A stretch of DNA of 64,000 bases from a phage. The DNA is taken from the sequence record PZ445487.1. The stretch is one strand, 5' to 3'. The notes below the pieces were generated by a model. That model did not search any database. It was not told where the DNA came from and worked only from the letters and a program-made list of their open reading frames with translations. Made by a program: the position numbers and the translations under genes. Below are positions 1 to 64,000 of the stretch, in pieces (positions within the stretch are counted from its first letter, which is position 1; the number at the start of each line of letters is the position of its first letter).

Positions 1-2211
1 ATGGCGTATCAGAAGCGTGATATAGAATATGCCCCAATTAAAACGGGGTTCAAAATAGACGATGTGAAATTGCGTATGGACCAAACGTTCATGCGCAAAC
101 CTTCTGTGCGTGCTCCTCGAGTCGAGTTAATGCTGACAGATGAACAAGAAGACGAATTCGTTGAATGTTCTATGGATGCACACTACTTCGCCGCCAACTA
201 TTACAAGATAACCACGATCGATAAGGGCTTTATCCTTTTCGATATGCATGATTATCAGAAGCAGTTGTTCCACGACTTTCAGGACTATCGATTTAATGCG
301 GTCGTCCAGGCTCGTCAGTCCGGAAAATGTGTAAAAGGCGACACGCTTGTCACAGTTTACGATACTCTCAGCCAAGAGGAGTTGCTCCTGACTATAGGGG
401 AGCTTCACAGCCGCTTCGAGGACGTCAACCACGCTGTGCCGCTGAATACCATTGGCAACCATGACAAGTTCGTGGACAGCCGCTTCGGCAAACGTTACTT
501 TGTACAATCCGATAGTGGCTGGGTTCCGGTTATCGCAGCGCATAAGACGAAGAAATATGCGGAATTCGTTATTGTCACCGTTACCGGAAGGCGAATTAAC
601 GTGGCCGATGAACATATGTTCTTCACTCCGGACATGAAGGAGATATTTGCCAAAGACCTGAATGCTGGGTCATACATCATGACGACAGAAGGTCCAGAAG
701 AAATCCGTGAGATTTGGCAGACTGGTGAATATCACCATATGTACGATCTTCAGGTCAAATCTAGTGATCAACGTTATTACACGAATGGCTTTCTCAGTCA
801 TAACACGACCGTGGTGGCGGCGTTTCTTCTTTGGTATGCGATGTTCCATTCTGATAAGGAAATCGCAGTACTGGCAAACAAAGAGAAACAAGCGATAGAA
901 ATTCTTGACCGTATCAGAAAAGCATACCAAGACCTTCCATTCTTCCTTCAGCAGGGTTGTGAGAAGTTTGGTTCTACCCTGATAGAGTTTGAGAATGGTT
1001 CTAAGATATACGCTTATGCCACGTCTTCGGACTCCATCCGTGGTCGTTCTGTATCGCTCTTGTACGTTGACGAAGTCGCGTTTATCGAAAACGACTTTGA
1101 ATTTTGGGAATCAACTTTCCCAGCCATTGCATCTGCCGATACATCACGCTGTATTTTGACAAGTACTCCGAAAGGCCAGCGAGGGTTGTTCTATGATATT
1201 GTCACCAAAGCAGATCCGCGCCATCCACAATACAACGACTTCCACCTAACTGAAGTCCCATGGTATAAGGTTCCGGCATATACCAAAGATCCAGATTGGG
1301 AAACCAAACAACGTGCCCGTCTGGGGGATGCTCGTTTCGATCAAGAATTTGGCATTAAGTTCCGTGGTTCCGTGGGTTCATTGATTCCGGCCAAATGCTT
1401 AGATAAAATGACGTCCAAGTTGTATCGGGAACCTAATGAATTCACCAAGATTTATAAGGAATACGACCCACAACGTCTCTACTTTGGGATTGCGGACACT
1501 GGGAAGGGGGTGGAAGGAGATTATTCCGTCTTAACAATTCTGGATATAACTGAATATCCGCATGTTATAGCAGCCAAGTACAGGAATAACACGATACCTC
1601 CTATGATGTATGCATACACGATAGCTGATATGTGCACCGAATACGGGGAATGCCCTGTCCTTGTTGAAACAAACAACGACGTCGGCGGTCAGGTTATTAC
1701 AATTCTTTATCAAGAGATAGAATATCCAGAAATCATATTCACATCAACAGATAACAAAGGGACGGGGAAACGGATTGGTGGACGTAAACCGGAACCTGGT
1801 ATCAATACCAACAGAAAAGTCCGATCTATCGGTTGTGCTAACCTGAAAGCGCTCATTGAGAAAGAAATGTTGGTGATAGAAGACCAGGACACGATAGATG
1901 AACTCAGTACATTTGTGTTCAAAGGCGCTCGGTATGAAGCCGATGACGGTTGTCACGATGACTGTGTCATGCCGTTGGTCTTATATTCATGGGCGGTAAA
2001 ACAAGAATGGTTCAGTGACTTGACATCTACAAGTATTTCTCAGGACATGAGAAACCGAATGTCTTCAACTGAATCCCAGCAGGTATTCCCATTTGGCGGT
2101 TTAGTCGTTGGAGACACCCCATCCGAAACTGAGCATTTGCCTGGTTTCGGGGGTATTCAAGTTTTCAACGAAATGTCAGGGATGACCATGGATGAGTGGT
2201 TTAAGAATTGA
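1..2211 (+). CDS. 17: Terminase large subunit (T4 gp17-like), interrupted by an in-frame mini-intein
   Basis: Flanks of the insertion rejoin to a P-loop ARQSGK|TTVVAAFLL matching the T4 gp17 Walker A (SRQLGKTTVVA); Walker B-like LLYVDEVAF follows. ORF begins at window position 1, so the N-terminus may be cut by the window edge. Confidence 0.85.
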   Translation: MAYQKRDIEYAPIKTGFKIDDVKLRMDQTFMRKPSVRAPRVELMLTDEQEDEFVECSMDAHYFAANYYKITTIDKGFILFDMHDYQKQLFHDFQDYRFNAVVQARQSGKCVKGDTLVTVYDTLSQEELLLTIGELHSRFEDVNHAVPLNTIGNHDKFVDSRFGKRYFVQSDSGWVPVIAAHKTKKYAEFVIVTVTGRRINVADEHMFFTPDMKEIFAKDLNAGSYIMTTEGPEEIREIWQTGEYHHMYDLQVKSSDQRYYTNGFLSHNTTVVAAFLLWYAMFHSDKEIAVLANKEKQAIEILDRIRKAYQDLPFFLQQGCEKFGSTLIEFENGSKIYAYATSSDSIRGRSVSLLYVDEVAFIENDFEFWESTFPAIASADTSRCILTSTPKGQRGLFYDIVTKADPRHPQYNDFHLTEVPWYKVPAYTKDPDWETKQRARLGDARFDQEFGIKFRGSVGSLIPAKCLDKMTSKLYREPNEFTKIYKEYDPQRLYFGIADTGKGVEGDYSVLTILDITEYPHVIAAKYRNNTIPPMMYAYTIADMCTEYGECPVLVETNNDVGGQVITILYQEIEYPEIIFTSTDNKGTGKRIGGRKPEPGINTNRKVRSIGCANLKALIEKEMLVIEDQDTIDELSTFVFKGARYEADDGCHDDCVMPLVLYSWAVKQEWFSDLTSTSISQDMRNRMSSTESQQVFPFGGLVVGDTPSETEHLPGFGGIQVFNEMSGMTMDEWFKN
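328..804 (+). mobile_element. Mini-intein (159 aa) in the terminase Walker A P-loop
   Basis: Insert starts with Cys (CVKGDTLV), ends with SHN and is followed by Thr as +1 extein residue; about 160 aa with no room for a homing endonuclease domain. Confidence 0.7.
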
Positions 2212-2214
2212 TCA

Positions 2215-2221
2215 CTAAATA
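2215..2221 (+). promoter_or_regulatory. Late-promoter-like CTAAATA motif upstream of gene 18
   Basis: cactaaatatc about 40 nt upstream of the gp18 ATG; resembles the T4 late promoter TATAAATA with C at the first position. Confidence 0.3.
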
Positions 2222-2263
2222 TCTTTCAAATTGAGCGAAACTCTACCGAGAAGGAATGATATT

Positions 2264-4159
2264 ATGGCAACTCAAAGCTTCAGCGTTGCGCCGTCCGTTC
2301 AGTGGACTGAGCGTGATGCCACGCTTCAGACGTCCCCGTCCGTTGTTGTTCAGGGCGCGACCGTCGGCAAATTTCAATGGGGTGAAGTTGAACTTCCAGT
2401 GCTGGTGACTGGTGGTGAGACAGGTTTGGTGAAGAAATTCTTCAAACCCAACGACAGTACTGCGACCGATTTTCTCGTAATCGCGGACTTTTTGTCTTAC
2501 AGCTCTATGGCATGGGTGACCCGTGTTGTTGGTCCTCTGGCCAAGAACTCTGTTACCAAAGGTCAGACAGCGATTGCGATCAAAAACAAACTGGATTTTG
2601 AAACAGCAAGTCCTTCGGCGTCCATCACTTGGACTGGTCGTTATCCAGGTTCCCTGGGTAATGATATTGCTATCAATGTTTGTGATGCTGCTGGATTCTC
2701 AACTTGGGAATTCCGTAATAACTTTGCATACGCACCTCAGTCTGGTGAATTCCATGTAGTTGTCGTAGACAAAGTTGGTCGCATTACCGACTCTGCTGGC
2801 GCGGTCGGTCAGGTTGACCGTATCTCCGTTTCTGGTACGGCTACTGCTGCTGGCACCATCAGTGTGGCAGGTGAAGATATCGCATATCTGGATACTGATA
2901 CTCCAGCCGATTTGGCAACCAAAATCGGTACAGCACTAACTTCCCTGACAAGTGTTTATTCTTCTGTTGTCGTGAAGTCCAACACTGTCATCGTGACCCA
3001 TAAAGCTATTGGTCCCCAGACAGTTACTGCTATTGTTCCAGATGATAAGGGGCTGACTGCAACCGCCGTGATTACCACTGTTGGCGCATCTGGTTCTATT
3101 ATCGAAAAATACGAACTCATGCAGAACACACAGGGTTCCAAAAAGTCCGATGGCGCGAATGCGTACTTCAAAGATGTCATCAATGATACATCAAATTGGG
3201 TGTACACCTTCGCTACCGCTCTGGCCGCAGGTGTTGTTGAATTAGAAGGCGGCGTAGACGATTATAACATCAACCGCGTGGCAGCTATCCAAGTCTTGAA
3301 CAATGCTGAAGCATATGATGCGAAGCCAGTATTTGCGTACTGTGAAGAACTGATTGAGCAACAAGCATTGATCGACTTATCTACTGAGCGAAAAGATACG
3401 GTATCTTTCGTATCCCCGCTCCGTGATACGGTTGTTGGCAACCGTGGTCGTGAAATGGATGATGTCGTTGCTTGGCGTGAAAGCCTTGTTCGCGACTCTT
3501 CTTATTTCTTCATGGATGATAACTGGGCATATGTGTACGACAAGTACAACGACAAAATGCGTTGGATTCCGGCTTGTGGTGGCACCGCAGGTGTTTGGGC
3601 GCGAAGCATTGAAATCGCGGGTATCTACAAATCTCCGGCGTTCCACAACCGTGGTAAATACAACAACTATAATCGAATGGCGTGGTCTGCGTCTTCTGAT
3701 GAACGTGCTGTGTTGTACCGCAATCAGATCAACAGCATCGTAACCTTCTCCAATGAAGGCATCGTCCTGTATGGTGACAAAACTGGCCTGACCCGCCCGT
3801 CGGCGTTTGACCGCATCAACGTTCGTGGTCTGTTCATCATGGCTGAGCAGAACATCGCCGCAATCGCCAAATACTATCTTGGTGAGAACAATGACGCGTT
3901 TACACGTGGTCTGTTCAGCAATGCGGTTCGTCCATATATCCGCCAGCTGGCAAATATGGGCGCGATTTACGATGGTAAAGTCAAATGTGATGAAGACAAC
4001 AACACTGCTGATGTCATTGCGGCAAACCAAATGGTTGCAGGCATTTGGTTGAAGCCTGAGTACAGCATTAATTGGGTCTACTTAGATTTTGCTGCAGTTC
4101 GACCAGATATGGAGTTCAGCGAAATCGAATCCGGTGGCGGCATCGTTGCTGCTTCATAA
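2264..4159 (+). CDS. 18: Tail sheath protein (gp18-like)
   Basis: C-terminal half matches T4 gp18 as I recall it (YVYDKYNDKMRWIPA, PSAFDRINVRGLF). Start moved from track 2231 to ATG 2264, which has aaggaa 8 nt upstream. Confidence 0.9.
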   Translation: MATQSFSVAPSVQWTERDATLQTSPSVVVQGATVGKFQWGEVELPVLVTGGETGLVKKFFKPNDSTATDFLVIADFLSYSSMAWVTRVVGPLAKNSVTKGQTAIAIKNKLDFETASPSASITWTGRYPGSLGNDIAINVCDAAGFSTWEFRNNFAYAPQSGEFHVVVVDKVGRITDSAGAVGQVDRISVSGTATAAGTISVAGEDIAYLDTDTPADLATKIGTALTSLTSVYSSVVVKSNTVIVTHKAIGPQTVTAIVPDDKGLTATAVITTVGASGSIIEKYELMQNTQGSKKSDGANAYFKDVINDTSNWVYTFATALAAGVVELEGGVDDYNINRVAAIQVLNNAEAYDAKPVFAYCEELIEQQALIDLSTERKDTVSFVSPLRDTVVGNRGREMDDVVAWRESLVRDSSYFFMDDNWAYVYDKYNDKMRWIPACGGTAGVWARSIEIAGIYKSPAFHNRGKYNNYNRMAWSASSDERAVLYRNQINSIVTFSNEGIVLYGDKTGLTRPSAFDRINVRGLFIMAEQNIAAIAKYYLGENNDAFTRGLFSNAVRPYIRQLANMGAIYDGKVKCDEDNNTADVIAANQMVAGIWLKPEYSINWVYLDFAAVRPDMEFSEIESGGGIVAAS

Positions 4160-4167
4160 AAATGACC

Positions 4168-4191
4168 AACCCCGCTTCGGCGGGGTTTTCC
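4168..4191 (+). terminator. Rho-independent terminator after gene 18
   Basis: GC hairpin aaccccgc-ttcg-gcggggtt followed by a T-run. Confidence 0.6.
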
Positions 4192-4217
4192 TTTGTCTTA
4201 TTGATTTGAGTTATTGA

Positions 4218-4676
4218 ATGATATACGCATACAAAATTGAAACGATAACTAATGGAAAGGTCTACATCGGTGTGACCAATGACCCACAACGAAGATATGA
4301 TCAGCATTTTGCGAATGCTTTTCATCATGGAGTCCAAAGTGAATTGTATGATGCCATGCGTAAGTATGGAACATCTGGATTTACTTTCGTTGTAATTGCT
4401 CAGACCGATGAAGTCCATAAATGGGAATTAGAGAAGCAACTCATCGCTCAATATAATTCTTATGAGATGGGTTACAACATGAATAAAGGCGGTAATGATG
4501 GAAGTCATATGCTGGGTAAAACTGCAGCAAAATTGACATCTACAGGTGAACACATTGGTCTTGTTTCTCTCATAGACCCCCGTTGGGAATTGTGTGAAAT
4601 CGAACCCGTTTTAAGCAATGTTGACCACGGATTTGATTTTTCTTCCATGAAGATTAAAAGATTGACGACTAATTAG
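4218..4676 (+). CDS. GIY-YIG homing endonuclease-like protein (Seg-like), short form
   Basis: N-terminus IYAYKIETITNGKVYIGVTNDPQRRYDQH carries the GIY...YIG motif and conserved Arg; free-standing between gp18 and gp19. Only 152 aa, so the DNA-binding domain may be missing. Confidence 0.7.
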   Translation: MIYAYKIETITNGKVYIGVTNDPQRRYDQHFANAFHHGVQSELYDAMRKYGTSGFTFVVIAQTDEVHKWELEKQLIAQYNSYEMGYNMNKGGNDGSHMLGKTAAKLTSTGEHIGLVSLIDPRWELCEIEPVLSNVDHGFDFSSMKIKRLTTN

Positions 4677-4706
4677 AATTGTGTACTCTTATTTGGAGAT
4701 ATAAAA

Positions 4707-5240
4707 ATGGCGACAGTCAATGAGTTTCGCGCAGCCATGTCACGAGGGGGCGGCGTACAACGCCAACACCGCTGGCGTGTGACTGTAAACTTTCCTTCTT
4801 TTGTTGCTGGTTCCGACACAATTCGTGACGTGTCCTTGCTGGCTGTAACCACCAACACCCCAACAGGTCAGCTGGGTGAAATTCTGGTTCCTTGGGGTGG
4901 ACGTGAACTTCCGTTCCCAGGGGATCGTCGTTTCGAAGCGCTTCCTGTGACGTTCATTAACGTAGTGAACAACGCTCCATACAATGCTTTTGAAGTGTGG
5001 CAGCAATTCATCAACGGTAGTGAAAACAACCGCGCCAGCGCGAATCCAGATGATTATTTCCGTGATATCATCATGGAACTTCTGGACGCGAATGACAACG
5101 TGACTAAGACATGGACTTTACAGGGCGGCTGGCCTCAAAACCTCGGCCAACTGGAACTCGATATGTCGGCAATGGACTCTTACACACAGTTCACTGTCGA
5201 TTTGCGTTATTTCCAAGCCGTTTCTGACAAGTCATTGTAA
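4707..5240 (+). CDS. 19: Tail tube protein (gp19-like)
   Basis: 177 aa directly after the sheath gene; overall resemblance to T4 gp19, including the C-terminal TWTLQGGWPQNLGQLELD region. Confidence 0.8.
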   Translation: MATVNEFRAAMSRGGGVQRQHRWRVTVNFPSFVAGSDTIRDVSLLAVTTNTPTGQLGEILVPWGGRELPFPGDRRFEALPVTFINVVNNAPYNAFEVWQQFINGSENNRASANPDDYFRDIIMELLDANDNVTKTWTLQGGWPQNLGQLELDMSAMDSYTQFTVDLRYFQAVSDKSL

Positions 5241-5307
5241 TGTCCTCGGTGCTGGGGGAATGTTATTCCCCCTCACTAATTACAAGAAAACGTTGAGGAC
5301 TTAGATC

Positions 5308-6990
5308 ATGGCTGGATACGGCATGGGGTTCTTCGGTTTGTTTGGTGGCGGCGGTTTAGTCAATGCCAAAGTCGACACCGATAAGTTAGCCCAAAAACAA
5401 GATGAATTGTTGCTCACCAAGGCGACAGTTGTTGCTCTGGACGATGCTCAAGACGGTTCTATAATCCTTCAGGGCGGTGCAAACACCTACAACTATGTTG
5501 GCGTTGAGAGTGAACTTCTCAGCGTTAAAACAGTTGTGGAAGAATATCAGTCCATGGCTCAACAGCCTGAAATTCGCAAAGCTGTGGACATTATTGTCAA
5601 TGATGTTGTCACCTGTGAGGAAGATGAAACTCCAGTGACAGTAAACCTTGACAAAGTTGAAGGGATATCTGATACTGTTAAAGAATCTATCACCGAATGC
5701 TTCAAAGAAGTTATGCACTTGATGGACTTTGACAATACAGCATATCAGAAGATCCGGAAATGGTATGTTGACGGTCGACAAGCATATCATGTCATCGTTG
5801 ATCCCACGAATAAAAAAGGCGGGATCAAGAAATTGGTCATGCTGGATTCTCGTTGTATTCGTCCTGTGTACATCGTTGAAAAGGCAATGCGTGAAGGTGG
5901 TATAGAAGCGATCGAATCTGTAACGCTGAAATACTATTACAATCCGAATTATAATCGAAACCAATTCACTGGTCAATCAGGTACTTCTCAAAACTTCCAA
6001 CCTTCACAACAAGAACTCGTGTTTGATGACGAAAGCATTGTTTATATCGATAGTGGTGAAGAGCCATTGGCCAATGGTATTGTCCCAGGCCTTTTAAATC
6101 CTGCTATCCGTCCGTTGAACAACCTGGTTACGACTGAAGATGCGACTGTAATTTATGCCATCACTCGCGCCCCTGAGAAACGCGCATTCTATCTTGACGT
6201 CGGTACTCTCGGTAAGAAATCTGCTGAAGAATACATGACCATGATGATGGGTAAATTCAAAAACCGCAACGCATATGACCGCACCACTGGTAAGATAACA
6301 GGTAATGCCCATCTTATGGGTATTGCAGAGGATTATTGGTTGCCGCGCCGCGAAGGTCAGAATGCTACAGAGATTGCGACTGTTGGGGGTGGGAATCAAT
6401 TGGGCGAAATGGATCACGTGAACTATTTCCGTGAAAAACTCTATGATGCTCTAATGATCCCTAAGAGCCGCCTCCAAGAGGAAGGATCTATTAACATTGG
6501 GGGTTCTAACCTTGCGGAGATTACACAGGAAGAGCTGCGCTTCAGCAAGTTCTGTGCTGGGTTACGACGCCGTTACTCCCATTTCTTTATGGAATTCTTG
6601 CGCCGCCAGTTAATTTTGAAAGGCGTTACGGATGAAAAGGATTGGAATGAGAAGATCAAACCGTTTATAAAGTTTGAATTCACATCCGATAGTTACATTC
6701 GTGAACAACAAGAAAACGCTATCTTGAATGATCGTCTGGCTTCATTGAACACTGTTGAGCCATTTGTTGGTTCCATTTTCTCCATAGACTACGTCATGAG
6801 AAATGTATTGCGTATGTCTGATGAAGAAGTTAAAGAACAACAAACGAAGATCGCGGAAGAGAAGAAGAAAGGTCTCTATCCGAAGGTTCAAGCAGATGAA
6901 ACTGGCAATTATAGCGGTTCAGATGTTAGTCCGTTGAAGTTTAAACCTGAGACTATCCCATTCTCCGGTTCAACAGACGATAGTATTTAA
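5308..6990 (+). CDS. 20: Portal vertex protein (gp20-like)
   Basis: 560 aa; conserved blocks shared with T4 gp20 (KIRKWYVDGRQ, VIYAITRAPEKRAFYLDVG, TEDYWLPRREGQ). Confidence 0.9.
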   Translation: MAGYGMGFFGLFGGGGLVNAKVDTDKLAQKQDELLLTKATVVALDDAQDGSIILQGGANTYNYVGVESELLSVKTVVEEYQSMAQQPEIRKAVDIIVNDVVTCEEDETPVTVNLDKVEGISDTVKESITECFKEVMHLMDFDNTAYQKIRKWYVDGRQAYHVIVDPTNKKGGIKKLVMLDSRCIRPVYIVEKAMREGGIEAIESVTLKYYYNPNYNRNQFTGQSGTSQNFQPSQQELVFDDESIVYIDSGEEPLANGIVPGLLNPAIRPLNNLVTTEDATVIYAITRAPEKRAFYLDVGTLGKKSAEEYMTMMMGKFKNRNAYDRTTGKITGNAHLMGIAEDYWLPRREGQNATEIATVGGGNQLGEMDHVNYFREKLYDALMIPKSRLQEEGSINIGGSNLAEITQEELRFSKFCAGLRRRYSHFFMEFLRRQLILKGVTDEKDWNEKIKPFIKFEFTSDSYIREQQENAILNDRLASLNTVEPFVGSIFSIDYVMRNVLRMSDEEVKEQQTKIAEEKKKGLYPKVQADETGNYSGSDVSPLKFKPETIPFSGSTDDSI

Positions 6991-6997
6991 AGTTCAA

Positions 6998-7004
6998 CTA
7001 AATA
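6998..7004 (+). promoter_or_regulatory. Late-promoter-like CTAAATA motif
   Basis: aactaaatata about 28 nt upstream of the ATG at 7032. Confidence 0.3.
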
Positions 7005-7031
7005 TAGAAAATTAATTCGGAGATCAAAATC

Positions 7032-7202
7032 ATGAGCGCAATTGATATCGTTCGTGCAGTAATTGACGGTGACACTGAAACTGCTGTTGCAGAATGCAAC
7101 ATGGAACTTGATGCACGTAGTCAAGAACTATTAAACCAAGGCACAGCATATGTTCTGGATTCTATCGCAGCTGATATGAATTCAAACAACAACGGCCAGT
7201 AA
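7032..7202 (+). CDS. 67: Small prohead core protein (gp67-like), 56 aa
   Basis: ORF below the track size cut-off; SD ggaga 7 nt upstream; sits where T4 has gene 67, between portal and gp68/21. Confidence 0.45.
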   Translation: MSAIDIVRAVIDGDTETAVAECNMELDARSQELLNQGTAYVLDSIAADMNSNNNGQ

Positions 7203-7210
7203 GGAGATGC

Positions 7211-7528
7211 ATGATGGAAATCACAGAGATCGCCACGTTCGCTGATTTCCTGGCCTCTCGTATGGACGAGCAGCGAGTCATCGATAAAGTGAACGCTCGT
7301 GGTAAACGCCGCCGCCGCTTGAAATGTGCCCCTGGGTTCAAATTGTCGGCTGATGGTTCACGTTGTGAAGTTATGGACGCCAGCGAACGTCGTGTTCGCA
7401 AGATCGGCAACCGCAAAGCCCTCCGCTCTAAAAAGCGTATGGGAATGGGCTATCAACGTAAAATCGAGCGCCGCAAGAAAAAGGCTATGAAGTTCCGCAA
7501 AATGATGGGACTGAGTAAGAACAAGTAA
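7211..7528 (+). CDS. 68: Basic prohead core protein (gp68-like)
   Basis: Very Arg/Lys-rich 105 aa protein in the T4 gene 68 position; SD aaggag upstream. Confidence 0.5.
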   Translation: MMEITEIATFADFLASRMDEQRVIDKVNARGKRRRRLKCAPGFKLSADGSRCEVMDASERRVRKIGNRKALRSKKRMGMGYQRKIERRKKKAMKFRKMMGLSKNK

Positions 7529-7535
7529 GGAGTTT

Positions 7536-8204
7536 ATGATGAAACTGTTGCGTGAGATCACAGCGATAGGGAAGGATCTTCAAATCGGTGAGGCCACAAC
7601 CTCAACTGGTGGGAAGGCCATGTTCATCGAAGGTCCGTTTGTGATGTGTAACCAAGTCAACCGTAACGGGCGTAACTATGATCTGCAGAAAGTGGGTATT
7701 CCTGCTGTCGAAGCATACGACAAAGAGTATATCCAAGATCGTCGCGCAATCGGTGAAGTCACACATCCTGACTATCCTTTCCCTAATCTGGTGGAAGCTG
7801 CGCTCAAAACCGAATCCCTTCGCTGGGAAGGCACTAATGCCATCGGTCGGGCGCGAATTTTAAATACACCAAAAGGCCAAATCATACGTGCATTGGCCGA
7901 AGCAGACTTCAATCTGGCCGTGTCTACACGTGGTCTGGGTGAGACCAAGTCAGTAAACGGTTATGACGACGTTCAACCTGGCTTTATGCTCACCGCTGTT
8001 GATGCAGTCGACCGTCCTTCTGGACAAGTTTGTTATGTTAAGGCTGTGAGTGAATCTGTTGAATGGCAGCTTGATGAGGCTTCCGGTATTTGGATGCCTC
8101 GGGATGTTAAAGGAAACGTTGTTGACCAGTTGGTGAAAGCCAATATTCAAGTAGAAGACGACTTCCTGCGCCGCCTTGATGCAGCATTGAATCATCTGGG
8201 CTGA
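7536..8204 (+). CDS. 21: Prohead core protein/protease (gp21-like)
   Basis: 222 aa in the gene 21 position; similar in size to T4 gp21. Confidence 0.8.
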   Translation: MMKLLREITAIGKDLQIGEATTSTGGKAMFIEGPFVMCNQVNRNGRNYDLQKVGIPAVEAYDKEYIQDRRAIGEVTHPDYPFPNLVEAALKTESLRWEGTNAIGRARILNTPKGQIIRALAEADFNLAVSTRGLGETKSVNGYDDVQPGFMLTAVDAVDRPSGQVCYVKAVSESVEWQLDEASGIWMPRDVKGNVVDQLVKANIQVEDDFLRRLDAALNHLG

Positions 8205-8215
8205 AATTCAGCTCA

Positions 8216-8222
8216 CTAAATA
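8216..8222 (+). promoter_or_regulatory. Late-promoter-like CTAAATA motif upstream of gene 22
   Basis: cactaaatact about 30 nt upstream of the ATG at 8251. Confidence 0.3.
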
Positions 8223-8250
8223 CTGAAAAATCGTTCAGAAGGAAACTATC

Positions 8251-9090
8251 ATGAAACCTGAATTGCAAAAACTGTTTGAAGGCGTTAATGGCCTCAGCAC
8301 CGATTTCTTGGACAAAGTATCTGGTCTGCTGGAATCTAAAGTTGAAGCCGCCCGTCTGCAAGCTATTCAAGAAACTGAAGCGGCTGGTAACGTTGAGCGC
8401 CTGACTCTGGTAGAAGCCCACCAGAAAGAAGTCGCAGACCTTAAAGAAAATTTCACTCTTCAGTTGGCGGAAAAAGTTGATTCGTTCCTCAACGCGGTGG
8501 TTGAAGAATGGGCTAACAAAAATGCCCCAGCTATTGACGCTCAGATCAAAACTGAAGCTGCTGAACGCTTCCTCACTGGTTTCTCCAACGTGCTGAAAGA
8601 AGCAGGTGTGAGTTTCGCTACTGACCCAGACGGTCAGATTGCCGCCCTCACCAGTCGCCTTGCTGAAGCAGAACAACGCGCCAATATGGCTAATACAGAG
8701 TTGGCTCAGCTCAAAGAAAGCGAGACTAAACGCCAGCGCACCGACGTAATTGATCGCATTTGTGAAGGCATGGTTGACACCAAGAAAGACACTGTTGTCA
8801 ACCTGCTGGAAGGTATTGAATTCCAGACCGAGTCTGAATTTGAATCCCGTGTGCGCACCTTCCGTAACCTGGTAGAAGGCAAAGATGACTTCTCTGATAA
8901 AGTCGGCAAAGACAATGAAAAAGGCAAGCCGGATGGCGACAAGTCTGAAAAAGACATCAAAGAAGGTAAAAAACCGAAGAAAGAAGGTGAAGCCGACGAT
9001 GATGACGATGACGATGATGACAAAGACGAAGTTGGCAAAGAAGTCAACGAAGCCGTCCGTCGCCAGATCAGTGCTTTGCTGAACGGCTAA
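8251..9090 (+). CDS. 22: Prohead core scaffold protein (gp22-like)
   Basis: Alpha-helical, highly charged 279 aa protein with a poly-Asp run near the C-terminus, in the gene 22 position before the major capsid gene. Confidence 0.8.
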   Translation: MKPELQKLFEGVNGLSTDFLDKVSGLLESKVEAARLQAIQETEAAGNVERLTLVEAHQKEVADLKENFTLQLAEKVDSFLNAVVEEWANKNAPAIDAQIKTEAAERFLTGFSNVLKEAGVSFATDPDGQIAALTSRLAEAEQRANMANTELAQLKESETKRQRTDVIDRICEGMVDTKKDTVVNLLEGIEFQTESEFESRVRTFRNLVEGKDDFSDKVGKDNEKGKPDGDKSEKDIKEGKKPKKEGEADDDDDDDDDKDEVGKEVNEAVRRQISALLNG

Positions 9091-9181
9091 TTTTAGCAGC
9101 CACAGCCCTCGAAAGGGGGCTTGATTTTGAACTACTAAGTAATTTCAACTTAACTGAATATCAATGTAAGGAACGAGCATC

Positions 9182-10504
9182 ATGACTAAGAAACTTGTAA
9201 CCGAAGAAATGCGCAAACAGTGGCTGCCAGTTCTCCAAAAAGAATCTGAAGCTATTCAACCTCTGTCTGCCGAAAACGTAACCATCCGTCTGATGCAGAA
9301 CCAGGCTGAATGGAACGCAAAAAACCTGGGCGAATCTGACGCACCTGGTTCTGTGAACAGCACTGTCGGTAAATGGCAGCCAGTTCTGATCGACATGGCA
9401 AAACGTCTGGCGCCGATCAACATCGCGATGGACTTCTTCGGTGTTCAGCCGCTGTCTGGTCCTGACGGTCAGATCTTTGCACTGCGCGCTCGCCAGGGTG
9501 TTGGTGACAGTTCCAACACCGCACAGTCTCGTAAAGAACTGTTCATGCAGGAAGCCGATTCCGGCTATTCCGGTGATGGTACTGTACAGGCTGGCGACCC
9601 GTCAGGCTTTAGTCAGGCTGAGATCGAAGGTTCCGGCTCTGTCGTGACCACTATCGGTAAAGGTATGCCGTCAACCGACGCGGAACTGCTGGGTACTACC
9701 ACCAATCCGTGGGCGCGTGTTGGTATCACCGTTCAGAAAGCGACCGTTACTGCCAAGTCTCGCGGCCTGTACGCTGATTACAGCCATGAACTGCGTCAGG
9801 ATATGATGGCAATTCACGGCGAAGACGTGGATAATATCCTGTCTGACGTGATGGTAACTGAAATTCAGGCGGAAATGAACCGTGAATTCATCCGTACCAT
9901 GAACTTCAGTGCTGTTCGCTTCAAAAAATTCGGTACCAACGGTGTTGTTGATATCGCGCAGGACATCTCCGGTCGTTGGGCGCTGGAAAAATGGAAGTTC
10001 CTGACTTTCATGCTGGAAGTTGAAGCGAACGGTATCGGTGTTGACACCCGTCGTGGTAAAGGCAACCGTGTTCTGTGTTCTCCGAACGTGGCATCCGCTC
10101 TGGCGATGTCTGGCATGCTGGACTATGCTCCGGTTCTGCAGGAAAACACTAAACTGGCTGTTGACCCGACTGGCCAGACCTTCGCTGGTGTTCTGTCCAA
10201 CGGTATGCGCGTCTATGTTGACCCGTATGCTGTAGCAGAATATATCACCCTGGCATACAAAGGCGCAACTGCGCTGGATGCCGGTATCTTCTTCGCGCCG
10301 TATGTGCCGCTGGAAATGTACCGCACCCAGGGTGAAACCACCTTCGCTCCGCGTATGGCGTTCAAAACCCGTTACGGCATCTGTGCTAACCCGTTCGTAC
10401 AGATTCCGGCTAACCAAGACCCGCAGGTTTACGTGACTGCTGACGGTATTGCTCAAGACAGCAACCCGTATTTCCGCAAAGGTCTGATCAAATCTCTGTT
10501 CTAA
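9182..10504 (+). CDS. 23: Major capsid protein (gp23-like)
   Basis: Conserved gp23 blocks FGVQPLSGPDGQIFALRAR, AGIFFAPYV and MAFKTRYGICANPF; 440 aa, shorter than the T4 gp23 precursor. Confidence 0.9.
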   Translation: MTKKLVTEEMRKQWLPVLQKESEAIQPLSAENVTIRLMQNQAEWNAKNLGESDAPGSVNSTVGKWQPVLIDMAKRLAPINIAMDFFGVQPLSGPDGQIFALRARQGVGDSSNTAQSRKELFMQEADSGYSGDGTVQAGDPSGFSQAEIEGSGSVVTTIGKGMPSTDAELLGTTTNPWARVGITVQKATVTAKSRGLYADYSHELRQDMMAIHGEDVDNILSDVMVTEIQAEMNREFIRTMNFSAVRFKKFGTNGVVDIAQDISGRWALEKWKFLTFMLEVEANGIGVDTRRGKGNRVLCSPNVASALAMSGMLDYAPVLQENTKLAVDPTGQTFAGVLSNGMRVYVDPYAVAEYITLAYKGATALDAGIFFAPYVPLEMYRTQGETTFAPRMAFKTRYGICANPFVQIPANQDPQVYVTADGIAQDSNPYFRKGLIKSLF

Positions 10505-10523
10505 GCGACAGGTTTTGATAACA

Positions 10524-10547
10524 AACCCCGCTTCGGCGGGGTTTTTC
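10524..10547 (+). terminator. Rho-independent terminator after gene 23
   Basis: Hairpin aaccccgcttcggcggggtt plus T-run; the 22-nt core is identical to the terminator after gene 18. Confidence 0.6.
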
Positions 10548-10598
10548 TTTATAGGGATATGTAAGATAATAAAGCCTCATTTATCAAAGGAGGTTAAA

Positions 10599-10835
10599 AT
10601 GTCTCATCAATTATCTGGCGGTGCAGTCGATACTCTATTCGTTCTTTTCTGGTTTGGACCTCGTGAAGCTGGGGAAATACCTGCTAAATCTGGAGAAGCC
10701 GAATTGGCCTCCCTGGGGTTTTGTAAACGAGTTGATGTTAAAAACGTACCAAAAGGTCGAGATACACATCTGTGTGTACTCACCGAGGAAGGTTACAAAT
10801 ACGCATATCTGAAATATGTTTCTCAAAATACGTGA
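10599..10835 (+). CDS. Hypothetical protein (78 aa)
   Basis: ATG with SD aaaggagg upstream; the longer track ORF from 10515 would read through the gp23 terminator. Confidence 0.4.
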   Translation: MSHQLSGGAVDTLFVLFWFGPREAGEIPAKSGEAELASLGFCKRVDVKNVPKGRDTHLCVLTEEGYKYAYLKYVSQNT

Positions 10836-10922
10836 TTGTTTATCGTAACGATTTAATACGCGAATAGTTCAATAACAATTCCTGTTGTACGATATAACTT
10901 TCTTACAACAGGAGTATCAGTC

Positions 10923-11237
10923 ATGACAACCCGAAATATTACCTCTGAACAATCCGTGTCACAAATCCTCATTAATTCCCGCACCCAAAAAGAACGTCTT
11001 TTTGACATCCTCACTAATGTGATCAATATTCGTCGACAATTAGATGGTGAATTTCCCGAATCTGATTCTGAAGAAAAATCAACACACAATCCAGGTCTTG
11101 TTGGTGCTATCCTTAACATACAAGGAGAGCAGGACGATATCATCGATAGAATCAATGCTCACATGGACGTCATCCATACTAAACTGGGAACGTTTTATCA
11201 CCCAAATTGTGAAGACGAGTCTAAAGATAATTGTTAA
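10923..11237 (+). CDS. Hypothetical protein (104 aa)
   Basis: ORF with SD aggag upstream of the ATG; no recognisable motif. Confidence 0.4.
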   Translation: MTTRNITSEQSVSQILINSRTQKERLFDILTNVINIRRQLDGEFPESDSEEKSTHNPGLVGAILNIQGEQDDIIDRINAHMDVIHTKLGTFYHPNCEDESKDNC

Positions 11238-11298
11238 TGTTTTCAATAAATGGGTAATGAACCATCATTACCCAACTTTCACAATAGGAATACAACTC

Positions 11299-11493
11299 AT
11301 GGCAAAAGAAACTCTTAACAATGAAAACTCCAACTTTGCAGAATGGCATACCGAATTAGAGCGCGTTGCCCGTTCTCAACATGGTTCTGCCGCTGATGCA
11401 GATGCTTGGCGTGAAGATTATGAATCTGGAAAAACTCCACGTCAGGCTTGGGAAGACGAATGGGGGTGGGATGATGCCGACTCTAATCCGTAA
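11299..11493 (+). CDS. Hypothetical small acidic protein (64 aa)
   Basis: Internal ATG of track ORF 11044..11493 chosen to avoid overlap with 10923..11237; Trp/Asp/Glu-rich. Confidence 0.3.
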   Translation: MAKETLNNENSNFAEWHTELERVARSQHGSAADADAWREDYESGKTPRQAWEDEWGWDDADSNP

Positions 11494-11704
11494 GATATAT
11501 CTGGATAAGAACTATTTGGAATCTAAAATCGAAGTTTTCACGGCTCAAAAAATATTTGAAGACGGTGAAACGAGATATTATCTGAATCCAGACCTTTATC
11601 TCCCAGGAAGTAATTTGAATCGCGACATACCCCAAATAGATGGCACAATCATTCGTTGGGAAATAGCGACGCAAGAAGACAACTGTCACAACATAACACT
11701 TTGA
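11471..11704 (+). CDS. Hypothetical protein (77 aa)
   Basis: Internal ATG of track ORF 11366..11704, overlapping the preceding gene end. Confidence 0.3.
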   Translation: MMPTLIRKIYLDKNYLESKIEVFTAQKIFEDGETRYYLNPDLYLPGSNLNRDIPQIDGTIIRWEIATQEDNCHNITL

Positions 11705-11719
11705 AGTGAGAACTACATC

Positions 11720-12166
11720 ATGTCTAAACAAAATTATATCTTTATTAGTCCAGGACGTTCCCAGTTTTTTCGTAGCGACATCGATACACCTATCGAAGGT
11801 TTTCGCATTTTCAAATGCTATAAATTGGCCAGCGGTGACATTGATTATCAAAGTCACGACAATGACCGCCAAGACTTGGTTGATAACGGTTGGGAAGAAA
11901 TAGATTCTCCTCAATATCTGACCGTCAACCTTTATTATATGAAGGAAAGCGGTAAATATTATTCGACTGGGGAGTTGAAAATCCGAGTTTCAGAAGCCCA
12001 ATCCAATCCAGCAAAAAGTTGGTATGACACGCAAGAGTTAGTGCGTGATCTCCTGAAGAAAGGCGAACTGCCTGGCTTGGTTAAAGGTTCCCGTTTTGAT
12101 ACCTTCATGTCCTGTGAACAACACCCGTGCTATGTTCCGACTTTATTTAAAATCAGCAACATGTGA
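11720..12166 (+). CDS. Hypothetical protein (148 aa)
   Basis: ORF preceded by the recurring leader gaactacatcATG. Confidence 0.5.
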   Translation: MSKQNYIFISPGRSQFFRSDIDTPIEGFRIFKCYKLASGDIDYQSHDNDRQDLVDNGWEEIDSPQYLTVNLYYMKESGKYYSTGELKIRVSEAQSNPAKSWYDTQELVRDLLKKGELPGLVKGSRFDTFMSCEQHPCYVPTLFKISNM

Positions 12167-12177
12167 GAGATTAATAT

Positions 12178-12552
12178 ATGAGCAATTTACCACTGCTTCA
12201 AGTCGGCGATGTGTTCGTTCTCACAGAAGAAATGACCATTGAAACTCAGGTGCCTAAGCATTTCTTGTACTCTAATTGCAAGGGAGATTGGCAAACGGAC
12301 TCTGGTTATATCACCCCTGAGGGATTCTTCGGTTACATGCAAGGGCATTATGTCGTTACCAAAACAGCTCTACAAGGAGGTAGCGCTGGTCACGACCCAT
12401 ACCCAGACGGTCATCATGTTTGGGCACAGCATACCGAAAATGAACGCATCAGGATCTGTTTTTATCAGACAGGCAGCTTCAGAAACATGCACCGTAACGT
12501 TCCAGTAGTCGGAAAAGCCAAGGCGCAAACATGGACTTGGGAGAAATTATGA
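12178..12552 (+). CDS. Hypothetical protein (124 aa)
   Basis: ORF tightly packed after 11720..12166. Confidence 0.45.
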   Translation: MSNLPLLQVGDVFVLTEEMTIETQVPKHFLYSNCKGDWQTDSGYITPEGFFGYMQGHYVVTKTALQGGSAGHDPYPDGHHVWAQHTENERIRICFYQTGSFRNMHRNVPVVGKAKAQTWTWEKL

Positions 12553-12785
12553 GAATCAAAAAGATTGGAGCAAGCCCGTTGACGGGCACTATCTTCCAAG
12601 GTACATTGAATACCAAAACCAGTATGTGGGTAGGTGAGAAGACCGACGTGACTAACGACTGTGTAGCGGCTACGGCTGAACACATGCGCCACATCAAGAA
12701 AGACTACTGCTTCCCTACTAAAGACGGCAAGTTCCTGGTGCTGAGCGCTGAGGTTCACGACACTCTTCCTGATCGCTTCAAATAA
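12549..12785 (+). CDS. Hypothetical protein (78 aa)
   Basis: ATGA start/stop overlap with the preceding ORF. Confidence 0.4.
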   Translation: MRIKKIGASPLTGTIFQGTLNTKTSMWVGEKTDVTNDCVAATAEHMRHIKKDYCFPTKDGKFLVLSAEVHDTLPDRFK

Positions 12786-12805
12786 ATTTAAAATTTATTC
12801 AATAA

Positions 12806-12839
12806 ACGGGGTTTACTTCTTCAATAAACCCCGTATACT
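12806..12839 (+). promoter_or_regulatory. Hairpin overlapping a sigma70-type early promoter (PeSL-like cassette)
   Basis: Stem acggggttt/aaaccccgt; -35 gtttac (about 12811-12816), 17-nt spacer, -10 tatact (about 12834-12839); conserved leader ataagcag...gaaatgaaggaactacatcATG follows. Confidence 0.5.
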
Positions 12840-12888
12840 TCATTCCATAAGCAGCACAACACTGACTCTGAAATGAAGGAACTACATC

Positions 12889-13353
12889 ATGACAACCGTA
12901 AAAATCTCCGTCTGGGCATTCAACAATTTCACCAAATTTGACGCGTTTGTTAAAAACGCTCTGGGCATCACCAACATAGAATCTTTCACTTCTTATGACC
13001 GCGAAGATCAGGTCAAAATGCTTCGTCCTGAAATCGACCTTGACGCAATGCTGAACGCCATCAAGAATCACGATGACAATCTGGCTGAATTCGAAAACCT
13101 CCGCACCTCTATCTTCAAAAAGAATGGTGGCATCCGTAAGCTGAGCAACAAAACCATCAAATATGTCACCGAAGGGTTCTTTGTGGTGTTCGACTTCATA
13201 GAAACCAAGCCGAACGAACTTCGTAAAGATTTAGACGGCAACGTTATCACCCTGAAAATGTTTGGCGAAGCCAAGGCCGATATGATGCGTGACGGCCTGT
13301 GTGATGAGACATTCACATACGACGAATATTGCGATCAGTGCCAAGATCTGTAA
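12889..13353 (+). CDS. Hypothetical protein (154 aa)
   Basis: First gene downstream of the promoter cassette; RBS aaggaa. Confidence 0.5.
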   Translation: MTTVKISVWAFNNFTKFDAFVKNALGITNIESFTSYDREDQVKMLRPEIDLDAMLNAIKNHDDNLAEFENLRTSIFKKNGGIRKLSNKTIKYVTEGFFVVFDFIETKPNELRKDLDGNVITLKMFGEAKADMMRDGLCDETFTYDEYCDQCQDL

Positions 13354-13421
13354 TTTGTTCTAAACCATTTGAACGGGTATGTTAAAATCATACCCAACCC
13401 CTACAAATAGAGGACTATAAC

Positions 13422-13745
13422 ATGGCTTGTAAAACACCAGAAATGAAATTAGTTGTTTCGTCAACGGGACGTCGCAGTCGCAGCCGCAGTCGAAATCTCA
13501 TCACCCGTTTAGATATTCTACGTCAAAAATATCAAGGCCACAGCGTGTTCACTCGCATCCGTAACGCATTAAAGGAAGGGCGAACCGAGTTGGAGCTATA
13601 TCGTCCAAACGGTTCCACTCGTGCGTATCAGACCACCGACGGCTTGCTGGAACTGATCCGCCTCTCGGGAATGAGCATAGAACCTCGTTCATCAGGGACT
13701 CCCTTGTGCAGCCTGTATGTAATCGGCAATCTTGGGGCGCTGTGA
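13422..13745 (+). CDS. Hypothetical protein (107 aa), Arg/Ser-rich N-terminus
   Basis: ORF with RSRSRSR stretch near the N-terminus. Confidence 0.4.
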   Translation: MACKTPEMKLVVSSTGRRSRSRSRNLITRLDILRQKYQGHSVFTRIRNALKEGRTELELYRPNGSTRAYQTTDGLLELIRLSGMSIEPRSSGTPLCSLYVIGNLGAL

Positions 13746-13750
13746 GTTCT

Positions 13751-14173
13751 ATGAAGAAGTATATCGTTCTTATAACGGGTTCCCGTTCTATAACTGAGCG
13801 GGATAAAATATTTGCCAAATTAGATGAACTCTTAATCCCTCACGAGATAGAGACGTTTATTGAAGGTGAAGCAGTAGGTGTGGATCTGATATCCCGTGAT
13901 TGGTGTGAAATCAATTATGTGTATATTACACCAATGCCGATTCCTCAAAATTACCATACGTTATATGGGAAAGGTGCGGGCAATCAACGTAACAAAGATA
14001 TGCTGGACAAGGCTCTAACATTGGCGAAGCAAAAAGATCTTGAGGTCTTTGGAATTGCATTATGGGATGGTTCGTCTACTGGGACGCAAGACATGATCAA
14101 GCGCATGAAGAAAGCGGGAATAAATGTCAATATCACTCTCATGGGCAAACCCAAAACCAAACGATTGTTATAA
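13751..14173 (+). CDS. Hypothetical protein, possibly SLOG/DUF2493-like Rossmann-fold protein
   Basis: IVLITGSRS...IEGEAVGVDLISRDWCE resembles the YspA/DUF2493 pattern (V-ITGG...GAD...WA) as I recall it; weak. Confidence 0.4.
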   Translation: MKKYIVLITGSRSITERDKIFAKLDELLIPHEIETFIEGEAVGVDLISRDWCEINYVYITPMPIPQNYHTLYGKGAGNQRNKDMLDKALTLAKQKDLEVFGIALWDGSSTGTQDMIKRMKKAGINVNITLMGKPKTKRLL

Positions 14174-14203
14174 ATAAATTTGCCACCCATGAGGAGTTAT
14201 ACC

Positions 14204-14374
14204 ATGTTACAAATACTGTTGGTGCTTTGTGTCGCATTTACCATGTACTTCATGGCGCGCATCTGTTTTATTACTTTAGATGACATGAAGGGTATCCCAC
14301 GTGACCCCAAATTCATCTTTCTGAAGAAGTTTGCCAAAAAGTTCTCAGAAAACTTTATTTATCATCTACCATGA
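14204..14374 (+). CDS. Small hydrophobic protein (56 aa)
   Basis: SD gaggag upstream of ATG; one predicted transmembrane segment (LQILLVLCVAFTMYFMARICFI). Confidence 0.4.
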   Translation: MLQILLVLCVAFTMYFMARICFITLDDMKGIPRDPKFIFLKKFAKKFSENFIYHLP

Positions 14375-14379
14375 TTAAA

Positions 14380-14404
14380 TACCCCCAAAATTGGGGGTAT
14401 TTTT
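14380..14404 (+). terminator. Hairpin with T-run
   Basis: taccccc-aaaatt-gggggta followed by ttttt immediately before the ATG at 14405. Confidence 0.45.
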
Positions 14405-15133
14405 ATGAACGCACAAATCTACGATGTCCTTTCCTCTGGTAACGCATTTAGCAATCCGCTTCCGTCCCTCTCCGGTCCCTCACAGGATTTAATCACCAGT
14501 GGTAGTACCAATATACCATTGATAACTACCAACGCGACTCCGGAGATGCAGGCGGCTATGTCAGCAGGTGGACTAACACCAGAAAAACTCACAGCAGCCA
14601 CCACCATGTATAGCACCGCCAACACGGGGATAACGACACTGAACACATATGGCGACCAAAGTATCAATGACGCGTATTCTCGCATCGGTACTTCCGTGTC
14701 ATACAAATCAGGTTTGAAAAGTATATCACGAGAGCCAAACAATTGTGATTTGATCAACAAGGCTTTTGGTGTTGTTCAGGATTTAGGACGCCAATGGCTG
14801 AATGCTATGGAAGGCGCTCTCCAGACTGTGACTAACAAGATATCGGAATTGTATGACATGATTATGGAAGGTGCCTCAGAAGGGATGGCAAAACTACAGC
14901 AATTGGCTGCTGAAGTAACAGGACATATCAATGAGGCAATAACCGCCGTCAATGGAGTTATAAATGATATCACCGATGGGATAGCTGCAGAACTTGCTCA
15001 TATTGAAAGTATGATCAAAGAATGTCTAAACTTCTCTTTTGCGAATGTTCTTGGAGAATGGGCCAAAGATCTCTGTGCTGGAGGCGTTATTGATAAAATA
15101 GGGACTCCAGAATTAAAAGAGTCCCTGAAATAA
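14405..15133 (+). CDS. Hypothetical protein (242 aa)
   Basis: Ser/Thr/Asn-rich N-terminal part, helical C-terminal part; no assignable motif. Confidence 0.5.
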   Translation: MNAQIYDVLSSGNAFSNPLPSLSGPSQDLITSGSTNIPLITTNATPEMQAAMSAGGLTPEKLTAATTMYSTANTGITTLNTYGDQSINDAYSRIGTSVSYKSGLKSISREPNNCDLINKAFGVVQDLGRQWLNAMEGALQTVTNKISELYDMIMEGASEGMAKLQQLAAEVTGHINEAITAVNGVINDITDGIAAELAHIESMIKECLNFSFANVLGEWAKDLCAGGVIDKIGTPELKESLK

Positions 15134-15787
15134 TCAATGTCTAGCGGGGAGAACTCCCACTGGTTCGATACCTTCCATCACCAGGGAGTTCACCCCAACA
15201 TCACTCATCCGAATCCATACTTTACCGCCTGGTCTTATTTCATAGATGTTCATTTCATTACCTACAGCAGATCCATTAACGAAAACACCCTGAGTGGCAA
15301 TTCGGATCGGAGATTTGGTGTTATTAACTATCTGAAATGATATTGCAACGTCTCTGGTGATTTCTACGTCCCTTGCTTGAGTATTCCTTCTGAGTTTGTC
15401 AAAGAAAGAAGGGTTGAAAGTCGCTATGATGCTATTATTCTGAGAGTAATAAATACTTGCGGATAGATATGGGATCTTTCCTTCGTCACCTTTCCTCAAT
15501 AGGGGAATCGTGGTTTTCCAGTATGGTCTCAGTGACTGGTTGTTATCATCAAAACAACCAACAGCTTGAAGAGTCTGGAAGTTCTGAAAATCAGATACTA
15601 CTTGATTCAGAATATTTTTATTGCATTTATCAATGTCGGCTGAGATGTTAACAGGTATGGTTCTGATTTCAGGATCCCAGAGGTCGGTTACAGAAATGAC
15701 GGACGTGACAAAGATACGGCAACTTGTGAGTGCAAGCACCATTATCATCGTCATGATCCATTTTCTGAATCCGCGTGTCAGGAACAC
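15134..15787 (-). CDS. Putative lipoprotein encoded on the opposite strand (about 217 aa)
   Basis: Minus-strand ORF converging on 14405..15133. GTG start chosen because ggaga lies 8 nt upstream and it gives a signal peptide with RK n-region, hydrophobic core and lipobox LTSC. Confidence 0.45.
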   Translation of the reverse strand: MFLTRGFRKWIMTMIMVLALTSCRIFVTSVISVTDLWDPEIRTIPVNISADIDKCNKNILNQVVSDFQNFQTLQAVGCFDDNNQSLRPYWKTTIPLLRKGDEGKIPYLSASIYYSQNNSIIATFNPSFFDKLRRNTQARDVEITRDVAISFQIVNNTKSPIRIATQGVFVNGSAVGNEMNIYEIRPGGKVWIRMSDVGVNSLVMEGIEPVGVLPARH

Positions 15788-15817
15788 TAAAACGTTCTCC
15801 ACAGCAAAGGTGCTAAC

Positions 15818-16315
15818 ATGACAGGTGTACAATTCAAAAACGAAAATCCTAATTTCGCGGCTTCCGATAAATGGCGCTTAACTATCGGAGACCTGATATT
15901 GCTTACTCGTTCAATACATGACTTCAGTATTCCTGGAGTGTATTCTGAAGGTATCGAGGGTCCATCCCCTGGCGATGTGCTCAACTCCATACCTTCAGAA
16001 CGTCTCACGTATGACCCCATCGTATTTACGTTCGTTATCGATGAGAGTTGGTACAACTGGGAACAGATTTACAATTGGATTGCGTCTAATGCTGGATCTG
16101 ATTTAGCTGTTAGCCGCGACATCACCATCGACCTTCTTGATAACATGAATCGACCTATTGGTCTACAATTGTTGTTGGAAGAAGCCCGTCCCACAGCTTT
16201 GGATAACGTATTGGTGGATGTGGATGCTGCGGTTCCCCAACTGGTCACGACTGTTACGTTCAAATATTTGAAACTGACTCCGACTCGCGTCACCCGCGAA
16301 ATTGATAAACAATAA
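15818..16315 (+). CDS. Hypothetical protein (165 aa)
   Basis: ORF with no recognisable motif. Confidence 0.45.
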   Translation: MTGVQFKNENPNFAASDKWRLTIGDLILLTRSIHDFSIPGVYSEGIEGPSPGDVLNSIPSERLTYDPIVFTFVIDESWYNWEQIYNWIASNAGSDLAVSRDITIDLLDNMNRPIGLQLLLEEARPTALDNVLVDVDAAVPQLVTTVTFKYLKLTPTRVTREIDKQ

Positions 16316-16353
16316 GTTATAATACAGAGAGTTGAAACAGCAGGGAATAAATC

Positions 16354-16809
16354 ATGAGCGAAACAAAACTTGAAACGATGAAAACCGAAGATATAATGGC
16401 AGAATTGGAACCTCTTATTTCGGTAAATCCTGAAGACATGAACTTAGACCAAATGTCATTGAAAATTGGTCGTTCGTGGATGACTGTGCAACGCCATTAT
16501 ATTCGTGAAGGAAGATATCTGGAGTATCTAACTGGCAAATTCCGCCAAATAGATCTCTATTTACGCCGATTTTATGCAGGGGAATTGCCGCCCAACGTTT
16601 ATGTTGAACGCCCATTAAAAGTTCGACCCCTGAAATCTGATATAGATGTATGGGTAAAAGCAGATGATGATTATATCGAATTGTCTAGCATGCTTCAAGA
16701 GCAGAAAGCCAAAGTCAAGTTCATCGAAAGTTGCTTAGATCGTTTGAACAAACTCGGATATGAAGTGAAGAATGCTATTGATTGGCGAAAATATTTGGAT
16801 GGGATGTAA
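16354..16809 (+). CDS. Hypothetical protein (151 aa)
   Basis: ORF preceded by aggg...aaatcATG. Confidence 0.45.
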   Translation: MSETKLETMKTEDIMAELEPLISVNPEDMNLDQMSLKIGRSWMTVQRHYIREGRYLEYLTGKFRQIDLYLRRFYAGELPPNVYVERPLKVRPLKSDIDVWVKADDDYIELSSMLQEQKAKVKFIESCLDRLNKLGYEVKNAIDWRKYLDGM

Positions 16810-17555
16810 TGGTTTCTCTACAGGCTTTGCGCAAACTTAATGACTTTGAAAATCGTCATCATACATTTCAGCAATATTCCTTGCCGTTTAAGGAACTGAC
16901 TTGCGTAACTACCGAAAATGGTCGTCACTATGTTTCCCCCACTGGAGTCAAACTAACTTCAGTGACGACCATGTTAGGGCGTACTGGTGACCACACATGG
17001 TTAGAAGCCTGGCGGGACAAGTTGGGGCATGAAGCTGCTGATATAGAAACACATCGTTGCGCAGACCGTGGGGAAAAACTTCATTTGGCTTGTGAGTTGT
17101 ATCTCAAAAACAGACCAATGAAGGAAGTTCTGGAAGCTGCAGGGGAATACGTGTTTATGTTCAAACAGGTTTTCCCCTACCTTAACAAAATGAGCAAGAT
17201 ATATGCACAAGAGATTCCATTATATAGCGAAGTCCTGGGTCTTGCTGGTCGTGTTGACCTCATCGGGGTTTACGAAGGAATTCCAAGCATAATCGATTTC
17301 AAAACATCTAACACCCTAAAAACTCGAAGCATGATAGAAGATTATAGTATTCAATTGTGTCTATACTCAGTCATGTTTCAACAAATGTTTAATGTCAAGA
17401 TAGAGCGTTTAATCAATATTATATCCAACGAAAATGCCCTTGTTCCCACCATAATCGAATTCGATCGCAAAGACGTTATTTCTAAAATGTTTGACCGTGT
17501 CCGTCTGTATCACAAAATGGACAAAGAACAGAAAGGAATCTGGGCGGATCGCTAA
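16809..17555 (+). CDS. Putative PD-(D/E)xK family nuclease
   Basis: GRVDLIG ... IIDFKTSN fits the D...(D/E)xK core of RecB/Cas4/lambda-exonuclease-type nucleases; ATG overlaps the preceding stop. Confidence 0.45.
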   Translation: MVSLQALRKLNDFENRHHTFQQYSLPFKELTCVTTENGRHYVSPTGVKLTSVTTMLGRTGDHTWLEAWRDKLGHEAADIETHRCADRGEKLHLACELYLKNRPMKEVLEAAGEYVFMFKQVFPYLNKMSKIYAQEIPLYSEVLGLAGRVDLIGVYEGIPSIIDFKTSNTLKTRSMIEDYSIQLCLYSVMFQQMFNVKIERLINIISNENALVPTIIEFDRKDVISKMFDRVRLYHKMDKEQKGIWADR

Positions 17556-17584
17556 ATACTCCATAATATTGGGGGAAATTAGTG

Positions 17585-19084
17585 ATGTCTGAGATCCAAA
17601 TAGTCAAAGTGAACGAAGTTAGAATGCGGATCCTTGCCGAGGATTATATCCGTGAAGAACTCAACGATTACTTCAAATTTGAAGATCCTAATTTCCAACC
17701 GAATCCGTTCAGTAAATGGGACGGCGTAGTGCGGTTGTTCACAAAGAGTTCTGGGCTTATCGACATCGGCCTGTTATTTGAGGTGTTCAAATTCTGTAAG
17801 ATGAACGGTTACACCATCAAATTAGATCCGGCCTTAAAATATATTCAAGATATTCCGGATGAAGAAATTCATGCGTTCATCGATACATTGAATGCGGTGT
17901 ACCGAGACGAAAACAAACAATATCAAAAAGCGATTGTCCGCGATTATCAATTTGATTCCGTTACCACAGCAATACGCCAAAGCAGATGTGTCCTCGAAGC
18001 TGCCACGAGTGCTGGCAAATCCTTTATTTTGTACATCATGGCGCGTTACTACAGGCAACGCAGAGATGCCATCGAAAGTAATCTGAGGACGTTAATCGTT
18101 GTACCATCCATTCATTTGGTGACTCAGTTGTATGACAACTTCGAAGAATATAGCCACGGGACAGAATGGAAACCATTGATGAATGTCCAGACAATATACG
18201 AAGGGGCAACGAAAGAGATTTTCAAACCCATAGTTATTTCAACTTGGCAAGGTATCCAGAACCAACCCAAAGAGTGGTTCCATCAATTTGGAGATATCGT
18301 CGTCGACGAAGTACATACATCAAAATCAGATAAATTGTCTTACATCTTGAATAACTGTATTAACGCTGATCAACGTTTGGGAGTAACCGGAACCCTGGCG
18401 AATACAAAGGTCGCAGGGTTACAAGTCGTTGCTCACTTTGGCGCATATCATAAAATTATTACAGCGCGCGATTTAATCGATCTAGGATATGCGGCAGACA
18501 TCAATGTTAATATGATTGAAGTCATACATCCTATGGCAGACTGTATTGAAATGCACGGTGCTGAGTATCAAAAGGAAATAGAATTTCTCATTGCTAACGA
18601 ACGCCGCAATGAATTGATAGCCCGAATGGCTCTGTCTTTGAAAGGGAACGTGGCGGTCATGTTCGAACGTATCGATGCACACATGATGTTGGTTTATGAA
18701 ATGCTATCGGCAGTCAAGAAAAACGTATTCGTCATCAACGGGGAAGTCAAGACAGAAGTTCGTAAACAGATTCAGGCTGCTATGGAAGAAGGGGAAGATA
18801 TAACACTGTTGGCATCATATGGTACTATGCAACAGGGCGTATCTATCAAAAAACTCCATCATCTGATATTGGCCCATCCCAGCAAATCTTATATCCGTGT
18901 TATACAGACATTGGGGCGTTTGATGCGTCAGCATTCCTCTAAGGATGTTGCGCGAATCTGGGACCTGGTAGACAACCTGCGCTACAACGGTTCCTACAAC
19001 CATGCTCTCAGGCATTCTCATGAGAGATATAAATTTTATCTTATGGAGCGCCACCCTGTTAAAATGAAAAAAGTGGCGCTCTAA
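17585..19084 (+). CDS. uvsW: UvsW-like SF2 DNA/RNA helicase
   Basis: Walker A ATSAGKS, DEVH box IVVDEVHT, motifs TGTL and QTLGRLMR; about 500 aa, similar in length and motif order to T4 UvsW. Confidence 0.85.
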   Translation: MSEIQIVKVNEVRMRILAEDYIREELNDYFKFEDPNFQPNPFSKWDGVVRLFTKSSGLIDIGLLFEVFKFCKMNGYTIKLDPALKYIQDIPDEEIHAFIDTLNAVYRDENKQYQKAIVRDYQFDSVTTAIRQSRCVLEAATSAGKSFILYIMARYYRQRRDAIESNLRTLIVVPSIHLVTQLYDNFEEYSHGTEWKPLMNVQTIYEGATKEIFKPIVISTWQGIQNQPKEWFHQFGDIVVDEVHTSKSDKLSYILNNCINADQRLGVTGTLANTKVAGLQVVAHFGAYHKIITARDLIDLGYAADINVNMIEVIHPMADCIEMHGAEYQKEIEFLIANERRNELIARMALSLKGNVAVMFERIDAHMMLVYEMLSAVKKNVFVINGEVKTEVRKQIQAAMEEGEDITLLASYGTMQQGVSIKKLHHLILAHPSKSYIRVIQTLGRLMRQHSSKDVARIWDLVDNLRYNGSYNHALRHSHERYKFYLMERHPVKMKKVAL

Positions 19085-19089
19085 CCATT

Positions 19090-19455
19090 TCAAATATCTT
19101 GATTCACATAGGCGGGGGTTGCCTCGCCTTCTTTGTTGGAACCAAATAAACAGTCGATCGTGCCAATACATTGTTGTAGCACTTTCGGCTCAAGAATCTG
19201 AGAAAACAATTCTTCATTGGATGCCAGCAATGGAACAACTTTCACTTCCCGCGCCTGGCCTTGTTGAATAATGCCAACATATAGACCTTTGTTATTTGGG
19301 AGTAATGGTATCACCAACATCGGTGACACAATAAACCCCGATGTACAGAAAAGGCTTTGTAAATAAACGCCTTTAAATGACGGACGTTGTTCTGCTATGG
19401 AAAGAATTACTTCTTGGTCTTCCCCTACTGCGTATAAACCAACAAATTGCTTCAT
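19090..19455 (-). CDS. Hypothetical protein (121 aa), opposite strand
   Basis: Only ORF in an otherwise non-coding 700-bp stretch after uvsW; weak SD (gaga); could be spurious. Confidence 0.3.
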   Translation of the reverse strand: MKQFVGLYAVGEDQEVILSIAEQRPSFKGVYLQSLFCTSGFIVSPMLVIPLLPNNKGLYVGIIQQGQAREVKVVPLLASNEELFSQILEPKVLQQCIGTIDCLFGSNKEGEATPAYVNQDI

Positions 19456-19794
19456 ATATTATTTCTCACGTGTTAGCAAACTTGACTACATAATAATGTC
19501 ATGCTCTGTTTAGACCAAATAAAATATTTTACTTGTTGAATAAAAATCGCTTTCTTGTTGAACAATCCGTGCGTAATATACGAGTTGTGAGCTTTGCGAG
19601 CAACGAGTATTATCACGAGCGAAGCGAGTAGACTGATAAAGAAAGGTTTTATTAAAACAGAATATTATAAATGCCGTCAGGCATTTATTTATCGCGCGTA
19701 GGGCAATTTATCACTTGTTCTATAACTACAAACACGCGATACTAATTTGCGTCAAATATGACTTGAACCCCACTATATTTTGAGGATACAACTA
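19456..19794. other. Long AT-rich non-coding region with short repeats upstream of gene 45
   Basis: About 340 bp without an ORF; direct repeats cttgttgaa (x2) and cgagc(a)acgag / cgagcgaagcgag; hairpin aaatgccgtcaggcattt next to tataaat. Confidence 0.4.
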
Positions 19795-20463
19795 ATGCAA
19801 GAGATCACTCTCTCCGAACGCACTTTACAACTGCTGGCTAACTTTGAAACCATCTGCCCCTCTATCGTTCTGGCACCTGGTAAAAAGTTACGCACTGTTA
19901 ACGATTCCAGTACAGTTATCGCTATTGCCGACATTGACGAAGACTTCCCGTTCGAATTCCCGATTCTGGATCTGACCAAATTGCTGGCAATCCAGCGTCT
20001 GCCGAGTTTTAAAGGCGGTAAAATTGAAATGTCGGAAGACCACATTTTGCTGAAAGGTGAAAACTCCCAACTGCAATTCTGGCGTTCCGCTAAAGAACTG
20101 ACTGTCGTTCCGGCAGACAGCATCGATCTCCCGTCTGTAGAATTTGAAGCAACAGTCACTCCTGAAAAAATGAAAGAGCTGACTCGCGCCTGTTCTACTC
20201 TGGGCCACAAAACTGTACGCCTGGTGGCCAGCGGCGGTAAAACTCGTCTGGTGGGCACGACCACTACTATCGATAATTCCAACGATTACACTGTTGAGTT
20301 GGGTGAAACAACTCTGGGTGATTTTGCTATGCCTGTTGATGTGGTCAACCTGAAAATGATCGAAGGCAACTACGTGATCCGCGCCTGTGCCGAAATGCAA
20401 CTGGTTAACTTCCAATCCGCAGATGGCACCATCAACTATTACGTCGGCATGCAGCTGGATTAA
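19795..20463 (+). CDS. 45: Sliding clamp (gp45-like)
   Basis: 222 aa; N-terminus LSERTLQLLANFETICPS parallels T4 gp45 LSKDTTALLKNFATINSG; followed by the clamp-loader genes. Confidence 0.85.
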   Translation: MQEITLSERTLQLLANFETICPSIVLAPGKKLRTVNDSSTVIAIADIDEDFPFEFPILDLTKLLAIQRLPSFKGGKIEMSEDHILLKGENSQLQFWRSAKELTVVPADSIDLPSVEFEATVTPEKMKELTRACSTLGHKTVRLVASGGKTRLVGTTTTIDNSNDYTVELGETTLGDFAMPVDVVNLKMIEGNYVIRACAEMQLVNFQSADGTINYYVGMQLD

Positions 20464-20540
20464 TCAATAACGATTCGGCGCTTTATTATCGGTGGCGGGG
20501 TTTCCCCGCCCTTTGAAACGTTTTATCTAAAGAGGCTGCA

Positions 20541-21530
20541 ATGTCTAACATCACTATCGTCACAGATCAATACGCGTGGGAAAACAAATATCGCCCTGAC
20601 AATCTGGATGAGATCGTCCTCCCTTCAGACGTCCGTGCAAAAATCCATGGCTATGTTACATCAGGCAATGGAAACATCCCCTCAATGCTGTTCTATTCCC
20701 CTCAGCCTGGTACGGGCAAGACTACTTCTGCTCTGGCTGTTTGCAACGAAATCGGTTGTATCAAACCGTTGATGATCAATGCGTCACTGGATAACAGCAT
20801 TGATGTCATCCGTGACCGTGTTATTCAATACGCAACTGGCGTCAGTGTTTTCGGTGGCCGTAAAGTCGTTATCCTTGATGAAGTTGAGCGACTTTCTATG
20901 GCGGCACAGGAATCCCTGAAAGGCATCGTAGAGAAAGTCTCCAAAAACTGCTCCTTCATCCTGACGACTAATGCGAAACAGCGCGTTAACGAACCTCTGC
21001 GTTCCCGCTGTCGCGAAATTGATTTTATCTGGTCTGAAAAGGAAGCAGATGAAGTTAAACTTCAATTCATGCGTCGTTGCGCAACTATCCTGACAGAGGA
21101 AGGCATTCCGTATGAAGCTGGTGTAATTGCTTCCATTGTGAAATCATATTTCCCAGATAATCGCAAAATTATGGGAACTCTTCAGGATAATGCCACCACG
21201 TTTGGTAAAATCGATGAACGCGCTCTGGCACAGGTTAAAGCAGGGGAATTCCAAGCGTTGGTGGATTTCCTAAAAACCAATGATTGGGCTGGGATGAAGC
21301 AGTGGGTGACCGACAACCAAAACTACATCACTGAAGATTTTTATTCCCGTTTCTTCCATTTCTGCGTTCCCCAGAACAAGGAAAAGACTCCTTTGATTCA
21401 AAACGAGTCAATCCCTGATCTGGTATGCGTCTGTGGTCAGTCTCAGATTGAACATCGTTCCGTCGGCGACGTCTGGTTACACGGCGTTTACTTCTTGACT
21501 AACGTCATGCTCAACATCAAATGGAAGTAA
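20541..21530 (+). CDS. 44: Clamp loader large subunit (gp44-like AAA+ ATPase)
   Basis: Walker A PQPGTGKTT, Walker B VVILDEVE, SRC motif LRSRCREIDF. Confidence 0.9.
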   Translation: MSNITIVTDQYAWENKYRPDNLDEIVLPSDVRAKIHGYVTSGNGNIPSMLFYSPQPGTGKTTSALAVCNEIGCIKPLMINASLDNSIDVIRDRVIQYATGVSVFGGRKVVILDEVERLSMAAQESLKGIVEKVSKNCSFILTTNAKQRVNEPLRSRCREIDFIWSEKEADEVKLQFMRRCATILTEEGIPYEAGVIASIVKSYFPDNRKIMGTLQDNATTFGKIDERALAQVKAGEFQALVDFLKTNDWAGMKQWVTDNQNYITEDFYSRFFHFCVPQNKEKTPLIQNESIPDLVCVCGQSQIEHRSVGDVWLHGVYFLTNVMLNIKWK

Positions 21531-21534
21531 TATT

Positions 21535-21957
21535 ATGGCCGCTCCGTCACTGTTCGATTACCTCGGTGCGTTGAATAGCACCAAAGAGAATCTGTTGATG
21601 ACCGAAGACCCCGAAATCAGAAAGGCTTTTGATCCTTTCATGACTCGGCGCGGCCTTGCTCAGAGTAAAGACACGCTTGTGGTTGCCGAACAAATGAACC
21701 GCTTCCATGCCATTACTCCTTGGATGCAATGGAACCTGGCGTTTCATAGCATTCCGGCAAAACGTCGCTATGACAAGTGGTCTAAGAAGGGAGCTATGGA
21801 TCCTGATGTGAAATTGATTTCTGAGTATTATTACATCAGTCCTGAAAAGGCTTCAGAATATGTTCGATTCCTGCCGAAAGAAGTCCTGGCTGAAATCAAG
21901 GCGAAGGTCGAACGTTCCAACAGCAACGAAAAAGCCAAACCGCGCAAGGCTAAGTAA
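21535..21957 (+). CDS. 62: Clamp loader small subunit (gp62-like)
   Basis: Sits between 44 and regA; region MNRFHAITPWMQWNLAFHSIPAKRRYDKW resembles the T4 gp62 block AVPRGKRYGKW. Confidence 0.65.
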   Translation: MAAPSLFDYLGALNSTKENLLMTEDPEIRKAFDPFMTRRGLAQSKDTLVVAEQMNRFHAITPWMQWNLAFHSIPAKRRYDKWSKKGAMDPDVKLISEYYYISPEKASEYVRFLPKEVLAEIKAKVERSNSNEKAKPRKAK

Positions 21958-21986
21958 TTCAAATAATTGTTAAAGGGGTATGAGTC

Positions 21987-22451
21987 ATGGCGCGTAATAC
22001 GCTGGACATCTTAAAACTTTCAGCTGTCAACGATGAGGCCAGCATTGTTGACTGTATGGTTGAAGTTCAATTGAACCAAGACAAACCAGGGATTTTCCTG
22101 GGTATCAAGGAAACGCTGAGTCGGATAGGGGTTAACACTCGTCAAGAGCCTAACACCTTGTATCAAACGTGCCATATCCTGCATAAATTTGGCAGATATC
22201 ACATCGTGCATTTCAAGCATTTGTTCATGCTAGATGGGCACTACAACGGCTTTACGCGTGAAGATGTCCTGCGTATGAATCGGATTATACGGCTTCTGGA
22301 GCAATGGAATATGGTTAAGATCTTGCATCCGGAACAAATAACCGAAGTGGCTGACATGTCTCGGATCAAAGTTGTAAAACATGACCAAGTTTCTGAGTGG
22401 AAATTGGTTCCAAAATACACTATTCGCCCAAGTCGGGCAAAAAGCGAATAA
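21987..22451 (+). CDS. regA: Translational repressor RegA
   Basis: KETLSRIGV, LYQTCHILHKFGRYHIVHFKHLFMLDG and EWKLVPKYTI match T4 RegA blocks; has about 23 extra N-terminal residues if the SD-supported ATG at 21987 is used. Confidence 0.8.
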   Translation: MARNTLDILKLSAVNDEASIVDCMVEVQLNQDKPGIFLGIKETLSRIGVNTRQEPNTLYQTCHILHKFGRYHIVHFKHLFMLDGHYNGFTREDVLRMNRIIRLLEQWNMVKILHPEQITEVADMSRIKVVKHDQVSEWKLVPKYTIRPSRAKSE

Positions 22452-22467
22452 CTGGAGTCGCTATATT

Positions 22468-23337
22468 ATGACAACTACATTTAATAAAAACGTGAGATTG
22501 AATTTGGCTTTTGGTAATGCGGCTGGAGATATTACAGCCCCTGACTTCGGTAAAATTCGCAATCAGGCCAAACTGGTTCTGGAAGAGACCCGCGAATTAC
22601 TGGAAGCGGCTTATTTCGACCACGAGGTGAAAATTGAGTTCACTGCATCTCCGCGAGTCCTGAAAGAACCTGCTGTTGTCGACATCAAAGACATTATGCG
22701 CCAGATTCTGGACGCTCAGGGTGATATCACAACAGTCAATGACGGCGTGGCACACATTGCTGGTTTCAACGGCGATGAGTGCTTGCAGCGTGTTTATGCC
22801 TCCAACATGAGCAAATTTATTCGCTCAGAAGATGAAGTCGGTCCGGCACTGGAATATTATTATTCACGCGGTTTCCCAGATGGCCAGTTACGTGTTGAAG
22901 GTGAATTCCCTCAGGCATGCATCAAAGTGAATGAGACTGTGATGTGGAATGGCAAAGAATATCCGAAAGGAAAATTCCTGAAAAACATGGCTGTGTTCAA
23001 AGAGCCTGATTTCTCTGATATGCTGACGAATACCCCTTCCCGTCAGATCAATGACATCGTTGCCAGCATGGCAATTGAAGAAGGTCAGGTATTTGTTGAT
23101 GATTTGAACGGCGTGGCGTTGGTATCTCCAAAAACGTTGGAAATAATTCTTTCTATGGCAGTTGAAAAATCTTCTCGACCCGTAGATGTTAACGGCCAAA
23201 TTGAAAGTTATGTGCCAGCGTATATCATTAACGATACCAATATGCCTAAGCTGTGTGGGGTGTGGGGTGCTAATGTTCGTGTATACGCGTGCGCACCTGT
23301 TCAAAACACTGTGACACACCTCTCTCGCTTCGATTAA
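22468..23337 (+). CDS. Hypothetical protein (290 aa), possible MazG-like NTP pyrophosphatase fold at the N-terminus
   Basis: AKLVLEETRELLEAAY ... DIKDIMRQILDAQGDI loosely fits the all-alpha NTP-PPase EExxE...D pattern; T4 has gene 43 after regA, absent here. Confidence 0.4.
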   Translation: MTTTFNKNVRLNLAFGNAAGDITAPDFGKIRNQAKLVLEETRELLEAAYFDHEVKIEFTASPRVLKEPAVVDIKDIMRQILDAQGDITTVNDGVAHIAGFNGDECLQRVYASNMSKFIRSEDEVGPALEYYYSRGFPDGQLRVEGEFPQACIKVNETVMWNGKEYPKGKFLKNMAVFKEPDFSDMLTNTPSRQINDIVASMAIEEGQVFVDDLNGVALVSPKTLEIILSMAVEKSSRPVDVNGQIESYVPAYIINDTNMPKLCGVWGANVRVYACAPVQNTVTHLSRFD

Positions 23338-23406
23338 TATAATCCGTTATTCACTAAACAACAGAGGCTATAATGGCCTCTGTTTTTGTATTCTAGAGAG
23401 GATACC

Positions 23407-24612
23407 ATGAAAGATAAACCACATGACATCCCATATTGCGGTGTCCGTGAAACCAAAATCAAATCAGCCCATCCTATGTTAAGTTCATTCCACCGCCAGC
23501 TGGCATATGAATGGATGAGGGATCGTTATGCGATACATGTCAAGAAGGACGTGCAATGCCTTCCAGCGCCATGGACGGATAATCCGGTATTACGCCAAGT
23601 CAAGTTTTGTAACGTGCGGAGAGAGCACGATAGGCAGTCTCGAAATTTGATCAATAATATCATCCTCGATCAGGATCTCACGCTATCTGACAAAATGTTC
23701 AACTGTGTATTGTTCCGCATGTACAACATGTGGGAACCTATACAGGCTTTGGGTGGTCCATGGACGATCGAAGAATTCGGAAACATAAATCTTGAATGGT
23801 GTCGAGATGTTCTTCAGGAATTCGAATCTAAAGGTGGCAAAGTTTTCACCAATGCGTTTAATACAGGCGGTCTGAAACAATGCCTGGCTTTCCCTGAACT
23901 AGTTGTCAACCACAAGGAGCAACGCTTTGGCGGCATGAAGGTAAAAGTCCATCGGGTTGGCGGTGTTATAGATGAAATGGATTACAAGGTTGCCAAGAAG
24001 CTGGCCGAAGATAATCCTGGTGAATACAAAATAGAAGGCTGGGAACCATACATGCCGATGCGAGTCATCCGCTCTTTGAAGGCATTCGTCAACAAACACC
24101 CTCATTACTTTGATCGCCTCAGGGAATTTAGCCGTCCCGACTCTGTTTACCAGGCGATGTATGACGACATTGAGGGGCTTGGACCATTCTTGGCATACCA
24201 GATTTGGGTTGATTTTACATACATCGATGAATATCCATTCAGTGAAAACCACTTCACTATCGCTGGTCCAGGTTGCCGTGCTGGTATCGATCTGTTATTT
24301 TTGGACAAGGACGGCATGACGCATGAAGAATGCATATTCTGGGTTCGTGATCATCAAGATCAATTGTTCGCTCAGTACGGGTATAAACGTAATGAATTTT
24401 GGTCGGCAGAAGAACCGGAAGACCGTTGCATGAATGTTATGCAGTTGGAGAACATGTTCTGTGAACTTCAGAAATATACCCGCTGCGTTGAGGCGGTGAT
24501 GCGCGGGGAGAAACCTCGAGGAAAGGTGGGGTATAATGGTGGTGAAGTTAATCAGCCATTACAGAAGACTCCCGTTCGTTCTATTAATCTGTTAGAGAAG
24601 ATGAAAAAATGA
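23407..24612 (+). CDS. Hypothetical protein (401 aa), possible helix-hairpin-helix motif
   Basis: SD agagagga upstream; DIEGLGPFLAYQIWVDF ... AGPGCRAGID is reminiscent of an HhH-GPD element; no P-loop. Confidence 0.45.
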   Translation: MKDKPHDIPYCGVRETKIKSAHPMLSSFHRQLAYEWMRDRYAIHVKKDVQCLPAPWTDNPVLRQVKFCNVRREHDRQSRNLINNIILDQDLTLSDKMFNCVLFRMYNMWEPIQALGGPWTIEEFGNINLEWCRDVLQEFESKGGKVFTNAFNTGGLKQCLAFPELVVNHKEQRFGGMKVKVHRVGGVIDEMDYKVAKKLAEDNPGEYKIEGWEPYMPMRVIRSLKAFVNKHPHYFDRLREFSRPDSVYQAMYDDIEGLGPFLAYQIWVDFTYIDEYPFSENHFTIAGPGCRAGIDLLFLDKDGMTHEECIFWVRDHQDQLFAQYGYKRNEFWSAEEPEDRCMNVMQLENMFCELQKYTRCVEAVMRGEKPRGKVGYNGGEVNQPLQKTPVRSINLLEKMKK

Positions 24613-25016
24613 AACCCGTAAAACATCATCGTTCATGGAAAGTATGCCCAGCGTGTTCAAGTCGGGCGACAAAATTGTTCAACATGAATACTGGGAAATA
24701 TGAATGTCAAGTCTGTCGGCATCATTATGATGATCCAAAATGTCGATCTTTGGTCGACAAAATTTATAAATTTATCATTTTGTTGGGTAATTGCGAGCAA
24801 TATCAATATACCGTGTATGGTGATAGTTTAAGCCAGATCGATAAACATCTTTTGAAATTGATTTCGAAATACGATAAAGAAAGCAAGCGCCCTGTGCGCG
24901 TTGTGAGTACTCCAAAGGGTTATCCAAAGGGAACAAGATCAGTTACGGTTGTTGGTTACACCAGTTATGACGGGAAACGGTTCAGAAGTATTCGAGTAAA
25001 CATGATTCCCGTTTAA
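24609..25016 (+). CDS. Zinc-ribbon protein (135 aa)
   Basis: CPAC...(19)...CQVC motif near the N-terminus; ATGA overlap with the preceding gene. Confidence 0.45.
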   Translation: MKPVKHHRSWKVCPACSSRATKLFNMNTGKYECQVCRHHYDDPKCRSLVDKIYKFIILLGNCEQYQYTVYGDSLSQIDKHLLKLISKYDKESKRPVRVVSTPKGYPKGTRSVTVVGYTSYDGKRFRSIRVNMIPV

Positions 25017-25112
25017 ACTTTTCAATAAATCTTTTCAGCGTATATTGACCTCACTTTAACGACGCGCCCCGATAAGGGCGCTCACTTTGAACTGAAACAG
25101 GAAGACTATACC

Positions 25113-27131
25113 ATGGCAGAATTCAAACCCTTCGCAACGGCAGTTAATAACAACGTGCTGGCGATGTCCGCAACTGGTCTGTTCATGACCAATATCGATA
25201 AAGATGCTCTTTGGGATCTGTATCTGGCATCTTTCCCTGCTGGTACTAACCCGCTGTACCGCGAACGTACTGAACACGATTGCACCTGCTGTAAACAATT
25301 CATCCGTAACATCGGCGGTGTTGTCACCATCGATTCAGAGCTGAACGTAATTTCTATCTGGGACAACATTGATCTGGGCAATGAATATGACGTGGTGGCT
25401 GCGGCTCTTTCCGCGTATGTCAAACAACACGCAATCGTCGATGTTTATTTTAACGATTCTGCTAAAGTCGGCCTGTCTCACAATCACGAATCTGGTGAAG
25501 ATGGCAAAATCCGTACTTACAATCATTTCCATACCCAATTACTTGGTAGCTATGTTCTGCGTCCGGACGCAATCGCTTCGAAAAAAGGTGAAATCCGCCA
25601 GGCTATTGAATTGTTTGAACGCGGTCTGCGTGAAATTACTCTGGAATCAGCTGAAATCGTTCTGGAACTGATTGACCAGAATTCTCTGTATCGCGGCGCA
25701 GAACACAAAGCAGCAGTGAAGGGATTTGTTGAAACCAAAAAGGCATATGAACAAGTCCCCGAATCAGCCCGTTCTCTTTGGGCATGGCATACTGGATACC
25801 GTTCAAACAATCATGTTCCACACGGCATCCGCAACACAGTTATCGGCACTCTGCTGACAGATATCAGTGAAGGCGTGGAACTGGAAAAGGCTGTTAAATC
25901 GTTTGAATCCAAAGTTGCTCCGGCGAACTACAAACGTCCGACAGCGCTGGTTTCAAAATCCATGATCGAAAACGCTCAGAAAGAAGTTATTGCTCTGGGT
26001 TTGGAAGACTCACTGGCGCGTCGTTATGCGGTTTACGATGATCTGACAATCAACAACGTTCTGTTCGCAGATCTGGCTGCTCAGAAAGCGATGGATCCGT
26101 TTGCACAGCTGGCCGCCGAAGTGAAAACTCCGACCAAGTCCCTGGAAAAAGTTGAAGAGATCAGCGTTGATGATTTCCTGAGCAATGTTCTGCCAAAAGC
26201 GCATTCAATGGAAGTGCTTGTAGAGAATTCTCATACTAGCAACCTGATGTCCCTGGTTGCTCCGGCGAACCCAGATGCGCCTAACCTGTTCAAGTGGAAC
26301 AACGGTTTCTCCTGGTCTTACAACGGTGAAGTGACCGATTCCATTAAAGAACGTGTAAAGGCTGCTGGTGGTAAAGTTGACGGGTATCTGCGCGTTTCCT
26401 TGGCGTGGCACAACAACGACGACCTCGATCTGCATATGTTCAACAACATGGAGCACGTTTACTTCCGCGATCGCCGCTCTATGACAGGTGCCCATCTGGA
26501 TATCGATATGAACGGTATGGATGGTATTGATCCAAACCGCGCTCCGGTGGAAAATATCATCTTTACAGATGAAAGCAAGCTGCGCGATGGTGAATACCGT
26601 TTCGAAATCCACAACTACAATCAACGTGAAAAAATCGACGAAGGGTTTGAAGTCGAAGTAGAATACAAAGGCGCAACGCATCGTTTCAGCCATCCTGGCC
26701 TGAAAGATCAGGGACGTATCACCGCAGTCATCTTGACTGTTAAAGACAAACAAGTTGTTGGCATTAAGTCCGAACTGGCTAATGTTGATAAGTCTAAAGA
26801 AGTTTGGGGTATCAAGACTGCGACCTTCCAGAAAGTACAGCTGGTCCTGAACTCACCAAACCATTGGGATGGCGAGCAGACAGGCAACAAGCACGTGTTC
26901 TTCATCCTGGAAGGTTGTGCTAATCCTGAAGGTACTCGTGGTTTCTACAACGAATATCTGAAGCCGGAACTGGATAAACATCGTAAGGTTTTTGAAATGT
27001 TGGGTAGTAAAATGAAAGTCCAGCCGAATGAAAACCAACTGTCTGGTCTGGGATTCTCGACGACGCAACGCAACCACGTGTTCGTCAAAGTGTCCGGCGC
27101 GTTTAACCGTACTGTAAAAGTCATCTTCTAA
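25113..27131 (+). CDS. Large hypothetical protein (672 aa)
   Basis: Long uninterrupted ORF with good RBS context; no canonical motif recognised (no Walker A, no polymerase or ligase motifs). Confidence 0.55.
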   Translation: MAEFKPFATAVNNNVLAMSATGLFMTNIDKDALWDLYLASFPAGTNPLYRERTEHDCTCCKQFIRNIGGVVTIDSELNVISIWDNIDLGNEYDVVAAALSAYVKQHAIVDVYFNDSAKVGLSHNHESGEDGKIRTYNHFHTQLLGSYVLRPDAIASKKGEIRQAIELFERGLREITLESAEIVLELIDQNSLYRGAEHKAAVKGFVETKKAYEQVPESARSLWAWHTGYRSNNHVPHGIRNTVIGTLLTDISEGVELEKAVKSFESKVAPANYKRPTALVSKSMIENAQKEVIALGLEDSLARRYAVYDDLTINNVLFADLAAQKAMDPFAQLAAEVKTPTKSLEKVEEISVDDFLSNVLPKAHSMEVLVENSHTSNLMSLVAPANPDAPNLFKWNNGFSWSYNGEVTDSIKERVKAAGGKVDGYLRVSLAWHNNDDLDLHMFNNMEHVYFRDRRSMTGAHLDIDMNGMDGIDPNRAPVENIIFTDESKLRDGEYRFEIHNYNQREKIDEGFEVEVEYKGATHRFSHPGLKDQGRITAVILTVKDKQVVGIKSELANVDKSKEVWGIKTATFQKVQLVLNSPNHWDGEQTGNKHVFFILEGCANPEGTRGFYNEYLKPELDKHRKVFEMLGSKMKVQPNENQLSGLGFSTTQRNHVFVKVSGAFNRTVKVIF

Positions 27132-27168
27132 TTGATTTGACCACAAATTCGTAATAAGGAACAATGAA

Positions 27169-27540
27169 ATGTTTGATCAAGCAACCCGTTTAAAACTGCG
27201 TTTCAACTCTAACAAAGGTCTGCTGTCTGTTGAGCAGGTTTGGGATCTGAACCTGAATGCCCTAAACGAACTGGCGAAAGACCTCAGCCGTCAGGTGAAG
27301 GAAGCCGCCAGCGATGAAGAAGATTTCATCGGCGTGAAAAGCGCAGTCGACTCTCAGTTACAACTGCGTTTCGATATCGTGAAAGCGATCATCGGTGTTA
27401 AACTGAAAGAACGTGACGAAAGCGCAACCGCCGCCGAACGTAAAGCGAACAACCAGGTTATTCTGGAACTGATCCAGCGTAAGAAACAGCAGGAGCTTGA
27501 AGGTAAATCTCTTGAAGAACTGGAAGCGCTGTTGAAATAA
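27169..27540 (+). CDS. Hypothetical coiled-coil protein (123 aa)
   Basis: Charged helical ORF with SD aaggaa, followed by a terminator hairpin. Confidence 0.45.
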   Translation: MFDQATRLKLRFNSNKGLLSVEQVWDLNLNALNELAKDLSRQVKEAASDEEDFIGVKSAVDSQLQLRFDIVKAIIGVKLKERDESATAAERKANNQVILELIQRKKQQELEGKSLEELEALLK

Positions 27541-27562
27541 TCTGTCGGCTCCGGCCTGAGCA

Positions 27563-27588
27563 ACCCCGCCGTGTGCGGGGTTTCTTTT
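27563..27588 (+). terminator. Rho-independent terminator
   Basis: ccccgc-cgtgt-gcgggg followed by tttcttttgg. Confidence 0.5.
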
Positions 27589-27599
27589 GGAGAAATATT

Positions 27600-27836
27600 A
27601 TGAAACAAATTACTAAGACAGTACAAATCACCCAATATCAAACGGATGACGGCAGAGTGTTCGATACTCTTGGTCAGGCCGAACATTATGAGAAGATGAA
27701 GTCTGGTATTCGCAAGGTATGCCCTTCTTGTGATGGCAAAGGTCGCGACTCTCCGTCGGGCGACGGGCGTGATATGACGACTTGTCATTATTGTGGTGGT
27801 AAAGGCTGGGTAGAAAAGAAAGAGATATGGGGTTAA
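27600..27836 (+). CDS. Small zinc-finger protein with two CxxCxGKG repeats (78 aa)
   Basis: CPSCDGKG and CHYCGGKG resemble DnaJ-type zinc-finger repeats; SD ggag upstream. Confidence 0.5.
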   Translation: MKQITKTVQITQYQTDDGRVFDTLGQAEHYEKMKSGIRKVCPSCDGKGRDSPSGDGRDMTTCHYCGGKGWVEKKEIWG

Positions 27837-28246
27837 TGAAACCTGTCATCTGTGATTACTGCGGTCAACCTGCCCAATACGTCGGGGGCGATGCTGTATA
27901 CCCCCACCGCCCCGACCTCCGCAATCTGAAGTTCTGGGTATGCTCGCCATGCGACGCTCGTGTGGGTTGCCATACCCATGGGGATGGTAGACAACCTCTG
28001 GGAAGGATGGCGAATGCCGCTCTCCGTGCTGCTAAGCAGGAAGCTCATAGGTCGTTTGACCCTATCTGGAAAAGTGGGCAGAGGAGCAGGAGTGATGCTT
28101 ACAGCTGGCTGGCTCATAATCTGGGGATCAAGAAGCGCGATTGCCATATCGGCTTGTTCGATATCGATATGTGCCGTAAAGTAGTCGCTGTGTGTAATCA
28201 ACTAAAGGCACAAGATAATGTCAAAGGAAATACAAGAAGCATTTGA
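27836..28246 (+). CDS. Zinc-finger protein (136 aa)
   Basis: CDYCG...CSPCDARVGCH cysteine cluster; TAATG overlap with the preceding gene. Confidence 0.45.
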   Translation: MKPVICDYCGQPAQYVGGDAVYPHRPDLRNLKFWVCSPCDARVGCHTHGDGRQPLGRMANAALRAAKQEAHRSFDPIWKSGQRSRSDAYSWLAHNLGIKKRDCHIGLFDIDMCRKVVAVCNQLKAQDNVKGNTRSI

Positions 28247-28469
28247 AAAATTATCTCAGGTAATGACCGACTGCAACCGCCGAAATTACTGCGATGAAGC
28301 GTATACCAAATTGAAAACTGCTGTTGAAACCGAGCTGGCAGGTCTTTCCGTTTTCAAAGATATTCAGACCGAAGTGCTATATCTGTCGGATGAAGATTTA
28401 AGGCGTTGCCCCCGCAAGATTTACCAATTACTGGATCGTTTGGTGAAAGTGGGGGTGAATAATGGGTAA
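28218..28469 (+). CDS. Hypothetical protein (83 aa)
   Basis: ORF overlapping the neighbouring gene ends. Confidence 0.35.
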   Translation: MSKEIQEAFEKLSQVMTDCNRRNYCDEAYTKLKTAVETELAGLSVFKDIQTEVLYLSDEDLRRCPRKIYQLLDRLVKVGVNNG

Positions 28470-29187
28470 TCGTGAAGGGATTAAACTCACACCAGAACTT
28501 CTGAAGTCACATATTGCTGAAGTGATTTATGAAGACCGTGAAGTTGGTGGTCACCGCGTCATTACATGCCATTTCAAGATGGACAATGGGTTCGTTGTGT
28601 GGGGTAAGAATAGTTCCACATCGGTAGACCCTGCCAACTTCGATGAAGAAATAGGCAAGCAGCTGGCCTATGAAAAGACCCTTTCTCAACTGTGGGAACT
28701 GGAAGCATATCGCGCGATAGTAGAAAAGCAGATCATCGATGTGTCCGCCAAAGATGATAAGATCAACATTGATGAATATGTGTCAGAAAGGGAAGCGATA
28801 CATGAGATGGGTGGTTTTGAATTCCTTGAGGGTAAAGGACAATCCGTCGTGTTTCGTCATCCCAAGGATCCAAGTCGGGGATTTCGAGTTGAATTTGTTC
28901 GCACCGATAATGAACGTTATGACGAACGGCGTAATGGTGAAGCAAGATCTTTGGTGGAAGCGTATCTTCGCTCGTTTATGACTTCTGAAGATCTAAATTC
29001 TGAACTTGTCTTGCGTTTGGCGAAAACGTGTAATGCTGCTTCAGGGGATTATCCGTGGTGTGACCTGTCAGAAGAAAAACGCCAAGCAGCTTGTGATCGT
29101 GTTAAGAAATTCTTGTTAGATCCGAAAGCCCAACCTGGTGATTCCGTGGGGGCGCTGTATAGAGCCATCGTGGTGTCATACTTGTAA
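28462..29187 (+). CDS. Hypothetical protein (241 aa), N-terminal Gp49-like region
   Basis: LTPELLKSHIAEV...HRVITCHFKMDNGFVVWG resembles a conserved phage family I recall as Gp49-like; low certainty. Confidence 0.4.
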   Translation: MGNREGIKLTPELLKSHIAEVIYEDREVGGHRVITCHFKMDNGFVVWGKNSSTSVDPANFDEEIGKQLAYEKTLSQLWELEAYRAIVEKQIIDVSAKDDKINIDEYVSEREAIHEMGGFEFLEGKGQSVVFRHPKDPSRGFRVEFVRTDNERYDERRNGEARSLVEAYLRSFMTSEDLNSELVLRLAKTCNAASGDYPWCDLSEEKRQAACDRVKKFLLDPKAQPGDSVGALYRAIVVSYL

Positions 29188-29454
29188 TTCTTCAAAAGTC
29201 TTTCAAAATCAATAACGTCCGGCAAATTGCTGGGCGTTTCAATTAACAAGCCAAGGTATAATGGCCCAATTGTAAAGCGAGGGAAATTACTTTGCCCAAA
29301 CCATTTTTGCGTTCAGGAGTTGACTCTCTTGACTCACAGTTTAAACCCAGCGAAGTTTTAATTCAACAGATTGAAACTAATCGCGAATTCATAGAACACA
29401 TGCTGGCGAAGCCGGAAGGTGAAGCCGTCCATACCACTAAAGAAGGTAATAACG

Positions 29455-31671
29455 ATGATTGAATCATTAACATTTAAGAATGCGGTTGCGACCGTCGCGC
29501 CGTCTAACCATGTAATCGTTGTGGATATCTCCGGTTCCATGTATCGTTCACTTCCAGAAGTCCGTAAGCATCTGAAGGAGAACCTGCCTTCCCTGGTGAA
29601 ACCGGAAGATACTGTGAGCATCCTTTACTTTTCATCTCGCGGTGATTTCGGAACGGTATTTGCCGGACGTCAGATTAACAGTGCAACTGATCTCAGTGAG
29701 ATCAATAATTTAATTGACCGTTTCCTGAAGCCTTCTGGTTGTACTGGTTTTGTTGAGCCGCTGAAATTGGCTGCGGAAACTGCCATTAGCTTGAATAAAC
29801 CTGGTTATGTTAATAACCTGGCATTCATGACCGACGGATATGACAACTGCTGGCGTTCTAATGAAATCCTGGATGCCGCTGAAGTACTGCCCAAAGCGTT
29901 TGATAACATTACCTTCATCGAATACGGTTGGTATTGTAATCGCGAACTGCTGGCGCTAATGGCAGAACGTTCTGGTGCGACCCACGTATTCGCCGAAGGC
30001 CAGAATGAATATCAGACCGAATTGGAAAACGTGCTAAAAACTTCTTCACCGAAAGTGGTGGTCGATGTTCCCCTGGTTTACACCCATGCCATTTATGTTG
30101 AAAATGGCGTGGCGACTGTTTTAGCTGTGCATCCTGATGAAGAGCACCCTATTGGCCACGTCAGCATCCCTGAAAGCGTTTCTCAGCTGTGGGTTGTAAA
30201 CCCCAACATGATCGACCAGCTGGATAATCTGGCAGACATCCAAGCGGCATACGTGCTGGCATTTTACGGCGTGTATACCATGGACGCAGATTTGGTTTGG
30301 GCTGCGCTGAAGAAAACGGGTGACGTCCGCTTCATCAAACAATACAGCAACTGTTTCACCAAGCAGGATTACTCCAACATCAAAGTCGATCTGACTCAGG
30401 CTATCGTAGACGAATCTCTGCGAGGAGTTGATGGCATCGATTATAATATGGTTCCGGCTGAAGACGCCACCACCATTGTTGATGTTCTGACGTATTTGGC
30501 TGAAGCAGATGTCTCTATCGTCACCAAGCATCCGCTATTCTCTTACAAGAGCATTGGGCGCGGTACTATACAAAAAGTTGACGACACCGAAGACAAGTTG
30601 GCCGAAGAGATTGCGAATGCGACTTCTAAAGAAGAGCGTAAAGCCCTGGCGCTCAAACTGGCCGAGCACGAAGATTGGACGCCGGAATTCAATCCAGCAG
30701 ATGATAAAGGGATTGTCCCGATCAGCAATTTGGTCTATAATTCAGAACGTCCTAACATCAGTGTGCAGACAGTTCAACACGGAACGGTTATTGTGCCTGA
30801 GTTTGTACAGAAGAAATATGAACTTCCTGAAGAGCTGGGAACCTGGCGTTATCGCAATTACACCATTGTCAAGGATGGTATCATCAACCTGAAAACAATG
30901 CCTATCACTGCAGATTCTCCGATTGTTCGGGCTAAGGTGGCACAGGATTTGACTGCCATGGGTGTTCATGTGTTTGGTGGGCCGGAAGTCTTCATTGTAA
31001 ATCTGGAAAGTGTCCCAATGGTTAACCGCGCCATGACAAAGAATATCAGTGCTGCTGAATTCTTTGCAGACAATGTGCGCCGTGAAGCATTGAAGGCAAA
31101 GCAAAAAGTTCTGAAATTCTACCGTGATGAACTGGTTGGCAAAGGCAACGCTACTGGTCTGGCTTCAAAATATGGCAAAGAAGCGGCTGATTTCCTGTCA
31201 GCAAACGGCATTCGCGACTATGGATTTTCACCGAAGACTTCTTCTGTAGAATCAACCGATGTCTATATGAGTCGTGAATTGAATGTGAAAATCAAAGGCG
31301 CATCTTCACTGCCGAGCATCGCGTCTGTTATCAAAAAACAGACGGACGGTAAAAAACTGAATGTCGCTGATCAGCTGATCGCTAATGCCCTGGCCGAATA
31401 CAATGCGTTTGTTAAATCGCCGATGATCACCAGCGTACCGGAAGAGACTCAGAAAAAGCTGATCGAAAGTTGGATTGGTGATGCAGCAAAAGCAGCTATC
31501 AACGAAGTTCGATCTCTGAACAAAACGCTGTCCAAGGTAGTTTATGGGATTGTTGCAGGCCATGGTTGGTTTACCGACCTGGATTTGGAAGAATCCACTA
31601 TGGATGTGGAAGTTGATGGGGTGAAATACACTGTCACTGCCGAACTGGCTGAAAAAGAAGTCAAAATCTAA
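29455..31671 (+). CDS. von Willebrand factor A (vWA) domain protein (738 aa)
   Basis: N-terminus carries the MIDAS motif in VIVVDISGSMY (DxSxS) with downstream T and D positions typical of vWA; about 550 aa of unassigned sequence follow. SD aagaagg before ATG 29455. Confidence 0.55.
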   Translation: MIESLTFKNAVATVAPSNHVIVVDISGSMYRSLPEVRKHLKENLPSLVKPEDTVSILYFSSRGDFGTVFAGRQINSATDLSEINNLIDRFLKPSGCTGFVEPLKLAAETAISLNKPGYVNNLAFMTDGYDNCWRSNEILDAAEVLPKAFDNITFIEYGWYCNRELLALMAERSGATHVFAEGQNEYQTELENVLKTSSPKVVVDVPLVYTHAIYVENGVATVLAVHPDEEHPIGHVSIPESVSQLWVVNPNMIDQLDNLADIQAAYVLAFYGVYTMDADLVWAALKKTGDVRFIKQYSNCFTKQDYSNIKVDLTQAIVDESLRGVDGIDYNMVPAEDATTIVDVLTYLAEADVSIVTKHPLFSYKSIGRGTIQKVDDTEDKLAEEIANATSKEERKALALKLAEHEDWTPEFNPADDKGIVPISNLVYNSERPNISVQTVQHGTVIVPEFVQKKYELPEELGTWRYRNYTIVKDGIINLKTMPITADSPIVRAKVAQDLTAMGVHVFGGPEVFIVNLESVPMVNRAMTKNISAAEFFADNVRREALKAKQKVLKFYRDELVGKGNATGLASKYGKEAADFLSANGIRDYGFSPKTSSVESTDVYMSRELNVKIKGASSLPSIASVIKKQTDGKKLNVADQLIANALAEYNAFVKSPMITSVPEETQKKLIESWIGDAAKAAINEVRSLNKTLSKVVYGIVAGHGWFTDLDLEESTMDVEVDGVKYTVTAELAEKEVKI

Positions 31672-31679
31672 ATTCAACT

Positions 31680-31700
31680 GGCGGGGAAACCCGCCTTCAT
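31680..31700 (+). terminator. Rho-independent terminator after the vWA gene
   Basis: ggcgggg-aaa-cccgcc then ttcatttt. Confidence 0.5.
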
Positions 31701-31714
31701 TTTGAGATATGCTT

Positions 31715-32026
31715 ATGTCAAACAAACCAACTTATGTTGAAGTAATGCGTGTTCTGGCTCAGTACGCTTGTGACAACCTGAACATGGAAACTTGGCGCAA
31801 CGGGGATCACAAGGACAAGTTTGATAACATTGATGATAATATCGATGCTTTAGCGCCGTTACGGGTTAAGAATGATCTCGGCGGTGACGATCTTGACATG
31901 ATTGAGCTGGTCATGGAAATCGAAGAAGAGTACGATGTAGAAATTAGTGACGAGTGGGTGGGTAAACATGGAGATGATCCTACCCTCGGAGAGTTAGCTG
32001 AACTCGTCGTTGCCCTGCGCAAGTAA
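31715..32026 (+). CDS. Acyl carrier protein-like protein with Asp in place of the phosphopantetheine-attachment Ser
   Basis: DLGGDDLDMIELVMEIEEEYDVEISDE aligns to the ACP core DLGADSLD(T/M)VELVMALEEEF...I.DE, but the modified Ser is D (codon gat). Confidence 0.5.
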   Translation: MSNKPTYVEVMRVLAQYACDNLNMETWRNGDHKDKFDNIDDNIDALAPLRVKNDLGGDDLDMIELVMEIEEEYDVEISDEWVGKHGDDPTLGELAELVVALRK

Positions 32027-32032
32027 CTGAAG

Positions 32033-32059
32033 ATCCCCAACAAACGTTGGGGATTTTTA
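32033..32059 (+). terminator. Rho-independent terminator
   Basis: atccccaac-aaac-gttggggat followed by ttttt. Confidence 0.55.
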
Positions 32060-32068
32060 CTTTTAGGG

Positions 32069-32098
32069 GTTTACTTCTATAAGGCAAATGCGTATTAT
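32069..32098 (+). promoter_or_regulatory. Sigma70-type early promoter
   Basis: -35 gtttac, 18-nt spacer, -10 tattat, about 50 nt upstream of the ATG at 32150. Confidence 0.45.
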
Positions 32099-32149
32099 TC
32101 AATAACTGGCGAACGATGGGTTCACCAGGTTGAAAGGTAAGATTATATC

Positions 32150-32389
32150 ATGAAGAACAAAATGGTAGAAACTTCAGTGGAGATTGATCGTAATTGGGGC
32201 TTGCTCCGCGCTAAAGGGTTCCGTCGTGTGTATGCGACCAAAGAAGTATATGCCCAGCGCCGCGATGTTATCATCAGCAAGAAGGGAAAAGATTGGGTTG
32301 CCGAAGAAGTCGATGTCGAAACAGGCGTCGTCGGAAAGGTGAAAGCCAAGGCCGCGATCCTCTTCGCTCTTCTGAAGCACATCAGTTAA
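32150..32389 (+). CDS. Hypothetical basic protein (79 aa)
   Basis: ORF with RBS aaggtaag upstream. Confidence 0.45.
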   Translation: MKNKMVETSVEIDRNWGLLRAKGFRRVYATKEVYAQRRDVIISKKGKDWVAEEVDVETGVVGKVKAKAAILFALLKHIS

Positions 32390-32405
32390 TTCTATAACTT
32401 AGGGT

Positions 32406-32448
32406 GGGGTATGATTACCCCGCCTATTTGAAATGAAGGAAATACATC
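32406..32448 (+). promoter_or_regulatory. Conserved 5' leader: hairpin plus atttgaaatgaaggaaatacatc
   Basis: Hairpin ggggta-tgat-tacccc followed by the conserved leader; nearly identical to the element at 32962..33007. Confidence 0.45.
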
Positions 32449-32955
32449 ATGACCGATCAACAAATTCAAGATTTATTTTACCTCGTCCATGATAAGTCCC
32501 ACATCATGCGCCCTGGCACTGTTTCCCCTGCCATCCGTGGTCTGGTGCAAGAATTACGCGAACCGCAGATGACCACACTTTATCGCGGGTTGCCTAAAGA
32601 GGACGTTGCGCGTTTGGAGATGATGTTTGAACGAGGAGACATGTTTCAGACATGGGATTCTTGTCTTAGTTTCAGCGAACTGAAGCATGTGGCCAAACAA
32701 TTTTCTAAATCGTATGGAACCAAAGCTGTTGCCCGCATTTGTTATAAACATCGAAACGGACTCCCAGAGGGGCTTAATGTCTTTGGTTCTCTAGAAAAAT
32801 TTGTGAACAAAGGCGATGAATCAGAAATGGATATGCTGGACTTGGCGTCCATGGAGAAAGAATGGATATTCTGTCAGCCTCGCGTCTTCCCAGTTTCAAG
32901 AAAAATGGCAACAGATGGGACGATGGTTTTTACCGTATCACTTGTTACCCTATAA
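32449..32955 (+). CDS. Putative ADP-ribosyltransferase (ModA/ModB-like)
   Basis: R-S-ExE arrangement: LYRGLP (Arg), WDSCLSFS (Ser motif), EKEWIF (ExE) in the order and spacing of T4 ModA as I recall it; 168 aa. Confidence 0.4.
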   Translation: MTDQQIQDLFYLVHDKSHIMRPGTVSPAIRGLVQELREPQMTTLYRGLPKEDVARLEMMFERGDMFQTWDSCLSFSELKHVAKQFSKSYGTKAVARICYKHRNGLPEGLNVFGSLEKFVNKGDESEMDMLDLASMEKEWIFCQPRVFPVSRKMATDGTMVFTVSLVTL

Positions 32956-32961
32956 ACCCAC

Positions 32962-33007
32962 GGCGGGGTATCTTTGCCCCGCCCATTTGAAATGAAGGAA
33001 CTATATC
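32962..33007 (+). promoter_or_regulatory. Conserved 5' leader: hairpin plus atttgaaatgaaggaactatatc (second copy)
   Basis: Hairpin ggcgggg-tatctttg-ccccgcc plus leader; the downstream gene also begins MTDQ. Confidence 0.45.
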
Positions 33008-33286
33008 ATGACAGATCAAAGAAGTATTGCTCGTTCGGAAATCAAAGATATTATACAGAGCAAAACCAACGAAACTCATGCTCAATCCAGAATGCTATCT
33101 CGATTTGTTGAAATTAAGTTTGACATTGAAGAGAATAACAATCGGAGAGCGCTGGAGGGAATGTTGGCGATTATCTTGGGCCATGTCACCAATTCAGCAT
33201 ACGACATGGATGATTTAACTCGTTTGTTGAACGCCCAGAATAACGTTGGGAATTCTGTTCGCGAATTGCTGTTTAAGTCCGAATGA
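33008..33286 (+). CDS. Hypothetical protein (92 aa)
   Basis: Shares leader and first four codons (MTDQ) with 32449..32955; the rest is unrelated. Confidence 0.45.
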   Translation: MTDQRSIARSEIKDIIQSKTNETHAQSRMLSRFVEIKFDIEENNNRRALEGMLAIILGHVTNSAYDMDDLTRLLNAQNNVGNSVRELLFKSE

Positions 33287-33323
33287 ACTAACTAAGGGAT
33301 AATCCTATATCCCGAGGTGTGTC

Positions 33324-33773
33324 ATGTTCCTTACATCCTTTATTGACTGGATGAATATCATAAATGGCCTGAGGATTCCTGTTGGGAACCTCGGGCTTTC
33401 TCGTTCTTCTATGCCGCAAATCGATGCCGACAAACAAGAAGATTTTCACAAATATCTTGAAGACAACGGCGTGTCCATAGATGCTGCGCAAGTGCCCATC
33501 AAAATGCTTCGTCTTACCCAGAACGAAATCAATAAAATGAAGGTCTGGAAGATTATGAAGCAGATCAGAAATAAGAAGCCCATGGGTCGAGTTTGGGTGT
33601 CTTCTGACAATTACGTTGTTGACGGGTCTCACCGATTTGTCGCTGCGTTGAACATGGACGGCAAACAGCGCATGAAGGTCTACAAAGTTGATTTGCCAGC
33701 GATGGAATTTGTTAAACTCGCTAAACAGTTTCAGGGTGTGCGATACAGAACGGTCTCAGATTCGAGATACTAA
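33324..33773 (+). CDS. ParB/sulfiredoxin-like nuclease-domain protein
   Basis: YVVDGSHRFVAA matches the ParB N-terminal domain signature (x-DG-HR-xA). Confidence 0.45.
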   Translation: MFLTSFIDWMNIINGLRIPVGNLGLSRSSMPQIDADKQEDFHKYLEDNGVSIDAAQVPIKMLRLTQNEINKMKVWKIMKQIRNKKPMGRVWVSSDNYVVDGSHRFVAALNMDGKQRMKVYKVDLPAMEFVKLAKQFQGVRYRTVSDSRY

Positions 33774-33774
33774 T

Positions 33775-34050
33775 ATGGACGTCTATTCAGAACTTATCGA
33801 AATAGGAGCGAAACGTCATTTCGTAAACAAATATCTTTCGCTCATTTCTTCTTTTAGTCATTACCAAGGCGTCGGGGAGAAGCACCTATTGAAAGGTAAG
33901 ACGAGAGGGGAAGCCCTGAAACAAGTATTCGGTTCCAATGACGCAGAAATTTGGGCACAGGTTCGGCCAATTATTCTACGGTTGGATAACGGTTGGGACC
34001 CTTTAACTTGCGAAAAATGGGTTAATCGTTATGGGGTGGAATACCAGTAA
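33775..34050 (+). CDS. Hypothetical protein (91 aa)
   Basis: Internal ATG of track ORF 33688..34050 chosen to avoid overlap. Confidence 0.35.
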   Translation: MDVYSELIEIGAKRHFVNKYLSLISSFSHYQGVGEKHLLKGKTRGEALKQVFGSNDAEIWAQVRPIILRLDNGWDPLTCEKWVNRYGVEYQ

Positions 34051-34144
34051 ACCACCCGTTTCTGAATACGATAGTTTATTGAAACCCTTTACTCAACATG
34101 GTGACAGCCCTATCATTTTATCCAATGAAATAAGGAGAATCACC

Positions 34145-34834
34145 ATGAAACGTTTAATCATCGGGGTTGTGCTGGCTGGTCTGGCACTTCCTGCCACCGC
34201 CAAGCTGAATTCCACGGGTGAAAAACTGTGGTCTGATCTTTCCTACTGTGCTGGGTTCTCCCAAGCCGTCGCTATAGACAAAACTGGTTCCATAGAGAAC
34301 TTTGCTGAACTCTGGACCACAGGTAATGTCACAGATGCCGTTGTAAATGCTGGTATTGAGTTTAATCGATATAAGCAAGGCGCGTTCAACCTGAAAGGAT
34401 ATATGAACGACAAAGAATTTAACCGAGGAGGCATGGAGGCGAGCGATCTTATTATGACTGGTCGTATGGGCACACAAGGACGAATGACCGTAAGACAGTG
34501 CCGTTCTCTTCCTTCTCCAGCATTACAAAAAGGTGTGCAGGTTGGCCGACGTCAGCTGGATCTCATCAATGATGGCAACCAATGTATCCGAGTATTTGAA
34601 TACAGTGCTGATCAAGAATCAGATCGACGTTTGAAAAAGGAATGGCGGACTCGCGCCCTTGGCCTGAGAGCATGGCTGGTGGAAAATGATCATTATTATG
34701 AAGACCGTGTTCAGAATGGTTTGAAAGATCTTTCCACTAATTTGTCTGTCAATCTTGATGATCCCAGGCTTGCCCGTGAACTCAAGCAAACAAGAATTGA
34801 CTGTGATAATATGATGAAGGAGAACGAAAGATGA
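34145..34834 (+). CDS. Secreted/periplasmic hypothetical protein
   Basis: SD aaggag; N-terminal signal peptide MKRLIIGVVLAGLALPATA. Confidence 0.5.
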   Translation: MKRLIIGVVLAGLALPATAKLNSTGEKLWSDLSYCAGFSQAVAIDKTGSIENFAELWTTGNVTDAVVNAGIEFNRYKQGAFNLKGYMNDKEFNRGGMEASDLIMTGRMGTQGRMTVRQCRSLPSPALQKGVQVGRRQLDLINDGNQCIRVFEYSADQESDRRLKKEWRTRALGLRAWLVENDHYYEDRVQNGLKDLSTNLSVNLDDPRLARELKQTRIDCDNMMKENER

Positions 34835-35151
34835 GAAACATAATATTCTTGTTATTCTTTTCTATGTTGGCATCATTCCAAGTTGTGGCAACTCCGGCTA
34901 GCAAATTGAATATGTGTGCGGCCTGGTTGTCTACTTATCAACAATTTCACCCTGATGATAAAGATACATCCATCCTTTTATCAGATTATGAAGGTGAGTT
35001 GAAACGCCTTGATCTCTACAGCGTGGATCAAATAGAGAATGCTTTGGATTTGCCAATGATGGAGTCCGCTGCCGACAATAGCAAACAGACGATCAAAGAT
35101 CTGACTATGTGTCGGGAAATAGCGACTAATTTCGTTGGAAATCAAAGATAA
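34831..35151 (+). CDS. Small secreted hypothetical protein
   Basis: ATGA overlap with the preceding gene; signal peptide MRNIIFLLFFSMLASFQVVA. Confidence 0.45.
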   Translation: MRNIIFLLFFSMLASFQVVATPASKLNMCAAWLSTYQQFHPDDKDTSILLSDYEGELKRLDLYSVDQIENALDLPMMESAADNSKQTIKDLTMCREIATNFVGNQR

Positions 35152-35201
35152 TTTTCAGGTTAAAATTTAACTTCCATTGAACTGAAAGGAAATACTTCGT
35201 G

Positions 35202-35993
35202 ATGATTATTACCAAAAAGATCGCCGAATCGATCATTGAAAAGAATAAGATGTTCGCGCCCAACAAAGCAAAGGTCATTCTGATTCACGAAGACGGACGC
35301 GTCATCTTCGCTGAAAAGTTCGAGCAGGGTTGTGCTTTCTGGTTCGCAGACACTATGCGCGAAAGCAAGCTGCAGGGCATCATCTATAAACTGACTCTGG
35401 TTGCCAAGCGCAATGATCAGGGTGATTGGGTTACGGTTTGTGATTTCAGCTCCAAGGTTGATACTCGACCAAAATCTCGCCAAGAGAGAATTCTGGAAGC
35501 TCAGGAAAAACTTGTTGCTGCTCGTACTTCACCAGTCGTTAAGCCCGCAGTCATCTCCCCTTCTATTGATCTGCCGCCTGTCAGCCAAAAGGCTGTTGAG
35601 CAATATGCAGAAAAACGAAAAGAAGAACCCGTGAAGTCTCCAGTTGAGAATAAAGAAGAATCTGAATTTATTTCAATCAGGCAATTATGCCCGCAAGAAA
35701 GGCGATTTTCTTCACCAAATGATTTATTCGTGTCTTTCCGGTCTAATGGGAAGATTATATTGTGCAAAACCCTACGGGAACAATTGCAGTGGCCTAACAT
35801 CAATATGATGGTGAGTCGGAACTTCAAACGATTCGCAATCGGTGAAGGTAAAGATTATCCTGTTAATAAGAGCGGAACATATGCAAATCGTCATATGTGC
35901 GACAAATTGTCTTTCCCAAACGATTCTGGCACTATTCGTGTTCGTTTAGAATGGGATGAAAGTTTGAACATGTATGTCGGTGATATAAAATAA
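35202..35993 (+). CDS. Hypothetical protein (263 aa)
   Basis: Preceded by a leader related to the conserved one (gaaaggaaatacttc). Confidence 0.5.
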   Translation: MIITKKIAESIIEKNKMFAPNKAKVILIHEDGRVIFAEKFEQGCAFWFADTMRESKLQGIIYKLTLVAKRNDQGDWVTVCDFSSKVDTRPKSRQERILEAQEKLVAARTSPVVKPAVISPSIDLPPVSQKAVEQYAEKRKEEPVKSPVENKEESEFISIRQLCPQERRFSSPNDLFVSFRSNGKIILCKTLREQLQWPNINMMVSRNFKRFAIGEGKDYPVNKSGTYANRHMCDKLSFPNDSGTIRVRLEWDESLNMYVGDIK

Positions 35994-36050
35994 TTCAATA
36001 ACATTAGGGCGGTTATTATTAAACCGCCTTTTATTTGAGAGATCTATATT

Positions 36051-36719
36051 ATGAACAACAAGAGCCGTATTATCATCGGGGCTGACCAGGGTAATTTATA
36101 TTTTGAAAGATCTGGTGTTGTCGCCCACGCTATCCTTCCCACTGGAATTTCCGTTTATTGTGTGGAACATCCTGACCCTGCAGTTAAACGTCTTTGCTAT
36201 GTCTCCCGTGAAAATGGACTAATTGTATTGCCAGAAGGCGCGATTATGCGCGCTCGTTTTTGGCCGATCGATTTTAATTCCATGAGCAATAGGGAGATCG
36301 ACGCCCGTTTCTTCGTACATAATATGAACCGGACTCTGAAAAATGAAACTCAGAGAGTTGTTCATTTCGACAATGAAACTCATGGAGTGACGTTAGAATT
36401 CAGAACTCGTGGTGAAGCTCTTCAGGTGAAGAAATCAAGCTGGAAAACTGAAGGGACGTTCACATATGATTATGCGTTAATCGACAAATTGTGTAATCAG
36501 TTTCGCATTAGCCTGACTGCCAACGACGATTTAGGTCAGTATGTTGTATGGACAGCCCGTTCACCACATATGAACGGTATCATGATGGAGAGTGAAACTC
36601 GTAATCGCGCTGTGCTCCAACTGCTGCTGTTAGACGCGTATTCTCGCAACCCGTTGGAATATCTGTCTCGGGAACAGATTGATAACGCGCTTTCTCATTG
36701 TAACCGTCTGGAGGTGTAA
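36051..36719 (+). CDS. Hypothetical protein (222 aa)
   Basis: ORF with no recognisable motif. Confidence 0.5.
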   Translation: MNNKSRIIIGADQGNLYFERSGVVAHAILPTGISVYCVEHPDPAVKRLCYVSRENGLIVLPEGAIMRARFWPIDFNSMSNREIDARFFVHNMNRTLKNETQRVVHFDNETHGVTLEFRTRGEALQVKKSSWKTEGTFTYDYALIDKLCNQFRISLTANDDLGQYVVWTARSPHMNGIMMESETRNRAVLQLLLLDAYSRNPLEYLSREQIDNALSHCNRLEV

Positions 36720-36720
36720 T

Positions 36721-37008
36721 ATGTCCGGCGTATGGTGTGATGTATTGTTGGTAAGATTTTCAAACGGGATGGATAATCAGATCATTTCATTCTTTTATCC
36801 TGTTCCCTTTTCTTCTATGGGTCTGACTGTCAAGCGCGTTCTTGACATAGAAGAAAAACTCAACACGATGCCGTATATGGCGCGACCACACGTGCTGGGT
36901 TGTGAACTGTTAAACGAAATGATGATTGACGAGAATCTTGTTGAAACAATTATCACGCGTGAACAGATGAAAACCATACTGTCTCAGGGAGAACCCCATG
37001 TCGAATAA
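36721..37008 (+). CDS. Hypothetical protein (95 aa)
   Basis: ATG immediately after the preceding stop. Confidence 0.4.
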   Translation: MSGVWCDVLLVRFSNGMDNQIISFFYPVPFSSMGLTVKRVLDIEEKLNTMPYMARPHVLGCELLNEMMIDENLVETIITREQMKTILSQGEPHVE

Positions 37009-37318
37009 ACCGTTTGAACTTAAATTTCGCGTTTGGCATATTCCCCAGGTTCCTGGGATCGCTTTTCATGTTGAGGTTCCAACATTTGAAGAAGCGCAGC
37101 GCCTGAAGAATACTCTGGCTGATTATGATTTGTTCCAGTTCAACAACAATATCAAGCCGGATTATTGTAATGCTTCGGGCATTCAGATTTATCAACATGA
37201 TCTGACTGAAGAAGATCTAAATGATATGGGACTGGATGATCGTTGGGTTGATATCGAAGATATTGACGAACTCAACGATTATTTTGATCATCTGCGTAGC
37301 ACAGGGTGGGAAATATGA
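36998..37318 (+). CDS. Hypothetical acidic protein (106 aa)
   Basis: ORF overlapping neighbouring gene ends; Asp/Glu-rich C-terminus. Confidence 0.45.
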   Translation: MSNKPFELKFRVWHIPQVPGIAFHVEVPTFEEAQRLKNTLADYDLFQFNNNIKPDYCNASGIQIYQHDLTEEDLNDMGLDDRWVDIEDIDELNDYFDHLRSTGWEI

Positions 37319-37524
37319 TCGGGTTAATCCGTTATCTGTTCATATTCGTAATAACAACATTCATTTTATTTTTCTTTTTCAAATACTTGAAAGAGACTAA
37401 AATCTACCGGAGTAAACGTTGGCGCAAACGGGTGAGGGTAACTTTCCTACTGCTGATTTCTTCGGTTACAATAACTGCACTCACATTGGGTGCTTATATT
37501 TACATTTTTGAAGGAGTACATTGA
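37315..37524 (+). CDS. Small membrane protein (69 aa, two predicted TM segments)
   Basis: Hydrophobic stretches LIRYLFIFVITTFILFFFF and FLLLISSVTITALTLGAYIYIF; overlaps the downstream SPFH gene start. Confidence 0.4.
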   Translation: MIGLIRYLFIFVITTFILFFFFKYLKETKIYRSKRWRKRVRVTFLLLISSVTITALTLGAYIYIFEGVH

Positions 37525-38315
37525 TGTTCAAGAAACTGGTATTTGGCGCAATTATGGTCCTAGCGGCAAGCCTTCTTTCAGGCTGCGGCGGTGTTATCGA
37601 TGAAGGAAACGTCGGTGTTCGAACCCAATGGGGTGAAGTGGACATGAACCCTGTAACCGCAGGTATCTACACCAGTTTCGTTTCAAGTGTAGATGTCTAT
37701 ACGACTAAAGAAGCCGTCGTGAGTCTGACGAAAATGACGCCAAAGGCCAAAGACAACCTGACCTTGGAAGATCTGGATGTGGACGTTTATTACACACCGA
37801 ACGTCGCGAAGGTTCCTTGGTTCCATACCAAATTTGCAGGTCAGAGCGCTGAACTCGGTGACGGCACGATAGCGGTGGGATTCAACCTGGTTAAAACCGC
37901 CGCAGCATCCTCAACGATGGACGCCGTTTCTTCTTTGGATTCTATGACAATTCACACCCAACGGGCTGAGTTAGAAAAGATGATCAAGGAACGCACCCAG
38001 CAGCAATTAGAAACAGCTGCACCTGGCATGTTCACAATCACACGCGTGTTGGTCAAAAAGGCGCTGACAGATCCTTCGATTGAGCAATCTATCCGTGATA
38101 ATGTCATGGCCGACAAACGTTTGGATACAGCAAGAAAGAACGTTGAAATTCGCGACCAAGAAGCCAAGGCGAATCAGAAACTGACGACATCTCTGACACC
38201 TGAATATTTACAACACGAATATAACATGGTGTTGCAATCTTGCGCCAACAGCGGGAAATGTACTCTGATTGTTGATGGTTCAGGCTCAAGTAAAATGCTA
38301 AACGTCGGCAAATAA
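37521..38315 (+). CDS. Lipoprotein with SPFH/band-7-like domain
   Basis: Lipoprotein signal MMFKKLVFGAIMVLAASLLSGC; then IDEGNVGVRTQWGEV, resembling the start of SPFH domains; helical C-terminus. Confidence 0.5.
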   Translation: MMFKKLVFGAIMVLAASLLSGCGGVIDEGNVGVRTQWGEVDMNPVTAGIYTSFVSSVDVYTTKEAVVSLTKMTPKAKDNLTLEDLDVDVYYTPNVAKVPWFHTKFAGQSAELGDGTIAVGFNLVKTAAASSTMDAVSSLDSMTIHTQRAELEKMIKERTQQQLETAAPGMFTITRVLVKKALTDPSIEQSIRDNVMADKRLDTARKNVEIRDQEAKANQKLTTSLTPEYLQHEYNMVLQSCANSGKCTLIVDGSGSSKMLNVGK

Positions 38316-38398
38316 ACGCTTTATTCAATAATATTTGTTAGGTAAGCTGTAGTCCTCTTGTAGTGAAACATTGTAAACAACTAACTGGAGTAATCCGA

Positions 38399-38677
38399 AT
38401 GAACCGTACTGATTTTATTGCTCACATCGCCCAGACTCAGGGTATGACCAAAGGCGAAGCTGAGAAAATCGTTGCATCTTTTATCAATGGCGTGAAAACT
38501 GCAGTCGCGGCTGGCCAATCTGTCCAATTCGTAGGCTTCGGCGCGTTCGAAGTTAAACATCAGGAAGCGCGCACTGGCCGCAACCCGCTGAACGGACAAC
38601 AGATCCAGATCGAAGCGAAAAATGTAGTTAAATTCAAAGTCGGTGAAGGTCTGAAAGCTGCTGCCAACGGCCAGTAA
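38399..38677 (+). CDS. HU/IHF-family DNA-binding protein
   Basis: MNRTDFIAHIA...GEAEKIV..F...QFVGFGAFEVKHQEARTGRNPLNGQQIQIEAKNVVKFKVGEGLK matches the HU consensus including the RNP arm; SD ggag. Confidence 0.8.
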   Translation: MNRTDFIAHIAQTQGMTKGEAEKIVASFINGVKTAVAAGQSVQFVGFGAFEVKHQEARTGRNPLNGQQIQIEAKNVVKFKVGEGLKAAANGQ

Positions 38678-38737
38678 TCACACCAGGCGTCGGCCCAGCG
38701 CATGTCTGCAGTGCAGCGGCGCAAGGCTAAAAGGAGA

Positions 38738-38765
38738 AGCCGAGGTTAATGCCTCGGCTTTTTCG
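38738..38765 (+). terminator. Rho-independent terminator after the HU gene
   Basis: agccgagg-ttaat-gcctcggct followed by ttttt. Confidence 0.6.
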
Positions 38766-38812
38766 TTGTTGGGATTCGGGTAAACTATAACAGAATCCAA
38801 AGGAGGAACAAC

Positions 38813-40534
38813 GTGACAGCATTTAATCAACACCGAAAGGCGATTGACGCCATAGGCCGTAAGGTTCCTGTGGAAGAAATACAACGCCTTACCAAAGATG
38901 AATTCCCATATGACAAAGCGAACCCAGGCCAGATGGAATGCATCGTCGAAGCCATAGATGCGCTTATCAACAAAAAGGTTAAACATGTCATCATTGAAGC
39001 TCCGACAGGTGTCGGTAAATCTTTGATTGGCACTACCATTCATAAAGTGATTCGCCATCTAGTTTTACAGGCTGATCCTTATGGGCAATTTCGCACTTCT
39101 ATCAGCACCCCGACCAAAGGTCTGCAAGATCAGTATGCTGCTGAAAAGGCGGTGGCGATAGACATCCTAAAAGGCAAGAAGAACTATCGTTGCCACGTAC
39201 ATCCAGATGTGTATTACAATGCTGTCCAATGCCGTATAGCATGCCGTGACGGGCATTGTAGCAAACGCCGCTGTCCTTATGTACAGGCGCGTAATTTGTG
39301 GACGGATATTTCATCATTGCGTTGTACTAATGCTGCCATGATGATCGAAATGTGTACAACCATCTGCATGAAGCCCGAAAACCGTTCCGATATGCTGATC
39401 CTTGACGAGTGCCATAAAATGCCCTCTACGCTCCTAGAGCACACGATCATGGAATACAATACAAAGGCCGTGGAGGGGCTGCGTTCTATCCCTGAGGGCA
39501 AGGAGATCGTCTCTACCATTGGTGATATCGTAGAACGCACCAAGGACTATGTCCTGGGCAAGTTATATTCTTTGTCTGGTGAACTGCATTCAATGTTTGA
39601 AGCCCTCCATCTCAAAGTAGAAAATTTGTTGGAAGTTCTTGAAGAATTGGTCGAAGATGATCGCTTGAGTGAAAGCCAAGTGATGAAACTCGCCGACATT
39701 ATAGATGTCTTGCATAACTTGAGTGATTATTGCGGTATTATGTCACAAACCCAAGCAAGTACATTTATTGTGCAAGATAAGGGGGAAGATTTTATCCGGT
39801 TTAAACCTGTTATGCCTTCTGATGTAAGCGAATTCGGGTTATTCCGAAAAGCCGATTATCACGTTCATATGTCAGCAACGATCTGTGGTATAGATTCATA
39901 TGCTCGTTCATTGGGTATTCGACAGGGGGATTATCATTCCATTCAGATCGGCAACCCTATCCCGATTGAAAACAGAAAAGTCAACTATATGCCCATAGTG
40001 AAGATGACTAACAATATGGGTGACTATGAAATGAAAAGGTTGACGGAATATATTGATGAAATAATCGCGTTCCACCCAGGTCAGTCCGGCATTATCCATA
40101 CAGTGAGTTATGATCGCGCCTTGGCAATACAAAAATTCAGCAAATATCAGAATTTTATCCATGTTCCGCGTACCCGAAAGGCGTTGATGGATATTATGGA
40201 AAATGCTTTTAGAACAAAGTCCCCATGCGTCATTGCCAGTCCGGCTATGGAAGAAGGTTATGATTTCAAAGGGGATTACAGCCGTTTCCAAATACTGATC
40301 AAAGTCCCTTATGATTATCTGGGCGATCCACTGATAGCACATATCAATTCAGTGGATCCGTCGGCATACTTCCGCAATGCAGTACTGCGCATTGTTCAAA
40401 TGTGTGGACGTTCGGTCAGGGGTGTTGATGACTGGGCTGCGACATACATCATTGATTCATCCTTTGAATCTCTTATGATGCGCAACCCAGAATTCTTCCC
40501 AACCTGGTTCACCGATGCAGTGTTTGAGGTTTAA
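38813..40534 (+). CDS. DinG/XPD-family (Rad3-like) FeS helicase
   Basis: GTG start with SD aaggagga; Walker A EAPTGVGKS, DECH box ILDECHK, four Cys between helicase motifs (CHVHPD...C...CRDGHC...RRCPY), motif VI GRSVRG. Confidence 0.7.
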   Translation: MTAFNQHRKAIDAIGRKVPVEEIQRLTKDEFPYDKANPGQMECIVEAIDALINKKVKHVIIEAPTGVGKSLIGTTIHKVIRHLVLQADPYGQFRTSISTPTKGLQDQYAAEKAVAIDILKGKKNYRCHVHPDVYYNAVQCRIACRDGHCSKRRCPYVQARNLWTDISSLRCTNAAMMIEMCTTICMKPENRSDMLILDECHKMPSTLLEHTIMEYNTKAVEGLRSIPEGKEIVSTIGDIVERTKDYVLGKLYSLSGELHSMFEALHLKVENLLEVLEELVEDDRLSESQVMKLADIIDVLHNLSDYCGIMSQTQASTFIVQDKGEDFIRFKPVMPSDVSEFGLFRKADYHVHMSATICGIDSYARSLGIRQGDYHSIQIGNPIPIENRKVNYMPIVKMTNNMGDYEMKRLTEYIDEIIAFHPGQSGIIHTVSYDRALAIQKFSKYQNFIHVPRTRKALMDIMENAFRTKSPCVIASPAMEEGYDFKGDYSRFQILIKVPYDYLGDPLIAHINSVDPSAYFRNAVLRIVQMCGRSVRGVDDWAATYIIDSSFESLMMRNPEFFPTWFTDAVFEV

Positions 40535-41298
40535 TAACCCGCAATAAACGATAAATGGCACTTGATATTTGGTTCAAGTGTCGTTATCGTGATAATCATA
40601 TTGTCCACATCTTGGCTGAAAGATATATTTGCGATCGGTTTGGTTTGAACATGATTATACAGGCTATAAATCAGATCTTCACCACGATAACCGATTTTGC
40701 CATCAGTGTCCTGCCAATGACCGAGGGTAGACTCTCGAGCGTGTACTCGGAATTCGACCATATGAAACAATGCTTTTGGGATGGTCTTCAGTATGCTGGT
40801 CCCAACAACCGGAATATCAATAGAAGAGTCGTTGGAGTTTCCTTCATAAACAGATTCCCAACCAAATATTGGATCACCTCCTGCCACAGGAGTTCTTTTC
40901 CAGTATTGGAATTCTGGGTTGCCCGAAGCGTTCTTTTGTAGGAGGATTACTTCACCGCCTTCAAAATTGGAAGTGTCTATATCGTCCCTTGCTAATAAAT
41001 CTGCCGGAGAACCAATAAATTTCCAAGTTTCGCGATCTAAAATAGACTTATAATAATCGGTGAATACGTTGCTGTCGTTAGCTGCATTGATTGCGTCTTT
41101 AAGACCTTCACCTGTGACCATCTCATTAAGTTTTAGCCACATGTTTTTGACAGCTGACGCAGCTGCGACTTGACCTTCAGTCCCACCCGCCGTGTAGTCA
41201 TAAATGATGTCCAGCTTTTGTATGGAATCATTTATAGACAAGAGCAAACGCTCAATTTCTGGGGCGGTCAGACTGAAACGATATGCGCGTTCTGACAT
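40531..41298 (-). CDS. Hypothetical protein (255 aa), opposite strand
   Basis: Minus-strand ORF converging on the helicase gene; SD gagga 7 nt upstream of its ATG. Confidence 0.5.
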   Translation of the reverse strand: MSERAYRFSLTAPEIERLLLSINDSIQKLDIIYDYTAGGTEGQVAAASAVKNMWLKLNEMVTGEGLKDAINAANDSNVFTDYYKSILDRETWKFIGSPADLLARDDIDTSNFEGGEVILLQKNASGNPEFQYWKRTPVAGGDPIFGWESVYEGNSNDSSIDIPVVGTSILKTIPKALFHMVEFRVHARESTLGHWQDTDGKIGYRGEDLIYSLYNHVQTKPIANISFSQDVDNMIITITTLEPNIKCHLSFIAGY

Positions 41299-41340
41299 GA
41301 TTCGTTCCTCATCGATAAAACCAGTTTGGGATACTTATAC

Positions 41341-41868
41341 ATGATTGAAATATACACTGACGGGGCATCGTCCCCTCAGAAGACACGAGCCGCTGGTTGG
41401 GCATTTGCCATCAGTCCAATCACTGGAGAGCAATGGAAAGTGTTTTATGGGTATTTACCCCCGCCGTCAACGAACAATATAGCTGAGTTACTCGGGGTTA
41501 TAAACGCAATGAAGATCCTATGGAAATTCTCTAATTGCGGTGAACGCTGCATTCCCCCAGCCCGCATTATATCCGACAGCCAATATGTTATCAATAGCGT
41601 TTTGGAGTGGCGTCGTAAATGGGAATATGAAGGAATGCCGCCTAAGAACACAGAACTTCTGCTCGAGTTGTTCGATTATTATGACAAAGTTTGTTCAATT
41701 TGTGAACTTGAATTAAAATGGGTGAAAGGTCATGCAGGAACGATGGGCAACGAAATTGCGGATCAGTGGAGCGTTAGAGCCAAAGAAGATAGTTCAATGG
41801 TTCTTGAAAATAACCGTTTCTCGGTCAAGAAAGTCGTTGGTTCTTTCAATGAATTCATTGGTATTTGA
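41341..41868 (+). CDS. Ribonuclease HI
   Basis: IEIYTDGAS...TNNIAEL...SDSQYVINSV...WVKGHAGTMGNEIAD follows the E. coli RNase HI catalytic blocks (D, E, D, H, D). Confidence 0.8.
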   Translation: MIEIYTDGASSPQKTRAAGWAFAISPITGEQWKVFYGYLPPPSTNNIAELLGVINAMKILWKFSNCGERCIPPARIISDSQYVINSVLEWRRKWEYEGMPPKNTELLLELFDYYDKVCSICELELKWVKGHAGTMGNEIADQWSVRAKEDSSMVLENNRFSVKKVVGSFNEFIGI

Positions 41869-41879
41869 GGATTATCACG

Positions 41880-42671
41880 ATGGGTATGAATTTTGTAGAC
41901 AGGGGTGATAACGTCACCAAATATTTCACAGACGAAGATAATGACCGTGTTGTTGGAATATTGAGAGATTGGATTCCGGCTCGCAAAAAGGCTTTGGCCG
42001 AAGGAACACCCCTACCAAGAATCCCCAATTATGTGGCCATGAATGTTCAGATGATTATTAAGAACATGAGTATGCGCTACAACTATCGTGATTATCCATA
42101 CCGCGAAGACATGGTCAGTGAGGCCGTTGTCAACATCCTTCGTTACCTCCATACATTTGACGTCAGTCATATCGGCAAGAAAGGAAAAATCAATTTCTTC
42201 TCTTGGGTAACGATGTGCGCCGATCGTTCATTCGCCAAGAAACTCACCAGTGAAGAAGAACACAATTATATCAAGTTGCGTTCATTTGAAGAAGCAGGTG
42301 GTTTCGCTGCATTATCAGATGACCCAGACTTCCAGCAACAGACATTCGTAGACAGCACTGGTATAACAATGGACTTCCGTGAGCGTATCGGAAATTTTGA
42401 AACTAAGAAAGAAGCACAGCGCGAAAAGGAACGCCAAAAGCAAATCGCCATCAAAGAAGAGGAAAAGAATAAGAAAATTCCTCGCGGTATACTTCAATGT
42501 CTCACAAAGAGTGAAAATACCATTACCGCCGACGCCGAAGATAATTCAGACTATGACTTCGGCTCTACTCAATTCAATCTGGAAGACGAAATATGTTCTA
42601 TGGAACCAGATTGGGAAGAAGCAAAGAAACGAGCATTAGAACGGGAGCAACAAAATAATGGCGATTGCTAA
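41880..42671 (+). CDS. 55: Late-transcription sigma factor (gp55-like), extended
   Basis: Region VAMNVQMIIKNMSMRYNYRDY...NILRYLHTFD...FFSWVTMCADRSF parallels T4 gp55 (LAIMLIAEGLSKRFNFSGY...KGLHNFD...YITQACFNAFVQRI); gene order 55-47-46 as in T4. Confidence 0.5.
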   Translation: MGMNFVDRGDNVTKYFTDEDNDRVVGILRDWIPARKKALAEGTPLPRIPNYVAMNVQMIIKNMSMRYNYRDYPYREDMVSEAVVNILRYLHTFDVSHIGKKGKINFFSWVTMCADRSFAKKLTSEEEHNYIKLRSFEEAGGFAALSDDPDFQQQTFVDSTGITMDFRERIGNFETKKEAQREKERQKQIAIKEEEKNKKIPRGILQCLTKSENTITADAEDNSDYDFGSTQFNLEDEICSMEPDWEEAKKRALEREQQNNGDC

Positions 42672-43773
42672 AATAGGCGATTTACATATCGGGAGCCGTA
42701 ATGGTTCCCGTTACGTTCGAGAATTCATAAAGAATTATCTCATCAATTATTTTATTCCAGAATTGGTTGACGCCGATATTAAAGAAGTGTGGCAATTTGG
42801 TGATACGTTTGATGTTCGCAAATTCATGTATGGTCGCGATAAAGATTGGTTGAAAGATGAATTGACGCCAGCGCTGCGCAAAGCAGGTATTAAATGGAAT
42901 GGCATCGTCGGCAACCATGATATCACGTTAGAAGAGTCCAATCGTATTAACTGGCCTTCTTATCTTAATGAATTGGCACCGGATGTTTATCATTATTACA
43001 GCGAACCAACTGAAGTAATGATTGAAGGTGTCAAGACCCTCCTACTGCCGTGGATTAACAAAGAGAACTATGATGCGTCCATTAAAGCGATACAAGATAC
43101 AGACGCCAAGTACTGTTTTGCGCATCTGGAGTTGGCAGGGTTCAAAATGTACCAGTCCTCTGTATGTGATAAAGGTCAGATCGACGTGGCGCTCCTTTCG
43201 AAATTCGAGCGCGTGGATACCGGACATTTCCATACCCGTTCGATGGAAGGTAACATTCAGTATATTGGGACTCCTTATCACCTTACCTGGGAAGACCACA
43301 AAGACGGGACGAACCGAGGATTCTATGTAGACGACATGAATGGCGGGGAATTGTTTATCCCCAACAACGAACAACAAACGTTGTTCCGGTTCGTGGAATA
43401 CGACTACACCCAAATGTCTTCTGATACTGAAGGTAATTGGATCGACCCCGATTGGTTAAACAATGTTTTGGGTATTGAAGGGCAAATCGTTAAGGTGATT
43501 GTACAGAACCGTGACAATGCCAAGCATTATGAAAAGTTCTGTGACGCATTGAAGCGCTGTAAATGCATCGATTACAACTTCATCGATCGGACGATTACTG
43601 TTGCTTCCGAGAAGGTAGAAGTCACTGAAGAGATGGTGGCTACTGATGCGGTGGAAGTCTTGAAGAAAGATATCCGCGCCGCCAATAATATCCAGCGCCC
43701 TGAAAATGTTTGCAAATTAGCAGAACAATTCTATAATGCTGCCCAACAACGCCTGAACACATTGGATGCATAA
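42658..43773 (+). CDS. 47: Recombination nuclease subunit gp47 (Mre11/SbcD-like)
   Basis: Metallophosphatase motifs GDLHIG, GDTFD, GNHD, HLE; directly upstream of the Rad50-like gene. Confidence 0.85.
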   Translation: MAIAKIGDLHIGSRNGSRYVREFIKNYLINYFIPELVDADIKEVWQFGDTFDVRKFMYGRDKDWLKDELTPALRKAGIKWNGIVGNHDITLEESNRINWPSYLNELAPDVYHYYSEPTEVMIEGVKTLLLPWINKENYDASIKAIQDTDAKYCFAHLELAGFKMYQSSVCDKGQIDVALLSKFERVDTGHFHTRSMEGNIQYIGTPYHLTWEDHKDGTNRGFYVDDMNGGELFIPNNEQQTLFRFVEYDYTQMSSDTEGNWIDPDWLNNVLGIEGQIVKVIVQNRDNAKHYEKFCDALKRCKCIDYNFIDRTITVASEKVEVTEEMVATDAVEVLKKDIRAANNIQRPENVCKLAEQFYNAAQQRLNTLDA

Positions 43774-43775
43774 TA

Positions 43776-46109
43776 ATGAACAATGTAGACCTATTATCAA
43801 AATTTGGTTCGCTGTTGAAAGAAGCGGACACTCCTGTTTCTGTTGAAGTACCATTTGAAATTCGTGGGGAAATTACCCACAAACTGACTTTCCATCGCGG
43901 TCGCGCTAAAAACTTCCGTTCTATCGGTAATGAATTCATGGAAATTGATTACCAACGCAATTCGGCAACCTTGGTTACATCCGATGACAATGGCGCTGGT
44001 AAATCCACCATGCTTGTCTGGCTGCTGTTCTTCGTTCTGTATAATGACACATATAGCAAGAAAGAAAAGAAAGCCGGATTAGTCAATTCCCAAAACAAAA
44101 AGGAATGCGTGGGTGAAGTTGAGTTCTCCACTCGAGGAAGTGAATGGAAAGTCCGTCGTGGTATCAAACCTGATTTCGTAGAAGTCTATCAGATGGTAGA
44201 CGGTGAGTGGAAGCAGGTCGTGAATGATGCGGCCAAAGCCGACATGAACAAATATATTGTGAACCTGATTGGCGTAGACCAGAAGATGTTTGAGAACTCC
44301 CTGGTTCTAGGCAAAGAGAAGTTCATCCCATTCACGGAAATGTACACTGCCGACCGTCGCGCTATGGTAGAGACAATCTGGGATTTGGGGTTCTTCAGTC
44401 TGATGAATGAAGATGTAAAAGCATCTATCAAGACAGTAACGAATGAACTCACGACGGTCACCAATGATTACGCCTTTCATGATGTAAATTTAAAAGGCCA
44501 GCAAGCGCAGTTGGAACAGATCAATAATTCCAATGCGATGATCCAGCAACAATCTGCGGATATCCTTGTCCAAGAGAAGGAACGTCTGAATAGCCTGAAT
44601 TCAGATATCAACGCAGTGCAGGAACAACTGACAGAGTCCCGTGCTCAAGACTCTAAATTGGAATCAGAATTATCAGAAGTCCGTAATCGCCTGAACGCTG
44701 AAATGAAGGTGGATATCGATTCCATCAATGACGAGTATTTTGCCAAAATTCAAGCGGTTCAGGATGAGGCTGATACCAAGGCTGAAGACTATGAGCGTAT
44801 CGAGGTGTCTGATGGCGAACGTTCATTACAAGAAATTCGGGAGAGAATGGCGGTAGTCGCGGAACGTAAAAATGATCTGGTTAGCCAACGGAATGCTAAC
44901 CTGGATGAACTGAACAAAGCATTAGCGCGGCGTCAGCAGGGTGAGAACTTCCGTATCAAATTCGTAACAGAAATGGAAGGACATGAATCTGCCATCAAAC
45001 GTTTCCACGATATGGGCACTTGCCCTACGTGTACGCAATTAGTGTCGGACGATACCAAATCACGCATTGAAAGTCAATATTATCCACAAATCAGTGAACT
45101 GACTGACAAGATTCTTCAGGTTGATACAGCCCTAGAAGAAGTGAATTCCCTGATTGAGAATTACAATGTCAGAGATTCAGAATTATCTTCTCAGATTTCG
45201 GTTATTGACAAAGAACTGGATGCTTTGCGCAATGAAATTCGAGAAGCGGAATCGGCGATCGCTACATTAAAACGCGACATCCAAGGTTTCTACGAAGTTG
45301 CGGCGGTTGAGAAAACATCTTTACAGCGGGAACAACAGTCCAAAATTAACGACGTCCTCAAGGCCGTAGACACCCGTTACGAAGATATCACGACGTCAAT
45401 CCGTCAAGCCCGTGAGCAGCTCTCTAAGAGTATCAACGACACGGCTGATAAACTCACCAGCCTGAAATCACTCCGTGCCCCTCTGGAGGCATCCATTGCT
45501 GATTTAGAGCGTAAATTGGCGGTTAAGCCGACACCAACTGACGCCCTGGAAGAAGAGATCGCTCGCATCACGGCATTAATGGAAGATCTGAATGCGCGGC
45601 GCGTAGAGTTGGATGAGAAATTGCAAGACCTGAACCATCTTCTGTTCTTCCTAAAAGATGATCAGACCAAGGCTCGAATTATCAGTCTGTATTTGCCTTT
45701 CCTCAATAGTAAAATAAACGAGTATCTTGAAGCACTCAATATGTTCTTGGATATTGCTGTTGATGATACATTTGAAATCACCATGAGCGCTGCTGGTCGT
45801 AAAGGGCAAAGCATATTCTCCCTGTCTACAGGACAACGCAGCCGACTCAATCTGGCTGTGACATTAGCCCTACGGGACGTCGCTAACCTGAAGGCGTCTG
45901 TACAATGTAACCTCTTCGTGTTGGATGAGATACTCGAAAACATGAGTGAGCGAGGGGTTCAAGAATCCATCGAGATGCTGAAACATAAATTTGGTGGGAA
46001 CAATCTGTTTGTCATCAGTCAGCGTGAGCAGGAGTTCCAAGAATATTTCCAACATAACATTCGTTATGGTCTGCGTAATGGCATGACCGAAGTGATTAAG
46101 AAGGATTGA
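43776..46109 (+). CDS. 46: Recombination ATPase subunit gp46 (Rad50/SbcC-like)
   Basis: Walker A DDNGAGKST, long coiled-coil with CPTC zinc hook, signature LSTGQRSRLNLA, Walker B LFVLDE. Confidence 0.85.
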   Translation: MNNVDLLSKFGSLLKEADTPVSVEVPFEIRGEITHKLTFHRGRAKNFRSIGNEFMEIDYQRNSATLVTSDDNGAGKSTMLVWLLFFVLYNDTYSKKEKKAGLVNSQNKKECVGEVEFSTRGSEWKVRRGIKPDFVEVYQMVDGEWKQVVNDAAKADMNKYIVNLIGVDQKMFENSLVLGKEKFIPFTEMYTADRRAMVETIWDLGFFSLMNEDVKASIKTVTNELTTVTNDYAFHDVNLKGQQAQLEQINNSNAMIQQQSADILVQEKERLNSLNSDINAVQEQLTESRAQDSKLESELSEVRNRLNAEMKVDIDSINDEYFAKIQAVQDEADTKAEDYERIEVSDGERSLQEIRERMAVVAERKNDLVSQRNANLDELNKALARRQQGENFRIKFVTEMEGHESAIKRFHDMGTCPTCTQLVSDDTKSRIESQYYPQISELTDKILQVDTALEEVNSLIENYNVRDSELSSQISVIDKELDALRNEIREAESAIATLKRDIQGFYEVAAVEKTSLQREQQSKINDVLKAVDTRYEDITTSIRQAREQLSKSINDTADKLTSLKSLRAPLEASIADLERKLAVKPTPTDALEEEIARITALMEDLNARRVELDEKLQDLNHLLFFLKDDQTKARIISLYLPFLNSKINEYLEALNMFLDIAVDDTFEITMSAAGRKGQSIFSLSTGQRSRLNLAVTLALRDVANLKASVQCNLFVLDEILENMSERGVQESIEMLKHKFGGNNLFVISQREQEFQEYFQHNIRYGLRNGMTEVIKKD

Positions 46110-46420
46110 TCATGGGTAGCCTGATTCGTGTATCAAAGAAATCCAAGGGCGCTGAAAAGCGCCTGTACAAAGCCGTTCGCCTGATGATCCTCTACAAGTA
46201 CAAAGCGGAGAATCAATGCTGGCGCAAGAAGACGCGTGTCCGCTACCAAGTCGCCCAGTACCAGATGAAGCTGCGCGTTATCCGTTTGGCGATGAAGATC
46301 GCAGGGAATTACAAGTATTGGACATGTGAGGCTGTGGGCAGTCGCAAGGCAATTGACCTTGTCGAAGACCGGAATCTGTCCTTCCTGATCAATCTATCTA
46401 ATTATGAGGACATGACATGA
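46106..46420 (+). CDS. Hypothetical basic protein (104 aa)
   Basis: ATGA overlap with gene 46 stop; Lys/Arg-rich. Confidence 0.4.
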   Translation: MIMGSLIRVSKKSKGAEKRLYKAVRLMILYKYKAENQCWRKKTRVRYQVAQYQMKLRVIRLAMKIAGNYKYWTCEAVGSRKAIDLVEDRNLSFLINLSNYEDMT

Positions 46421-46539
46421 TGGTTAGTGCTGGTGTAAACCACGCCCCTGCCACGGGGATGTTTACGTCAAAGTGATCGGTCGTATTAAACTATTCCGTA
46501 AGTTGGGTAAATCTTTTACTGAATATTTGAGACAAACAT

Positions 46540-46824
46540 ATGTCAGAAGAGAAAGATGAAATTCAGATTGCTTGTGATATCGCTGTCGAGTTATGGAATC
46601 AGCGAAACAAACATTATCAGGTGACGTTGACCCCAAAGCGTTATCTAGAGCAAGGTGGCTTAATAGTCGTTGATGCCGTGTTAGGTTTCAACAAATATAC
46701 TGACATGCAAATCTTGGACGGGGATTTCACTATTGCTTCCAATACAGCTTGGGATGATCCTATGGAATTTGTCTACGGTTGGTTGGAATGCATCGAGGAA
46801 TCATACCATCTGATCTACGAATAA
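46540..46824 (+). CDS. Hypothetical protein (94 aa)
   Basis: ORF followed by a hairpin terminator. Confidence 0.45.
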   Translation: MSEEKDEIQIACDIAVELWNQRNKHYQVTLTPKRYLEQGGLIVVDAVLGFNKYTDMQILDGDFTIASNTAWDDPMEFVYGWLECIEESYHLIYE

Positions 46825-46830
46825 GGTGAA

Positions 46831-46862
46831 GGGCACTAAATATCAAGTGCCCTTTATCTTTT
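46831..46862 (+). terminator. Terminator hairpin with CTAAATA in its loop
   Basis: gggcact-aaatatca-agtgccc followed by tttatctttt; the loop carries the late-promoter-like ctaaata. Confidence 0.5.
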
Positions 46863-46920
46863 AACCCTGTCAGGAGGCTCAATCGAGCTGCAAGTCGACA
46901 AACACATAAGGAACGCCATC

Positions 46921-47538
46921 ATGACGATGACAACGTTGAAGGCCATGGCCTTGTCCGTGACCTTTACCATTGCCAGCGGGAGTGTGCACGCTTCCCAAAG
47001 TACCACCCAATGTGATTACGAATTTTCTGATCAACAACTTTCAACCATGGCCACAGCCTATCACATAGGCAAACAACAAGACCTTGGTTTCACCCTCGCC
47101 GCGATATCATGGAGGGAAAGCCGCGCCGGAGAAGATGTTGTATCCATGCGGAATAACCTGAAATCGGCTAACATGGGGGCATTTCAAAATCGCGTCCAAA
47201 CCGTCGGGAAACGGGAGGGATGCAAAACACAGAAGTGTTACGCCAATGTCGCGATCAAATTACTGGTCAATCAAGAATATGCTGCCAATGCTGCCCTTGA
47301 TGAAATGAATTTCTGGCTAGAATATCACAACCAAAACATTCGCAAATCCCTTTCCTCTTACAATGCTGGGTTCAATCGTAACCAGAAATCCAATTCTTAT
47401 GCAGCCGACGTCGTGAAGAAGGCTAAATATCTTCAACGATGTGTGTCTTTCAAAAGCATGGCAATAAACCCAAAGGTCGACCCAGGAGTGATCGCCATGA
47501 ATAAGCGCACGATTGAGAAACTCAAGAGGACCAGATAA
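46921..47538 (+). CDS. Secreted lytic transglycosylase-like protein
   Basis: Signal peptide MTMTTLKAMALSVTFTIASGSVHA; AISWRESR (candidate catalytic Glu-Ser) and SYNAGFNR (YNxG motif) as in SLT-domain enzymes. Confidence 0.45.
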   Translation: MTMTTLKAMALSVTFTIASGSVHASQSTTQCDYEFSDQQLSTMATAYHIGKQQDLGFTLAAISWRESRAGEDVVSMRNNLKSANMGAFQNRVQTVGKREGCKTQKCYANVAIKLLVNQEYAANAALDEMNFWLEYHNQNIRKSLSSYNAGFNRNQKSNSYAADVVKKAKYLQRCVSFKSMAINPKVDPGVIAMNKRTIEKLKRTR

Positions 47539-48176
47539 TGAATATCACTCCATCTCAGACCGGATATGAACACATAATGGTGTTTCTGGCTATTCAGGGC
47601 GCGAAGGAAGGGATCATTACTTCAGAATATTCCGGTACAATGCGCCTTGCGGATTATGTCGCGCCGGAAGCATTCATCAAGAAATGCATCGACGCTTGGT
47701 GCCTTTATGCACTCGGCACGTATCCATCCCCTCCTGCTGGTGAGTTATTGTTTACCATACCGACTCCGGCAACTGGTGACACAGACGCGATATTCGCCGA
47801 TATGCTGTCAAAGGGTTATCTGACATATGACAGTGCTCACAGCGTGTATGATTTTTCTGCGCTGAATCGTATCTTCGGATTCACCATAACTTCTGAAGCG
47901 AATATTCCTGATTATGGAATACTAGCATGGGGCGTCGACGGTTTGGGGGCAACATATGCATCTTCGGATGTCGGTCCTGTGTTGATAGACCCAGGGGTGA
48001 CGATGGAGCAATACATGTCACAATTCCCTCAGCATAATGTTACCGGAAGCGACATCATTATTGTCTATCCTGGTTCTAATGCGCTACCCCGTTTGGTCAC
48101 GGGTTGGCAGTCACAGTTGAAGGACATTGTCTCTGGAATCAGGTTCCATATTCCTGTTGTCAATCCAACACCTTAA
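47538..48176 (+). CDS. Hypothetical protein (212 aa)
   Basis: ATG overlaps the preceding stop; no motif. Confidence 0.45.
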   Translation: MNITPSQTGYEHIMVFLAIQGAKEGIITSEYSGTMRLADYVAPEAFIKKCIDAWCLYALGTYPSPPAGELLFTIPTPATGDTDAIFADMLSKGYLTYDSAHSVYDFSALNRIFGFTITSEANIPDYGILAWGVDGLGATYASSDVGPVLIDPGVTMEQYMSQFPQHNVTGSDIIIVYPGSNALPRLVTGWQSQLKDIVSGIRFHIPVVNPTP

Positions 48177-48189
48177 AATATTCAATAAA

Positions 48190-48232
48190 AGGGGCAAAAG
48201 CCCCTTTACTTCTTCAATAACCCACGTATAAT
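48190..48232 (+). promoter_or_regulatory. Hairpin overlapping a sigma70-type early promoter (PeSL-like cassette)
   Basis: Hairpin aggggc-aaaa-gcccct; -35 ctttac, 17-nt spacer, -10 tataat; conserved leader ataagcag...aggaactacattATG follows. Confidence 0.5.
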
Positions 48233-48280
48233 TCTAAACATAAGCAGTACGACACCAACTTGAAAAGCAGGAACTACATT

Positions 48281-48556
48281 ATGAAAATCATCCTCGACGC
48301 ATATATCCGTTACGGCAGCAAATGGTTGATGGCCAAAGTTTACGACGGTGAAGAATTAGTCCACGCCCAAACCGCCCCTTCTGAACAATTGCGTGAAATT
48401 ATGAAACGCGATTTTCCTACTGCTGAAATGATTGAACCTGCCAACCAAACCGAAGTTGACAAAGAATGGGAACGCGAATGGAGTCCGGCGGCGTTGGCAC
48501 AATTTGATAAGAATTACAACAATCGCCAAAACGCGTCTCGCCCGTTTCGTCGTTAA
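48281..48556 (+). CDS. Hypothetical protein (91 aa)
   Basis: ATG after the conserved leader; the track ORF begins at an upstream TTG (48260). Confidence 0.45.
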   Translation: MKIILDAYIRYGSKWLMAKVYDGEELVHAQTAPSEQLREIMKRDFPTAEMIEPANQTEVDKEWEREWSPAALAQFDKNYNNRQNASRPFRR

Positions 48557-48621
48557 GAAGCACCCCTTTCTTTTCGCTAATTAAGGGAAACCGCACCGAT
48601 TTTATAATCAGGAGAATTACA

Positions 48622-51009
48622 ATGGCCATCCCATCTTTCTTGAACTTTCTTGAAGAGTCTAAACAATTAGACGAAGCGTTTAACTCATCCCCGTATGAAT
48701 TGACATTCGGCAAGAAGAACGCTGGTGACATTTTCTTCACATTTGTTGATGAAGACGAAAAAGAATTCCGTATTCAATTCTATACCCCACAAGGTCTAGG
48801 CAAGAATGTTCGCCAAGTCTTTATCGGTCAGAAGCGTGGTTCCACATATCCCGATGCCATCGGTCGTTTCAAGAATCCGATGCGTGTTATCGCATCCATG
48901 ATTGAAGCAACAAAGCAATTCATGGCGACGCCTTTGGGGAAAACCATTGACGGCTTTGCAATTAACTTCTCCAAGAAAGCATTGGAGCGTGGTGTTACCC
49001 TCCTGCCGAAGATTATCCGTCAGTCCGGCCTGAAGCAAAAGCTCAATGTCATGGACCTGACGTATACCCCTATCCCTGATCGTGCATTCGTATGGGTTGT
49101 GCGTAAAGGCAAGGATCCTGCTCAGGTATTCGATGGTCCGAAAATGAAAGGCGTGACTTGGGACGACCCAGACAAAGTCGGTGACGTTCCTGACCAGGCT
49201 GCTCGTGACGCCGCACTACAAGGTGACATGGATGATTTGAGCCAATCCATAAATGCCGATTCTCGCTGGATTCTGACCAAAGCTGATCATACTCAGCCTA
49301 TGCTGGTCTGGTCTGGTAAAGAACGTGGGCGGACTATTACCGCCAATATCGCACCTCACGCGAATGAACCTGGTGTGTATGCTGGTAGTATCATGAACGA
49401 GAAACGGATCCGCGCTCAATCCCCAGACGCTATTGTACGCCAACTGGGATTACCGCAGATCCCTGTGAATATTCTGAATGATTTCACCAAGCAGTCGTCC
49501 ATCTTCTGGAAAGAGATGACGGGGGATTCTGGAAAAATAGACATGCAGACTTTGCCAAAAACAGGATCTGTGGATGACTTACGAAATCAGGGTTATATTG
49601 CTCGCCTTCTGGGGATTGTAGACACATATGCTCCACAACAGGTCGGTATGTATGCAGGTGAGAAACTAACACGAATCGGCGCGGGCAAATATCGTACTTC
49701 GGGTGGTCTGGACATTCAGGTTTATTTCTGGGGAATTGTCAACGGAAAACTTTCTGTAGAAGTGGTTTCTGATTTATCTGGCAATGAACAGCTGATGCTG
49801 GAAGGCGACGTGAAAAACGCTGCTTTTGAAATCGTCAGTGCGATATCCCGTGCTGCTGATTCTCAGTTCAACGGTGAAGTGGAATGTCGTGTTGTTCCGA
49901 TCAACGGTGCCCCATACCCGATTCAAAAGGTTTCCCGTTCTCAGGGTTATTCTTATGTCGATTGTATTTCGTTTACTTTGAAGATCGCCGATGCATTGTT
50001 AAATCGATTTACTCTGGGTAAGGCAGTCAAACTCGATCTGATAAAAGAGTTCCCTCGAACGACGTTTATTGTTCGTTATGACTGGCGCAGCAAAGATACT
50101 CTGATGGTCCAGTCTTCTGATGGGAAGACTATCTTCGGCGAAATCAACACAAATTCCAGTGATAACGCTGTCATCACTGCGAACCTGAAAGCCCCAAGCA
50201 ATGCGAAGATATTTGGTGAAACCGTTCATGGGTTCTCTGTGGCTTGGGACTTCCAGTTCCCTGCGGGTAGCCAGCTGCAAGCCGCACGGTTCGTTACGAA
50301 CGTGACTTACGACTTCGATCGTAATAAGGCCAACATCACGACCATGCTGACAGAAAATGGCCGAAATGTAGTCAATAGCAGCGGATATGACATTCAGTTA
50401 TCTGTCAAGTCTGTGCAAGATGCATTGAATGAGACTTCACAACGCCTGAAAGACGCTGCGGCTCAATTGAGCCATCTTGGTTCATCAAACTATAACCCGA
50501 ACAAGCTGTTCCTGAATGATATCACCGTCAGTAAGTTTGGTGCAATTATGTTCCAAGACAAAGATCTGGCACAGTCCAAAAACCGCACGGCAGTCATTGA
50601 TGCTTTGGCTCGGGCGAAAGATCAGGTCGCTGGTGGTAAGAATGCAGGCGATCTGGCCACCTATGCCGGATCCATTCGTGATAGCGCTCCTAATGGACGA
50701 GATCTGGATTGGCAGGTATACACAGCCAGTAATGGTACAGTTCTGAATGTTGCCTGGGATATCACTTTCCGTCGCAATACGACCGAAGGAGCATATCGTG
50801 AATTCAAGGATCAGATCAACCGTGCCAACCAATACCTGCAAACGGTATACAACGACGCGAAATCTAAAGGCTATAATCCTACCGAGCCAAATCTCATGAC
50901 TCTTGAACGCGCTCGCCAATCCGACGAATGGGCTATGAGTAATGGTGATAGTGCATACAGTGAATATGAACAATCGCTGGGTGGTAATCTTCAGATTAGT
51001 CTGAAATAA
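48622..51009 (+). CDS. Large hypothetical protein (795 aa)
   Basis: Long ORF with RBS aggaga; contains the motif SPDAIVRQLGLPQIPVNIL also found at the C-terminus of the next gene product. Confidence 0.55.
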   Translation: MAIPSFLNFLEESKQLDEAFNSSPYELTFGKKNAGDIFFTFVDEDEKEFRIQFYTPQGLGKNVRQVFIGQKRGSTYPDAIGRFKNPMRVIASMIEATKQFMATPLGKTIDGFAINFSKKALERGVTLLPKIIRQSGLKQKLNVMDLTYTPIPDRAFVWVVRKGKDPAQVFDGPKMKGVTWDDPDKVGDVPDQAARDAALQGDMDDLSQSINADSRWILTKADHTQPMLVWSGKERGRTITANIAPHANEPGVYAGSIMNEKRIRAQSPDAIVRQLGLPQIPVNILNDFTKQSSIFWKEMTGDSGKIDMQTLPKTGSVDDLRNQGYIARLLGIVDTYAPQQVGMYAGEKLTRIGAGKYRTSGGLDIQVYFWGIVNGKLSVEVVSDLSGNEQLMLEGDVKNAAFEIVSAISRAADSQFNGEVECRVVPINGAPYPIQKVSRSQGYSYVDCISFTLKIADALLNRFTLGKAVKLDLIKEFPRTTFIVRYDWRSKDTLMVQSSDGKTIFGEINTNSSDNAVITANLKAPSNAKIFGETVHGFSVAWDFQFPAGSQLQAARFVTNVTYDFDRNKANITTMLTENGRNVVNSSGYDIQLSVKSVQDALNETSQRLKDAAAQLSHLGSSNYNPNKLFLNDITVSKFGAIMFQDKDLAQSKNRTAVIDALARAKDQVAGGKNAGDLATYAGSIRDSAPNGRDLDWQVYTASNGTVLNVAWDITFRRNTTEGAYREFKDQINRANQYLQTVYNDAKSKGYNPTEPNLMTLERARQSDEWAMSNGDSAYSEYEQSLGGNLQISLK

Positions 51010-51013
51010 GTCA

Positions 51014-51035
51014 TAGCCCCTTCGGGGGCTAAATA
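51014..51035 (+). promoter_or_regulatory. Hairpin followed by late-promoter-like CTAAATA
   Basis: tagcccc-ttcg-ggggcta then ctaaata about 25 nt upstream of the ATG at 51061. Confidence 0.35.
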
Positions 51036-51060
51036 CATCAAAATCCTTAGGAGATCCACG

Positions 51061-51606
51061 ATGAAACCGTTTATCGAATATTTTAAAGAACAAGCTCAAC
51101 AACCGCAAACTCATGGCGGCATACAAGGCAAAAGTGTAACCATCACCAAACAGGCCGACGGAACCCAATGGTGTACTGGTGCCACCGTGACCCAGATCAC
51201 TCCAGATAATCAGGCCGACATCTATAATCTGGAATTGACTAATGGCAACACCATCAAAGTGAAGCTAACTCCAAACCAGACCCACGGCATTACCCAAGGC
51301 CAAGAAGTTGTTGCCGTCCATGATGGTTTTGAATTTTTCTTCGGCAAGTCAGCTGACAAAGGTCAGGTTACTGAAGCGGAAGGCTGGCGTTTCGTCGGTG
51401 ACCGTGGCGCTCATATTCTGATGTATGACGCAAAAGTTGGCGGTGCCTCCACTATCCTTCGCAGTCCAACAGATCGAACCAAATTTGTTGGTGGTCTCAT
51501 CAACGGTAGAAAAATTTTGGGTAATTCCCCAGAAGAACTGGCGGCAAAATTAGGTCTTCCAAAAATTCCTGATAATTTATTAAAATCGTTTTTTGGTAAA
51601 AAGTGA
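51061..51606 (+). CDS. Hypothetical protein (181 aa)
   Basis: RBS aggaga; C-terminus SPEELAAKLGLPKIPDNLLKSFF shares a motif with the preceding large protein. Confidence 0.5.
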   Translation: MKPFIEYFKEQAQQPQTHGGIQGKSVTITKQADGTQWCTGATVTQITPDNQADIYNLELTNGNTIKVKLTPNQTHGITQGQEVVAVHDGFEFFFGKSADKGQVTEAEGWRFVGDRGAHILMYDAKVGGASTILRSPTDRTKFVGGLINGRKILGNSPEELAAKLGLPKIPDNLLKSFFGKK

Positions 51607-51619
51607 TTATAAAATACAA

Positions 51620-51646
51620 TCCCCCTAAATACAGGGGGATTTTCTT
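51620..51646 (+). terminator. Terminator hairpin with CTAAATA in its loop
   Basis: tccccct-aaatac-aggggga followed by ttttcttttt. Confidence 0.5.
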
Positions 51647-51662
51647 TTTAGGGGTAAATATC

Positions 51663-52016
51663 ATGGTCAATGCGAGTATATTCATCAACCGTGGACTGCT
51701 TGCTATAGCCCACTCCCATGCCCTCCACTTCGTTACAACGTCCTATGCCAAGCACAAGGCACTCGGGGAGTTCTACGGGGAACTGGAGGACTTGCTGGAT
51801 ACCTTCACAGAGGCATATATCGGCGCGGGTGGTGTATATGTCCCAGGGTTTGAGAATATTAAACTGTACAACCCAGATCCTATATCGTATGTCAACAGTG
51901 TCGTTATCGACGTAAACGGAATTTATGGTCAATGCGACAGCCATCTTCAAAATACGCTTGATGAAATCAAAACTTTGTGCTATCAAACGATTTACAAACT
52001 GAAGCAATTGTCCTAA
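51663..52016 (+). CDS. Hypothetical protein (117 aa)
   Basis: Internal ATG of track ORF 51603..52016, chosen because the upstream part overlaps the terminator hairpin. Confidence 0.4.
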   Translation: MVNASIFINRGLLAIAHSHALHFVTTSYAKHKALGEFYGELEDLLDTFTEAYIGAGGVYVPGFENIKLYNPDPISYVNSVVIDVNGIYGQCDSHLQNTLDEIKTLCYQTIYKLKQLS

Positions 52017-52079
52017 CTCAATAGGATCATCGTCAGGTTATAATTTTGCCCATTCGTCATCAATAGGATACAGATAACA

Positions 52080-52697
52080 ATGGGCAAAATCTTTATACCT
52101 TCTCACTCAGAAGGTTGTCAAATCGCTGCAAAATTTCTACACAAACAAATGAATTGTGGTGCTGTGTTCGTAGAACCAAATTCATTCGATAATCGTGAAT
52201 CCCCTGACGCCATCGGGTTCAGACCTGGGGGTTGTTCTATATTAATGGAAGTTAAAGTCTCCCGCGCCGACTTCCTGACAGACAAAAAGAAACCTCATCG
52301 CATGAATCCTTCCATAGGCATGGGAGCATATCGTTTCTATGTTTGCCCAGCAGATGTTATTAAAATTGAAGACCTCCCTCCCAAATGGGGTTTGTTGTAC
52401 TTCACCCCTAGAAAATCTTTGAAGCCCGTTCACGTTCCGAATATGCAATATTCCTCTTTGTCTTCACCGGAACATTATGCATCATATTTGTCTAAATCTT
52501 TGGGCAAAAGAAGTCCTACAGATATCCCTCCTTATCTATTAGGGTACAAACAGATGCTGGAAGAATTTGCCCACTTTGATCGCAATCAGGTTGCGGAACA
52601 AAATATTCTGTATGGGGCTTGGCGACAGCTTTGCATAGCTCAAAGTCGCGGGGTGGATTATAATGTGACAGAAGTGTTCCAGAGGCCAAATATCTAA
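52080..52697 (+). CDS. Hypothetical protein, possible PD-(D/E)xK nuclease fold
   Basis: DAIGFRPGGCSILMEVKVS fits a D...(I/L)xEVK core; otherwise unassigned. Confidence 0.4.
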   Translation: MGKIFIPSHSEGCQIAAKFLHKQMNCGAVFVEPNSFDNRESPDAIGFRPGGCSILMEVKVSRADFLTDKKKPHRMNPSIGMGAYRFYVCPADVIKIEDLPPKWGLLYFTPRKSLKPVHVPNMQYSSLSSPEHYASYLSKSLGKRSPTDIPPYLLGYKQMLEEFAHFDRNQVAEQNILYGAWRQLCIAQSRGVDYNVTEVFQRPNI

Positions 52698-53761
52698 TGA
52701 AATTCTTGGACGAACAATACATCAATTTTCTCGCCCCCCGACTTGATAAATTCAGTTGGGAACGTGTTGGCGCTGTCGCCAAATTTCGTTGCCCATTATG
52801 TGGGGATTCTAAGAAGAGTGCCAACAAGCGTCGTGGTCACTTCTTTTATGATCGTGATGACGATGTGTTTCGTTTCAAGTGCCACAACTGTAATGAAATG
52901 AGCGGTTGGGCGTTTGAATTCTGGTTGAAGAAGTTTGACGAGCGTCTGTATAATGAATACAACCTTGAAAAATTCAGAATCATGGGGGATACCAGTTCCC
53001 GCCCGTTACAAAAACTCAAACCACTACAGCGCCTGACCCAGACAGCACGTATCGGTTCTCAGGTCGCCAAACGGGATGAAGAGCACCTTGGGAATATGAT
53101 ACGCCTTGATCTTCTTGACCGTGATCATATCGCCCGTCGTTATGTTGAAGGCAGGGGAATGCCGGAGAGCACGTTATCTTTGTTGTATTACAGCAGGAAT
53201 TTTCGTCAAGATCTTCTGAGTTTCGAAACGGATGTTGAGAAGCAGAAGAAGATACCCGAAGATGAGCGGCTGGTAATCCCATTCTGGACCCAAGACGGGC
53301 GCATGAAGATAGTTCAGGGGCGCGCATTCGGCGATAACCTTCCTGATGGGGTATTACGGTATGCCACTGTCAAGCCTAAGAACGAAGATACTAAGATCTA
53401 CGGGGAAGAGCGCATCATTTGGAACAAAACAAAGTTGGTAGTAGAAGGTCCAATTGATAGCTTGTTTCTACCCAATTGTCTTGCGACTGCCGATGCCGAC
53501 TTATTAAGTGCTAAGGGAGACATCTATATCCCCGATAACCAATACAGGAACAAACAAGTTTGTGACGGTATACAGAAGATGATAGACAGCGGAGTCAAAG
53601 TCGTTCTGTTTCCACCGGAAATACCGTGGAAGGATATCAATGATATGGTTCGCCCCGACAAGGGAAATATCCCGATACGGGATCTGCTTCAGATCATAGC
53701 CAAGAACGTATATCAGGGACTGTCGGCGTCCTTACGATTTTCTGACTTGAGGAAGATATGA
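52697..53761 (+). CDS. 61: DNA primase (gp61-like)
   Basis: Zinc ribbon FRCPLCGDSKKS...KCHNCN; blocks PESTLSLLYY, ERLVIPFW, KIYGEERI and VVEGPIDSLFLPN parallel T4 gp61; C-terminal ...QGLSASLRFSDLRKI resembles the T4 end. Confidence 0.85.
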   Translation: MKFLDEQYINFLAPRLDKFSWERVGAVAKFRCPLCGDSKKSANKRRGHFFYDRDDDVFRFKCHNCNEMSGWAFEFWLKKFDERLYNEYNLEKFRIMGDTSSRPLQKLKPLQRLTQTARIGSQVAKRDEEHLGNMIRLDLLDRDHIARRYVEGRGMPESTLSLLYYSRNFRQDLLSFETDVEKQKKIPEDERLVIPFWTQDGRMKIVQGRAFGDNLPDGVLRYATVKPKNEDTKIYGEERIIWNKTKLVVEGPIDSLFLPNCLATADADLLSAKGDIYIPDNQYRNKQVCDGIQKMIDSGVKVVLFPPEIPWKDINDMVRPDKGNIPIRDLLQIIAKNVYQGLSASLRFSDLRKI

Positions 53762-53967
53762 TGGATTTGAAAGAACTGAATAGTATGGACGATGAAGAGA
53801 TTCTTCGCGGGTATATGCAAGCCCGTGAAGGATATGTCCTATCTGGTTTAGAATCTAAGAGTTTCATCCATGGTTGGAGGAACGGAATGGTGGACTTCGG
53901 CGGTTGTCCTATCACTGAAGAACAAATGAATTTGGCTCGCCAGTATTTGAAAAAGAAGCCGACCTAA
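53758..53967 (+). CDS. Hypothetical protein (69 aa)
   Basis: ATGA overlap with primase stop. Confidence 0.4.
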   Translation: MMDLKELNSMDDEEILRGYMQAREGYVLSGLESKSFIHGWRNGMVDFGGCPITEEQMNLARQYLKKKPT

Positions 53968-53995
53968 AACTTTTTAACTCAAAAACCTTCTCTCT

Positions 53996-54020
53996 AGGCC
54001 TCATTCTACGAGGCCTTTTA
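53996..54020 (+). terminator. Rho-independent terminator
   Basis: aggcctc-attctac-gaggcct followed by tttt. Confidence 0.5.
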
Positions 54021-54059
54021 AAATACTTCAAAAATAATTTAAAAATTTATTGAAAAAGA

Positions 54060-54089
54060 CTTTACTCTTAAATAATCATGCACTATTAT
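54060..54089 (+). promoter_or_regulatory. Sigma70-type early promoter
   Basis: -35 ctttac, 18-nt spacer, -10 tattat; a hairpin (ggcgg...ccgcc, about 54101-54121) and the leader ...ggaattacatcATG follow. Confidence 0.45.
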
Positions 54090-54166
54090 AGTTCACATAG
54101 GGCGGTACACAACACCCCGCCGAATGAAAAGTGAAACGACCCAACTACATTATGAGGAATTACATC

Positions 54167-54655
54167 ATGGCTACTACCAAAACTCTGATCACCAACGGCA
54201 CCATCTCTTTTGAACTGAACACCGAAGTTGCAAAAGTTGAAATGTTCCGCATCGCTCAGGCAGCTGGCTTCACTGGTGGCAAAACTTCCTTCATGAATCT
54301 GCTGAACGGCAAAGTGAAAGCGACCAACGGCTTCACCCTGGTAGAGCAGGTTGTCGTAGACAAAGCCGTGGTTGCCAAGACTGCTGACAAGGTTGGCATG
54401 CTGAAAGACCTGGGCCATGACATCCACGTTGTCGAAGCGAACACCGAAACTTACGGCACCATCGTAGTCGGTAAAGGTCGCATTCAGCTGAACCCGCTGA
54501 ACAACGGAACCTTCTCCGTGATGGTATTCCCGAAAAAGGGTTATGACAACAGCGATATCGTGAAAGCCGCTGGCGGTGAAGCGAAATCCCAGTATGTCAA
54601 AATGGGTAAACTGAGCGCCGACGCAGTAGAAACTCTGGTGAACAAACTGGCTTAA
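54167..54655 (+). CDS. Hypothetical protein (162 aa), probably highly expressed
   Basis: Framed by a promoter, the conserved leader and a strong terminator; Gly/Val/Lys/Thr-rich; no motif recognised. Confidence 0.5.
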   Translation: MATTKTLITNGTISFELNTEVAKVEMFRIAQAAGFTGGKTSFMNLLNGKVKATNGFTLVEQVVVDKAVVAKTADKVGMLKDLGHDIHVVEANTETYGTIVVGKGRIQLNPLNNGTFSVMVFPKKGYDNSDIVKAAGGEAKSQYVKMGKLSADAVETLVNKLA

Positions 54656-54659
54656 CCGC

Positions 54660-54685
54660 AAGGGGGAAACCTCCCCCTTTCAAAG
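54660..54685 (+). terminator. Rho-independent terminator
   Basis: ggggg-aaac-ctccccc followed by tttcaaagtttt. Confidence 0.55.
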
Positions 54686-54705
54686 TTTTGGTAGGAGAAT
54701 GAGAC

Positions 54706-54894
54706 ATGAGTAGAGCAATTATCCAAGCCTCTCCTGGCGCTCTATGGGTTGCCGACCGAATTCCCAACGCGCACTTTCCTCAGTTCCAAGAGGAACTGGA
54801 ACAAGCGATGTTGAAAATATTTGAAAAATATGGGTATGATTCCGAAGTTAGGACTTCCTTCAAAGAAATCATGCCTATCGTCGTAGTCAGATAA
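54706..54894 (+). CDS. Hypothetical protein (62 aa)
   Basis: Small ORF with SD ggagaatgag upstream of the endolysin gene. Confidence 0.35.
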   Translation: MSRAIIQASPGALWVADRIPNAHFPQFQEELEQAMLKIFEKYGYDSEVRTSFKEIMPIVVVR

Positions 54895-54963
54895 TCGACA
54901 CTAAATCCTCAAGTTCGACTTTCACTTTAAATACCTTCGCATACATTGCGGAGGTATTTTCTT

Positions 54964-55758
54964 ATGGCCATTCTAAAACTTGGCAACCGAGGTTCTGAAG
55001 TCAAAGCACTTCAACAAAGCCTCAACAAAATCGGTTTCTCTCTTACAGCCGATGGCATATTTGGTAAGGCAACAGAGAATGCCGTCAAATCCGTTCAGGC
55101 AGGTGCTGGATTGGTTATTGATGGTATTGCTGGGCCAAAGACCTTCTATGCTATCCGCAACGCTGGAGACGCTCACCAGGAACATCTGACCGAAGCGGAC
55201 TTGGTTGACGCAGCACGTGAACTTGGTGTTGAGCTGGCCAGTATGAAAGCGGTGAACCAGGTAGAATCCCGTGGTACGGGTTTTACCAAAACTGGCAAGA
55301 TCAAAACTCTGTTTGAGCGCCACATCATGTACAAAAAGGTGACGGCCAAATTCGGGCAAGCAAGAGCCAATGCTCTGTACCAACTCTACCCAACATTGGT
55401 TAACCCCAATTCTGGCGGGTATATCGGCGGAGACGCGGAGTTGGAACGCCTTCAGGGTGCAATCGCCCTTGACGAGGACTGCGCTTACGAGAGTGCTTCC
55501 TACGGCCTATTCCAGATCATGGGGTTCAACTGCCAAATCTGTGGCTATTCAAATGCCAAAGAGATGTTCACTGATTTCCTGACTGGTGAACGCGCTCATC
55601 TTCTGGCATTTGTCAAGTTCATCAAGGCTGATGCCAATATGTGGAAAGCCCTGAAGAACAAGAATTGGGCCGAGTTTGCTCGTCGGTACAATGGTCCGGC
55701 ATATGCGAAAAACCAGTATGATACTAAACTGGCGGCAGCATACAAGAGTTTCTGTTAA
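54964..55758 (+). CDS. Endolysin: peptidoglycan-binding domain plus N-acetylmuramidase-like domain
   Basis: N-terminal PG_binding_1-type repeat (LKLGNRGSEVKALQQSLNKIGF...DGIFGKATENAVKSVQ...IDGIAGPKTF); C-terminal FARRYNGPAYAKNQYDTKLAAAY typical of phage muramidases. SD gcggagg. Confidence 0.8.
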   Translation: MAILKLGNRGSEVKALQQSLNKIGFSLTADGIFGKATENAVKSVQAGAGLVIDGIAGPKTFYAIRNAGDAHQEHLTEADLVDAARELGVELASMKAVNQVESRGTGFTKTGKIKTLFERHIMYKKVTAKFGQARANALYQLYPTLVNPNSGGYIGGDAELERLQGAIALDEDCAYESASYGLFQIMGFNCQICGYSNAKEMFTDFLTGERAHLLAFVKFIKADANMWKALKNKNWAEFARRYNGPAYAKNQYDTKLAAAYKSFC

Positions 55759-55764
55759 TTCTCA

Positions 55765-55790
55765 AGGCCGGAAACGGCCTTTTTCTTTAT
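55765..55790 (+). terminator. Rho-independent terminator after endolysin
   Basis: aggccg-gaaa-cggcct followed by ttttcttt. Confidence 0.55.
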
Positions 55791-55865
55791 CTGATATACA
55801 GGTATGCTGGGCGTGTCGCTTAATTAAAGGTGTCGACAACCCCTGTAGATATAGGAAGGTTCAAC

Positions 55866-56705
55866 ATGCAATCTGCGTCTAAAGTTGTATCCATGAAGCC
55901 AGCGAAGACAAAATCTGCTCGTAAGAAAGACACCATCCAGAAGGAAGAAGACTGGATGAAGTTTTCCAAAGGCGATTTCAAAATTGCTCCGTTCAATGGC
56001 CTCTCAGAAAATCAGAACCTCGCATATCAATCCGCACTCAATGAACATCTCACTATCGCTATCGGTCCGGCAGGTACAGGCAAATCCTATTGTGGTGCAT
56101 CTGCTGCAGCAAAACATCTGATTGACAAAACCATCAACAAGATTATCATCACGCGTTCTCCCCTTCCAACTGGCACCACAGCAGGGTTCCGGCCTGGTGA
56201 TACATATGAAAAGTTGATGCCTTATTTGATGCCGCTCATACAGACATTCAAAAAGGTTCTCAAAACAGATACGGGTTCCGACGGTTTCTTCAACTATCTG
56301 TGGGAGAAACGCATCATAGAAATTCAAGACCTTGAAACTGTAAAAGGGATGACTTTCGATGATTGTTTCCTGATTATCGAAGAGGCGCAGGAATGCGATA
56401 TGGAGCAGCTGAAGAACTTACTGACCCGTGCTTCAGATTCTTCGTACATCTTCGTGAATGGAGATATCAAACAGTCTAACAAGCGATTGCGTGATAGTGC
56501 GTTACAGACGTATGTGGATTCCTTTAAAGACTTCAACAATAAGCTGGAAACAGGTTCCTTGCAAATTGACGGTGTAGAAATCGGAGATGAATATCCAGAG
56601 TGGGTTCAACCATTCAGCATCATCGAATTCGATAAGTCTGATCGTAATGGTCGCGGCAACTTCACCCGCCTGATGTTAGAAATTAACGACCTGTACAACA
56701 TTTAA
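55866..56705 (+). CDS. phoH: PhoH-like P-loop ATPase
   Basis: Walker A GPAGTGKS and overall PhoH organisation (IITRSPLP, IIEEAQE, FVNGDIKQSN). Confidence 0.85.
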   Translation: MQSASKVVSMKPAKTKSARKKDTIQKEEDWMKFSKGDFKIAPFNGLSENQNLAYQSALNEHLTIAIGPAGTGKSYCGASAAAKHLIDKTINKIIITRSPLPTGTTAGFRPGDTYEKLMPYLMPLIQTFKKVLKTDTGSDGFFNYLWEKRIIEIQDLETVKGMTFDDCFLIIEEAQECDMEQLKNLLTRASDSSYIFVNGDIKQSNKRLRDSALQTYVDSFKDFNNKLETGSLQIDGVEIGDEYPEWVQPFSIIEFDKSDRNGRGNFTRLMLEINDLYNI

Positions 56706-56789
56706 ATACCACACGAACTTCCCCGTCGCCTTCAATCCATGGAGGCGACGTATAATAACAGCCTGCATAAACACAAACCGAGGATCGCT

Positions 56790-59066
56790 ATGATTAACAT
56801 CATAAAGCGGGACGGATCTTCTGTCCCCTTTGACATTGAAAAACTCCATACCGTTATTGAACGAGCATGTGACGGCCTTGAAGGAGTATCGGTGTCTGAG
56901 GTGGAAGCCGCATCGAAGATTCAATTCACCGATAACATGAAAACCGAACGCATTCAGGATATCATTATCCAAGCTGCGGCCACCTTAATTTCTGTTGATA
57001 AACCCAACTATCAATATGTTGCTGCCCGCCTGAAGTCGTATGACCTGCGCAAGGTTGTCTATGGTCAGTACAAGCCACCTCATTTGCTGGATATTTTTGC
57101 AAAGAACACCAAGCTGGGTGTTTATGACCGCGAATTCCTCGAACTTTACTCTAAAGAAGAATTCGAAGAACTTAACACAGTCATCAACCACAAACGCGAC
57201 AAGAATTTCACTTGGGCAGCAATGGGCCAGCTGACTCAAAAATATCTTTTGCGTGATCGTTCTTCTGACAGCAAAGTGTATTATGAAACCCCTCAAGTCA
57301 TGTACATGGCAATCGCTATGGCATTATTCTCAGCGTGGGATAAAGAAAGCAGACTGACAATGGTGAAGAAGTTCTATGAATACGCCAGTACAGGCAAATT
57401 CAGTCTTCCAACACCTATTATGTCCGGCGTCCGCACCCCGACCCGACAGTTCAGCTCTTGTGTATTGATCAAAACTGGTGATACATTGGACTCAATTAAT
57501 GCCACTGCGAAAAGCATCGTGGATTATGTTTCCAAACGTGCTGGCATCGGATTCGATGTTGGGGCAATTCGTGGCATCGGTAGCCCTATCCGTAAAGGGG
57601 AAATGGTCCATACAGGTCTGGTTCCATTCATCAAGTATTTGACTGGTGCCCTGAAGTCTTGCTCTCAAGGCGGTATCCGTGGTGGATCGGCAACATGCTA
57701 TGTTCCCATCTGGCATTATCAATTTGATGATGTCGTTGTTCTCAAAAACAACCGTGGATTGGAAGAGAACCGTGAACGCCGTATCGACTATGGGATTCAG
57801 ATTAACCGCGTCATGTTCGAGCGCCTGGTGAACAAACAGCCTCTATACCTGTTTGATCCAAAAGACAACCGCGAAATGTATGAAGCATTTTTCGCAGACG
57901 TCAATAAATTCCGCGAAATGTACGACAATATGATCAAGGCCGCCGACGCCGGATTATGTCGTTCCAAAAAGCTGCAAGCTGAAGAAGTGTTCCAAATGCT
58001 ACTAGACCAGCGTTCTGACACTGGACGGATCTACATCGCATTCGTTGATCACATGAACGAGTATAGTCCGTTCAATTTGGACACGATTTATAGCTCTAAT
58101 CTGTGTTTAGAAATCGCGCTTCCGACTCGTGAGTTCCAACAGTATGATGATGAAGATGGTCGCATTGCCCTGTGTACACTCGCATCATTTAACCTGACGG
58201 CATTTGAAGATCCAACAGAAATGGAAGATGTTGCTTTCGTTCTGGTTTCAGCTTTGGATATGTTGTTGGAATATCAGGACTACCCAGCTCGCCAAGCCCG
58301 TTTGGCCGTAGAAGAATATCGTCCTCTGGGTATCGGTATCGTCAACGTCGCACATTTCCTGGCCAAGAATTTCACGGGTTATGGATCGCCTATCGGATTA
58401 GAACTTCTAGACAAGTGGATGGCGCATCTTCATTTCTACTTGGTCAAAGCGTCCAACCGTCTGGCCATGCGTTTCGGATCTTGTAAGAAGTCAACTATCC
58501 ATGATTCCGGATTTGTAACAGCCGACCTTCAGCCTCTCCCGCTGGACATCCTACCCAATGGCAAAAAGCCTGTTGGGCAAGCCTATGGTCTTGACTGGGA
58601 AGGTCTTAAGCAGAACCTATCCGAGTATGGGATCCGTAACGCCACGTTGTTAGCCGTAGCACCAACTGAAAGCTCCTCTCAGGTGCTGAACGCAACGAAC
58701 GGTATAGAGCCACCAAAAGGTCTCATCAGCATCAAAGGCAGCAAGGACGGCGTCTATAAACAGATCGTTCCGGATGTAGAAACCCTTGGTCCTCTATATG
58801 ACCTGAAATGGAATCTGGATTGTATTGAATACCTGAAGACGGCTGCGGTCATACAACGTTGGGTAGATCAATCTATCAGCACCAACACATGGTATGACCC
58901 AGAGAAATATCCAGAAGGCAAGATCCCGCGCTCTCTTATGATGCAGGATATTCTGTCTTTCTACATGTGGGGTGGTAAAACTCTGTATTACAACACCAAC
59001 AAAGACTCCAAGGAAGATGAAGAGTTGAAACAAGTTGAAGAAATTTGTGATACCTGTGTTGTTTGA
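56790..59066 (+). CDS. nrdA: Ribonucleotide reductase class Ia alpha subunit (NrdA)
   Basis: Extensive blocks shared with NrdA (PTPIMSGVRTPTRQFSSCVLI, SCSQGGIRGGSAT, NLCLEIALP, PTESSSQ, C-terminal Cys pair). Start set to the SD-supported ATG aligning with the T4 N-terminus. Confidence 0.9.
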   Translation: MINIIKRDGSSVPFDIEKLHTVIERACDGLEGVSVSEVEAASKIQFTDNMKTERIQDIIIQAAATLISVDKPNYQYVAARLKSYDLRKVVYGQYKPPHLLDIFAKNTKLGVYDREFLELYSKEEFEELNTVINHKRDKNFTWAAMGQLTQKYLLRDRSSDSKVYYETPQVMYMAIAMALFSAWDKESRLTMVKKFYEYASTGKFSLPTPIMSGVRTPTRQFSSCVLIKTGDTLDSINATAKSIVDYVSKRAGIGFDVGAIRGIGSPIRKGEMVHTGLVPFIKYLTGALKSCSQGGIRGGSATCYVPIWHYQFDDVVVLKNNRGLEENRERRIDYGIQINRVMFERLVNKQPLYLFDPKDNREMYEAFFADVNKFREMYDNMIKAADAGLCRSKKLQAEEVFQMLLDQRSDTGRIYIAFVDHMNEYSPFNLDTIYSSNLCLEIALPTREFQQYDDEDGRIALCTLASFNLTAFEDPTEMEDVAFVLVSALDMLLEYQDYPARQARLAVEEYRPLGIGIVNVAHFLAKNFTGYGSPIGLELLDKWMAHLHFYLVKASNRLAMRFGSCKKSTIHDSGFVTADLQPLPLDILPNGKKPVGQAYGLDWEGLKQNLSEYGIRNATLLAVAPTESSSQVLNATNGIEPPKGLISIKGSKDGVYKQIVPDVETLGPLYDLKWNLDCIEYLKTAAVIQRWVDQSISTNTWYDPEKYPEGKIPRSLMMQDILSFYMWGGKTLYYNTNKDSKEDEELKQVEEICDTCVV

Positions 59067-59097
59067 TTAGGTCTATACAACACAAACGTTTAATATC

Positions 59098-59117
59098 AGG
59101 GGTGATTCGTCACCCCT
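59098..59117 (+). other. Hairpin in the nrdA-nrdB intergenic region
   Basis: aggggtga-ttcg-tcacccct with only a weak T-run; possible attenuator or RNA-processing site. Confidence 0.35.
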
Positions 59118-59136
59118 TATTCATCAGGAAAGAAAC

Positions 59137-60240
59137 ATGAACGAACAAAAGCAATTCTCAGTATTCGATCCATCTTCAAATAATACAGGACTGCCATTCT
59201 TTGGCGACCCTGTAAGTATCCAGCGTTATGACAAAGTGGCTTGGCCTTTTGTTCAAAAATGGTATGAAAAAGGCCTCAGCCAATTCTGGCGTCCGGAAGA
59301 AGTGGATGTCACCAAAGACAAAGCAGACTTTGCCACTCTATCCGCTGCGGAACAACACATCTACTTCAGCAACCTGAAACGACAGACCATGCTGGATTCT
59401 ATCCAGGGTGCTGCTCCGTTCGAAGCGTTTGGCCCATGGGCATCAACACCAGAAGCGCAATTTGCTATTCTGGAGTGGACGCGCCAAGAAGCCATCCACT
59501 CACTATCTTACACGCATATCCTTCGTAACACAGTGAATGATCCTGGTATCGTTTTTGACCATGTTCTGGACGTTCAGGAGATCGTCGATTGCGCCGGACA
59601 GATCAGCGTATACTACGACGACATGGTGCGTTACAGCGGGATGCGTATGGCTGGACGCGCGTTCACCCGTGAAGACATCATGAACGCCAAGCGTGCATTC
59701 TGGCGTGCTCTGTTTGCCGCCAACTCCCTCGAAGGCGTCCGTTTCTATGTTTCATTTGCGTGTTCTTGGGCATTCATGCAATTCCTCAACAAAATGGAAG
59801 GCAACGCTAAAATCATCCGTCAGATTGCTCGTGATGAGCAAGATCACCTCATCCTGACCCAGACTTTCCTGAACCGTCTGCCACTGATGGACCCTGATTT
59901 TGCCATTATTAGAGAAGAACTGCGCGGCGAAATGACCCAGATGTATGTCGACGTTGTCAACCAAGAAAAAGAATGGGCGAATTATCTGTTCAAAGACGGC
60001 TCAATGCTGGGACTGAATGCAAATATCCTTCATCAAATGGTGGACTGGTTGGCAACACACCGTATGGGAGCTATTGGCCACCCATATCCAGGACAAGCCC
60101 GTAAAGACAATCCGGTGCCATGGATAAATGAGTGGCTAGATAATAAAACAATGCAATATGCATTACAGGAAGCGGAAGCTCCTGATTATCTGACTGGTGT
60201 CCTTACTGGATCAGTCTCCGACGGTCTGAAATTTGCCTAA
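59137..60240 (+). CDS. nrdB: Ribonucleotide reductase class Ia beta subunit (NrdB)
   Basis: Di-iron/tyrosyl-radical protein hallmarks (RPEEVDV, EAIHSLSYTHI, EGVRFYVSFA, RDEQDH); uninterrupted ORF, no intron. Confidence 0.9.
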   Translation: MNEQKQFSVFDPSSNNTGLPFFGDPVSIQRYDKVAWPFVQKWYEKGLSQFWRPEEVDVTKDKADFATLSAAEQHIYFSNLKRQTMLDSIQGAAPFEAFGPWASTPEAQFAILEWTRQEAIHSLSYTHILRNTVNDPGIVFDHVLDVQEIVDCAGQISVYYDDMVRYSGMRMAGRAFTREDIMNAKRAFWRALFAANSLEGVRFYVSFACSWAFMQFLNKMEGNAKIIRQIARDEQDHLILTQTFLNRLPLMDPDFAIIREELRGEMTQMYVDVVNQEKEWANYLFKDGSMLGLNANILHQMVDWLATHRMGAIGHPYPGQARKDNPVPWINEWLDNKTMQYALQEAEAPDYLTGVLTGSVSDGLKFA

Positions 60241-60249
60241 AGGTGAGAA

Positions 60250-60474
60250 ATGATTACGATTTATTCCAAACAAGGTTGTGCGCAATGTTTACAAGCTGAA
60301 AACATCTGTCGCATTCGCGGTATTGAACACCAAATTCTGAAGCTAGACAAAGACTACAAGCTGGAAGAATTACAGAAAATCACTGGTAAGCAACGCATGT
60401 CTATGCCCGTGATTGTTCTGGCTGACCAAACCGTGACCGACGTTACTGGACTCGCCGCAAGTTTGAAACGCTGA
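60250..60474 (+). CDS. Glutaredoxin/NrdH-like redoxin
   Basis: 74 aa with CAQC active site in a thioredoxin-fold context, directly after nrdB (the position of nrdC in T4). Confidence 0.75.
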   Translation: MITIYSKQGCAQCLQAENICRIRGIEHQILKLDKDYKLEELQKITGKQRMSMPVIVLADQTVTDVTGLAASLKR

Positions 60475-60482
60475 TCTTTCAA

Positions 60483-60529
60483 AGCCCCTCATTGAGGGGC
60501 TTTACTTTTGAAACCTTTCCGCCTATACT
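60483..60529 (+). promoter_or_regulatory. Hairpin overlapping a sigma70-type early promoter (PeSL-like cassette)
   Basis: Hairpin agcccctc-att-gaggggct; -35 ctttac, 18-nt spacer, -10 tatact; leader ...aatagcaggaactatatcATG follows. Confidence 0.5.
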
Positions 60530-60580
60530 TCCCAGTAATTCATTGGCAAACGCCACAAATTGAATAGCAGGAACTATATC

Positions 60581-60814
60581 ATGACCAACTCTGAAATATA
60601 TCATGCTTCTATGCATTATCACGACCTACGCGCCCGTCCAGGACACGCCAAACAAAAAGCATTCTGGGTGGCAGAACTCAGATTACGCCGTGCTGTCGTT
60701 AACCACCAAATAATCATGAATCGGAAAAACGACAAATCACCGTTGTTGGCAGATTCTTATCTTGAACTCCGCACAGCCTATGAACAAGCCAAACAGCACG
60801 TAATAGGAGCATAA
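60581..60814 (+). CDS. Hypothetical protein (77 aa)
   Basis: ATG after the conserved leader; the track ORF begins at an upstream TTG (60560). Confidence 0.45.
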   Translation: MTNSEIYHASMHYHDLRARPGHAKQKAFWVAELRLRRAVVNHQIIMNRKNDKSPLLADSYLELRTAYEQAKQHVIGA

Positions 60815-60815
60815 T

Positions 60816-61277
60816 ATGTCCAACAAATTACTCACCAACCCCCGCCACAACTTTGGTTATATCCAATTACCAGAAGTGATAGACACGTTGTTTGCTGAAG
60901 ACAAGGAAGAAGTTTGTTGGGCACCAGCGACTCTTATTGAACGCGAAATTTTCAAATCTGAAGTAGACGTGATGTTCCGCATCGGTTCATCCGGAGACCT
61001 CCATTATTTGGGGAAAGTGACCGAGTTAAAGACCTGCCATGCTCAAAGATTTTTGCGCATTGACACCACTCAATGTGAAGACTTTTCATTCAGCATTCTG
61101 CGTGAATATGTTCAGGTCAACCGTCCTGTGTATCAACACCGTCCTTATTTGACGTCGATGCATATAGACAATTATATTTCTGACATTCATTTACGTGCAT
61201 CAACTATCCATGAAGAAGATTCTGGTGTCGCGGTTGATACAGTACTCAATATGATCGTCATTACTTTGGTGCCGTGA
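60816..61277 (+). CDS. Hypothetical protein (153 aa)
   Basis: ORF 1 nt after the preceding stop. Confidence 0.45.
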   Translation: MSNKLLTNPRHNFGYIQLPEVIDTLFAEDKEEVCWAPATLIEREIFKSEVDVMFRIGSSGDLHYLGKVTELKTCHAQRFLRIDTTQCEDFSFSILREYVQVNRPVYQHRPYLTSMHIDNYISDIHLRASTIHEEDSGVAVDTVLNMIVITLVP

Positions 61278-61278
61278 T

Positions 61279-61617
61279 ATGTACAAATTCCCGATATTAG
61301 AAACAGTGTACTCTGTTCACAAAAAGGAAGGTCCATTATTTGAAAATTTGGATATTCTGTTAAAGGAAAATGTCCGTATCCCTCTGGTTCTAAAGGGAAA
61401 GCAAATAGGATATAGCCATGACTGCCAAATAATGCGTTCTGAAGGCACCGACGTCTTACGCATCCGTCTGACATTTGTGTTGACAGGTAATCTGGACGGT
61501 ATGGTGGTTAATCTGAAACCAACCACCATAGTCCACAGAACGGGTGGGAAAATATTATATCGTTTATTAACTCATTTTGAGTTGGTGACAAAATGCTCTG
61601 CCACGGACGTTCTTTAA
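61279..61617 (+). CDS. Hypothetical protein (112 aa)
   Basis: ORF immediately after the preceding gene. Confidence 0.4.
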   Translation: MYKFPILETVYSVHKKEGPLFENLDILLKENVRIPLVLKGKQIGYSHDCQIMRSEGTDVLRIRLTFVLTGNLDGMVVNLKPTTIVHRTGGKILYRLLTHFELVTKCSATDVL

Positions 61618-61998
61618 TCAATTTGTCCGTTTCAACCATATGGTGTCTGTTATCGGCTCTGGGTTGTTGACCACATAGAACGTGATGGTTACGCCCAGAG
61701 AATGATAATCGTCCGACAATGATACATCAACAGATTGCAATTCAGCTCTTGGCTCAAAAAGAGCAATGGCATCTTCAACTTTGTTCTTCACGTCGACCTG
61801 TATCGTGGGATTTGTATTTTCTCCCAGCATGGTATACAACCCCGCCCCAATACTCGGATACGTCGGCCAATCACCTACCGTCGCCATCACTATATTACGC
61901 ACAGATTGTAGTACAGCATAAATGCCTGTTTTCTTAGTGACATCTTTGGTGACCGGATGCATGCCAAACTTCAGGTCAATGTCCTTGTACTCTTTCAT
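61618..61998 (-). CDS. 25: Baseplate wedge protein gp25-like
   Basis: Minus strand; MKEYKDIDLKFG...VRNIVMATVGDWP...LFEPRAEL...VTITFYVVNNPEPI parallels T4 gp25; SD aagggg before the chosen ATG. Confidence 0.7.
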   Translation of the reverse strand: MKEYKDIDLKFGMHPVTKDVTKKTGIYAVLQSVRNIVMATVGDWPTYPSIGAGLYTMLGENTNPTIQVDVKNKVEDAIALFEPRAELQSVDVSLSDDYHSLGVTITFYVVNNPEPITDTIWLKRTN

Positions 61999-62062
61999 GT
62001 TAAACCCCTTTGGATATTGCCTCTCCAGCACGAGAGGGCATTATCTGCCCTCACCAGTGTAA

Positions 62063-63688
62063 TCATGCGCCTTTACCACCAAAATTGCCGCCGTTATCCT
62101 CTAACTCCGGTTTTATATCAATTGGACCTGGGCCTGTAGTTGTTACAGGAGTTGCCCCCGCACGTGAGGCGGCGCGGCCAGCGCCTTCAGCATATTTGAT
62201 GTTGCCTTCAATAGTCTGTGCAACCGATAATTTATCACAAATTATTTCAGTTGCCAGTATCTTAGGAACCTTCAAAGTGTTAGACACTTCAAACATTTCA
62301 CAGATGAGACGCAACACGTTCTGTGCCTGTATCTCAGCCAATTGGGAAAATTTCATCAACGCTGTTCCAGCGACCACATTGGAATAGTTAGAAGAGTGTA
62401 AGTGGTAAACTTCTCCTTTCTTGCGCTGTACTTCAGTCCCACCAATTGTCAGGTTATGATCACCCCCCACATAATAACGTTTGTCGAACATCGTCAGGTC
62501 ATAATGATCTTTGACTGATTTATTAACAACATCACCGTCAGGAAGCATTTGCTTGTAAGACCCAGAAGAGTGCATCCAATGCAAACGTTCCCCGCCTGGA
62601 GTGTCATCGACCTCCATAATATGCCCAGCTCGAGAAGCCATAACATTGTTGTATGGATAACGAGACCCTCCAGCCGAAGGAACCGATACCTCTCCTGTGT
62701 TGTCAATATCCTGAACACGACCAGAAGGAGGCGGTGTTTCTTGGACTTTCGGGGTACGATCTGGAATAGGTTCAGACCATTTACCGTTTTGTTGTGCCGG
62801 AGCTGCTGAAGCTGTAGTTGCTGGACCTGGCCAACGATAACCCAACACGGATGAGCGGCTAAAACGGCTCACCTTCACAGAATCGGATTGGTTTCCCCCG
62901 ATACACCAAACGTAGTTGGCGTCAAATTTCTGAACGAATGCAACGTGACCGAATGTCGGGTTGTTCCCGCGCCGGAACACTACAACAGCGCCGTAACGTG
63001 GTTCTGACAGAGGAGACCCCCATTGTAAATATGAACGAGCCAAAGCAGAACGTGTTGATGTATATCCGGCCTGTATCAGAACCCATCCGACAAACGACGC
63101 ACACCAACTAACTTCATCTTCTGACGCCCCCAGGGAAGTTGTCTTATGATATTCCAATATCCTTGGGTTGTTATTGAACTTACCAGAATATTCTTTGACA
63201 CCCAATTCCCCACGAGCCACGGTCATCCACTTCTCAGGATCATATCCGTCTACTGGTGGTTGTGGATCCGGTTGCGGTTCATCCTCAATCTTAACAGGAA
63301 CATTCTCGACGGCATTATACTTCTGCCTTTCTATAGATTGAACGACCTGACCCAGCGCCAATGGGTTTGTATCTGACCCATCTGTTGGTGTTGCTGCTGG
63401 CCATACCCATGCAATACGGATGTTCTGATATGCTTCATCCAAAGCAAACCCCATGACGTCAGAGCCGACAGTGATACCCGTCGGAGACCAGCCTAAACCT
63501 GCCGAGGAGGCGTTAGATGCTGGCATAAGCATTTTACCCCAAGGCAATAATTCTGTAGGCAGGAGAGTGGTATCCTCCGTGTGTACCCCATAGATGCGTA
63601 CTGCGACGCGCCCGTTTTGATCGGGATCATTCACGTCTTCAACGCGCCCGTAAAACCAACGCAAGTTGTCTAACATATTGAAACCCAT
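62063..63688 (-). CDS. 5: Baseplate hub/tail-associated cell-puncturing protein gp5-like, with CHAP-type domain
   Basis: Minus strand; N-terminus LRWFYGRVEDVNDPDQNGRVAVRIYGVHTEDTTLLPTELLPWG parallels T4 gp5; central SWCASFVGWV and GHVAFV give Cys/His of a CHAP fold; C-terminal VGGDHNLTIGGTEV beta-helix-like repeat. Confidence 0.8.
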   Translation of the reverse strand: MGFNMLDNLRWFYGRVEDVNDPDQNGRVAVRIYGVHTEDTTLLPTELLPWGKMLMPASNASSAGLGWSPTGITVGSDVMGFALDEAYQNIRIAWVWPAATPTDGSDTNPLALGQVVQSIERQKYNAVENVPVKIEDEPQPDPQPPVDGYDPEKWMTVARGELGVKEYSGKFNNNPRILEYHKTTSLGASEDEVSWCASFVGWVLIQAGYTSTRSALARSYLQWGSPLSEPRYGAVVVFRRGNNPTFGHVAFVQKFDANYVWCIGGNQSDSVKVSRFSRSSVLGYRWPGPATTASAAPAQQNGKWSEPIPDRTPKVQETPPPSGRVQDIDNTGEVSVPSAGGSRYPYNNVMASRAGHIMEVDDTPGGERLHWMHSSGSYKQMLPDGDVVNKSVKDHYDLTMFDKRYYVGGDHNLTIGGTEVQRKKGEVYHLHSSNYSNVVAGTALMKFSQLAEIQAQNVLRLICEMFEVSNTLKVPKILATEIICDKLSVAQTIEGNIKYAEGAGRAASRAGATPVTTTGPGPIDIKPELEDNGGNFGGKGA

Positions 63689-63709
63689 TAGTCAATTAGA
63701 ATCATGTGA

Positions 63710-63717
63710 TATTTATG
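63710..63717 (-). promoter_or_regulatory. Late-promoter-like CATAAATA upstream of gene 5
   Basis: Minus-strand cataaata (7 of 8 match to TATAAATA) about 22 nt upstream of the gp5 ATG. Confidence 0.3.
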
Positions 63718-64000
63718 GCGGGGATTTGAAATCTGTCGAATAATATATTATAGGAAGCTCTGCTTCCGTTCAACCTTTATTCTTTTCGTTCCTACTCGCT
63801 GAAGCTCGTAACACCGCCTTGACAGGCAGTCCCATTCCAATGCCATGGAGGCATAAAGGCGAGGAAAATACTGTACACCTCAGAACATGCGTAGAAAAGG
63901 ATTATTTTTGCTTCAAAACAAATTCAAACCCCAATTACACAACACTTACTTCAGCAACAACGGTGTTATAGCAATTTAAGGTTAAACGTTCCTGTCTTAA

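What the first reader, a model, noticed from the sequence alone, without database searches (positions are those of the whole stretch)
38813..41298. DinG/XPD-type FeS helicase with a convergent opposite-strand gene
T4 itself uses Dda and UvsW and has no Rad3-type FeS helicase that I know of. This one carries the four-Cys insert typical of XPD/DinG and is followed by a minus-strand gene of unknown function with a strong SD.
Basis: partly seen in the sequence, partly recalled or inferred. Interest (0 to 1): 0.4.

Follow-up and report, generated by a model that had tools for sequence, protein, structure and literature searches.

The report
Phage CBA120 DinG-like helicase, virion gene
The region holds two real, already annotated genes of E. 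coli phage CBA120: an XPD/DinG-type helicase with a conserved four-cysteine (iron-sulfur) site, and on the opposite strand a late virion gene whose tail end resembles the fibre socket of phage T4 protein gp9; both are ordinary for this phage family, and only the gp9 link is new.

Summary
The window is 100% identical to Escherichia phage CBA120 (Kuttervirus, Ackermannviridae), not T4.

**Helicase.** ORF 38813-40534 (+) is CBA120 orf124, annotated 'putative ATP-dependent helicase'. It is an XPD/DinG-family SF2 helicase.
- It has intact Walker A, DECH and motif VI, and a Helicase_C_2 domain.
- The AF2 model (pLDDT 89.9) has a top-40 PDB match list made up only of DinG, XPD and CasDinG structures.
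- Four cysteines (C127, C140, C149, C154) are invariant in 42 homologs down to 32% identity. Three align with E. coli DinG Fe-S ligands C120, C199 and C205.
- It is not an ortholog of DinG, YoaA or Rad3. It belongs to a phage-borne clade.
- CBA120 has gp41 and UvsW but no Dda, so I infer an accessory 5'-3' helicase role in replication and recombination.

**Minus-strand gene.** ORF 41298-40531 (-) is orf123, a conserved late structural gene.
- Its orthologs were detected in purified virions of Sajous1 (39 spectra) and LIMEstone1 (8 peptides).
- A late-promoter-like box lies 32 nt upstream and is conserved across genera.
- New here: its C-terminal 98 residues are homologous to the C-terminal domain of T4 gp9 (hhalign 96-97%, best PDB fold match 1qex).

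Overall this is ordinary and largely already annotated. Interest is low to moderate.

The parts
38737..38760 (+). G+C-rich hairpin followed by a T run. It is terminator-like, lies between the HU-like gene (38363-38677) and the helicase gene, and reads as a hairpin on both strands.
   Evidence: Sequence AAGCCGAGGTTAATGCCTCGGCTT+TTTCGTTGTT. The scan flagged it on the - strand. LIMEstone1 annotates a factor-independent terminator at the equivalent place.
38800..38806 (+). Shine-Dalgarno sequence AAGGAGG of the helicase gene, 6 nt before the GTG start.
38813..40534 (+). orf124: XPD/DinG-family SF2 DNA helicase, 573 aa, 65.2 kDa.
   Evidence: ORF. CBA120 annotation. phrog_2488 E 1.6e-264. Pfam Helicase_C_2, ResIII, DEAD. 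AF2 pLDDT 89.9. Foldseek top hits DinG and XPD.
38999..39022 (+). Walker A / motif I, APTGVGKS (residues 63-70).
   Evidence: G66, G68, K69 and S70 are invariant in 42 homologs.
39191..39274 (+). Four-cysteine (predicted 4Fe-4S) insert: C127-x12-C140-x8-C149-x4-C154, followed by PY.
   Evidence: All four Cys are invariant. Profile alignment to E. coli DinG pairs C127 with C120, C149 with C199 and C154 with C205. It also pairs C154 with Rad3 C191. Coordinates.
39404..39415 (+). Motif II, DECH (DEAH-type), residues 198-201.
   Evidence: D198, E199 and H201 are invariant.
39425..39802 (+). Mostly helical insertion in helicase domain 1 (about residues 205-330), at the position of the Arch domain of XPD/DinG. 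Boundaries are approximate.
   Evidence: Long helices 229-242, 256-280 and 287-312 in the AF2 model. Full-length structural alignment to DinG and XPD.
40205..40510 (+). Helicase_C_2 (PF13307) region of helicase domain 2, including motif VI QMCGRSVRG (40397-40423).
   Evidence: Pfam E 7.1e-12, 46.1 bits against a cut-off of 25.3. Q529, G532, R533, R536 and G537 are invariant.
40531..40534 (.). TTAA: overlapping stop codons of the two convergent genes. No terminator lies between them.
   Evidence: The same 4-nt overlap is seen in Sajous1, AG3, PP35, Magnus, phiEa2809 and LIMEstone1.
40531..41298 (-). orf123: late virion protein, 255 aa, 28.5 kDa (phrog_3833).
   Evidence: ORF. phrog_3833 E 4e-165. 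It is 97% identical to Sajous1 gp203, which gave 39 spectra in CsCl-purified virions. LIMEstone1 ORF093 is annotated 'confirmed structural protein', 28.32 kDa, 8 peptides.
40537..40830 (-). C-terminal beta-sandwich domain of orf123 (residues 157-254), homologous to the C-terminal (fibre-socket) domain of T4 gp9.
   Evidence: AF2 pLDDT above 90 for residues 160-255. The best PDB fold match is T4 gp9, 1qex, E 3e-7. BFVD matches include gp9 proteins of Aeromonas phage 65 and Vibrio phage nt-1. hhalign against the gp9 family gives 94.9-97.2% probability and E 4e-11 to 5e-8, pairing with gp9 residues 176-281.
41305..41310 (-). Shine-Dalgarno sequence GAGGAA of orf123.
41331..41338 (-). Late-promoter-like box ATAAGTAT, 32 nt upstream of the orf123 ATG. 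It abuts the probable true start codon of the divergent RNase HI gene (ATG at 41341).
   Evidence: The family consensus [A/C]TAAATA[C/T] lies 22-41 nt upstream of 17 CBA120 genes. The orthologous site is canonical in AG3, PP35, Magnus, VP-1 and D533, and is ATAAATAA in phiEa2809. It is annotated as a putative late promoter in LIMEstone1.

Best explanation
**Overall.** These are two independent, conserved genes of phage CBA120 that happen to converge.

**(1) orf124, the helicase.**
- Shown: it is a compact XPD/DinG-family superfamily-2 helicase. It has a two-RecA-domain motor with intact ATPase motifs. A four-cysteine insert and an Arch-like helical insert sit in domain 1, and domain 2 is of the Helicase_C_2 type.
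- Inferred from the family: the four invariant cysteines hold a 4Fe-4S cluster. Together with the Arch domain this forms the channel and wedge through which ssDNA is pulled 5'->3'.
- Inferred from context: it is an early or middle gene inside the conserved block HU - helicase - [orf123] - RNase HI - gp55 - gp47 - gp46. It serves the T4-type replication and recombination machinery as an accessory 5'-3' helicase. Its likely jobs are clearing R-loops, D-loops or bound proteins ahead of forks, or helping recombination. This is a job T4 gives to Dda, which CBA120 lacks.

**(2) orf123, the minus-strand gene.**
- Shown in close relatives: its product is a virion component.
- Inferred: it is a late gene, transcribed from a gp55-type promoter box 32 nt upstream of its start.
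- Shown by profile and fold comparison: its C-terminal domain is homologous to the C-terminal domain of T4 gp9. In T4 that domain is where a trimeric fibre docks.
- Inferred: orf123 is a peripheral tail or baseplate adaptor that holds a trimeric partner, possibly the tailspike complex.

**Why the genes converge.** This reflects the T4-like habit of scattering late structural genes on the opposite strand inside early/middle clusters.
For: **Identity and annotation.** The window is 100% identical to CBA120 orf124 and orf123.

**Helicase family.**
- Pfam PF13307.
- NCBIfam hits are only to DinG, YoaA, dinG_rel and rad3 models.
- PDB sequence hits are DinG, Rad3, XPD, CHL1 and FANCJ.
- AF2 model pLDDT 89.9, pTM 0.89.
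- Ranks 1-39 in the PDB are all XPD/DinG/CasDinG structures, led by 6fws DinG at E 4e-26.

**Fe-S site.** Four Cys are invariant among the 49 invariant columns. Three are aligned to DinG ligands.

**A phage clade.**
- 498 phage records carry a homolog: Ackermannviridae, Vibrio and Rhizobium phages, haloviruses and jumbo phages.
- Two metagenomic contexts examined look like phage genomes.

**Importance for the phage.** Both genes are retained in the 118.6-kb genome-reduced Kuttervirus mutant selz_497L. That mutant lost 36 kb, including neighbours upstream of the HU gene (PMC9825161).

**Helicase repertoire of CBA120.** gp41, gp59 and UvsW are annotated. There is no Dda by annotation or by tblastn with T4 Dda, best E 0.33.

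**orf123.**
- Virion mass spectrometry in Sajous1 and LIMEstone1.
- Promoter box conserved across six genera-level lineages.
- Conserved synteny with the helicase and RNase HI genes.
- gp9 C-terminal domain homology.
- In T4, the long tail fibres attach coaxially to the gp9 C-terminal domain (PMC3004832).
Against: **Helicase.**
- No biochemistry exists for any member of this phage helicase clade. Metal content, polarity and substrates are all inferred.
- I could not read the model coordinates, so I did not verify that the four Cys converge in space.
- Only three of the four Cys align column-for-column with DinG ligands.
- NCBIfam scores are far below the equivalog cut-offs (57.6 against 598 for DinG). 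Functional transfer from DinG, YoaA or XPD is therefore loose.
- The 'Dda substitute' idea rests only on the absence of Dda and on shared polarity and monomeric style.
- Retention in the reduced genome is not proof of essentiality. The per-gene tables of that paper were not available.

**orf123.**
- Only the last 98 residues relate to gp9. The N-terminal 156 residues show no detectable relation to gp9 (hhalign P 0.24) and are poorly modelled (pLDDT below 50).
- Its location within the virion is not known.
- The CBA120 promoter box carries one mismatch to the consensus (ATAAGTAT).
- No transcript data exist.
Confidence: 0.8

Rival explanations
1. The helicase works mainly with the neighbouring gp46/gp47 (Rad50/Mre11-like) nuclease and UvsX/UvsY in double-strand-break processing and recombination-dependent replication. 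This would be a repair/recombination helicase like YoaA or XPD. It would not be a fork-clearing, Dda-like accessory helicase.
For: The gene lies three genes from gp47/gp46 in a block conserved from Kuttervirus to Vibrio phages. NCBIfam gives nearly equal scores to the YoaA repair helicase and to DinG. CBA120 carries the full T4 recombination set.
Against: Proximity in T4-like genomes is weak evidence of partnership. gp55 (a transcription factor) and a virion gene sit in the same block. No interaction data exist. This overlaps with the best explanation and does not exclude it.
Confidence: 0.3
2. The four cysteines do not hold an Fe-S cluster. They bind zinc or are only structural, and the protein works like the cluster-less members of the family, such as CasDinG or Staphylococcus DinG.
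For: The insert is unusually short, with 28 residues spanning all four Cys. The strongest named profile hit is a PADLOC model labelled as type IV-A CRISPR-associated DinG, E 5.8e-50. From my own knowledge, canonical CasDinG has only a vestigial Fe-S domain.
Against: Invariance of exactly these four Cys down to 32% identity. Alignment of three of them to proven DinG ligands, including the hallmark C-P-Y/F. The canonical Csf4 models hit only weakly (26 and 18 bits). No CasDinG chain is found by the sequence profile in the PDB.
Confidence: 0.1
3. The convergent, terminator-less overlap is itself functional. Late transcription of orf123 runs antisense through the helicase gene and shuts helicase expression off late in infection, and early transcription does the reverse.
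For: The stop codons overlap in TTAA with no hairpin between the genes. The 4-nt overlap is conserved in six other phages. orf123 has a late-type promoter while the helicase gene sits in an early/middle-type cluster.
Against: In Vibrio phages VP-1 and D533 the two genes are separated by about 450 nt or by an extra gene, so the overlap is not conserved family-wide. Compact convergent gene ends are common in phages. There are no transcript data.
Confidence: 0.12
4. orf123 is a virion protein but not a baseplate adaptor. Examples would be a head or neck decoration protein, or a fibre-like protein that merely shares a common beta-sandwich module.
For: Only the C-terminal domain matches gp9. The same fold also matches N-terminal parts of many tail fibres and tailspikes, and unrelated beta-sandwiches at weaker scores. 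The gene is far from the tail and baseplate clusters.
Against: T4 gp9 is the single best PDB match. The next matches are a baseplate chain and tailspike anchor regions, all tail-periphery proteins. hhalign is specific for the gp9 C-terminal domain at E about 1e-9. PF23618 T4_gp9_10_C is the only Pfam family hit by several family members.
Confidence: 0.3
5. The helicase is a defence or counter-defence factor, related to CRISPR type IV DinG or to Hna-like systems, and is not a replication protein.
For: PADLOC typeIV_DinG 'associated' model at E 5.8e-50 over the full length. Hna appears among the fold matches. A jumbo-phage homolog lies near the anti-defence genes Tad3 and Acb3.
Against: There are no cas or other defence genes around it in CBA120 or its relatives. 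It sits in a conserved replication, recombination and late-transcription block. It is retained in the minimal selz genome grown on a single host. Fold and sequence similarity is highest to housekeeping DinG and XPD.
Confidence: 0.05

Closest known systems
E. coli DinG (PDB 6fwr/6fws) and the bacterial DinG/YoaA group
   Same: SF2 motor with the Helicase_C_2 domain. Cys spacing is DinG-like, with three closely spaced C-terminal ligands ending in C-P-Y/F. It is the best sequence and best fold match in the PDB.
   Different: Sequence identity is only about 15%. It is 573 aa against 716 aa, with a much shorter Fe-S insert. NCBIfam scores are a tenth of the equivalog cut-offs. It is phage-encoded, in a replication and recombination block.
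Archaeal/eukaryotic XPD/Rad3 (e.g. Thermoplasma XPD 4a15/9p55, yeast Rad3)
   Same: Similar size (about 550-620 aa for archaeal XPD). Four-domain layout of HD1, Fe-S, Arch and HD2. The last Cys aligns with Rad3 C191.
   Different: The spacing of the first three cysteines differs. TIGR00604 rad3 scores 27 against a cut-off of 247. There is no TFIIH or NER context.
T4 Dda (SF1B 5'-3' accessory helicase)
   Same: The proposed role only: a non-replicative 5'-3' helicase serving a T4-type replisome. CBA120 has gp41, gp59, UvsW, UvsX and UvsY but no Dda.
   Different: A different superfamily and fold, with no sequence similarity. The functional equivalence is an inference and was not tested.
Type IV CRISPR-associated DinG (CasDinG/Csf4)
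   Same: The same helicase family. A PADLOC 'typeIV_DinG, CAS-IV-A associated' model matches end to end at E 5.8e-50. CasDinG structures are among the fold matches.
   Different: There are no cas genes nearby. Canonical Csf4 models match weakly. The phage protein keeps four invariant cysteines, whereas CasDinG has a vestigial cluster domain (my own knowledge).
T4 gp9 (baseplate wedge / long-tail-fibre connector, PDB 1qex/1s2e), for orf123
   Same: Virion protein of similar size (255 against 288 aa). Homologous C-terminal beta-sandwich domain. Late gene.
   Different: The N-terminal 156 residues are unrelated to the gp9 coiled-coil and middle domains. There is no Pfam PF07880 hit. The baseplate location and trimeric state are untested. 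The gene lies in a replication cluster, not beside baseplate genes.
LIMEstone1 ORF093 / Sajous1 gp203 (orthologs of orf123)
   Same: 82-97% identical orthologs in the same convergent position. They are annotated 'confirmed structural protein' with a putative late promoter.
   Different: None of substance. These records show that the gene's existence, timing class and virion location were already public. No function or gp9 relationship was assigned there.

Membership tests
XPD/DinG (Rad3-related) SF2 Fe-S helicases | SF2 ATPase/helicase motifs (Walker A GxGKS/T, DEAH-type motif II, motif VI QxxGRxxR) | tested here: met
   APTGVGKS (63-70), DECH (198-201) and QMCGRSVRG (529-537). The key residues are invariant in 42 homologs.
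XPD/DinG (Rad3-related) SF2 Fe-S helicases | Family-specific C-terminal helicase domain (Pfam PF13307 Helicase_C_2) | tested here: met
   E 7.1e-12, 46.1 bits against a gathering score of 25.3, residues 465-566.
XPD/DinG (Rad3-related) SF2 Fe-S helicases | Four conserved cysteines inserted between motifs Ia and II, at the position of the 4Fe-4S domain | tested here: met
   C127, C140, C149 and C154 are invariant. C127 pairs with DinG C120, C149 with C199 and C154 with C205 (also Rad3 C191) in the profile alignment. C140 lies 4 residues before the DinG C194 column.
XPD/DinG (Rad3-related) SF2 Fe-S helicases | An actual 4Fe-4S cluster bound by these cysteines | not testable with these tools
   This needs spectroscopy or metal analysis.
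XPD/DinG (Rad3-related) SF2 Fe-S helicases | Overall four-domain fold (HD1 with Fe-S and Arch inserts, HD2) | tested here: met
   AF2 model pLDDT 89.9. Foldseek ranks 1-39 in the PDB are all DinG, XPD, Rad3, CHL1 or CasDinG, E 4e-26 to 3e-15, TM 0.50-0.67.
XPD/DinG (Rad3-related) SF2 Fe-S helicases | Pfam DEAD_2 (PF06733) N-terminal signature | tested here: not met
   No hit at E <= 0.01 for the query. Only 1 of 120 listed homologs carries it. This is a marker of the cellular subfamilies and not a requirement of the fold.
XPD/DinG (Rad3-related) SF2 Fe-S helicases | ATP-dependent 5'-3' unwinding | not testable with these tools
   A biochemical assay is needed.
E. coli-type DinG / YoaA / Rad3 orthologous groups (NCBIfam equivalogs) | Score above the curated equivalog or subfamily cut-off | tested here: not met
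   DinG NF008729 scores 57.6 against 598. YoaA scores 53 against 680. rad3 TIGR00604 scores 27.3 against 247. It is a member of the superfamily and not an ortholog of these.
Type IV CRISPR CasDinG (Csf4) | Match to core Csf4 models and a location in a type IV cas locus | tested here: not met
   Csf4_0_IVA scores 26 bits and Csf4_3_IVE 18 bits. Only an 'associated' DinG model matches strongly. There are no cas genes in the CBA120 neighbourhood.
T4 gp9 family (baseplate wedge tail-fibre connector), for orf123 | C-terminal domain (Pfam PF23618 T4_gp9_10_C) | tested here: met
   hhalign of the orf123 family against the gp9 family gives 94.9-97.2% probability, E 4.1e-11 to 4.7e-8, pairing residues 157-254 with gp9 176-281. 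The best PDB fold match is 1qex. PF23618 is weakly hit by 5 of 38 family members, though not by the CBA120 protein itself.
T4 gp9 family (baseplate wedge tail-fibre connector), for orf123 | N-terminal coiled coil and middle beta-sandwich domain (Pfam PF07880 T4_gp9_10) | tested here: not met
   hhalign of residues 1-157 against gp9 gives probability 0.3%, P 0.24. There is no PF07880 hit. The AF2 model of this half has low confidence.
T4 gp9 family (baseplate wedge tail-fibre connector), for orf123 | Component of the virion, at the baseplate periphery, as a trimer | tested here: inconclusive
   Virion presence is shown for orthologs by mass spectrometry. The position in the virion and the oligomeric state were not tested.
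T4-type late genes (gp55/gp33/gp45-dependent) | Late promoter box upstream of the gene, with no -35 element | tested here: met
   ATAAGTAT lies 32 nt upstream. The consensus [A/C]TAAATA[C/T] lies 22-41 nt upstream of 17 genes, mostly structural. The orthologous site is canonical in five of the six other lineages and ATAAATAA in phiEa2809. It is annotated as a late promoter in LIMEstone1. The actual transcription start was not tested.

The most novel reading that the evidence does not exclude
orf123 is the missing peripheral baseplate 'socket' of Ackermannviridae. It would be a trimeric adaptor that uses its gp9-type C-terminal domain to dock the N-terminal anchor domain of tailspike TSP4, and so the whole branched four-tailspike complex, to the baseplate. 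This would contradict the current view that these phages lack any gp9-gp11-type peripheral baseplate protein (review PMC11721090). It would also name the unknown partner of the TSP4 anchor (PMC8825819).
Probability: 0.3. Interest if true: 0.5.

Novelty: new member of a known kind. Interest (0 to 1): 0.3.

Why it matters
**Helicase.** It shows that a large, widespread clade of lytic phages pairs a T4-type replisome with an XPD/DinG-type (probably Fe-S) helicase instead of Dda. The clade includes Ackermannviridae, Vibrio and Rhizobium phages, haloviruses and some jumbo phages. It gives a compact 573-aa member that would be convenient for biochemistry. This is useful context but not surprising, because the gene has been annotated as a helicase since 2011.

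**Minus-strand gene.** The practical gain is that a 'hypothetical' or 'unknown structural' protein of the Kuttervirus phages used for biocontrol can now be proposed as a gp9-type adaptor. That matters for understanding and engineering how the exchangeable tailspike complex is mounted on the baseplate.

Tried and rejected
- **T4 late-promoter consensus.** TATAAATA occurs once in the window, at chance level, so the T4 consensus does not apply. I replaced it with a motif derived from upstream regions of CBA120 structural genes.
- **Sigma-70 promoter and terminator scan of 38000-42200.** Counts were at shuffle level and nothing was usable.
- **orf123 by sequence.** There are no Pfam or NCBIfam hits. 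A profile search of PDB sequences found nothing even at E 10.
- **First hhalign with the shallow orf123 alignment (Neff 2.1).** It gave only 9% probability, with a tempting collinear alignment through the gp9 middle domain (TDYYKS/TGYYQK, DDIDTS/HDIDTS). With the deeper alignment this N-terminal part did not hold up (P 0.24). Only the C-terminal domain is supported.
- **Weak multi-repeat hits of the orf123 profile to long proteins.** These are unrelated repeat proteins (DUF2922, lectin-like, GLUG) and were discarded.
- **Per-gene essentiality tables of the genome-reduction paper.** They are not held. I used the deposited reduced genome instead.
- **Transcriptome data.** No paper on Kuttervirus transcription was found. 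No paper on DinG function in these phages was found either.
- **CRISPR or defence context for helicase homologs.** The two contigs examined are phage-like, with no cas genes.
- **Cys-Cys distances in the AF2 model.** I could not measure them because the coordinates were not exposed.


Full report
**What the window is.** A 4-kb query around the finding is 100% identical to Escherichia phage CBA120 (JN593240.1; Kuttervirus, Ackermannviridae). It is 99% identical to many Salmonella Kutterviruses. The window + strand is the record's - strand, and the window covers record positions 46302-110301. The two ORFs are CBA120 orf124 ('putative ATP-dependent helicase') and orf123 ('conserved hypothetical phage protein'). 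Upstream lie an SPFH lipoprotein gene and an HU-like gene. Downstream lie RNase HI, gp55 (late sigma factor), gp47 and gp46. So this is not T4. It is a distant relative with T4-like replication, recombination and late-transcription modules.

**The observation.**
- The + strand ORF runs 38813-40534 (573 aa). It starts with GTG 6 nt after AAGGAGG.
- A terminator-like hairpin (38737-38760) separates it from the HU gene.
- The - strand ORF runs 41298-40531 (255 aa). It starts with ATG 6 nt after GAGGAA.
- The stop codons overlap in TTAA (40531-40534).

**The helicase: family.**
- Pfam gives Helicase_C_2 (PF13307, above its cut-off), ResIII and DEAD. PHROGs gives phrog_2488 'DNA helicase' at E 1.6e-264.
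- By sequence, the best solved relative is E. coli DinG. With a profile of 42 homologs, the PDB hits are Finegoldia DinG, E. coli DinG, Rad3/XPD, CHL1, FANCJ and archaeal XPDs.
- The AlphaFold2 model built on that alignment is confident (pLDDT 89.9, pTM 0.89).
- Its first 39 Foldseek matches in the PDB are all DinG, XPD, Rad3, CHL1 or CasDinG structures, with E 4e-26 to 3e-15.
- The Walker A, DECH and motif VI residues are invariant.

**The helicase: the cysteines.**
- The protein has 14 cysteines. Exactly four are invariant across 42 homologs down to 32% identity: C127, C140, C149 and C154, with spacing C-x12-C-x8-C-x4-C-P-Y.
- In the profile alignment, C127 pairs with DinG C120 (the N-Y-x-C / R-Y-V-C motif). 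C149 pairs with C199, and C154 with C205. C154 also pairs with Rad3 C191.
- From my own knowledge, C120, C194, C199 and C205 are the published DinG cluster ligands.
- The pairwise alignment puts the non-conserved C144 opposite DinG C194, with the invariant C140 four residues earlier.
- Cluster binding itself cannot be shown with these tools. I could not access the model coordinates to check the geometry.

**The helicase: what kind of member.**
- NCBIfam hits only DinG, YoaA, dinG_rel and rad3 models, at about a tenth of their curated cut-offs. It belongs to the superfamily but is not an ortholog of any characterised cellular helicase.
- Homologs occur in 498 phage records: all Ackermannviridae genera, many Vibrio phages, Rhizobium phages, haloarchaeal tailed viruses (annotated 'Rad3-related DNA helicase'), an Acinetobacter phage and jumbo or mega-phages.
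- There are at least 559 protein clusters in the metagenome-scale database. Two metagenomic contexts I examined look like phage genomes.
- One GenBank record already names its copy dinG. The AG3 record notes similarity to the halovirus HF2 helicase. The family assignment is therefore not new.
- PADLOC gave an unexpectedly strong end-to-end match (E 5.8e-50) to a model labelled 'typeIV_DinG, CAS-IV-A associated'. The core Csf4 models match weakly. No cas genes are nearby, and I cannot inspect what that model was built from.

**The helicase: likely role (inferred).**
- CBA120 encodes gp41, gp59, gp61, gp32, gp43/44/62/45, UvsX, UvsY, UvsW, gp46/47 and a RuvC-like protein.
- It has no Dda by annotation. 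tblastn with T4 Dda against the whole genome gives a best E of 0.33.
- XPD/DinG helicases are 5'-3' ssDNA translocases. From my own knowledge, E. coli DinG unwinds R-loops and D-loops and helps forks cross transcription units, and T4 Dda is a 5'-3' accessory helicase with related tasks.
- I therefore propose an accessory 5'-3' helicase for replication and recombination, filling the Dda niche.
- The conserved neighbourhood with a true RNase HI fits an R-loop theme, but only as a hint.
- Both orf124 and orf123 are retained in selz_497L, a viable 118.6-kb derivative of a 154.8-kb Kuttervirus obtained by iterative CRISPR deletion. That mutant lost the genes just upstream of HU (PMC9825161).
- This suggests both genes are hard to lose. 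The per-gene tables were not available.

**The minus-strand gene: it is real, late and structural.**
- It belongs to phrog_3833 at E 4e-165.
- tblastn finds it in 360 phage records, down to 30-35% identity in Vibrio Ackermannviridae.
- An exhaustive HMMER search finds only 57 cluster representatives in 1.84 billion proteins, nearly all 245-260 aa.
- The arrangement RNase HI <- | orf123 -> | <- helicase is conserved in Agtrevirus, Limestonevirus, Taipeivirus, Nezavisimistyvirus, Vapseptimavirus and Vibrio phage D533.
- Sajous1 gp203 is 97% identical and in the same position. It is listed with 39 spectra in CsCl-purified virions (PMC10892097, Table 6).
- LIMEstone1 ORF093 occupies the same position and is annotated 'confirmed structural protein'. 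It was recovered with 40.8% coverage and 8 unique peptides at 28.32 kDa (PMC3296691, Table 2). CBA120 orf123 is 28.46 kDa.

**The late promoter.**
- T4's TATAAATA is not enriched. The 2011 CBA120 paper says the late promoter of ViI-like phages was unknown (PMC3184105).
- Upstream regions of CBA120 structural genes share [A/C]TAAATA[C/T].
- That 8-mer occurs 25 times in 150 kb. My rough base-composition estimate (not from a tool) puts this near chance overall.
- However, 17 of the 25 lie 22-41 nt upstream of an annotated start on the same strand. About 0.3 would be expected.
- The genes concerned are gp19, gp26, gp5, gp22, gp18, gp14, gp6, three tailspikes, orf209, orf108, orf109, orf192, orf229, uvsW and the RuvC-like gene (read).
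- orf123 has ATAAGTAT 32 nt upstream (41331-41338, - strand), which is one mismatch. The gp23 gene has the same G variant at the right distance.
- At the orthologous position, AG3 and PP35 have ATAAATAT and Magnus has ATAAATAC. Vibrio VP-1 has CTAAATAC and D533 has CTAAATAT, all canonical. phiEa2809 has ATAAATAA, whose last base departs from the consensus.
- LIMEstone1 annotates a 'putative late promoter' there.
- Within the 25-99 kb early/middle block of the record, the opposite-strand genes are gp19, gp26, gp5, gp25, orf123 and orf170. Four of these six are known structural genes.

**The minus-strand gene: the gp9 link (new here).**
- The AF2 model is poor for residues 1-155 but confident (pLDDT above 90) for a C-terminal beta-sandwich at 160-255.
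- Its best match in the whole PDB is T4 gp9 (1qex, E 3e-7). Next come a baseplate chain of Klebsiella phage KP1, and then the N-terminal anchor regions of tail fibres and tailspikes.
- In BFVD, beyond its own family, it matches gp9-type proteins of Aeromonas phage 65 and Vibrio phage nt-1, a baseplate wedge subunit of Aeromonas phage phiAS4, and cyanophage tail-fibre proteins.
- Profile-profile comparison with a T4 gp9 family alignment (A3) gave only 9% probability with the shallow alignment.
- With the deeper alignment A4 (Neff 5.2) it gave 94.9-97.2% probability and E 4e-11 to 5e-8. The match is confined to orf123 residues 157-254 against gp9 residues 176-281.
- Pfam PF23618 (T4_gp9_10_C) is the only family hit by several A4 members: 5 of 38, best E 0.004.
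- The N-terminal 156 residues are not detectably related to gp9 (P 0.24).
- orf123 is therefore not a gp9 ortholog. It is a virion protein carrying the gp9/gp10-type C-terminal module.
- The current Ackermannviridae review states that these phages lack the peripheral gp9-gp11 proteins (PMC11721090). The baseplate partner of the TSP4 anchor domain is unknown (PMC8825819).
- That makes 'orf123 is the socket for the tailspike complex' an attractive hypothesis, but it is unproven. I put it at about 0.3.

**Verdict.**
- The helicase is an uncharacterised but already annotated phage member of a well-known family.
- The convergent gene is a known late structural gene, for which I add a domain-level link to T4 gp9.
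- Nothing here is categorically new. Interest is low to moderate (0.3).

Noticed in passing
window 41341-41868 (+); the GenBank CDS starts at 41440: The CBA120 GenBank annotation of RNase HI (orf121) starts at a GTG at 41440, which cuts off the N-terminus. An ATG at 41341 gives MIEIYTDGAS..., the usual RNase HI start that includes the catalytic Asp. It also matches the 528-bp annotations in Sajous1, selz, PP35 and LIMEstone1. The Pfam RNase_H match begins at that residue. The intergenic gap to orf123 is then only 42 nt.
   Followed up: partly
whole CBA120 genome; within the window e.g. 17552-17559 (+), upstream of uvsW: A candidate late-promoter consensus for CBA120 is [A/C]TAAATA[C/T], not T4's TATAAATA. 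It lies 22-41 nt upstream of 17 annotated starts, including uvsW and a RuvC-like gene as well as structural genes. The 2011 CBA120 paper says the late promoter was unidentified. The LIMEstone1 record annotates similar sites.
   Followed up: partly
window 38813-40534 (+): The strongest named profile hit for the helicase is a PADLOC model labelled 'typeIV_DinG, CAS-IV-A associated' (E 5.8e-50, end to end, model length 575). The core Csf4 models hit weakly. I could not find out what that model was built from. It may contain phage- or plasmid-type compact DinG-like helicases.
   Followed up: partly
MZ375358.1 (locus L006), equivalent to window about 37500-44000: The genome-reduced Kuttervirus mutant selz_497L (118.6 kb, down from 154.8 kb) keeps gp46, gp47, gp55, RNase HI, orf123, the helicase and HU. 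It has lost the SPFH lipoprotein gene and its neighbours (selz genes 190-194).
   Followed up: partly
Delftia phage PhiW-14 NC_013697.1 141781-142179 (gene 222): There is weak tblastn similarity (E 3e-5, 28% identity) between the N-terminal 6-139 residues of orf123 and a hypothetical protein of PhiW-14. From my own knowledge, PhiW-14 is another large myovirus with hypermodified thymidine. Many profile hits to orf123 also cover only the N-terminal ~135 residues, so the N- and C-terminal halves may be separable modules.
   Followed up: no
OR844945.1 'Enterococcus phage Efm 3-10' (7,937-bp record): This short record, labelled as an Enterococcus phage, carries a helicase 98% identical to the CBA120 protein. 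It is most likely a Kuttervirus contaminant or a mislabelled contig.
   Followed up: no
window 46921-47538 (+) (CBA120 orf114; Sajous1 gp211): The ortholog of orf114 is listed as 'RegB site-specific RNA endonuclease' with 31 spectra in purified Sajous1 virions, which is an unexpectedly high count for an RNA endonuclease. The CBA120 gene has a late-type box 77 nt upstream of its start.
   Followed up: no

What the first reader, a model, noticed from the sequence alone, without database searches (positions are those of the whole stretch)
46831..51646. Late-promoter-like CTAAATA elements, three of them inside or next to terminator hairpins
The heptamer CTAAATA, resembling the T4 late promoter TATAAATA, occurs upstream of genes 18, 67 and 22, and also in the loops of hairpins at about 46836 and 51625 and just after a hairpin at about 51029. 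Combining a terminator and a late promoter in one hairpin would let the same site stop early transcripts and start late ones.
Basis: partly seen in the sequence, partly recalled or inferred. Interest (0 to 1): 0.4.

Follow-up and report, generated by a model that had tools for sequence, protein, structure and literature searches.

The report
Late promoters embedded in terminator hairpins
In phage CBA120, CTAAATA is the already-published late-gene promoter box; at two sites it sits in the loop of a transcription terminator, a compact, conserved layout that probably lets late RNAs start just inside the stop signal, which is a neat detail but not a new kind of system.

Summary
The window is Escherichia phage CBA120 (Kuttervirus, Ackermannviridae), reverse strand. 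All coordinates in the finding are exact.

- **Placement of the motif.** CTAAATA is not over-represented by raw count (8 vs 6.3 expected). All 8 copies lie on the coding strand and 7 are intergenic. Genome-wide, 15 of 25 copies lie 20-60 nt upstream of a co-directional start codon (P~1e-22). It is the most enriched upstream 7-mer.
- **What it precedes.** It sits ahead of virion, lysis and recombination genes. It has no -35 partner. The phage encodes gp55, gp33 and gp45. The motif is already published for this genus (CTAAATAcCcc) and for Aeromonas phage Aeh1.
- **The three hairpins.** The hairpins at 46823-46860 and 51618-51641 are terminator-like and are annotated as terminators in relatives. 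The motif part of their loops is conserved across four genera. The hairpin at 51014-51031 has no T-run.
- **Predicted start sites.** A late start at motif+12 falls in the 3' arm of each terminator, so late RNAs would lack the hairpin. This step is inferred, not shown.
- **Wider pattern.** Late boxes also sit in hairpins that sequester the ribosome-binding site, as in T4 gene e. Early-type -10 boxes sit at the apex of five further terminators.

Verdict: known motif, modestly new layout.

The parts
46823..46860 (+). Intrinsic-terminator-like hairpin after orf115 (core stem 46829-46854, 8-nt loop, T-run TATCTTTT at 46855-46862)
   Evidence: RNA fold gives -22.6 kcal/mol, z = -7.7. The orthologous site is annotated as a terminator in phages Mooltan and KWBSE43-6. 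92.7% of pair cells are kept in 10 relatives, against 34-66% for slid controls, with only one-sided changes.
46836..46842 (+). CTAAATA late-promoter box in the terminator loop; predicted late start about 46848, in the 3' arm; 85 nt before orf114
   Evidence: The motif is invariant in Kutter-, Agtre- and Limestonevirus and is CTAATTA in Taipeivirus, while the remaining loop bases vary. Its distance to the ATG is atypical (-85, against -30 to -49 elsewhere).
46861..46920 (+). Nearly invariant non-coding leader of orf114 (contains GGAGG and a GCTC-NNNN-GAGC hairpin)
   Evidence: conserved across four genera, only the small loop varies, and 1-nt indels show it is non-coding. There is no Rfam match and no significant fold.
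46921..47538 (+). orf114, SLT-domain (lytic transglycosylase, T4 Vs.1-like) protein; proposed late gene
   Evidence: Pfam SLT, E = 7.6e-5, above the curated cut-off; annotation.
47423..47429 (+). CTAAATA inside orf114 (codons GCT AAA TAT), 115 nt before orf113
   Evidence: All three synonymous sites are conserved in every relative while neighbouring synonymous sites vary. It is either a chance match or an internal promoter; unresolved.
48577..48583 (+). CTAATTA variant box 45 nt before orf111
   Evidence: CTAATTA falls in the upstream window 3 times out of 8 genome-wide (P = 1e-4), also before the gp20 portal gene.
51014..51031 (+). GC-rich hairpin TAGCCCC-TTCG-GGGGCTA after orf111, without a T-run (not a canonical terminator)
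   Evidence: Fold gives -13.3 kcal/mol, z = -4.4. The stem is conserved and the loop is free to vary (TTCG, TCCG, TCTG, CGCA) in relatives. It is not annotated as a terminator in Mooltan or KWBSE43-6.
51029..51035 (+). CTAAATA late-promoter box abutting the hairpin; predicted start about 51041; 32 nt before orf109
   Evidence: At the same position relatives carry CTAAATA, CTAATTA or cTTATAAATA, the last being the T4 consensus TATAAATA.
51061..51606 (+). orf109, proposed late gene (orthologue annotated as a LIMEstone virion protein)
   Evidence: Annotation note; LIMEstone1 virion mass-spectrometry table, ORF78-85 cluster (PMC3296691).
51618..51641 (+). Intrinsic-terminator-like hairpin after orf109 (AATCCCCCT / AGGGGGATT, loop AAATAC, tail TTCTTTTT)
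   Evidence: Annotated as a terminator in Mooltan and KWBSE43-6. Sub-threshold Rfam hits here come from the terminator part of the models only.
51625..51631 (+). CTAAATA late-promoter box in the terminator loop; predicted start about 51637, in the 3' arm; 38 nt before orf108
   Evidence: 19 of the 21 related loci carry the hairpin with C/TTAAATA in its loop. L021 has lost the hairpin but keeps CTAAATA at the same distance from the ATG. The most distant locus, L033, has neither.
51663..52016 (+). orf108 (DUF5856), proposed late gene; orthologue annotated as a LIMEstone virion protein
   Evidence: Pfam DUF5856, E = 1.3e-28.
2215..2221 (+). CTAAATA 49 nt before gp18 (tail sheath)
6998..7004 (+). 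CTAAATA 34 nt before the gp67-like prohead core gene
8216..8222 (+). CTAAATA 35 nt before gp22 (scaffold)
17552..17558 (+). CTAAATA 33 nt before the UvsW-like helicase gene
14375..14402 (+). TTAAATA box whose AAATACCCCC tail is the 5' arm of a hairpin that pairs with the Shine-Dalgarno of orf171 (start 14405)
   Evidence: read-through RNA -19.8 kcal/mol; RNA from the predicted late start 0.0 kcal/mol.
54927..54959 (+). TTAAATA box plus a 13-bp hairpin that sequesters the GGAGG of the endolysin gene (start 54964)
   Evidence: Conserved in 19 related loci across the four genera, with 98.7% of pair cells kept in the aligned unique variants.
41880..42671 (+). gp55-type late sigma factor gene
   Evidence: PHROG 234 'late sigma transcription factor', E = 1.6e-53; annotation.
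19795..20463 (+). gp45 sliding-clamp gene (late-transcription co-activator in T4)
   Evidence: RefSeq annotation; Kutter 2011 (PMC3184105).

Best explanation
CTAAATA is the -10-type box of the T4-like, gp55-dependent late promoters of phage CBA120. Functional variants are ATAAATA, TTAAATA and probably CTAATTA.

The stretch 46.8-52 kb is a small cluster of late (virion and lysis-related) genes set between early/middle replication genes. Each late unit there has its own box.

At two junctions (orf115/orf114 and orf109/orf108) the box occupies the AT-rich loop of the intrinsic terminator that ends the upstream unit. Transcripts coming from upstream contain both arms, fold and terminate. RNA polymerase carrying gp55 starts about 12 nt after the first base of the box, which is inside the 3' arm. 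The late transcript therefore lacks the 5' arm, cannot form the terminator, and runs into the downstream gene.

At the third junction (orf111/orf109) the box simply follows a GC hairpin that has no U-tract. That hairpin is more likely a weak terminator or a 3'-end stabiliser.

Shown here: motif placement, enrichment and conservation; hairpin stability; presence of the late-transcription genes.
Inferred: the start-site position (from T4 and Aeh1 geometry), termination efficiency, and timing.
For: **The motif behaves as a promoter.**
- It is the most enriched 7-mer in the 90-nt upstream regions: 18 observed against 1.35 expected, P about 1e-14.
- 15 of 25 copies lie in the 1.3% of positions that are intergenic and 20-60 nt upstream of a co-directional start, P = 1.4e-22.
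- Only the 7-mer carries information; there is no -35 element.
- Downstream genes are gp18, gp22, gp67, gp14, gp6, gp48, tailspikes 2-4, RuvC/gp49-like, UvsW-like, orf108 and orf109.
- The gp55 homologue is in the window. gp33 and gp45 are annotated and are noted by Kutter 2011.
- The same heptamer is the Aeh1 late promoter, beginning at -12.
- CTAAATAcCcc is cited as a Viunalikevirus regulatory motif.

**The loop copies are under sequence constraint.**
- Upstream of orf114, the 7 motif positions are fixed apart from an A/T change at position 5, while the remaining loop bases vary.
- Upstream of orf108, 19 of 21 related loci keep the hairpin with the box in its loop, and L021 keeps CTAAATA at -38 after losing the hairpin.
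- By contrast, the ordinary hairpin upstream of orf109 has a freely varying loop.
- Upstream of orf109, CTAAATA, CTAATTA and TATAAATA replace one another at one position.

**The hairpins behave as terminators.**
- Fold energies and T-runs.
- Terminator annotation in two relatives.

**Late expression of the downstream genes.**
- The orf108 and orf109 orthologues are annotated as LIMEstone virion proteins. The LIMEstone1 mass-spectrometry table lists a virion-protein cluster at ORF78-85.

**The same logic appears elsewhere in the genome.**
- Ribosome-binding-site-sequestering hairpins occur in 7 of 31 genes with the motif, against 2 of 172 without (P = 3e-5).
- T4 uses this arrangement for genes e, soc, 49 and I-TevI.
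- Five early-type TTCAAT-N14-TATAAT promoters have their -10 box at the apex of a terminator-like hairpin, and a sixth sits at the apex of a hairpin without a T-run on that strand.
Against: - No 5'- or 3'-end data exist for any Ackermannviridae phage in the searched library.
- The stems show no double-sided compensatory changes. They are almost invariant.
- A hairpin across position -26 is about as frequent upstream of genes without the motif (17/82 vs 8/31, P = 0.37). The overlap may reflect compaction and not selection for a switch.
- The overall energy difference between read-through and late transcripts is not significantly larger for motif genes (P = 0.14).
- The box upstream of orf114 is 85 nt from the ATG, an outlier, and in Taipeivirus it reads CTAATTA.
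- The hairpin at 51014-51031 lacks a U-tract.
- The terminator upstream of orf108 would also stop late transcripts from the orf109 promoter, so 'early stop, late start' is too simple.
Confidence: 0.7

Rival explanations
1. Compaction only. The boxes are real late promoters and the hairpins are real terminators. They overlap simply because intergenic spacers are short, and an AT-rich box fits only in the loop of a GC-rich hairpin. Nothing selects for a temporal switch.
For: The spacer upstream of orf108 is 56 nt and the box sits at the usual -38. Hairpins straddle -26 in 21% of motif-less genes with spacers of at least 25 nt. Early-type -10 boxes show the same arrangement.
Against: The spacer upstream of orf114 is 96 nt, with room for a separate promoter, yet the box is in the loop and is conserved in three genera. 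Whatever its origin, the geometry still means promoter-proximal transcripts escape the hairpin.
Confidence: 0.25
2. The two loop copies are not promoters. They are terminator loops that happen to resemble the box. orf114 and orf108 are expressed by read-through or from other promoters.
For: The copy upstream of orf114 lies at an atypical distance (-85) and reads CTAATTA in Taipeivirus. The raw count of the heptamer is not above chance.
Against: The motif positions in the loop are conserved while the other loop bases vary. L021 keeps the box without the hairpin. Other terminator loops in this genome are mostly GNRA or UUCG tetraloops. CTAATTA is itself enriched upstream of late genes such as gp20.
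Confidence: 0.07
3. DNA-level structure. The inverted repeats extrude as cruciforms or single-strand hairpins, for example behind replication forks. This presents the box unpaired in the loop and pre-melts the promoter for gp55-RNA polymerase, analogous to the hairpin promoters of phage N4 virion RNA polymerase (that comparison is from my own knowledge).
For: -10-type boxes of both promoter classes sit at hairpin apices.
Against: Most late boxes (gp18, gp22, gp67 and others) have no inverted repeat around them. In the hairpins that sequester the ribosome-binding site, the box lies in the stem and not the loop. L021 works without the hairpin.
Confidence: 0.04

Closest known systems
T4-type late promoters (TATAAATA, recognised by gp55 with gp33 and the gp45 clamp)
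   Same: A single AT-rich box at about -10, no -35 element, located upstream of virion and lysis genes. gp55, gp33 and gp45 homologues are encoded. Relatives carry the exact T4 consensus TATAAATA at the orf109 site.
   Different: C instead of A at the first position of the heptamer in most copies. Dependence on gp55 and the start site are not tested.
Aeromonas phage Aeh1 late promoters (CTAAATA, Nolan et al. 2006, PMC1524935)
   Same: Identical heptamer, described as beginning at -12.
   Different: A different phage family (Straboviridae vs Ackermannviridae). No link with hairpins is described in the passage read.
Viunalikevirus conserved regulatory motif CTAAATAcCcc (Adriaenssens et al. 2012, as cited in PMC7283392)
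   Same: The same motif in the same group of phages, CBA120 included.
   Different: The original paper could not be read. Here the 'cCcc' tail is explained in many copies as an anti-Shine-Dalgarno arm of a hairpin, and two copies are shown in terminator loops. I do not know whether that paper noted either point.
T4 genes e, soc, 49 and I-TevI: late promoter inside the 5' strand of an inhibitory hairpin (PMC3014915, PMC2988022)
   Same: The late start lies inside a hairpin, so late RNA lacks the 5' arm and escapes the structure that acts on read-through RNA. The CBA120 endolysin and orf171 sites copy this arrangement exactly.
   Different: At the three focal sites the hairpin does not cover the ribosome-binding site. 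In two it is a terminator, so what would be escaped is termination and not translational repression.

Membership tests
T4-type (gp55-dependent) late promoter | AT-rich box matching (T)ATAAATA | tested here: met
   CTAAATA matches 6 of 7 positions of ATAAATA. ATAAATA and TATAAATA also occur at equivalent sites.
T4-type (gp55-dependent) late promoter | No conserved -35 element | tested here: met
   Across 18 sites only the 7 motif columns exceed 0.7 bit over the range -40 to +26.
T4-type (gp55-dependent) late promoter | Genome encodes gp55, gp33 and gp45 | tested here: met
   gp55: PHROG 234, E = 1.6e-53. gp45 and gp33 are annotated. Kutter 2011 reports all three.
T4-type (gp55-dependent) late promoter | Placed just upstream of late (virion, lysis) genes, co-directional | tested here: met
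   15 of 25 copies lie 20-60 nt upstream of a start, P = 1.4e-22. Gene list. Virion status of the orf108 and orf109 orthologues.
T4-type (gp55-dependent) late promoter | Late, replication-coupled initiation about 6 nt after the box, dependent on gp55 | not testable with these tools
   No transcript-end data were found.
Intrinsic (Rho-independent) terminator | GC-rich stem-loop | tested here: met
   All three hairpins fold well: -22.6, -13.3 and -15.4 kcal/mol, with 0-1 of 200 shuffles folding as well.
Intrinsic (Rho-independent) terminator | U-tract directly after the stem | tested here: inconclusive
   Met at 46855-46862 (TATCTTTT) and 51642-51649 (TTCTTTTT). Not met at 51032-51045 (AAATACATCAAAAT).
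Intrinsic (Rho-independent) terminator | Transcript 3' ends at the site | not testable with these tools
   Only in-silico terminator annotation in relatives is available.
T4 gene e-type translational hairpin with an internal late promoter | Hairpin sequesters the Shine-Dalgarno or AUG of the downstream gene | tested here: not met
   At the three focal sites the 3' arms end 61, 30 and 22 nt before the ATG and do not include the Shine-Dalgarno. The feature is met at the endolysin (54929-54959) and orf171 (14377-14402) sites.
T4 gene e-type translational hairpin with an internal late promoter | Late promoter positioned so the late start lies inside the hairpin | tested here: met
   Predicted starts at 46848 and 51637 fall in the 3' arms. 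The prediction uses the -12 register.

The most novel reading that the evidence does not exclude
The inverted repeats act on the DNA as well as on the RNA. Extruded as hairpins or cruciforms on supercoiled or replicating DNA, they would present the -10-type box (CTAAATA for late promoters, TATAAT for early ones) single-stranded in the loop. Terminator and promoter would then be one structure-gated element coupling initiation to DNA topology or replication, as with phage N4 hairpin promoters.
Probability: 0.04. Interest if true: 0.7.

Novelty: new variant of a known kind. Interest (0 to 1): 0.33.

Why it matters
The 2011 CBA120 genome paper stated that the late-promoter sequence of ViI-like phages was unknown. 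The motif was later published, but its function still rests on bioinformatics.

The analysis here adds the following:
- Exact, testable start and stop positions for three late units.
- An explanation for the 'cCcc' tail of the published consensus: it is an anti-Shine-Dalgarno arm.
- A recurring layout in Kuttervirus genomes, in which promoter boxes are packed into the loops of terminators or into hairpins that sequester the ribosome-binding site.

This is useful for annotating the many Ackermannviridae genomes now being sequenced for biocontrol. It is also useful for engineering these phages, for example when placing reporters without breaking a composite terminator/promoter. It does not reveal a new mechanism.

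Tried and rejected
- **Raw over-representation of the heptamer.** Not significant. The signal lies in placement only.
- **Rfam scan of 46500-52100.** Only sub-threshold hits driven by the terminator (Phe leader, STnc100, GcvB). No family matched.
- **Covariation in the orf114 terminator and the endolysin hairpin.** No double-sided changes. The stems are nearly invariant, so structure is maintained but not proven.
- **Test that hairpins overlap the predicted start more often at motif genes.** Not significant (8/31 vs 17/82, P = 0.37).
- **Overall energy difference between read-through and late transcripts.** Not significant (P = 0.14). Only the specific ribosome-binding-site sequestration measures are significant (P = 3e-5 and 0.0013).
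- **Fold of the conserved orf114 leader.** No more stable than shuffles (z = +0.67).
- **orf114 as a RegB endoribonuclease, as some records annotate it.** Not supported. Pfam gives an SLT transglycosylase domain.
- **Literature.**
  - Searches for Ackermannviridae or Kuttervirus transcript-end data found nothing.
  - A search for prior descriptions of promoters inside terminator hairpins found nothing relevant.
  - Adriaenssens 2012 is not held.
- **TTAAATA at 54068.** Dismissed. It arises from a single-base difference between the window and RefSeq, inside an early-type TTCAAT -35 box.
Full report
**Identity of the window.** The window is Escherichia phage CBA120 (JN593240 / NC_016570; Kuttervirus, Ackermannviridae), read as the reverse complement. 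Window position x corresponds to record position 110302 - x. The window differs from RefSeq at two bases, 45472 and 54070. Eighty-one of the 85 annotated genes in the window are on the + strand.

**Check of the observation.**
- CTAAATA occurs eight times, all on the + strand, at 2215, 6998, 8216, 17552, 46836, 47423, 51029 and 51625.
- With the RefSeq annotation these lie 49 nt before gp18, 34 nt before a 56-aa gp67-like prohead gene, 35 nt before gp22, 33 nt before a UvsW-like helicase, 85 nt before orf114, inside orf114, 32 nt before orf109 and 38 nt before orf108.
- The hairpins are real.
  - 46823-46860 folds at -22.6 kcal/mol (z = -7.7) and is followed by TATCTTTT.
  - 51618-51641 is a 9-bp GC-rich stem followed by TTCTTTTT.
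  - 51014-51031 is TAGCCCC-TTCG-GGGGCTA at -13.3 kcal/mol, but it is followed by AAATACATCAAAA, so it has no T-run.
- The first two orthologous sites are annotated as terminators in phages Mooltan and KWBSE43-6. The third is not.

**Is it more than chance?**
- By raw count, no: 8 observed against 6.3 +/- 2.5 in shuffles.
- By placement, overwhelmingly yes.
- I assembled the whole genome from four fetched pieces and entered its 203 coding sequences.
- Of 25 genome-wide copies, 16 are fully intergenic, in a genome that is 8.9% intergenic (P = 1.4e-11).
- Fifteen lie in the 1.3% of positions that are intergenic and 20-60 nt upstream of a co-directional start codon (P = 1.4e-22).
- In an unbiased scan, CTAAATA is the single most enriched 7-mer in the 90-nt upstream regions: 18 genes against 1.35 expected.
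- The runner-up, TTCAATAA, belongs to the early-type promoter TTCAAT-N14-TATAAT.

**What the motif is.**
- The genes behind it are gp48, gp18, gp67, gp22, gp14, gp6, three tailspikes, a 4.8-kb structural gene, a RuvC/gp49-like resolvase, the UvsW-like helicase, orf108, orf109 and orf114.
- Variants are enriched in the same upstream window:

| Variant | Copies in the upstream window | P | Genes |
|---|---|---|---|
| ATAAATA | 6 of 17 | 5e-8 | gp54, hub, gp5 |
| TTAAATA | 3 of 17 | 1.3e-3 | endolysin, gp2 |
| CTAATTA | 3 of 8 | 1e-4 | gp20, orf111 |

- Only the seven motif columns carry information between -40 and +26. There is no -35 element, and there is a mild C-rich run just downstream.
- The window encodes a gp55-type late sigma (PHROG 234, E = 1.6e-53) and gp45. 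gp33 lies elsewhere in the genome.
- On the literature:
  - Kutter et al. 2011 noted all three proteins and wrote that the late recognition sequence was 'not yet identified' for ViI-like phages.
  - Nolan et al. 2006 had found CTAAATA, beginning at -12, as the late promoter of Aeromonas phage Aeh1.
  - A later paper cites 'CTAAATAcCcc' and 'TTCAAT[N14]TATAAT' as the two characteristic regulatory motifs of this phage group. The source is the 2012 Viunalikevirus proposal, which I could not open.
- The late-promoter identification is therefore well supported and already in the literature.

**Are the downstream genes late?**
- In the annotation of phage aagejoakim, the orf109 and orf108 orthologues are labelled as matching 'unknown structural protein [Dickeya virus Limestone]'.
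- The LIMEstone1 virion mass-spectrometry table lists a cluster of unknown structural proteins at ORF78-85. Its sizes (13.2 and 20.3 kDa) fit these two proteins. The one-to-one mapping is my inference.
- orf114 carries an SLT transglycosylase domain.
- The stretch 46.8-52 kb is thus a small late-gene island. gp55, gp47 and gp46 lie upstream of it and the primase downstream.

**Conservation of the three sites.** I compared eight annotated relatives from four genera (Kutter-, Agtre-, Limestone- and Taipeivirus). I also compared 15-21 IMG/VR loci per site, found through the downstream proteins.
- *orf108 site.* Nineteen of 21 loci carry the hairpin with C/TTAAATA in the loop, although the upstream gene differs between lineages. 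One locus (L021) has a different upstream sequence without the hairpin, yet keeps CTAAATA at the same distance from the ATG. The most distant locus (L033) has neither.
- *orf114 site.* The hairpin is present in all. The seven motif positions are fixed apart from an A/T change at position 5 (CTAATTA in Taipeivirus). The remaining loop bases vary freely: TCAA, TCAC, TCTC, CCAC, CTAC, TCTG.
- *orf109 site.* The hairpin stem is kept but its tetraloop varies (TTCG, TCCG, TCTG, CGCA), as expected for a purely structural loop. Directly after it, CTAAATA, CTAATTA or cTTATAAATA (the exact T4 consensus) replace one another.
- These contrasts indicate sequence-specific constraint on the box itself, including when it lies in a loop.
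- Stem covariation is uninformative. There are only one-sided changes (G-C to G-U), with 93% and 99% of pair cells kept against 34-66% in slid controls.

**Mechanism.**
- Using the register reported for Aeh1 (first base of the box at -12), late starts are predicted at 46848, 51041 and 51637.
- The first and third fall inside the 3' arms of the terminator hairpins (46846-46860 and 51633-51641).
- A transcript arriving from upstream contains both arms plus the U-tract and should terminate. A transcript started at the box lacks the 5' arm, folds at about 0 kcal/mol, and continues.
- Two qualifications apply.
  - The orf108 terminator would also stop late RNA that began at the orf109 promoter, so it separates two late units and does not only separate early from late.
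  - Terminator-like hairpins lie across position -26 of the next gene about as often when no box is present (17/82 vs 8/31, P = 0.37). Overlap is therefore what short spacers produce, and an AT-rich box can only be accommodated in the loop of a GC-rich stem.
- Compaction is a sufficient origin for the orf108 site (56-nt spacer). It is less so for the orf114 site (96-nt spacer, box at -85).

**A broader pattern found on the way.**
- Of about 30 intergenic late-type boxes, at least nine have a strong hairpin spanning the predicted start.
- Besides the two terminators there is a second class of hairpin.
  - The 5' arm is the tail of the box (AAATAcCcc) and the 3' arm contains the Shine-Dalgarno or the AUG.
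  - It occurs at the endolysin (54927-54959), orf171 (14375-14402), tailspike 4, gp14 and three small genes. Looser versions occur at tailspikes 2 and 3, gp6 and RuvC.
  - Such sequestering hairpins occur in 7 of 31 motif genes against 2 of 172 others (P = 3e-5).
  - Read-through RNA folds at -14 to -20 kcal/mol. RNA from the late start folds at 0 to -4 kcal/mol.
- This is the arrangement demonstrated for T4 genes e, soc, 49 and I-TevI. It explains the 'cCcc' tail of the published consensus.
- The endolysin version is conserved in all four genera.
- Likewise, five early-type promoters have their TATAAT or TATTAT box at the apex of a terminator-like hairpin. Two of them are in the window, at 36006-36030 and 23360-23384. 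A sixth sits at the apex of a hairpin that has no T-run on that strand.
- Roughly 7 of about 31 intergenic terminators thus carry the next promoter's -10-type box.

**Comparison with what is known, and novelty.**
- The motif is a member of the T4-type late promoter class. The box, the absence of a -35 element, the gp55/33/45 genes and the late-gene placement were all tested and met. Start site and gp55 dependence are untestable here.
- The motif is already published for this genus.
- Two of the three hairpins meet the sequence definition of intrinsic terminators. The third fails the U-tract criterion.
- The focal sites are not members of the T4 gene-e-type translational hairpin class, because the ribosome-binding site is not sequestered. 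They work by the same principle: a late start inside a hairpin escapes its effect.
- I found no earlier description of late boxes in terminator loops, but the search library is limited.
- I rate this a new variant of known kinds, of moderate-to-low interest. It is tidy and conserved, and directly testable by 5'/3'-end mapping, but mechanistically unsurprising.

Noticed in passing
window 54927-54966 (endolysin) and 14375-14407 (orf171): A TTAAATA late-type box is followed by a 13-bp or 11-bp hairpin whose 3' arm contains the Shine-Dalgarno. Read-through RNA folds at -18 to -20 kcal/mol; RNA from the predicted late start folds at 0 to -4. This is the same layout as T4 lysozyme gene e. Such hairpins occur in 7 of 31 motif genes against 2 of 172 others (P = 3e-5), and they explain the 'cCcc' tail of the published consensus.
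   Followed up: yes
window 35994-36036, 23347-23392 and 56731-56762; also record 37489, 148005, 152626, 155612: Early-type promoters (TTCAAT-N13-15-TATAAT) have their -10 box at the apex of a terminator-like hairpin. Upstream of nrdA it is the -35 box that sits in a hairpin loop. 'Promoter box in terminator loop' is therefore a genome-wide layout for both promoter classes.
   Followed up: partly
window 46861-46920: The 60-nt leader between the terminator and the orf114 start is almost invariant across four genera that otherwise share about 70-80% identity. It contains GGAGG and a GCTC-NNNN-GAGC hairpin in which only the loop varies. One-nt indels show it is non-coding. There is no Rfam match and no significant fold. 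Function unknown.
   Followed up: partly
window 47423-47429: The CTAAATA inside orf114 (codons GCT AAA TAT) is identical in all relatives, although neighbouring synonymous sites vary. It could be an internal late promoter for orf113, 115 nt downstream, or a chance match.
   Followed up: partly
window 5276-5282, 48577-48583, 9135-9141: The variant CTAATTA lies 32 nt before the gp20 portal gene and 45 nt before orf111, and it replaces CTAAATA at orthologous sites in some relatives. The major capsid gene gp23 has only CTAAGTA, 47 nt upstream, just after a terminator.
   Followed up: partly
window 45472 and 54070: These are the only two differences from NC_016570 in 64 kb (T for G, and A for C). 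The second turns the TTCAAT -35 box of an early-type promoter into TTAAAT, which creates a spurious TTAAATA match at 54068.
   Followed up: partly
window 46921-47538 and 51663-52016: Public annotations conflict. orf114 orthologues are variously called RegB or endoribonuclease, Vs.1 or lytic transglycosylase (Pfam supports SLT). orf108 orthologues are called 'starvation-inducible transcriptional regulator', MobD.6, rI.-1 or virion structural protein (Pfam: DUF5856).
   Followed up: partly
L021:1090-1203 (IMGVR_UViG_3300045988_142553): In this relative the sequence upstream of the orf108 orthologue is unrelated and has no hairpin, yet CTAAATA is kept 38 nt before the ATG.
   Followed up: no
window 54915-54926: A conserved direct repeat, TTCACTTTCACT, lies immediately upstream of the endolysin TTAAATA box in all relatives examined. 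Its role is unknown.
   Followed up: no

What the first reader, a model, noticed from the sequence alone, without database searches (positions are those of the whole stretch)
62063..63688. gp5-like baseplate protein carries a CHAP-type domain where T4 has a lysozyme domain
The N-terminal OB-fold region and C-terminal beta-helix-like repeats are gp5-like, but the central domain has the Cys/His signature of CHAP amidases/peptidases (SWCASFVGWV ... GHVAFV). That would mean a different peptidoglycan bond is cut during tail penetration.
Basis: partly seen in the sequence, partly recalled or inferred. Interest (0 to 1): 0.45.

Follow-up and report, generated by a model that had tools for sequence, protein, structure and literature searches.

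The report
Phage tail spike carrying cysteine peptidase

Summary
The gene lies on the minus strand at 62063-63688 and encodes 541 aa (537 aa from the likelier second ATG). [quoted passage not shown]

- **Domains:** profile searches find Gp5_OB (aa 39-98), CHAP PF05257 (aa 191-266, above Pfam's threshold) and NCBIfam TIGR02594 (aa 154-286, E 9e-39). No lysozyme family matches.
- **T4 gp5 similarity:** T4 gp5 aligns only with the flanks, aa 4-87 and aa 343-462.
- **Catalytic residues:** C196, H248 and N266 (in a GGNQ motif) are invariant across the family.

The enzyme most likely cuts the peptide part of peptidoglycan. The exact bond is unknown.

Kutter et al. 2011 (Virol J 8:430) already state that this gp5 homologue lacks the usual lysozyme and carries a putative CHAP/TIGR02594 domain at aa 150-282. 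The finding is therefore already known. No biochemical test of it was found in the library searched. Interest is low.

The parts
62063..63688 (-). Whole ORF of the gp5 homologue (541 aa from the first ATG; the stop codon is 62063-62065). It equals CBA120 orf092 / CBA120_gp070 / YP_004957773.1.
   Evidence: 100% identity to JN593240 / NC_016570 46614-48239. [quoted passage not shown]
63674..63676 (-). Second in-frame ATG, the likelier true start (gives 537 aa).
   Evidence: RefSeq starts here. Most homologues begin MLDN... (A1). Codon checked.
63395..63661 (-). N-terminal OB-fold domain (aa 10-98), gp5/VgrG type. By analogy with T4 it docks the spike to the hub.
   Evidence: Pfam Gp5_OB E 6e-10. 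Aligns with T4 gp5 residues 6-91. AF2 strands at aa 10-96, pLDDT about 85.
63242..63394 (-). Linker 1 (aa 99-149), Pro/Asp/Glu-rich at its end (EDEPQPDPQPPVDGY).
   Evidence: pLDDT <50 for aa 100-145. Sequence.
62825..63241 (-). Central TIGR02594 / CHAP-type papain-like cysteine peptidase domain (aa 150-288).
63101..63103 (-). Codon of Cys196, the predicted catalytic nucleophile (SWCASF), at the N-terminus of a helix.
   Evidence: Invariant in A1 and A4. A helix starts at this residue in the model. Codon checked.
62945..62947 (-). Codon of His248, the predicted general base (GHVAFV), at the start of a beta-strand.
   Evidence: Invariant in A1, A3 and A4. Codon checked.
62891..62893 (-). Codon of Asn266 in the invariant GGNQ motif, the predicted third residue of the triad.
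   Evidence: G264-G265-N266-Q267 are invariant. N266 aligns with the last position of the CHAP profile. Its role is inferred, because model coordinates could not be inspected.
62669..62824 (-). Linker 2 (aa 289-340), rich in Pro/Ala/Thr/Ser. It occupies the position of the T4 gp5 linker that is cleaved during assembly.
   Evidence: pLDDT <50 over most of aa 289-340. 66% P/S/T/A/G/Q. Cleavage here is not known for CBA120.
62303..62668 (-). C-terminal region homologous to the proximal T4 gp5 beta-helix (aa 341-462, equivalent to T4 residues 384-505).
   Evidence: phmmer against T4 gp5. Family profile against 1pdl/1k28, E 2e-21, positions 8-127. Weak VgrG1 hits at E 0.09.
62066..62302 (-). C-terminal 79 aa (463-541) with no detectable relative outside the family. 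It contains a conserved block (TLKVPKIL...GNIKYAEGAG), a low-complexity tail and a conserved DNGGNF motif.
   Evidence: No PDB or Pfam match. pLDDT <50 for aa 485-541. Period-5 hydropathy signal z = 3.8. Conservation in A1/A5.
61618..61998 (-). Downstream neighbour: gp25-like baseplate wedge subunit (orf093).
   Evidence: Pfam GPW_gp25 E 1.3e-8. Annotation.

Best explanation
The gene encodes the central spike / hub protein of the contractile tail of phage CBA120, a homologue of T4 gp5. Shown here: it has a gp5-type N-terminal OB domain, a gp5-type C-terminal region, and between them a TIGR02594 (CHAP / NlpC-P60 superfamily) papain-like cysteine peptidase domain. That domain has an invariant Cys196-His248-Asn266 set and is flanked by two flexible linkers. 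It sits at the topological position of the T4 lysozyme domain. Inferred: three copies form a trimeric spike at the tip of the tail tube. On sheath contraction the spike pierces the outer membrane and the three enzyme domains reach the periplasm. There they cut amide bonds in the peptide stems or cross-links of peptidoglycan, opening a local hole for the tube. The bond is most likely gamma-D-Glu-mDAP (DL-endopeptidase) or mDAP-D-Ala. T4 instead cuts the MurNAc-GlcNAc glycosidic bond. Lysis at the end of infection uses a separate, unrelated enzyme, orf102 (PG_binding_1 + N-acetylmuramidase).
Against: No enzymatic activity has been measured for this protein or, as far as the library searched shows, for any TIGR02594 domain. 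The role of N266 rests on conservation and secondary-structure position only. Trimer formation, release of the enzyme domain and the form of the spike tip were not modelled. Bond specificity is ambiguous. The best fold matches are DL-endopeptidases. [quoted passage not shown] CHAP domains can also be MurNAc-L-Ala amidases.
Confidence: 0.85

Rival explanations
1. The central domain is an N-acetylmuramoyl-L-alanine amidase, as some CHAP domains are. It would strip whole peptide stems from the glycan rather than cut within the peptide.
For: The Pfam hit is to CHAP. CHAP-containing structures that matched include proteins named as amidases, such as 5t1q.
Confidence: 0.1
2. The domain is active but its physiological substrate is not the peptidoglycan peptide. 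Candidates are another periplasmic amide bond, such as the Lpp-mDAP linkage or a glutathionylspermidine-like amide.
Against: Those matches are much weaker than the matches to cell-wall endopeptidases. The same domain is fused to PG_binding_1, LysM and SLT modules in relatives. It also occupies the place of a peptidoglycan lysozyme in gp5.
Confidence: 0.03
3. The domain is a non-catalytic structural or binding module that only anchors the spike to the cell wall.
For: Pseudo-enzyme versions of this domain exist. P0039 has Ala in place of the catalytic Cys.
Against: Cys, His and GGNQ are strictly invariant in all gp5-type family members examined. That is the pattern expected of an active enzyme.
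Confidence: 0.02

Closest known systems
Bacteriophage T4 gp5 (tail-associated lysozyme, central spike; PDB 1K28, 1PDL)
   Same: Homologous N-terminal OB domain (aa 4-87 to T4 3-91) and homologous proximal beta-helix region (aa 343-462 to T4 386-505). An enzyme domain is inserted between them with flexible linkers. The gene sits in a baseplate context.
   Different: The central domain is a Cys/His peptidase (TIGR02594/CHAP), not a T4-lysozyme-fold muramidase. The region homologous to the beta-helix is shorter. The last ~80 aa are unrelated to T4. The enzyme is not a paralogue of the phage's own endolysin.
gp5 orthologues of ViI-like phages (Ackermannviridae: Vi01, Det7, PhaxI, Klebsiella 0507-KN2-1, Dickeya LIMEstone-type, Serratia 3M, Erwinia phiEa2809)
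   Same: Same protein and same architecture at 60-99% identity, with the same invariant catalytic residues. Described for CBA120 itself in Kutter et al. 2011.
   Different: Nothing essential differs. Some genera carry about 70 extra C-terminal residues.
Hub 'cleaver' CHAP domain of Staphylococcus phage 812 / phage K ORF56, and the diffocin hub-hydrolase CD1368 (NlpC/P60 + lytic transglycosylase)
   Different: In those systems the enzyme is attached to the gp27-like hub protein, not inserted in the gp5-like spike. Their targets are Gram-positive walls. Their triads differ (Cys-His-Glu and Cys-His-His).
T6SS amidase effectors (Tae1/Tse1, Tae3, and TIGR02594-domain effectors next to VgrG in Stenotrophomonas)
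   Same: Same superfamily fold, delivered into a Gram-negative periplasm by a contractile spike. Tae3 is the best PDB sequence-profile hit, E 4.6e-4.
   Different: They are separate cargo proteins with immunity partners and are used for killing. Here the domain is covalently part of a viral spike and is used for entry.

Membership tests
T4 gp5-like central spike proteins | N-terminal gp5/VgrG-type OB-fold domain | tested here: met
   Pfam Gp5_OB 39.9 bits against cut-off 25. Aligns with T4 gp5 residues 6-91.
T4 gp5-like central spike proteins | C-terminal triple-stranded beta-helix | tested here: inconclusive
   aa 343-462 are homologous to T4 residues 386-505, E 2e-21. No Pfam Gp5_C repeat hit. 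No period-8 signal. aa 463-541 are unassigned. The trimer was not modelled.
T4 gp5-like central spike proteins | Central T4-lysozyme-fold muramidase domain | tested here: not met
   No lysozyme family at E<=1. Fold searches return only papain-like peptidases.
T4 gp5-like central spike proteins | Structural component of the virion baseplate, encoded among baseplate genes | tested here: met
   Flanked by gp26-like (PF12322) and gp25-like (PF04965) genes. Virion presence of the ViI orthologue is taken from Kutter et al. 2011, who cite Pickard et al. 2010; it was not tested here.
CHAP domain (Pfam PF05257, MEROPS C51) | Profile score above the curated threshold | tested here: met
   40.7 bits against 26, aa 191-266 covering profile positions 4-81 of 81.
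CHAP domain (Pfam PF05257, MEROPS C51) | Invariant Cys and His plus a third polar residue, with Cys at the N-terminus of a helix and His on a strand | tested here: met
   C196, H248 and N266 are invariant. Secondary-structure positions come from the AF2 model. The 3D distances of the triad could not be measured.
CHAP domain (Pfam PF05257, MEROPS C51) | Amidase or peptidase activity on peptidoglycan | not testable with these tools
   This needs a sacculus digestion assay.
TIGR02594 family (NCBIfam) | Full-length match above the curated cut-off | tested here: met
   132.9 bits against 70.55, profile positions 2-132 of 132.
NlpC/P60 (Pfam PF00877, MEROPS C40) | Sequence-profile match to PF00877 | tested here: not met
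   PF00877 is not reported at E<=1.
NlpC/P60 (Pfam PF00877, MEROPS C40) | NlpC/P60 papain-like fold | tested here: met

The most novel reading that the evidence does not exclude
The TIGR02594 domain may have a bond specificity not yet documented for phage entry into Gram-negative hosts, for example DD-endopeptidase cleavage of mDAP-D-Ala cross-links like Tae3. Swapping it for the lysozyme may make these phages insensitive to Spackle-type inhibitors that block gp5 lysozyme in superinfection exclusion. Separately, the unassigned C-terminal 80 residues may form a spike tip of a new kind that replaces the distal T4 beta-helix and its PAAR-like cap.
Probability: 0.15. Interest if true: 0.4.

Novelty: already known. 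Interest (0 to 1): 0.15.

Why it matters
The case shows that the gp5 spike is a modular carrier. The same OB-and-beta-helix scaffold holds a lysozyme in T4 and a cysteine peptidase in the ViI-like phages. In metagenomic relatives it holds M15-type peptidase, SLT or double enzyme modules.

It would be a useful experimental system. A 2017 review states that only one virion-associated lysin of a Gram-negative-infecting phage (phi6 P5) had been shown to be an endopeptidase (PMC5380687).

The domain is also a potential enzybiotic module. The prediction itself has been in the literature since 2011.

Tried and rejected
- **T4-type repeats:** I looked for T4-type octapeptide beta-helix repeats. There is no Pfam Gp5_C hit and no period-8 hydropathy signal.
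- **C-terminal 80 aa:** I tried to assign them with a family profile against the PDB and Pfam. Nothing matched.
- **Solved structure or biochemistry:** literature searches for a Kuttervirus baseplate structure, or for biochemistry of this protein or of any TIGR02594 domain, found nothing beyond annotation-level statements.
- **Upstream gap:** I checked it for tRNA and Rfam families and for a T4-like late-promoter word. There were no RNA hits, and the single CATAAATA is within chance expectation.
- **ICP1 ORF207:** I considered it a second 'gp5::CHAP' case outside the family and rejected it. It has PG_binding_1 + CHAP without an OB domain.
- **Triad geometry:** I could not measure it because model coordinates are not exposed.
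- **gp27-like hub and PAAR-like tip:** I did not locate genes for either. None is annotated in the part of the genome inspected.

Full report
**What is there.** The coordinates 62063-63688 delimit one ORF on the minus strand, 541 aa from the first ATG. The DNA is 100% identical to Escherichia phage CBA120 (JN593240 / NC_016570, positions 46614-48239). CBA120 is a Kuttervirus of the Ackermannviridae, the 'ViI-like' phages. [quoted passage not shown] RefSeq starts it four codons later, giving 537 aa. Most homologues also begin at that MLDN, so the second ATG (63674-63676) is the likelier start. Upstream lies a gp26-like baseplate hub gene (Pfam T4_baseplate, E 1e-51). Immediately downstream lies a gp25-like wedge gene (61618-61998, GPW_gp25).

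**Check of the observation.**
- Pfam finds CHAP (PF05257) at aa 191-266 (E 3.3e-10, 40.7 bits, cut-off 26). It finds Gp5_OB (PF06714) at aa 39-98 (E 6.2e-10).
- NCBIfam finds TIGR02594 over aa 154-286 (E 8.6e-39, well above cut-off), covering the whole profile.
- No lysozyme family is reported. T4 gp5 structures in the PDB align only with the two flanks, aa 4-87 and aa 341-436 (E about 1e-30).
- A profile of the C-terminal part of the family extends that homology to aa 343-462, equivalent to T4 residues 386-505 (E 2e-21). It gives faint hits to VgrG1.

The OB domain, the Cys/His domain and the gp5-like C-terminal region are therefore all real.

**Limits of the beta-helix claim.** Only the proximal part of the T4 helix has a detectable counterpart. 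Pfam's Gp5_C repeat model does not hit. Residues 405-505 show no period-8 hydropathy signal. Residues 463-541 have no match in PDB or Pfam and are modelled with low confidence in a monomer. That segment is nevertheless conserved in the family, including a terminal DNGGNF motif.

**The central domain.**
- Across gp5-type homologues down to 34% identity, W195-C196, H248-V249 and G264-G265-N266-Q267-S268 are invariant. In a wider set of TIGR02594 domains from unrelated architectures, down to about 30% identity, Trp195, His248-Val249 and G264-G265-N266-Q267 are again invariant. Cys196 is invariant in the 19-sequence set. In the 28-sequence set it is replaced only in P0039 (Cys to Ala).
- An AlphaFold2 model of aa 140-300 is confident (mean pLDDT 88, pTM 0.84). 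It has the papain-like layout: Cys196 at the N-terminus of a helix, His248 at the start of a strand, and Asn266 at the end of the next strand.
- Classical CHAP domains score lower: LysGH15 10.3, Ly7917 10.0, phage 812 hub 'cleaver' 6.2-7.7, Gsp amidase 7.7. The T6SS amidases Tae3 and Tse1 score 9.2 and 8.5. Foldseek gives the same picture.
- By sequence profile, the best PDB relative is Tae3 (E 4.6e-4), followed by NlpC/P60 enzymes.

The accurate label is a TIGR02594-type member of the CHAP / NlpC-P60 papain-like superfamily. 'CHAP' is correct at the Pfam level, but the fold is nearer to C40 endopeptidases.

**Mechanism.**
- *Shown:* the domain architecture, the conservation of a catalytic Cys/His/Asn set, the fold, the baseplate gene context, and two low-complexity linkers (aa 99-149 and aa 289-340) that tether the enzyme between the OB domain and the beta-helix.
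- *From the literature:* the ViI orthologue, 98% identical here (P0001), was found in virions by proteomics (Kutter et al. 2011 citing Pickard et al. 2010).
- *Inferred by analogy with T4 gp5:* a trimer forms the tip of the tail tube. Contraction drives it through the outer membrane. The three peptidase domains then cut peptidoglycan locally.

Because the fold is that of cysteine peptidases acting on stem peptides, the bond cut is almost certainly an amide bond of the peptide moiety rather than the glycosidic bond cut by T4 gp5. Which amide bond cannot be decided:
- The best fold matches are gamma-D-Glu-mDAP DL-endopeptidases.
- Tae3-family enzymes and MepS cut mDAP-D-Ala cross-links (PMC3695027; names of the PDB entries).
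- Some CHAP domains are MurNAc-L-Ala amidases.

CBA120 has a separate endolysin for lysis, orf102 (window 54964-55758, PG_binding_1 + Muramidase PF11860). Unlike T4, its entry and exit enzymes are therefore unrelated.

**Distribution.**
- The whole gene is found in 226 phage records, from Salmonella, Klebsiella, Escherichia and Serratia phages among others.
- The domain alone is found by tblastn in 573 phage records, including Dickeya, Erwinia, Vibrio, Pseudomonas, Rhizobium and Caulobacter phages.
- OB-plus-CHAP fusions exist outside the Ackermannviridae. Agrobacterium phage OLIVR5 gp187 has OB + CHAP in 304 aa with no beta-helix. A metagenomic protein, P0025, has OB + SLT + CHAP + gp5 C-terminal trimerisation domain.
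- Other gp5-OB proteins in the large protein database carry still other modules, including PF00959 lysozyme, PF13539, PF08291, PF18013 and PF01464. Exchange of the enzymatic cassette in gp5 is a general theme.
- TIGR02594 domains are also annotated as VgrG-associated T6SS effectors.

**Comparison with what is known, and novelty.** The CBA120 genome paper has a section headed 'Baseplate Lysozyme'. [quoted passage not shown] It places a putative CHAP domain of the TIGR02594 family / NlpC_P60 superfamily at aa 150-282, flanked by regions shared with T4 gp5. Its discussion says the embedded enzyme is very different from the one in T4 gp5 (Kutter et al. 2011, Virol J 8:430, PMC3184105).

This analysis adds a few things:
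- the invariant Cys/His/Asn set;
- a confident fold model showing closer similarity to NlpC/P60 endopeptidases than to classical CHAP domains;
- the extent of the beta-helix homology (to aa 462) and the unassigned C-terminal 80 residues;
- the wider distribution of OB-peptidase fusions.

I found no solved structure and no enzymatic characterisation of this protein or of any TIGR02594 domain in the library searched. The function remains a well-founded prediction.

**Verdict.** Interest is low (0.15). Residual value lies in the untested bond specificity and the uncharacterised C-terminal end of the spike.

Noticed in passing
P0039 (metagenomic protein, 336 aa; not in the window): A TIR-domain protein (PF13676) with one predicted transmembrane helix and a C-terminal TIGR02594 domain. 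The catalytic Cys is replaced by Ala (DWASAF), while His and GGNQS are kept. It may be a membrane TIR protein that uses a pseudo-peptidase as a cell-wall sensor.
   Followed up: no
L003 2252-2968 (Vibrio phage ICP1 ORF207): [quoted passage not shown] It lies among RNR and PhoH genes. This is an endolysin-like architecture, and the name appears to have been propagated from the ViI gp5 central domain.
   Followed up: partly
L004 2072-2986 (Agrobacterium phage OLIVR5 gp187); P0025, P0027: Short Gp5_OB + CHAP proteins without a beta-helix (304 and 333 aa), and a 644-aa protein with Gp5_OB + SLT + CHAP + Gp5_trimer_C. These are other arrangements of the same enzyme on a gp5 scaffold.
   Followed up: partly
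window 54964-55758 (+): The CBA120 endolysin orf102 is PG_binding_1 + N-acetylmuramidase (PF11860), unrelated to the tail enzyme. The 2011 genome paper said no lysin had yet been identified.
   Followed up: partly
window 62066-62302 (-), aa 463-541: The conserved C-terminal segment has no detectable relatives. It shows a period-5 hydropathy signal (z = 3.8) in aa 455-505 and a conserved terminal DNGGNF motif. Five of the more divergent homologues in A1 (about 60-68% identical, among them Serratia phage 3M and Erwinia phage phiEa2809) carry about 70 extra residues after the motif.
   Followed up: partly
window 63689-64000 (continues beyond the window; L001 8495-9000): About 500 bp without an annotated gene lie between the gp26-like gene and the gp5 gene. 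There is no tRNA or Rfam hit. A single CATAAATA (63710-63717, minus strand; one mismatch from the T4 late-promoter word) sits 22 nt upstream of the first ATG, within chance expectation.
   Followed up: partly
window 36998-37318 (+): orf127 is annotated 'superinfection exclusion' (106 aa), next to a lipoprotein gene. Whether it acts on incoming spike enzymes, as T4 Spackle does on gp5 lysozyme, is unknown.
   Followed up: no
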